From IMG/VR virus record IMGVR_UViG_2681813154_000010: a DNA stretch of 15,799 nucleotides; one strand, written 5' to 3'. The stretch's first letter is position 1, and each line of letters begins with the position of its first letter. Under the pieces are notes generated by a model. The model was given only the letters and a program-made list of their open reading frames with translations, was not told the origin of the DNA and did not search any database. This document shows, in pieces, positions 1-15,799 of the stretch. Both the position numbers and the translations under genes were made by a program. Origin of the DNA: a virus (Duplodnaviria; Heunggongvirae; Uroviricota; Caudoviricetes).

Positions 1-1230
1 ATGAGCAGAGCACTTAACAAACTGAGCGATACACAGCTGAGGAAAATCAACGGCACACCCGCCCAAAAAACAGCCTTTCTTAATGACGGTGGAAACCTGA
101 GCGTCAGGCATTCAACCAGTGGCCTTTTAACCTGGTATTTCACTTACAGGGCCGGAACGGGAAGGGGGGCACCACCGGAACGCATTAAGCTGGGAAATTA
201 TCCTGATCTGAGCCTGAAATCAGCCAGGGAAAAAGCCGCCCAGTGTCGCGCATGGCTGGCAGAGGGGAAAAATCCACGTCATGAGCTTAATTACACCGTA
301 CAGGAAGCGTTAAAGCCGGTAACGGTTGGCGATGCGCTCACCTACTGGCTTGAGTCGTACGCAAAGGAAAACCGCGTGGATTATGCCGCCCTGAAAAAGC
401 GCCTTAATAATCACGTAATACAGCACATTGGTGCTATGCCGCTGGATAAATGCGAGCTACGGCACTGGCTGGCCTGTTTTGACCAGGTGGCAAAGCGAAC
501 GCCTGTTACTGCCGGATTCTTGCTACAGACGTGCAAACAGGCGCTTAAGTTCTGCCGGAGGCGGCGCTATGCAATCAGCAACGTTCTTGATGATATGAGT
601 GTGGCGGACGTTGGGAAAAAACCGGATATAAGCGAGCGTGTCTTAAGCACCAAAGAACTGGGCGAATTATTGCAGGCACTGGACAAAAAAATATTCTCCC
701 CCTACTACATCGCGTTAATCCGCCTCCTGATTGTGTTCGGATGCCGGACGGTAGAACTGAGGTTATCGGAGATCAGCGAGTGGGATTTTACCGAAATGCT
801 CTGGACCGTGCCGAAAGAACACAGCAAAACGAAGGTGGCAATATTCCGGCCCATACCGGAAGCAATACTGCCGTTCGTCACGCAGCTGGTGGAGCAGAAC
901 AGGCACACGGGCTTATTGCTGGGGGAAGTGAAACAGGAAACAAGCGTGTCGCAGTACGGCAGATTAGCGCACAGGAGGCTAAATCACCCTCACTGGTCAC
1001 TACATGACATCCGGCGCACCTTTACAACGATGCTGAACGATTTAGGCGTGGATCCTCACGTCGTGGAGCAGCTTACAGGCCACCAGATGCCAGGAATGCA
1101 GCGAGTTTATAATCATTCCCGTTATCTGGATGCTAAACGCAATGCGCTGGATATGTGGACGGAGCGGTTAGGGATACTGGCGGGAACACATGAAAACGTA
1201 ACCACGCTACCAGTAGCCAGAAGAAAATAA
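1..1230 (+). CDS. int: Tyrosine recombinase / phage integrase (P4-type family), 409 aa
   Basis: Full ORF from ATG at position 1; C-terminal catalytic region with HDIRRT ... GHQ ... VYNHSRY (R, H-x-x-R, Y pattern of tyrosine recombinases); first gene of the element, followed by alpA as in CP4-57-like islands. Confidence 0.9.
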   Translation: MSRALNKLSDTQLRKINGTPAQKTAFLNDGGNLSVRHSTSGLLTWYFTYRAGTGRGAPPERIKLGNYPDLSLKSAREKAAQCRAWLAEGKNPRHELNYTVQEALKPVTVGDALTYWLESYAKENRVDYAALKKRLNNHVIQHIGAMPLDKCELRHWLACFDQVAKRTPVTAGFLLQTCKQALKFCRRRRYAISNVLDDMSVADVGKKPDISERVLSTKELGELLQALDKKIFSPYYIALIRLLIVFGCRTVELRLSEISEWDFTEMLWTVPKEHSKTKVAIFRPIPEAILPFVTQLVEQNRHTGLLLGEVKQETSVSQYGRLAHRRLNHPHWSLHDIRRTFTTMLNDLGVDPHVVEQLTGHQMPGMQRVYNHSRYLDAKRNALDMWTERLGILAGTHENVTTLPVARRK

Positions 1231-1604
1231 TTTTTTTCGTGTTTTTTCAGTATGCGCATACTGGATATGCGAACAGATACAACGTGCAACAATGAGCAAC
1301 AATGCGGAACAACTACGAACAAGAGGTGAAAAAGTGTACAGATTTATAAGTAGCTGATTTTTAATGTGTTACTGATTTTTTATACACTAGCGAATCACTC
1401 TTTAAATAGCGAGAAAAAAGGCATGAAACAATATTTTATGCCTTTGTATTAACATGAATTTAAAGGATTTTATCCTGATTATTCCTCTTTCTGTAAACCA
1501 TACGGCCTCAACATTTGCCAACTCTGAATCATCCTGACACAATCAGACACATCCCAACGCAATAGAACACGAAATAACTCTTTAAGAAACGAAAGGGGGC
1601 AATA
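1231..1604 (+). promoter_or_regulatory. AT-rich int-alpA intergenic control region with a perfect 10-bp palindrome TATGCGCATA (1251..1260) and tandem CAACAATG / GAACAA repeats (1286..1322)
   Basis: Read directly: palindrome at 1251..1260; gcaacaatg at 1286..1294 and 1296..1304; gaacaa at 1307..1312 and 1317..1322. No ORF with a credible RBS in 374 bp. Confidence 0.4.
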
Positions 1605-1793
1605 GTGTTAAGCACTGATCGGTTTATACGTGAAAAAGAATGCGAAAAGCTAACAGGCCTTAGCCGCTCATGCCGCTACCGCCTGGAAAAGGCCGGACAA
1701 TTCCCATCACGTCGTAAACTTGGCGGTCGTTCCGTTGGCTGGTCTTTATCCGAGGTTCTGGCCTGGAAGGATAGCTGCAAGGCAGTTCATTAA
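1605..1793 (+). CDS. alpA: AlpA-family (prophage CP4-57 regulator-like) DNA-binding transcriptional regulator / putative excision activator, 62 aa
   Basis: GTG start preceded by AAGGGGG; translation contains the AlpA-family core LTGLSRS..YRL...G.FP....LGGRSVGW...EV..W; followed by GC hairpin 1801..1817 without a U-run. Confidence 0.85.
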   Translation: MLSTDRFIREKECEKLTGLSRSCRYRLEKAGQFPSRRKLGGRSVGWSLSEVLAWKDSCKAVH

Positions 1794-1939
1794 TCACGCT
1801 GGCGGCACGCAGCCGCCACACATCAATCATCTGAACACAGAGCTATAACCATGAAGATTGAATATACGCCAGAACGTGGGCGGGGATTCGTTCGCCCTGG
1901 TGAAACTGGAAAACCACAAAATTGGGGTTTTTCAGGCAT

Positions 1940-1968
1940 AAAAAAAGCGGCCCCGAAATGGAGCCGCC
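1940..1968 (-). terminator. Rho-independent terminator for a leftward transcript
   Basis: On the minus strand: stem GCGGCUCC / GGGGCCGC (8 bp, one G-U wobble), 5-nt loop, then seven U (plus-strand A-run 1940..1946). The same hairpin is poorer on the plus strand (C-A mismatch) and has no U-run there. Confidence 0.6.
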
Positions 1969-2062
1969 TTTCTGAACAGATAACCCGCTGCGCCGTTTGT
2001 GTGTGTGATCCCAAACATAAGCACGGGGATGATAGCCGCTATCAGGCTGGTGGGCAATGCAA

Positions 2063-2239
2063 TCAGTCTGGTTCAGTGCGTTGCCATAACTGCGAAGTTC
2101 TCTCCTTTGATGAGTATTCTTTAAGGTACTTCTCAAGGGCAAAAGAACACGGCGCGAATCGTTCTGATTCATGCTCTTTCTTTCTGCGTCGTCTTTTTCG
2201 TGCAGGTGATGTTTTTTCGGTTGATTCTTCGTTGGTCAT
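2063..2239 (-). CDS. Hypothetical small basic protein (58 aa, MTNEESTEKTSPARKRRRRKKEHE...) in the leftward unit; may instead be part of a non-coding RNA
   Basis: ORF translated by hand from the reverse complement; lies upstream of the minus-strand terminator; weak RBS; below the ORF-track length cutoff. Confidence 0.25.
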   Translation of the reverse strand: MTNEESTEKTSPARKRRRRKKEHESERFAPCSFALEKYLKEYSSKERTSQLWQRTEPD

Positions 2240-2299
2240 TGTGTGCGCCTGTAAAGCAATGCGCCGTAGTACCTCACACCACGGCGCTGATAGTTTTTA

Positions 2300-2401
2300 T
2301 CCTTTGGGTTCTATGCCGCGTTGCTGTAATTCTTTGCGGATTATTCGCTTTATCCAGGCAGCAAGAGAATCATCGCCGTCCTGTTGTTGTGCCTTTTCCA
2401 T
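2300..2401 (-). CDS. Hypothetical small protein (33 aa, MEKAQQQDGDDSLAAWIKRIIRKELQQRGIEPKG)
   Basis: Hand-translated minus-strand ORF with GGGAAAAG upstream of the ATG; sits next to the divergent promoter region at about 2400..2500. Confidence 0.25.
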
Positions 2402-2469
2402 CTTTTCCCGTAAGTCAGGATCTAAACGGAACTGGAACGGAGGATTACCACGCCTTTCGTTTTTGTGTG

Positions 2470-2499
2470 TTGACACGTTAATTACACCTCAGGTAATGT
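2470..2499 (+). promoter_or_regulatory. Putative sigma70 promoter (TTGACA-N18-TAATGT) for the rightward small-gene/primase operon, flanked by direct TGACAC repeats
   Basis: TTGACA at 2470..2475, TAATGT at 2494..2499; TGACAC at 2471..2476 and 2512..2517 are possible operator half-sites; a GC hairpin (GCCCCG ... CGGGGC) at about 2544..2574 lies in the leader. Confidence 0.35.
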
Positions 2500-2605
2500 A
2501 TTTATGTGTAGTGACACATTACACACAATCAACACAAAAAGCAAAGCCCCGCACTGTAGGAGCAGTAACGGGGCTTCTAACCAACAACGTAAACTAGGAG
2601 CCGTT

Positions 2606-2806
2606 ATGGTTGCCGTAAATCATATACCACACCTTGTACACACACAAACGGCCTTTGTGTGGCGTTTTCTGGCACTGAGTGCCGGAGAATCCCAAATCAT
2701 CCACGTAACCGCTTGGACGGAACGCGAAGCGCGTAGCCGTTGCCCGTCCGGTTGTGTTGCTGTATTCGCCGCCCGTATTCGTCAGGGGGAAACCTATGCA
2801 CAATAA
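2606..2806 (+). CDS. Hypothetical protein, 66 aa
   Basis: ATG at 2606 preceded by AGGAG (2596..2600); internal start within ORF-track entry 2504..2806; first gene of a run of overlapping, same-strand small genes. Confidence 0.55.
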   Translation: MVAVNHIPHLVHTQTAFVWRFLALSAGESQIIHVTAWTEREARSRCPSGCVAVFAARIRQGETYAQ

Positions 2807-3017
2807 AACCACACCGAACGCAGCAGCCGCCGCACTCACTACGCTGATGCACGCGCTTATTGATATTGAATGCACGGCAGAGCTTGCGCAGGGAGAAGAA
2901 CAGAAAGACCGGACACAGTTCGCCCTGGAATGTATCCGATACATCGCAACGCGGTCACTGAATGACGCTAAAAATATTCTTGTTGCCGATTGTGAAAATG
3001 GGGGGGGTTATGCGTGA
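2796..3017 (+). CDS. Hypothetical protein, 73 aa (MHNKTTPNAAAAALTTLMHALIDIECTAELAQ...)
   Basis: ATG at 2796 preceded by GGGGGA; overlaps the upstream gene by 11 nt, consistent with translational coupling; in frame with ORF-track entry 2754..3017. Confidence 0.5.
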   Translation: MHNKTTPNAAAAALTTLMHALIDIECTAELAQGEEQKDRTQFALECIRYIATRSLNDAKNILVADCENGGGYA

Positions 3018-3162
3018 TGATCGTTTTAATTCCCTGAAACAGGAATTTTCCGGCGTTCCTGATGATGCGGCTGATGCGCTTTCGTCAATGCCAGAACTTA
3101 TTAGAGCGGCTTTTTTCTTACTTTCCACGAGAGAATATAAATCAACGGGCTTGATGTACTGA
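3010..3162 (+). CDS. Hypothetical protein, 50 aa (MRDDRFNSLKQEFSGVPDDAADALSSMPELIRAAFF...)
   Basis: ATG at 3010 overlaps the upstream stop (ATGCGTGATGA), after a G7 run acting as RBS; in frame with ORF-track entry 2962..3162. Confidence 0.45.
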   Translation: MRDDRFNSLKQEFSGVPDDAADALSSMPELIRAAFFLLSTREYKSTGLMY

Positions 3163-3231
3163 ATATCGCCGCCGATTATGCTGATTTCGTGACAGAGGTT
3201 ATTTTAAGAAAAACGACGGACGGGGATTAAT

Positions 3232-3465
3232 ATGCGTGATATTTACCACGAAACAATAGACCGCGCATTTCTTGCACTTTCTCACAGTGAAAACATGCTG
3301 GAAATATTGCGCATATGGCTTGAAACACTTGGCGACAATGAACGCGACAAACAAAAATCAAGAATTGCCACGGCATTAATAACGCTTCTTGAGCCTGTAA
3401 TAATGGAACTGCAAGAAATAGATCTATTGCACGACAGATATAAAGAACAACACACCGGAGAATAA
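3232..3465 (+). CDS. Hypothetical protein, 77 aa
   Basis: ATG at 3232 preceded by GGGGA 6 nt upstream; same strand as the operon. Confidence 0.6.
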   Translation: MRDIYHETIDRAFLALSHSENMLEILRIWLETLGDNERDKQKSRIATALITLLEPVIMELQEIDLLHDRYKEQHTGE

Positions 3466-3470
3466 AAATA

Positions 3471-3770
3471 ATGAAACTTAAATATTCTGGCTTAACTGCC
3501 AGTGGCAACACTCACCCTAAATTTACGCGCGGTGATATTTACCGCGACCAGTACGGCGGCATGGTAACGATTAAAGGCGTGGCAGAACGGCGCATCACCT
3601 ACCGCCGTGAAGGTTACGAATATGATTGCGTGATGCCTGTTTATCAATTCCGGCGTGATTTCACGCTGGTACAGGCAGCGCCCCGCAGTAAACCAACCAG
3701 CAGGGAGAAAGCACGCGCCAATATTCAGGAAATAAAAAAGATGCTTAACGTATTCAGGGGTAAAAAATGA
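3471..3770 (+). CDS. Hypothetical protein, 99 aa
   Basis: ATG at 3471 preceded by GGAGA; stop overlaps the primase start (ATGA at 3767..3770). Confidence 0.6.
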   Translation: MKLKYSGLTASGNTHPKFTRGDIYRDQYGGMVTIKGVAERRITYRREGYEYDCVMPVYQFRRDFTLVQAAPRSKPTSREKARANIQEIKKMLNVFRGKK

Positions 3771-5515
3771 AACTGGCACCGAACGTAAAAAAACAGCCAC
3801 GCGGAATAAAACACAAAGACACAGAGGTAATTATCTTTGCGGGTAGTGATGCCTGGTCGCACGCGAAACAATGGCAGGAGCAGGATGGCCCCGCATCCGG
3901 CGATAATGTGCCGCCTGTGTGGCTTGGGCCAAATCAGCTTGCCGAACTTGATGCACTGAAAATTGTTCCGGATGGAAAAAAACGCGTAAGGCTGTACCAG
4001 GCCGGAGAACTGGATTTGGTGGAGACCAAAAAGATTGGTCAGAAGCTGGCGGCGGCAGATATTCAGGACGCAAATTTTTACCCCGAAGGAATGCACGTCC
4101 AGAAGTGTGAAAACTGGCGGCGCTATCTGAATGCTGAGCGTGAAAATATTGCCGCAGGGCTTACCATGCCGGAGCAGAAAAATACGCAACTGGCACAAAT
4201 GGCAGACAGTGAGCGCGCGCAGCTGCTTGCCGAGCGCTTTGATGGCGTTTGTGTGCATCAGGAAAGTGAAATCGTTCACGTATGGCGCGGCGGGGTATGG
4301 TGTCCGGTCAGCACAATGGAACTTAGCCGCGAAATGGTGGTGATCTATTCAGAGCACAGGGCCACTTTCAGCAAGCGCGTAATCAATAACGCCGTGGAAG
4401 CGTTAAAAGTTATTGCCGAACCAATGGGCGAGCCGTCCGGCGATTTGCTGCCGTTCGCCAATGGTGCGCTTGACCTGAAAACGGGGGAATTTTCCCCGCA
4501 CACGCCGGAGAACTGGATCACCACGCACAACGGCATTGAGTACACGCCACCAGCACCAGGGGAGAACATCCGCGATAACGCGCTAAACTTTCATAAATGG
4601 CTTGAGCACGCAGCCGGAAAAGACCAGCGCAAGATGATGCGTATATGTGCCGCGCTGTACATGATTATGGCGAACCGGTACGACTGGCAGATGTTTATTG
4701 AGGCCACCGGAGACGGCGGGAGCGGTAAAAGTACATTCACACACATAGCCAGCCTTCTGGCAGGGAAACAGAACACGGTAAGCGCTGAAATGACATCGCT
4801 TGATGATGCTGGTGGACGTGCGCAGGTTGTCGGGAGTCGTCTTATCGTCCTGGCTGACCAGCCGAAATATACAGGCGAAGGAACGGGCATCAAGAAAATC
4901 ACGGGCGGTGACCCCGTGGAAATTAACCCGAAATACGAAAAGCGTTTCACGGCTGTAATCAGGGCGGTGGTGCTGGCGACCAACAATAACCCGATGATAT
5001 TCACCGAACGGGCCGGAGGTGTGGCACGTCGTCGCGTGATTTTCCGTTTCGACAATATCGTTAGTGAGGCCGAAAAAGACAGGGAGCTACCGGAAAAGAT
5101 TGCGGCTGAAATCCCTGTCATTATCCGCCGATTGCTGGCGAACTTTACCGACTCTGAGAAAGCACGGGCTTTACTACTGGAACAGCGTGACGGTGATGAA
5201 GCTCTGGCAATAAAGCAACAGACGGATCCGGTTATTGAGTTTTGCCAGTTCCTGAATTTTCTGGAGGAAGCACGCGGCCTGATGATGGGCGGCGGTGGCG
5301 ATTCAGTGAAGTACACGACCAGAAACAGCCTTTACCGCGTCTATCTGGCGTTTATGGCGTACGCAGGCAGGAGCAAACCGCTAAACGTAAATGACTTTGG
5401 CAAGGCTATGAAGCCAGCCGCGAAAGTTTACGGACATGAATATATTACGCGGAAAGTTAAGGGAGTAACGCAGACTAACGCAATAACAACAGACGAGTGC
5501 GACGCGTTTTTATAA
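3767..5515 (+). CDS. P4-family phage/plasmid primase with C-terminal SF3-type helicase/NTPase domain (Pri-Rep-like replication initiator), 582 aa
   Basis: Walker A motif GDGGSGKST in the C-terminal half; size and position (after alpA, before an iteron array) match satellite primase-replicase genes. Confidence 0.85.
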   Translation: MKLAPNVKKQPRGIKHKDTEVIIFAGSDAWSHAKQWQEQDGPASGDNVPPVWLGPNQLAELDALKIVPDGKKRVRLYQAGELDLVETKKIGQKLAAADIQDANFYPEGMHVQKCENWRRYLNAERENIAAGLTMPEQKNTQLAQMADSERAQLLAERFDGVCVHQESEIVHVWRGGVWCPVSTMELSREMVVIYSEHRATFSKRVINNAVEALKVIAEPMGEPSGDLLPFANGALDLKTGEFSPHTPENWITTHNGIEYTPPAPGENIRDNALNFHKWLEHAAGKDQRKMMRICAALYMIMANRYDWQMFIEATGDGGSGKSTFTHIASLLAGKQNTVSAEMTSLDDAGGRAQVVGSRLIVLADQPKYTGEGTGIKKITGGDPVEINPKYEKRFTAVIRAVVLATNNNPMIFTERAGGVARRRVIFRFDNIVSEAEKDRELPEKIAAEIPVIIRRLLANFTDSEKARALLLEQRDGDEALAIKQQTDPVIEFCQFLNFLEEARGLMMGGGGDSVKYTTRNSLYRVYLAFMAYAGRSKPLNVNDFGKAMKPAAKVYGHEYITRKVKGVTQTNAITTDECDAFL

Positions 5516-5520
5516 TTTTT

Positions 5521-5760
5521 TGTAATTGCTGTCTACCCTGTCTACCTGAGTAAAGAAAAATACATTTAATTCAGTGCATTAAGTTAGGTAGATAGCCTTT
5601 TTTTACTGTCTACCCACTATCTACCCTCTCTACCTGATTTTACCTGAATCAGACAGGGAGGTAGACACGGGGTAGATAGTGGATAAAAGCACTCTACCCC
5701 GCTGAAAGCAGCGCCATTACTGGCATGAGGGCCACTAAGGTAGATAAGGTAGACAAGGGG
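5521..5760. repeat. Iteron-type replication origin: more than 12 copies of GTCTACC / GGTAGAC-like 7-9-mers in both orientations plus an AT-rich stretch
   Basis: Read directly: tgtctaccctgtctacct (5530..5547), ggtagatag (5588..5596), gtctaccc / atctaccc / tctctacct (5608..5636), ggtagacac and gggtagatag (5660..5679), ggtagataaggtagaca (5739..5755); AT-rich 5552..5590; immediately downstream of the primase gene. Confidence 0.6.
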
Positions 5761-5803
5761 AGGCACAACTCAAAACTTTTTAAACGAGGGGGTAAAAATA
5801 AAT

Positions 5804-6082
5804 ATGCACACTTCAGGGAAATTTAATAAATCATTCAAAAAACGCAGAGACAGAACAGAACCGAAATATCGCGCGTTAGACATGACAGAGCACGCTTTAA
5901 AGGTGGCAATCAGAACGATAGACCGCCACGCGGGGGAAGGATACGCGAAAGCACATCCCGAACTGATAAGCGCATTCATGACCACGACGGCGGCAAATTT
6001 TGCCACGCTGACAGAGCGGGAGATTGCCGAAGCGGAACAGGTAACAACAATCAACGTTAAAACCGGAGAGGTGGAATCATGA
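5804..6082 (+). CDS. Hypothetical protein, 92 aa (start uncertain; alternative ATG at 5881)
   Basis: ORF downstream of GAGGGGG (5785..5791); stop overlaps the next start (TCATGA). Confidence 0.5.
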   Translation: MHTSGKFNKSFKKRRDRTEPKYRALDMTEHALKVAIRTIDRHAGEGYAKAHPELISAFMTTTAANFATLTEREIAEAEQVTTINVKTGEVES

Positions 6083-6384
6083 GCGAACCAAAATTTGGTG
6101 AAAAATTTTACAAGCACAACGGACGGATCACGATTCTGCAAATAAGCGCAGCTACACCAGGCTGGTGGGTTGAAACAGACGAAGGATCCTCACCCGTGGC
6201 ATCATGGGAGCTTTGTGTGCTTAGTTACCCTGACCGCGATGTGTATCAGGATATTCTGCCTGTGATATCCACTGACAAAGGCATGAAACCCGTAGACATC
6301 AAAAACATGGGGTTTCAGTGCGTAATGCTCACTGAAAAAATGATGGAAGAGATGAAAAAGAACAATGCCGGATCGCTTCACTGA
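6079..6384 (+). CDS. Hypothetical protein, 101 aa
   Basis: Start overlaps the upstream stop (translational coupling); no recognisable family motif. Confidence 0.5.
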   Translation: MSEPKFGEKFYKHNGRITILQISAATPGWWVETDEGSSPVASWELCVLSYPDRDVYQDILPVISTDKGMKPVDIKNMGFQCVMLTEKMMEEMKKNNAGSLH

Positions 6385-6393
6385 GGTGGCAAT

Positions 6394-6555
6394 ATGACAG
6401 CACAAATTGCAGCTTACGGGCAGCTGGTGGGCGACCCGCTGGTAAAACAGAGCAGCAAGGGCACACCGGAGCCGCCAACGGAGAACTACGCAGACCTGAG
6501 AAATGCAGTAAATCGCACTTACGCAGACATGGGGCTGAGCAAATTAGCAGAGTAG
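6394..6555 (+). CDS. Hypothetical small protein, 53 aa (MTAQIAAYGQLVGDPLVKQSSKGTPEPPTENYADLRNAVNRTYADMGLSKLAE)
   Basis: ATG at 6394 preceded by GAGGTGG; below the ORF-track cutoff and translated by hand; followed by a terminator. Confidence 0.45.
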   Translation: MTAQIAAYGQLVGDPLVKQSSKGTPEPPTENYADLRNAVNRTYADMGLSKLAE

Positions 6556-6577
6556 GAATATCAGAACCACACCACGC

Positions 6578-6605
6578 AGCCGGAGCAATCCGGCTTTTTG
6601 TTATT
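6578..6605 (+). terminator. Rho-independent terminator ending the primase/small-gene operon
   Basis: Stem AGCCGGA / TCCGGCT (7 bp), loop GCAA, then TTTTTGTTATTTTTT. Confidence 0.65.
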
Positions 6606-6620
6606 TTTTGTAAATTATTT

Positions 6621-6666
6621 GTTCGTGGTTGTTCCACGTTGTTCACTGAGCGGATCGGCATATTTT
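6621..6666 (+). promoter_or_regulatory. Putative packaging-operon promoter with three TTGTTC repeats at 10-bp phasing (TTGTTC-N16-TATTTT)
   Basis: TTGTTCgtggTTGTTCcacgTTGTTC at 6619..6644; TATTTT at 6661..6666; about 200 bp upstream of the capsid gene. Confidence 0.35.
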
Positions 6667-6720
6667 ACCCGAACTGAATCATGATTATTCTCGCCCGTGG
6701 TGCCAGGACGCTGGGGCCAC

Positions 6721-6768
6721 TTTCCCGCCTGTTAATGTGCTCGCCAATATTCATTACCAGGCGGGAAA
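6721..6768 (+). promoter_or_regulatory. 11-bp perfect inverted repeat (TTTCCCGCCTG ... CAGGCGGGAAA) with 26-nt spacer in the packaging-operon leader
   Basis: Arms at 6721..6731 and 6758..6768 are exact reverse complements; no U-run follows, so not a classic terminator; candidate operator or RNA stem-loop. Confidence 0.35.
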
Positions 6769-6858
6769 ACGATCGGTGCGATTACTGATTTCCTTATGAA
6801 AAACGGTTGAGTGTTTGCCGCGTCCTGGAGTTCCTTACTTAACCCCAGGACTTTTTTT

Positions 6859-15799: not shown

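What the first reader, a model, noticed from the sequence alone, without database searches (positions are those of the whole stretch)
1795..2500. Leftward transcription unit with a strong terminator between alpA and the rightward operon; small proteins or a regulatory RNA
A textbook intrinsic terminator lies on the minus strand at 1940..1968, convergent with alpA. The only long annotated ORFs here (plus 1851..2597, minus 1843..2172) run through that terminator and look non-protein-like. Upstream of the terminator the minus strand encodes only short ORFs (33 aa at 2300..2401, 58 aa basic at 2063..2239). The unit diverges from the putative rightward promoter at about 2470. Its position (divergent from the replication/packaging operon, next to alpA) is where a master repressor or antisense regulator would be expected, and no CI/Stl-like repressor gene exists elsewhere in the element. 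It may be a small-protein or RNA-based immunity or regulatory function.
Basis: partly seen in the sequence, partly recalled or inferred. Interest (0 to 1): 0.55.

Follow-up and report, generated by a model that had tools for sequence, protein, structure and literature searches.

The report
Missed repressor gene and antisense RNA
The "empty" stretch between alpA and the replication genes of this phage satellite encodes a conserved 59-residue DNA-binding protein that starts at GTG, next to a conserved antisense RNA; together they look like the off-switch that Gram-negative satellites of this kind were thought to lack.

Summary
A strong intrinsic terminator lies on the minus strand at 1940-1972. 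The two long ORFs that cross it are not genes. A leftward unit ends at the terminator.

The "33-aa ORF" is the tail of a 59-aa GTG-initiated ORF (2476..2297, minus). It is an Arc/CopG-type ribbon-helix-helix (RHH) protein, conserved at full length across Enterobacterales, Orbales, Pasteurellales and Aeromonadales. It always sits between alpA and the oppositely oriented primase operon.

Its start codon overlaps a near-invariant TTGACA, the -35 of the rightward promoter. Each RHH subtype comes with its own palindromes laid over that promoter. Near-identical E. coli islands swap this regulator-plus-operator cassette.

Just outside the given coordinates (about 2611..2537, minus) lies a roughly 75-nt candidate cis-antisense RNA. 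It covers the ribosome-binding site and start codon of the first rightward gene. It has strong covariation, a clear strand bias, and no Rfam match.

The 58-aa basic ORF is a real but E. coli/Shigella-restricted accessory gene.

Best reading: a two-layer repression module (RHH plus antisense RNA) for the satellite's replication and packaging operon, similar in layout to P22 immI or pMV158 CopG/RNAII. Function is inferred, not shown.

The parts
1940..1972 (-). Intrinsic terminator T2 of the leftward rhh-p58 unit. The core stem is GGCGGCUCC/GGGGCCGC, followed by a U7 tail. It is convergent with alpA.
   Evidence: -22.4 kcal/mol, z = -3.18, and 0 of 200 shuffles fold as well. It is invariant in five E. 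coli island variants. Similar GGCGGCC..GGCCGC plus T-run terminators lie downstream of rhh in other genera.
2063..2239 (-). p58, a small basic protein of 58 aa with unknown function. It is the second gene of the leftward unit.
   Evidence: It matches phrog_21027 at 2.9e-12. There are 24 homologue clusters, all E. coli or Shigella. The core SPARKRRRRKI-EHESERFAPCAFALEKFLKEY is conserved, with frameshifted C-terminal tails. It is retained at 49% identity in L003, where the overlapping 109-aa frame is broken.
2261..2287 (-). Hairpin between rhh and p58. It could be a partial terminator or an RNA stability element. It marks the left edge of the swapped regulator cassette.
   Evidence: It was listed by the scan with 12 pairs. 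Its energy is -21.1 kcal/mol, z = -3.1. The sequence is retained across cassette variants, as seen in the plus-frame translations AMRRSTSHHGA.
2297..2476 (-). rhh, a 59-aa ribbon-helix-helix protein with a GTG start. It is the candidate repressor of the rightward operon.
   Evidence: It matches PHROG 228 'Arc-like repressor' at 2.1e-6. There are 117 homologue clusters with conserved length. The AlphaFold model has pLDDT 79 with helices at 20-33 and 38-52. Most of the listed Foldseek hits are RHH proteins (NikR, Arc, CopG, ParG, antitoxins), but all have E > 1. hhalign against Arc aligns the beta-strand with E = 0.003.
2465..2525 (.). Operator-like palindromes of the type A cassette. O3 is GTGTcaacACAC at 2465-2476. 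O2 is ATTACCtgaggTGTAAT at 2481-2497. O1 is TGTGTAATGtgtCACTACACA at 2505-2525.
   Evidence: One search finds the same three elements at fixed positions in most type A loci. Types B, C and D and the YlcI cassettes carry different palindromes. This interval has the highest density of TGTGT/ACACA in the whole window.
2470..2499 (+). Rightward promoter PR. The -35 is TTGACA at 2470-2475 and the -10 is TAATGT at 2494-2499. The predicted start is near 2506. The -35 overlaps the rhh start codon.
   Evidence: TGTCAA is present in 59 of 62 distinct loci. The Ser2 codon is TCA in 60 of 62. A TAnnnT hexamer lies 16-18 bp away in 58 of 62.
2516..2544 (-). Predicted rhh promoter. The -35 is TTGCTT at 2544-2539 and overlaps the U-run of the upstream terminator. 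The -10 is TAATGT at 2521-2516, inside O1. The predicted start is near 2509.
   Evidence: a TTGnnn, 17/18-nt spacer, TAnnnT combination recurs 41-47 nt before the start codon in types A, B and C. This is a prediction only.
2537..2611 (-). Candidate cis-antisense RNA of about 75 nt. Stem-loop P1 shows the anti-Shine-Dalgarno CUCCU in its loop. The terminator hairpin is at 2577-2543, followed by a U-run. The RNA is complementary to the Shine-Dalgarno (2596-2600) and ATG (2606-2608) of the first rightward gene.
   Evidence: The alignment has 53 sequences. Of the cells, 95.6% are paired, 16 of 23 pairs show compensatory change, and 0 of 500 shuffles reach this; slid controls give about 40%. There are 175 G.U cells on this strand against 7 on the other. 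The covariance model finds one hit in the window (68 bits) and hits in loci not used to build it, including EcCICFT073. There is no Rfam match.
2619..2647 (-). Predicted promoter of the antisense RNA. The -35 is TTGTGT at 2647-2642 and the -10 is TATGAT at 2624-2619. The start is near A2611. It lies inside the icd-like coding sequence.
   Evidence: In alignment A2 the T, A and T of the TAnnnT hexamer and the A at the predicted start are invariant in 53 sequences. The encoded N-terminal residues of the rightward gene vary. Pasteurellaceae loci carry TGTATAAT.
2606..2806 (+). Icd-like gene, the first gene of the rightward operon and the target of the antisense RNA.
   Evidence: It matches NCBIfam phage_ICD_like at 1.6e-17. 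It is annotated at this start in RefSeq relatives.
1605..1793 (+). alpA, convergent with the leftward unit.
   Evidence: It matches Pfam Phage_AlpA at 5e-18.
1851..2597 (+). Shadow ORF of 248 aa. It is not a gene.
   Evidence: It lies antisense to rhh and p58 in the frame whose third codon positions coincide with theirs. It has no family hit. It is 6.5% Cys. This frame carries stops in 12 of 62 loci. It is broken in L001 and L002 and absent in EcCICFT073.

Best explanation
The interval holds the repression module of a capsid-forming, phage-inducible chromosomal island. The description below gives the proposed mechanism first, then separates what is shown from what is inferred.

Layout:
- A leftward operon runs from a promoter near 2516-2544 to the terminator at 1940-1972.
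- It encodes a 59-aa ribbon-helix-helix (RHH) protein, followed by an accessory 58-aa basic protein.

Proposed action of the protein:
- The RHH protein, as a dimer or higher oligomer, binds the palindromes O1-O3 (2465-2525).
- These palindromes cover the -35, the -10 and the start site of the rightward promoter PR. They also cover the -10 of the RHH gene's own promoter.
- Binding would keep the icd-like/primase/packaging operon off in the quiescent island and would autoregulate the RHH gene.

Proposed second layer:
- A roughly 75-nt antisense RNA is made from a promoter inside the first rightward gene. It ends at a terminator just upstream of the RHH promoter.
- It pairs with the ribosome-binding site and start codon of that gene. 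This would block translation of leaky transcripts.

Proposed induction:
- Helper-induced AlpA would override the module, most simply by driving rightward transcription from alpA.
- That transcription would pass the weak plus-strand side of the 1940 terminator and run antisense through p58 and rhh into the replication operon.

Shown here: the genes, the predicted fold, the promoter and palindrome conservation, the pairing of cassette type with operator type, and the RNA structure and its strand.

Inferred: DNA binding, repression, RNA expression and action, and the AlpA step.
For: The gene is real and places consistently:
- It matches an Arc-like profile.
- 117 homologue clusters were found, mostly of 59 aa.
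- 73 loci were found in four orders. Wherever these neighbouring genes were detected, the order primase/icd | rhh | alpA/int is the same.
- The start codon is GTG in 37 loci and ATG in 25.

The fold fits:
- The AlphaFold model has two confident helices.
- Most of the listed Foldseek matches are RHH proteins.
- The beta-strand aligns with that of Arc.

The rightward promoter is conserved under the gene's start:
- TGTCAA occurs in 59 of 62 loci.
- The Ser2 codon is TCA in 60 of 62.
- A TAnnnT hexamer lies 16-18 bp away in 58 of 62.

Palindromes track the RHH subtype:
- The A, B, C and D subtypes each have their own palindromes at the same positions.
- Type C has ATGGTAATTACCAT twice, both in E. 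coli and in Oceanisphaera.
- Otherwise closely similar E. coli islands swap only this cassette (flanks compared).

The antisense RNA is supported by covariation and strand bias, an invariant -10, and covariance-model hits in unseen loci.

The terminator is confirmed.

Literature context:
- The zone after alpA has been proposed to carry immunity functions (PMC10111431).
Against: - There is no transcript, binding or genetic evidence.
- No curated Pfam or NCBIfam model reaches its threshold. Every Foldseek E-value is above 1. The PDB sequence search found nothing significant.
- The operator assignment is correlative. The centres of the palindromes are 26 and 18.5 bp apart, which is not a simple helical repeat.
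- None of the three promoters passes the simple consensus scan.
- Overexpressed AlpA alone induces EcCICFT073. Any repression is therefore easily overridden, or acts on a different step.
- The same module heads a BREX operon on plasmids. It is therefore a portable control cassette, not a satellite-specific immunity system.
- The test for exclusion of same-type cassettes within one genome was inconclusive.
Confidence: 0.6

Rival explanations
1. The module is a replication or copy-number control unit of the CopG/RNAII type, not an immunity or quiescence switch. The RHH protein and the antisense RNA would tune expression of the primase operon once the island replicates, instead of keeping it silent.
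For: The targets are the leader and first gene of the operon that carries the D5-type primase. An RHH protein combined with an antisense RNA is the pMV158 design (abstract of PMC4485353, listed).
Against: The island is integrated and quiescent most of the time. Cassette swapping between otherwise near-identical islands resembles the immunity regions of phages. The module also heads a BREX operon that has no replication gene directly after it.
Confidence: 0.15
2. rhh and p58 form a toxin-antitoxin or addiction pair. The RHH protein would be the antitoxin and autorepressor, and p58 the toxin.
For: RHH antitoxins (VapB, ParD, HicB-type) appear among the weak profile and fold matches. One source names homologues 'HicB family'.
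Against: p58 is confined to E. coli and Shigella. rhh stands alone about 100 nt from alpA in Xenorhabdus, with a terminator 38 nt after its stop codon. p58 stays with the backbone when the regulator type changes. There is no toxin or defence family hit. A 57-nt gap with a hairpin separates the two genes.
Confidence: 0.05
3. The conserved hairpin and U-run at 2577-2536 is not a free-standing small RNA. It would be a leader or attenuator of the rhh transcript, or an insulating terminator that shields the rhh promoter from leftward read-through.
For: Its U-run overlaps the predicted -35 of the rhh promoter. Expression of a separate RNA has not been shown. The -35 of the proposed antisense promoter is weak in the window (TTGTGT).
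Against: The TAnnnT hexamer and the purine at the predicted start are invariant in 53 sequences, even though they lie inside a variable coding sequence. Stem P1 covaries and presents the anti-Shine-Dalgarno in its loop. Pasteurellaceae loci carry a consensus extended -10, TGTATAAT.
Confidence: 0.25
4. The plus-strand 248-aa ORF (1851..2597) is the real gene, as annotated in some O157:H7 genomes. The minus-strand ORFs would then be artefacts.
For: RefSeq annotates the equivalent 247-aa ORF as a hypothetical protein in an O157:H7 genome. The frame is open in 50 of 62 loci over the rhh segment.
Against: It has no family hit. It is 6.5% Cys. It has no Shine-Dalgarno and contains a terminator hairpin. 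It is broken in L001 and L002 and absent in EcCICFT073. It is not conserved outside E. coli, whereas rhh is conserved across four orders. Its frame is the antisense frame whose third positions coincide with those of rhh and p58, and that frame stays open by chance when the sense genes have few Tyr, His or Gln codons.
Confidence: 0.03

Closest known systems
Phage P22 immI region (Mnt and Arc RHH repressors plus the sar antisense RNA). The comparison of layout rests on my own knowledge of the P22 literature.
   Same: A small RHH repressor gene is transcribed opposite to the operon it controls, from overlapping promoters. A small antisense RNA of about 70 nt, made from a promoter inside the controlled gene, covers that gene's ribosome-binding site. 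The beta-strand PPFQFRL aligns with PQFNLRW of Arc. Arc (1b28) is among the fold matches.
   Different: No significant sequence homology was found: hhalign gives probability 10%, and no Pfam Arc model hits the window protein. Rfam gave no hit to any family, so none to sar if that family is in the library. The controlled operon is a satellite's replication and packaging operon, not an antirepressor gene. There is one RHH gene, not two.
Plasmid pMV158 CopG (RHH) plus antisense RNAII, which control repB
   Same: Control has two layers. An RHH transcriptional repressor is combined with a small antisense RNA that blocks translation of the first replication-operon gene (abstract of PMC4485353). CopG (2cpg) is among the fold matches, with rmsd 0.8 A.
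   Different: CopG is the first gene of the operon it represses. Here the RHH gene is on the opposite strand. The replicon here is a D5-primase type, not a rolling-circle type. There is no sequence similarity.
Immunity RNAs of P1 (C4, controlling icd-ant) and P4 (CI), Rfam families C4 and isrK. These have been reported in the variable zone of some Gram-negative PICIs (PMC10111431).
   Same: An RNA controls expression of an Icd-like first gene or early operon, in the same zone of the element.
   Different: C4 and CI are cut from the sense transcript. Here the structure is selected on the opposite strand, with 175 G.U cells against 7. Rfam gives no C4 or isrK hit even at E up to 10.
Stl/Rpr master repressors of Gram-positive PICIs and SaPIs
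   Same: The position and presumed role match: a regulator gene sits between int and the oppositely transcribed replication operon and keeps the island quiescent (PMC6092414).
   Different: To my knowledge Stl/Rpr are larger helix-turn-helix proteins; PMC6092414 states only that they are lifted by binding a helper-phage protein. This is a 59-aa RHH protein. Induction of Gram-negative islands runs through AlpA. Nothing is known about derepression here.
YlcI/YnfO family (NCBIfam NF041551, Pfam DUF3950), small prophage proteins of unknown function
   Same: Members of this family occupy the same slot in sister islands, including the 59-aa protein of EcCICFT073. Weak reciprocal profile similarity exists: 20 bits to NF041551, and E of 0.012-0.019 to phrog_949.
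   Different: The window protein scores below the family cut-off, at 20 against 30 bits. Its best match is the Arc-like PHROG, not this family.

Membership tests
Ribbon-helix-helix (Arc/MetJ/CopG) DNA-binding superfamily | A core of about 45 residues: an N-terminal beta-strand followed by two helices | tested here: met
   The AlphaFold model has helices at 20-33 and 38-52 with pLDDT above 90, preceded by an extended segment at 11-19. The strand pairs only in a dimer, so it is not seen in a monomer model. Most of the 32 Foldseek matches are RHH proteins: NikR at rmsd 0.7 A, CopG at 0.8 A, plus Arc, ParG and antitoxins.
Ribbon-helix-helix (Arc/MetJ/CopG) DNA-binding superfamily | A significant match to a curated sequence model of an RHH family | tested here: inconclusive
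   PHROG 228 'Arc-like repressor' matches at 2.1e-6, and at 5e-7 to 6e-4 for subtypes B-D. No Pfam or NCBIfam RHH model reaches its threshold. hhalign against Arc gives E = 0.003 and probability 10%. The PDB sequence search gave nothing below E = 0.3.
Ribbon-helix-helix (Arc/MetJ/CopG) DNA-binding superfamily | Binds inverted or tandem repeats, usually at its own or a neighbouring promoter | not testable with these tools
   Candidate sites exist. Subtype-specific palindromes overlap PR and the rhh promoter. Binding itself was not tested.
YlcI/YnfO family (NF041551) | A score at or above the curated cut-off of 30 bits | tested here: not met
   The window protein scores 20 bits, E = 5.1e-4. The neighbouring-island protein L003 3934-4239 scores 60.8 bits and is a member.
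P22 immI-type switch | An RHH repressor gene opposed to the controlled operon with overlapping promoters, plus a small antisense RNA over the ribosome-binding site of the controlled gene | tested here: inconclusive
   The layout is met by prediction and conservation. Transcription and repression were not tested. No homology to Arc, Mnt or sar was found.
Type II toxin-antitoxin module with an RHH antitoxin | A conserved adjacent toxin gene co-inherited with the antitoxin | tested here: not met
   p58 is found only in E. coli and Shigella. rhh is solitary in several genera. No toxin or defence family matches.
C4 / P4 CI / isrK immunity RNAs (Rfam) | A match to the covariance model, with the RNA on the sense strand of the controlled transcript | tested here: not met
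   There is no hit at the gathering score or at E up to 10. The structure is selected on the antisense strand.
Stl/Rpr PICI master repressor | A helix-turn-helix repressor that is lifted by binding a helper-phage protein | tested here: not met
   The fold is RHH, not helix-turn-helix. Derepression cannot be tested here.
Rho-independent terminator | A G+C-rich hairpin directly followed by a U-run on the transcribed strand | tested here: met
   For 1972-1940 on the minus strand: -22.4 kcal/mol with a U7 tail. For 2577-2536 on the minus strand: a hairpin followed by GCUUUUU, with compensatory changes.
Capsid-forming PICI (cf-PICI) | int, alpA and a primase, plus its own capsid, protease, portal, connector and terminase genes, in about 15 kb | tested here: met
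   The island is inserted next to phoQ, as is EcCICFT073. The capsid gene carries an in-frame TGA.

The most novel reading that the evidence does not exclude
Gram-negative phage-inducible islands, including the models EcCICFT073 and EcCIEDL933-like elements, are not repressor-less and are not transcribed in one direction only. They would carry a leftward, exchangeable RHH-type repressor-plus-operator cassette, backed by a previously undescribed family of cis-antisense RNAs. This two-layer switch would set which islands can coexist and how AlpA induction works. The same portable switch would also gate defence operons such as BREX on plasmids.
Probability: 0.45. Interest if true: 0.75.

Novelty: new variant of a known kind. 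Interest (0 to 1): 0.62.

Why it matters
The founding description of Gram-negative PICIs says that they are transcribed in one direction, rightward. [quoted passage not shown]

A conserved leftward RHH gene lies over the main rightward promoter. It comes in exchangeable specificity types and has an antisense RNA beside it. This gives a concrete and easily testable candidate for the missing off-switch.

It also explains why this interval is annotated in four incompatible ways in RefSeq.

It adds an RNA family absent from Rfam, supported by 53 sequences with covariation.

It would also matter for engineering PICIs as delivery vehicles, and for understanding how defence cargo such as BREX on pEFER-like plasmids is regulated.

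Tried and rejected
- **Rfam.** Scans at gathering score and at E up to 10 gave only weak, terminator-like chance matches.
- **Pfam, NCBIfam and PADLOC.** On the small ORFs, nothing reached threshold except alpA and the icd-like gene.
- **PDB sequence search.** A search with the RHH profile found nothing significant.
- **The 33-aa ORF as a peptide gene.** Rejected. It is the tail of the 59-aa ORF.
- **The 109-aa minus ORF.** Rejected. It has no hits, runs through the terminator, and is broken in L003, although one RefSeq genome annotates it.
- **Third-codon-position analysis to decide the coding strand.** Not usable. The third positions of the plus ORF and of rhh/p58 coincide. Stops in relatives were used instead.
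- **The flanking 15-nt inverted repeat (1992-2006 / 2638-2652) as a general feature.** It is specific to the E. coli/Shigella lineage.
- **Exclusion of same-type cassettes in one genome.** Copies per genome are 1.00-1.03 for a cassette type, against 1.35 for the backbone. Partial matches blur the counts, so the result is inconclusive.
- **Literature.** Searches for an RHH repressor or antisense RNA in these islands found none. The library holds open-access papers only.
- **A wrong guess.** The first guess at the CFT073 coordinates hit a lambdoid prophage.
Full report
**Context**

The window is a capsid-forming phage-inducible chromosomal island.
- It carries an integrase (1-1230), alpA (1605-1793, Pfam Phage_AlpA 5e-18) and an icd-like gene (2606-2806).
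- It also carries DUF4222, a D5-type primase, and capsid, protease, portal, connector, HNH and terminase genes.
- It abuts phoQ.
- Every island protein compared is 100% identical to one encoded in Shigella flexneri CP182556.1 (locus L004).

**Checking the observation**

The minus-strand terminator is real. The hairpin at 1972-1942 plus a U7 run has an energy of -22.4 kcal/mol, z = -3.2, and none of 200 shuffles folds as well. The plus-strand version is much weaker, at -14.6 kcal/mol with tail CUUUCUG.

The two long ORFs that cross it exist (plus 1851..2597 and minus 1843..2172). Neither behaves like a gene.
- Neither has a family hit.
- The plus ORF is 6.5% Cys.
- The plus ORF lies in the antisense frame whose third codon positions coincide with those of both minus-strand genes. 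That frame tends to stay open by chance.
- The frame carries stops in 12 of 62 related loci.
- It is broken in L001 and L002 and absent in EcCICFT073.
- The 109-aa minus ORF is broken in L003.

RefSeq annotates this interval in four incompatible ways in different genomes: a plus-strand 247-aa hypothetical protein, an 'Icd-like pseudogene', the 109-aa minus ORF, or two small minus-strand genes.

The "33-aa ORF" is the C-terminal half of a 59-aa ORF, 2476..2297 on the minus strand. It starts at GTG and has GAGGTG 8-9 nt upstream.

This protein has 117 homologue clusters. Most are 59 aa long, and they are named "hypothetical", "phage protein" or "HicB-like".

A scan of one genome per species found 73 loci in Enterobacterales, Orbales (Gilliamella, Frischella), Pasteurellales and Aeromonadales.
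- Wherever these neighbours were detected, the gene has primase, DUF4222 or icd-like genes on one side on the opposite strand, and alpA and int on the other.
- The start V/M-S-T is conserved. It is GTG in 37 distinct loci and ATG in 25.

**What the protein is**

The evidence points to a ribbon-helix-helix (RHH) fold.
- It matches PHROG 228, 'Arc-like repressor', at 2e-6. Subtypes B-D match at 5e-7 to 6e-4.
- The AlphaFold model (pLDDT 79) has two confident helices, 20-33 and 38-52, after an extended N-terminal segment.
- Most of the 32 Foldseek matches are RHH proteins: NikR, CopA-SO, ParG, Arc, CopG and several RHH antitoxins. Every E-value is above 1, as is usual for so small a domain.
- hhalign places PPFQFRLDP on the DNA-reading strand PQFNLRWP of Arc, with E = 0.003 and probability 10%.

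No curated Pfam or NCBIfam model reaches its threshold.
- The nearest is YlcI/YnfO (DUF3950), at 20 bits against a cut-off of 30.
- I therefore file the protein as an RHH protein by fold and by profile lead. I do not file it as a member of any named family.

**The control region**

The interval between the RHH start and the first rightward gene (2477-2625) is conserved at the DNA level from Escherichia to Gilliamella. Three features stand out.

*1. The rightward promoter.*
- The hexamer after the first base of the start codon is TGTCAA in 59 of 62 distinct loci. This is the reverse complement of TTGACA.
- The Ser2 codon is TCA in 60 of 62, out of six synonymous choices.
- A TAnnnT hexamer lies 16-18 bp away in 58 of 62 loci. 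Three more have CATAAT.
- This is therefore a promoter constraint laid over the first codons of the gene.
- In the window, PR is TTGACA at 2470-2475, an 18-nt spacer, then TAATGT at 2494-2499.

*2. Subtype-specific palindromes.* The RHH proteins fall into subtypes that differ in the N-terminal arm and beta-strand but share almost identical helices.
- The subtypes are A (RRGNPPFQFRL), B (KGNKQIALRV), C (KRSPP(F/Y)QMRL) and D (in O157:H7).
- Each has its own palindromes at the same two or three positions.
  - Type A: AATGTGT-N4-ACACAT, ATTACA-N5-TGTAAT and GTGT-caac-ACAC.
  - Type B: CAAGTGTcatACACTTG.
  - Type C: ATGGTAATTACCAT twice, 31 bp apart. This is the same in E. coli L001 and in Oceanisphaera.
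  - Type D: AGGTGACCAC twice.
- In the window these are O1 (2505-2525), O2 (2481-2497) and O3 (2465-2476). They cover the start site, the -10 and the -35 of PR.
- This interval has the highest TGTGT/ACACA density in the 15.8-kb window.
- E. coli islands that are otherwise closely similar here exchange exactly this regulator-plus-operator cassette. The 286 nt between the alpA and p58 stop codons are 96% identical.
- In some islands the replacement is a YlcI/YnfO-type regulator with its own repeats.
- The experimentally studied EcCICFT073 is one of these. It has a 59-aa YlcI/YnfO protein, a p58 homologue and the same flanks.
- This is the behaviour of an immunity region.

*3. A recurrent rhh promoter.* A promoter-like pair (TTGnnn, a 17/18-nt spacer, TAnnnT) recurs 41-47 nt before the RHH start in types A, B and C.
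- In the window it is TTGCTT at 2544-2539 and TAATGT at 2521-2516.
- If this pair and PR are both real, the two start sites lie about 3 bp apart and each transcript runs through the other's promoter. This geometry is predicted, not shown.
- The simple consensus scan flagged none of these promoters.

**A second element, outside the given coordinates**

Upstream of the RHH promoter lies a hairpin plus U-run on the minus strand (2577-2536). It is preceded by a small stem-loop, and before that by a TAnnnT hexamer.

The promoter signal is strong.
- In an alignment of 53 loci, the T, A and T of that hexamer are invariant. So is an A lying 8 nt beyond the hexamer's last base (7 bases between).
- These positions lie inside the coding sequence of a first gene whose N-terminal residues vary.
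- Pasteurellaceae loci carry TGTATAAT.

The structure is well supported.
- 95.6% of cells are paired.
- 16 of 23 pairs show changes on both sides, in 125 cells.
- None of 500 shuffles reaches any of these measures. Slid controls give about 40% pairing.
- The structure belongs to the minus strand. There are 175 G.U cells there, against 7 positions that would be G.U on the plus strand. Pairing is 95.6% on the minus strand and 81.7% on the plus strand.

The predicted RNA runs from about A2611 to about 2537 and is 75 nt long.
- Its first stem-loop shows CUCCU, the complement of the AGGAG Shine-Dalgarno at 2596-2600.
- Its 5' end covers the ATG at 2606-2608.

A covariance model finds exactly one copy in the window (68 bits).
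- It finds copies in loci not used to build it: L001-L003, L077, L078 and EcCICFT073 at 66.8 bits.
- It finds none in a 45-kb lambdoid prophage region.

Rfam has no match. This includes C4 and isrK, which were reported for some islands of this kind (PMC10111431).

**The rest of the leftward unit**

The 58-aa ORF (2239..2063) is a real gene but not a core one.
- It matches phrog_21027 at 3e-12.
- Its 24 homologue clusters are all E. coli or Shigella.
- It has a conserved core and frameshifted C-terminal tails.
- It stays with the backbone whichever regulator type is present.

In other genera, rhh is followed by zero to several unrelated small ORFs. A terminator on the rhh strand was found downstream of these in most loci.
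- In Xenorhabdus the terminator lies 38 nt after the stop codon and alpA about 100 nt away.
- This argues against a toxin-antitoxin pair. So does the lack of any toxin or defence family hit.

A conserved hairpin (2287-2261, -21 kcal/mol) separates rhh from p58 and marks the left edge of the cassette.

**Mechanism proposed**

Confidence in this mechanism is about 0.6.
- The RHH protein binds O1-O3. This represses PR and regulates its own promoter.
- The antisense RNA blocks translation of leaky icd-like transcripts.
- Helper-induced AlpA overrides both layers.

The published data are compatible with this mechanism.
- AlpA activates expression downstream of alpA, and its overexpression alone induces EcCICFT073 (PMC6092414).
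- The plus-strand side of the 1940 terminator is weak.
- AlpA-driven transcription could therefore run antisense through p58 and rhh into the replication operon. That step is my inference.

What is shown: the genes, the predicted fold, the conservation, the pairing of cassette type with operator type, and the RNA structure and its strand.

What is inferred: binding, repression, and RNA expression and action.

**Comparison with what is known**

The layout works like P22 immI, which has an opposed RHH repressor, overlapping promoters and the sar antisense RNA over a ribosome-binding site. That comparison rests on my own knowledge.

It also works like pMV158 CopG plus RNAII (PMC4485353). No homology to either was detected, so this is resemblance and not membership.

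It differs from P1 C4 and P4 CI, which are sense-strand RNAs. It also differs from Stl/Rpr, which to my knowledge are helix-turn-helix proteins.

The literature held here gives this picture of Gram-negative PICIs:
- they are transcribed unidirectionally and rightward;
- most genes are unidirectional, and a dynamic zone after alpA may provide immunity through CI-like RNAs (PMC10111431).

No paper found describes this RHH gene or this RNA. Only open-access papers were searched.

**Caveats**

- The same module is also found on IncR and other plasmids, with the RHH protein 91.5% identical, type A operators, and the RNA at 93 bits. It was read in full on pEFER, and RHH homologues at 90-95% identity occur on 97 plasmid records. 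On pEFER it heads an operon that runs into WYL/BrxR and BREX genes. It is therefore a portable switch, not something unique to satellites.
- The test for exclusion of same-type cassettes in one genome was inconclusive.

**Verdict**

The interpretation needs correcting in two ways.
- The regulator is a GTG-start RHH protein, not a peptide.
- The RNA lies upstream of the interval, not within it.

The function still needs experiments.

Noticed in passing
window 7684-7686 (ORFs 6811-7686 and 7687-8016): The major capsid gene is interrupted by a single in-frame TGA. Both halves hit Pfam Phage_capsid. E. coli relatives that are 99.6% identical over this stretch are annotated as intact capsid genes. 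This copy is therefore probably a nonsense mutant and the island may be unable to form capsids.
   Followed up: partly
window 2754-3162: One PHROG family (phrog_2512, 154 positions) is split over two overlapping ORFs, 2754-3017 and 2962-3162. The sister island L001 has a single 154-aa gene here. This is a likely frameshift.
   Followed up: no
window 1992-2006 and 2638-2652: A perfect 15-nt inverted repeat (GCCGTTTGTGTGTGT / ACACACACAAACGGC) brackets p58, rhh, the control region and the antisense RNA. No comparable repeat turned up at the equivalent positions in the other loci scanned, nearly all from other genera. Its role is unknown.
   Followed up: partly
window 2057-2029 (minus strand): A promoter-like site, TTGCCC, 17 nt, TATCAT, lies just after the p58 stop codon and about 60 nt upstream of the 1940 terminator. 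It lies in a stretch that is 96% conserved among five E. coli islands. It could give an RNA of about 80 nt at the 3' end of the unit.
   Followed up: no
window 2641-2661 (plus strand): A terminator-like hairpin, CACACAAACGGCCTTTGTGTG followed by GCGTTTTCTG, lies 35 nt into the icd-like coding sequence. It overlaps the -35 region of the antisense promoter. It is a possible attenuation point for rightward transcription.
   Followed up: no
L080 (E. coli CFT073, NC_004431.1 1377930-1388654), locus coordinates 29526-31053: The model island EcCICFT073 has the same hidden layout. From left to right: alpA; then, leftward, a p58 homologue and a 59-aa YlcI/YnfO-type regulator with its own direct repeats (AGGTGTGGCCCAC twice); then the antisense RNA (66.8 bits); then the icd-like gene.
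   Followed up: yes
L081 (plasmid pEFER, NC_011743.1), locus coordinates 2960-3680: The whole module sits on an IncR plasmid: the RNA at 93 bits, type A operators, and the RHH protein at 91.5% identity. It heads an operon of a 105-aa hypothetical protein, a WYL-domain protein and BREX genes. In all, 97 plasmid records carry the RHH protein at 90-95% identity.
   Followed up: partly
L003 (NZ_CP027579.1), locus coordinates 3249-4458: Two regulator modules stand in tandem: YlcI/YnfO plus a 75-aa ORF, then type A rhh plus a p58-like gene. Each has its own copy of the antisense RNA element.
   Followed up: partly
window 1801-1817: A G+C-rich hairpin, GGCGGC-acgca-GCCGCC, lies directly after the alpA stop codon. 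It has no T-run on either strand. It is conserved in the E. coli variants.
   Followed up: no
window 2606-2806: The icd-like protein matches PHROG families labelled 'transcriptional repressor' (phrog_1743 at 2e-22, phrog_6196 at 1e-16). It also matches the NCBIfam cell-division-inhibitor model. The two labels disagree and neither was examined.
   Followed up: no

What the first reader, a model, noticed from the sequence alone, without database searches (positions are those of the whole stretch)
6619..6644. GAACAA/TTGTTC repeat motif recurs at three control points of the element
TTGTTC occurs three times at 10-bp phasing over the putative packaging-operon -35 region (6619..6644). An identical 15-mer TTGTTCCACGTTGTT recurs at 14206..14220 near the phoQ-proximal end. 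The reverse-complement motif (GAACAA / CAACAATG) is tandemly repeated in the int-alpA intergenic region (1286..1322). Helically phased short repeats at an early promoter, a late promoter and an element end suggest one DNA-binding protein, plausibly AlpA acting as excision factor and activator, or the integrase arm domain, coordinating excision with packaging-gene expression. An exact 15-mer match twice in 15.8 kb has roughly a one-in-ten chance expectation, so this is suggestive only.
Basis: inference. Interest (0 to 1): 0.5.

Follow-up and report, generated by a model that had tools for sequence, protein, structure and literature searches.

The report
Phased TTGTT operator of a phage satellite
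The repeated TTGTTC words are real and conserved: they form a one-turn-spaced binding array found next to both recombination sites, upstream of the alpA regulator gene and in front of the capsid genes of a capsid-forming phage satellite. The array is most likely the landing pad of the small AlpA excisionase/activator, a known kind of control whose site had not been mapped for this family in the papers I could search.

Summary
The window is a capsid-forming PICI (EcCIEDL933 family) inserted beside phoQ.

**Observation: confirmed.** TTGT-N6-TTGT-N6-TTGT occurs 5 times in the window against 0.002 expected. In seven related elements it occurs 37 times inside the element and 0 times in 69 kb of flanks.

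**Two repeat systems, not one:**
- **Motif A:** core TTGT(T)(C) in 3-6 units at 10-bp phasing. It lies at 1273-1322 (- strand), 6598-6648 and 14196-14225. A fourth array sits upstream of int, outside the window.
- **Motif B:** GGTGTAGTTAAT x2 at 14239-14262, and again upstream of int.

**Who binds what:**
- Motif B changes with the integrase N-terminal arm-binding sheet, so B is the integrase arm site and A is not.
- The origin repeats downstream of the replication gene change with the replication protein, while A does not.
- AlpA is the only recognised DNA-binding protein shared by all these elements, and its model resembles solved excisionases.

**Best reading (0.6):** AlpA binds A as a phased multimer. 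It would direct excision at both att arms, autoregulate at alpA, and activate a weak capsid-operon promoter about 20 bp downstream of 6644. No binding was tested.

**Novelty:** the kind of system is known (P4 Vis, TorI, RdfS), so this is a new member. Interest is moderate.

The parts
1273..1322 (-). Motif A array 2: five 10-bp units read on the - strand (TTGTTCGTAG TTGTTCCGCA TTGTTGCTCA TTGTTGCACG TTGTATCTGT). It lies 43-92 bp after the int stop and about 285 bp before the alpA start.
   Evidence: It is present with 5-6 units, conserved cores and divergent spacers in all loci whose AlpA has the LSRSCRYRLEK helix. It is absent from loci with the L008-type alpA region.
6598..6648 (+). Motif A array 3: TTGTTATTTT TTGTAAATTAT TTGTTCGTGG TTGTTCCACG TTGTTCACTG. 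It lies directly after the terminator of the replication operon and in front of the capsid/packaging operon.
   Evidence: The block TTTTGTAAATTAT plus the array is conserved in two cf-PICI lineages whose flanks have diverged. It is found in 443 of 5426 complete E. coli genomes and is always intergenic. It is absent from the classical PICIs L006 and L007.
14196..14225 (+). Motif A array 4 (P arm of attP): TTGTGTCTAT TTGTTCCACG TTGTTTCATA.
   Evidence: It is conserved in L001, L002 and L006-L009. Its first unit starts 43 bp before motif B, as in the other arm; in L008 the P-arm distance is 33 bp.
14239..14262 (+). Motif B: doubled 12-bp repeat GGTGTAGTTAAT GGTGTAGTCAAT. Proposed integrase arm-type sites.
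   Evidence: In L001, L002 and L007 its centre lies 88.5-91 bp before and 142-144.5 bp after the core centre. The sequence changes with the Int N-terminal sheet. P4 has the same architecture in its annotated attP arm repeats, and so does the HE-PICI doubled motif.
14331..14340 (+). att core identity block GGACATATTT (attR), overlapping the phoQ stop codon.
   Evidence: the same 10-mer lies at both ends of the element in L002.
1605..1793 (+). alpA: a 62-aa winged-helix protein, the proposed binder of motif A.
   Evidence: PF05930, E 5e-18. PHROG 'excisionase and transcriptional regulator'. AF2 model with pLDDT 87. The best PDB fold match is the GIsul2 excisionase 8C3T (TM 0.79/0.86); RdfS, Pukovnik Xis and TorI also match.
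1..1230 (+). int: a P4-type tyrosine integrase with an Arm-DNA-bind_3 N-domain, the proposed binder of motif B.
   Evidence: It is 100% identical to the L002 Int.
6578..6600 (+). Intrinsic terminator AGCCGGAGCAATCCGGCT plus a T run, ending the replication operon just before array 3.
   Evidence: Relatives carry two copies with about 340 bp between them.
6664..6691 (+). Candidate weak late promoter: TTTACC, 16 bp, TATTCT.
   Evidence: It is below the scan threshold. Both hexamers and their spacing recur as TTTACA-16-TATGTT in the diverged L009/L133/L134 lineage, at about the same distance from the array. This is an inference.
1515..1552 (+). Candidate alpA promoter TTGCCA-17-CACAAT. Its -10 overlaps two A-like units (CACAA at 1538, CACAT at 1548).
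   Evidence: The hexamers are conserved in L002 and L006. L002 has TTGTGTCGTATTGTT at the same place on the - strand. Tentative.

Best explanation
The TTGTTC words are units of a 10-bp-phased direct-repeat operator with core TTGT(T)(C). The most likely binder is AlpA, the element's 62-aa winged-helix protein, bound head-to-tail with one monomer per helical turn.

The element uses this operator in four places:
1. and 2. In both arms of the attachment site, an array of 3-4 units sits just upstream of a doubled integrase arm-type site (GGTGTAGTTAAT x2). Here AlpA would act as the recombination directionality factor that shapes the excisive complex.
3. Between int and alpA, a 5-6-unit array would mediate the published AlpA autoactivation.
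4. In capsid-forming PICIs only, a 3-5-unit array lies between the terminator of the replication operon and a weak promoter-like site. From about -56 to -76 the AlpA multimer would switch on the capsid, protease, portal and terminase genes.

Induction of alpA by a helper phage would therefore trigger excision and particle production through one DNA word.

**Shown here:** the arrays, their statistics, their conservation, their fixed architecture, and that neither the integrase arm specificity nor the replication protein tracks them.

**Inferred:** that AlpA is the binder, and how activation works.
For: **The motif is real and element-specific.** See; across seven elements there are 37 triple-phased arrays inside the elements and 0 in 69 kb of flanks.

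**Unit logo.** In 36 distinct units, positions 1-4 carry 1.8-2.0 bits and positions 8-10 carry 0.2-0.3 bits. Natural variants of array 3 change mostly spacer positions.

**Architecture.** A-then-B modules point the same way in both arms at fixed distances, in elements inserted at three different chromosomal sites.

**Motif B tracks the integrase, not motif A.**
- GTTAAT goes with SVRHSTSGLL.
- GTCACT goes with SV(Q/K)YLTSGKL.
- TGTATTGCA goes with the 42%-identical HE-PICI Int.
- AlpA and motif A stay unchanged throughout.

**Origin repeats track the replication protein.** The repeats downstream of the replication gene are GGTAGAYA, TGCGGGTTA or AAAGTGGGG depending on the protein, while A is constant.

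**AlpA as the candidate.**
- AlpA and Int are the only recognised DNA-binding proteins shared by all these elements.
- AlpA is PF05930, like P4 Vis. Its model matches solved excisionases.

**Literature.**
- An alpA mutant abolishes induction of EcCIEDL933 (10.1101/2022.09.08.507074).
- TorI sites are GTTCG pentamers at a 10-bp period next to the -35 of PintS, with IntS arm sites downstream (PMC2951348; sequence).
- Winged-helix excisionases and relatives (Xis, BldC, RdfS) bind head-to-tail, about one DNA turn apart, and can regulate promoters (PMC11963761).
Against: - There is no binding or expression data for this motif.
- There is no positive covariation. AlpA alleles with a different recognition helix (VCRTTRYEMEK in L008 and L067; a third allele in L095 and L097) still sit with TTGTTC arrays. 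The assignment therefore rests on elimination and analogy.
- Loci with the L008-type alpA region lack array 2.
- AlpA had no effect on a Pint fusion in EcCICFT073, although an A array lies upstream of int.
- Several small conserved proteins of unknown function are also shared and cannot be excluded: DUF4222 (3471-3770), phrog_1231 (5804-6082) and phrog_1561 (13261-13542).
- In array 3 the spacers are nearly as conserved as the cores, which also fits a larger composite site or recent spread of the block.
- Array 2 is far from the likely alpA promoter and inverted relative to it.
Confidence: 0.6

Rival explanations
1. Motif A is bound by some other protein: an uncharacterised conserved satellite protein, the still unidentified helper-phage inducer of alpA, or a host factor. 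AlpA would then act elsewhere or only as a partner.
For: Several small proteins of unknown function are shared by all elements that carry motif A. The helper-phage inducer of alpA is unknown. The motif does not change when the AlpA recognition helix changes. Direct repeats at a 10-bp period are also typical of other activators, such as lambda CII (TTGC-N6-TTGC; own knowledge).
Against: None of those proteins has a recognisable DNA-binding domain. A helper or host factor does not explain arrays placed at fixed distance beside the integrase arm sites in both att arms, or their complete absence from flanking DNA. The motif does not fit the PhoP, ArcA, IHF, Fis or DnaA site patterns in core or period (own knowledge, compared by eye).
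Confidence: 0.22
2. Motif A is an integrase arm-type site.
For: Int has an Arm-DNA-bind_3 domain. Two of the four arrays lie in the att arms.
Against: A different doubled 12-bp motif occupies the positions where P4 has its annotated arm repeats and where HE-PICIs have their doubled motif. That motif changes with the Int N-terminal sheet, while motif A is unchanged across three Int classes, including a 42%-identical Int. Arrays 2 and 3 lie 1.4 kb and about 7 kb from the core.
Confidence: 0.06
3. Motif A is a set of replication iterons, like the TGTTCACC repeats of P4 that the alpha protein binds at ori and at crr next to attP.
For: P4 type I iterons (TGTTCACC) resemble TTGTTCAC. They lie between vis and sid and beside attP, a layout similar to arrays 3 and 4.
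Against: Each element has a separate iteron field downstream of its replication gene, and that field changes with the replication protein: window GGTAGAYA at 5520-5760, L002 TGCGGGTTA, L007 AAAGTGGGG. TTGTT stays constant across D5-type, DUF927 and RepA-type proteins.
Confidence: 0.04
4. The repeats are leftovers of sequence duplication or chance and have no present function.
For: A single exact 15-mer pair is near chance level. The window holds other chance-level 13-16-nt repeats. 6616-6653 and 14203-14240 are 71% alike, which could reflect an old duplication.
Against: The statistics. The core-versus-spacer conservation. The block is retained while its flanks diverged. The arrays sit at fixed positions in elements inserted at different chromosomal sites.
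Confidence: 0.03

Closest known systems
Satellite phage P4: Vis (excisionase and late-promoter regulator) with P4 Int and the attP arm repeats
   Same: Vis is in the same Pfam family as AlpA, PF05930. From my own knowledge of Cali et al. 2004, Vis binds between int and the attP core, is needed for excision and also regulates the late promoters. The P4 attP has doubled 12-bp arm repeats pointing the same way in both arms, like motif B.
   Different: The P4 region has no 10-bp-phased TTGTT array. Its arm repeat is TTGGGGGCAT. Its late genes are activated by Delta/Ogr-type proteins, and Vis mainly represses PLL. P4 has no capsid genes of its own.
KplE1 (CPS-53) prophage: TorI and IntS on attL
   Same: Three pentamers recognised by the directionality factor (GTTCG, GTTCG, GATCG) lie at a 10-bp period upstream of the integrase arm sites, in front of an inward-pointing int gene that has the same Arm-DNA-bind_3 domain. 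The core resembles TGTTC.
   Different: TorI is not a PF05930 member. Its known regulatory role is repression of PintS. No TorI-type array is known at a structural-gene promoter.
Winged-helix proteins that form phased multimers on DNA: lambda Xis, Streptomyces BldC, Mesorhizobium RdfS
   Same: These small MerR-like winged-helix proteins bind head-to-tail about one DNA turn apart. RdfS binds attP directly upstream of an Int arm site and also binds its own promoter, where it coordinates rdfS/intS expression. The AlpA model matches RdfS, Xis and TorI folds.
   Different: RdfS and Xis show little sequence consensus, whereas this motif has a sharp 4-5-bp core. AlpA lacks the extra N-terminal helix of RdfS.
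Doubled attP motif of helper-embedded PICIs (Tommasini, Mageeney and Williams 2023)
   Same: tgTGTATTGCa x2 lies 81 bp upstream and 132 bp downstream of the attP centre, with both copies pointing the same way. Motif B has the same architecture here, at about 89-91 bp before and 142-144 bp after the core centre.
   Different: That paper could not decide between the Int arm domain and AlpA, and reported that this particular motif was not found in other PICIs. Here a differently spelled doubled motif is found, and it changes with the Int N-terminal sheet. The adjacent TTGTT arrays are not mentioned in the passages of that paper I read.
Pseudomonas aeruginosa AlpA (Q-like antiterminator)
   Same: Only the name, plus a regulator site in a promoter followed by a terminator-like hairpin.
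   Different: That protein extends to at least residue 142, has a 21Q-like fold and recognises GGGACG between the -35 and -10. The 62-aa protein here is a winged-helix excisionase relative.

Membership tests
Capsid-forming PICI (cf-PICI, EcCIEDL933 type) | int, alpA and a replication gene, plus its own HK97-type capsid, protease, portal, connectors, HNH, TerS and TerL; no tail genes; about 15 kb. | tested here: met
   Pfam hits. Same gene order and same roxA/phoQ insertion as the O157:H7 element L002. Definition from 10.1101/2022.09.08.507074.
Operator of a PF05930 (AlpA/Vis) excisionase-regulator | The element encodes a PF05930 winged-helix protein with an excisionase-like fold. | tested here: met
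   PF05930, E 5e-18. Fold matches 8C3T, 8DGL, 4J2N and 1Z4H.
Operator of a PF05930 (AlpA/Vis) excisionase-regulator | Sites lie in the att arms next to integrase arm-type sites, between int and the core. | tested here: met
   The A array starts 43 bp (33 bp in the L008 P arm) before the doubled B motif in both arms. The int-proximal arm lies outside the window but is present in the 99.98%-identical L003.
Operator of a PF05930 (AlpA/Vis) excisionase-regulator | The protein binds the repeats, and excision or transcription depends on them. | not testable with these tools
   Needs EMSA or footprinting, reporter assays and site mutants. The literature shows AlpA-dependent autoactivation and excision but maps no site.
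Operator of a PF05930 (AlpA/Vis) excisionase-regulator | The motif changes when the recognition helix of the protein changes. | tested here: inconclusive
   Three AlpA alleles with different helices all co-occur with TTGTTC. No relative with a clearly different phased motif was found.
Integrase arm-type sites (motif A as candidate) | The site sequence follows the specificity of the Int N-terminal arm-binding domain. | tested here: not met
   Motif A is unchanged across three Int N-domain classes, while motif B changes with them.
Integrase arm-type sites (motif B as candidate) | Repeats in both arms at fixed distance from the core, following the Int N-domain. | tested here: met
   Same architecture as the annotated P4 arm repeats.
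Replication-origin iterons (P4 alpha type I-like) | Iterons lie beside the replication gene and change with the replication protein. | tested here: not met
   Separate iteron fields downstream of the replication gene change with the protein; TTGTT does not.
Lambda CII-type activator site (direct repeats flanking the -35) | A CII-like activator is encoded and the repeats straddle the -35 hexamer. | tested here: not met
   No CII-like protein among the ORFs scanned. The conserved -35-like hexamer lies 17-19 bp downstream of the last unit.
Q-like antitermination by P. aeruginosa AlpA | A 21Q-like protein that reaches at least residue 142, with a GGGACG element between the -35 and -10. | tested here: not met
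   The protein here is a 62-aa winged helix. Family definition from PMC9371919.

The most novel reading that the evidence does not exclude
The late (capsid and packaging) promoter of capsid-forming PICIs may have been built by reusing the directionality-factor array of the att arm. Array 3 shares whole units with the P-arm arrays of two lineages (TTGTTCGTGG with L008, TTGTTCCACG with the window). AlpA would then be a single-word master switch whose phased multimer both assembles the excisive complex and acts as an upstream activator of particle genes. Classical PICIs lack this array, so acquiring it may have been the regulatory step that made a self-encoded capsid module usable.
Probability: 0.3. 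Interest if true: 0.6.

Novelty: new member of a known kind. Interest (0 to 1): 0.45.

Why it matters
AlpA is the master switch of Gram-negative PICIs, but none of the papers I could read maps its DNA target. The 2023 HE-PICI study explicitly left open whether the integrase or AlpA binds the att-arm repeats. The separation made here gives a concrete and cheap set of experiments:
- TTGTT arrays for AlpA
- the doubled 12-mer for the integrase arm domain
- a separate iteron field for the replication protein

It also proposes how capsid-forming PICIs time capsid production with excision. In addition it supplies a defined, portable promoter-operator block (6598-6691) for engineering satellite-based delivery particles.

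Tried and rejected
- **P. aeruginosa AlpA antitermination model.** Rejected: it is an unrelated, much larger 21Q-like protein with a GGGACG site.
- **P4-type replication iterons.** Rejected on covariation.
- **Scan of genome contigs with AlpA.** Gave only 3 loci. The two distant ones (L004, L005) showed no informative phased arrays near alpA.
- **IMG/VR scan for TTGTTC-N4-TTGTTC-N4-TTGTTC.** 29 carried homologues of the window's proteins, nearly all PICI-like. The rest were perfect 10-mer tandem repeats or an unrelated group (TTGTTCCCAGTTGTTCCGAGTTGTTC) with no AlpA in the DNA fetched; I did not pursue them.
- **Dyad CGTGG-N5-CCACG inside array 3.** Considered as a site for a dimeric protein. 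It is not general to the other arrays, so I dropped it.
- **Host-factor patterns (PhoP, ArcA, IHF, Fis, DnaA).** Compared by eye only. Core or period does not fit.
- **CP4-57 (the namesake AlpA).** It shows a doubled TAGGCCCA motif upstream of intA but no phased array, so it did not help to assign motif A.
- **Antisense promoter.** No convincing promoter reading from array 2 into int was found (own reading of the sequence).

Full report
**What the window is.**
- Pfam scans identify the + strand genes. These are int (1-1230, with Arm-DNA-bind_3 and Phage_integrase domains), alpA (1605-1793, PF05930), a DUF4222 gene and a D5-type primase-helicase (3767-5515). A PerC-like ORF (6394-6555) follows. 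Then come an HK97-type capsid, protease and portal, a head-closure protein, a connector, HNH, TerS and TerL.
- phoQ lies on the - strand at 14339-15799 (annotated as phoQ at the matching place in L002; the window aligns to L002 through this stretch).
- There are no tail genes. This is a capsid-forming PICI as defined for EcCIEDL933.
- Its Int is 100% identical to that of the O157:H7 element L002, which sits at the same roxA/phoQ site.
- The closest relative fetched is in Shigella flexneri (L003), 99.98% identical over 1-6599.

**The observation.**
- The hexamer alone is not enriched: 14 copies against 10.9 expected. One exact 15-mer pair is near chance.
- The phased composite is not chance:
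  - TTGTT-N5-TTGTT with at most one mismatch gives 13 matches against 1.8 expected, and no shuffle reaches that.
  - Three TTGT cores at 10-bp spacing occur 5 times against 0.002 expected.
- In seven related elements such triple arrays occur 37 times inside the element (93 kb) and never in 69 kb of flanking chromosome or prophage.

**There are two repeat systems and four sites.**
- Motif A has the unit T-T-G-T-(T)-(C)-(C/G)-n-n-n. In 36 distinct units, positions 1-4 carry 1.8-2.0 bits and positions 8-10 carry 0.2-0.3 bits.
- Relatives show a fourth array between attL and the int start codon. That lies outside this window.
- Motif B is a doubled 12-mer, GGTGTAGTTAAT GGTGTAGTCAAT, at 14239-14262. 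It recurs just upstream of int.
- The att core is GGACATATTT, at 14331-14340 in the window.
- In L001, L002 and L007, which are inserted in tqsA, at phoQ and at abgR/smrA, the doubled B motif is centred 88.5-91 bp before and 142-144.5 bp after the core centre. The A array begins 43 bp before B in both arms. Both composite modules point the same way.

**Which protein reads which repeat.**
- Motif B changes with the integrase:
  - GTTAAT goes with the N-terminal strand SVRHSTSGLL (window, L002, L003, L006, L007, L008).
  - GTCACT goes with SV(Q/K)YLTSGKL (L001, L009). AlpA in L001 is 100% identical to the window's.
  - The helper-embedded element L027, whose Int is only 42% identical, has TGTGTATTGCA x2 at the same place.
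- That last motif is the one Tommasini et al. described. They could not assign it to either Int or AlpA.
- P4, whose arm repeats are annotated, has the same layout of doubled 12-mers pointing the same way. Motif B is therefore the integrase arm-type site. An arm domain has one specificity, so motif A is not that site.
- P4's alpha-protein iterons (TGTTCACC) look like TTGTTCAC and are laid out similarly, so I tested the iteron idea. Each element has its own iteron field downstream of the replication gene, and the field changes with the replication protein:
  - window GGTAGAYA at 5520-5760
  - L002 (DUF927 protein) TGCGGGTTA
  - L007 (RepA-type protein) AAAGTGGGG
  
  Motif A does not change. 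That excludes the replication protein.
- Among proteins shared by all elements that carry motif A, only Int and AlpA have recognisable DNA-binding domains.

**AlpA as the binder.**
- AlpA is a PF05930 protein like P4 Vis.
- Its model (pLDDT 87) best matches the GIsul2 excisionase 8C3T (TM 0.79/0.86). It also matches RdfS, Pukovnik Xis, TorI and MerR-type N-domains.
- Proteins of this fold bind direct repeats head-to-tail, about one helical turn apart. RdfS does so directly upstream of an Int arm site and also at its own promoter.
- The TorI sites of KplE1 are GTTCG-type pentamers at a 10-bp period. They abut the -35 of the promoter of an inward-pointing int gene, and the IntS arm sites follow. 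That is the same order of elements as here.
- Published genetics fits. [quoted passage not shown] An alpA mutant blocks EcCIEDL933 induction. The PICMI AlpA was modelled as TorI/Xis-like and proposed to act in the excision complex.
- None of these papers maps a binding site. My searches of the held library found no description of this motif.

**The array in front of the capsid genes.**
- It follows an intrinsic terminator (6578-6595 plus a T run) that ends the replication operon.
- No consensus sigma-70 promoter is called there.
- Two cf-PICI lineages whose flanks have diverged share three things:
  - the block TTTTGTAAATTAT plus the array
  - a -35-like TTTAC(C/A), 17-19 bp after the last unit
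  - a -10-like TAT(T/G)(C/T)T, 16 bp further on
  
  In the window these hexamers are at 6664-6669 and 6686-6691.
- This places the three strong units near -56, -66 and -76. That is upstream of the -35, not on it.
- Natural variants change mainly spacer positions. In L134 both changes are in spacers. In L133 there are four changes, of which only one falls in the TTGT core.
- The block occurs in 443 of 5426 complete E. coli genomes and is always intergenic.
- It co-occurs with three AlpA alleles, several replication proteins and even the distant HE-PICI integrase.
- The classical PICIs EcCICFT073 (L006) and L007 keep the other three arrays but lack this one. It therefore belongs to the self-encoded capsid module.

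**Weak points.**
- Nothing here shows binding.
- The AlpA assignment rests on elimination and analogy. AlpA alleles with different recognition helices still accompany TTGTTC, so there is no positive covariation.
- Loci with the L008-type alpA region lack array 2.
- AlpA did not affect a Pint fusion in EcCICFT073.
- Array 2 is inverted and lies about 200-270 bp upstream of the likely alpA promoter.
- Shared small proteins of unknown function cannot be excluded.
- I put AlpA at 0.6, another protein at about 0.2, and the integrase, iteron and no-function readings at a few percent each.

**Verdict.**
A single factor at several control points is well supported. AlpA is favoured. The integrase arm domain is contradicted. 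The positions relative to promoters need correction.
- The principle is established for P4 Vis, TorI, RdfS, Cox and Apl: a directionality factor that doubles as a transcription regulator through phased direct repeats. This is therefore a new member of a known kind.
- Its value is a specific, testable operator map for the PICI master regulator.

Noticed in passing
window, whole; e.g. 885, 2046, 4808, 6161, 6423, 8472, 8600, 9604, 12875 (+) and 4547, 8105, 10049, 14065 (-): Chi sites (GCTGGTGG) are strongly enriched: 13 in 15.8 kb against 0.5 expected, and 0 of 200 shuffles reach that. Six related PICIs carry 10-15 each (about 1 per kb), against about 1 per 4.3 kb in their flanks. This may protect linear replication or packaging intermediates from RecBCD in an element with no recognised Gam-like inhibitor. 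A library search found no report of this for PICIs.
   Followed up: partly
window 13792-13826 (+): A second, unrelated phased array: GTGAC x4 at exact 10-bp spacing (GTGACGGAGAGTGACAACCAGTGACACACCGTGAC), downstream of the last gene. It is conserved in L007, L008, L009, L041, L048, L106, L111 and L114, and absent from L001, L002 and L006. Function unknown.
   Followed up: partly
window 7684-7686: The major capsid gene (6859-8016) carries an in-frame TGA where relatives have TGG (W276*), so this copy probably cannot make its own capsid.
   Followed up: yes
window 10112-10192, 10411-10466, 11265-11306: Three runs of N (masked sequence) lie inside the head-closure/connector region and at the start of terS. 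ORF calls across them are unreliable.
   Followed up: yes
window 6578-6600, compared with L001 9199-9585, L002 9711-10085 and L003: Relatives have two copies of the terminator AGCCGGAG(C/A)AATCCGGCT, with about 340 bp between them holding a 74-aa ORF and a tiny ORF annotated 'trigger factor'. The window has one copy and lacks the segment, as expected from recombination between the copies.
   Followed up: partly
window 5520-5760: Likely replication origin: about 12 copies of GGTAGA(C/T)A in both orientations around AT-rich DNA, downstream of the primase gene. Relatives with other replication proteins have different iterons at the same place.
   Followed up: yes
window 1248-1263 and 1412-1446: A perfect 16-bp palindrome, CAGTATGCGCATACTG, lies just after the int stop. 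A conserved hairpin, AAAAAAGGCAT-N13-ATGCCTTT, lies upstream of alpA, preceded by the conserved stretch TTTTTATACACTAGCGAATCACTCTT. These could belong to the unknown helper-phage control of alpA.
   Followed up: no
window 6721-6768 and 6826-6858: The capsid leader holds a 17-bp-arm inverted repeat (94% complementary). It also holds a second hairpin, GTCCTGG-N11-CCAGGAC, followed by T7 and ending directly before the ATG. The AGGA ribosome-binding site lies in its 3' arm. This may be an attenuator or a translational control. It is conserved in L001 and L002 but not in the L009 lineage.
   Followed up: no
L027 (IMG/VR 2778261094_000010), reverse strand 3571-4041: This helper-embedded cf-PICI has two AlpA paralogues in tandem after int. 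Only the second keeps the LSRS-R type recognition helix. Robust TTGTTC phasing is seen only at its capsid promoter, not beside its integrase arm sites.
   Followed up: partly
L132 (E. coli K-12 CP4-57) 690-745: The namesake AlpA prophage also has a doubled motif (TAGGCCCA twice, 12 bp apart, plus an inverted copy) just upstream of intA. Doubled 12-bp arm sites may be general for P4-type integrases.
   Followed up: no
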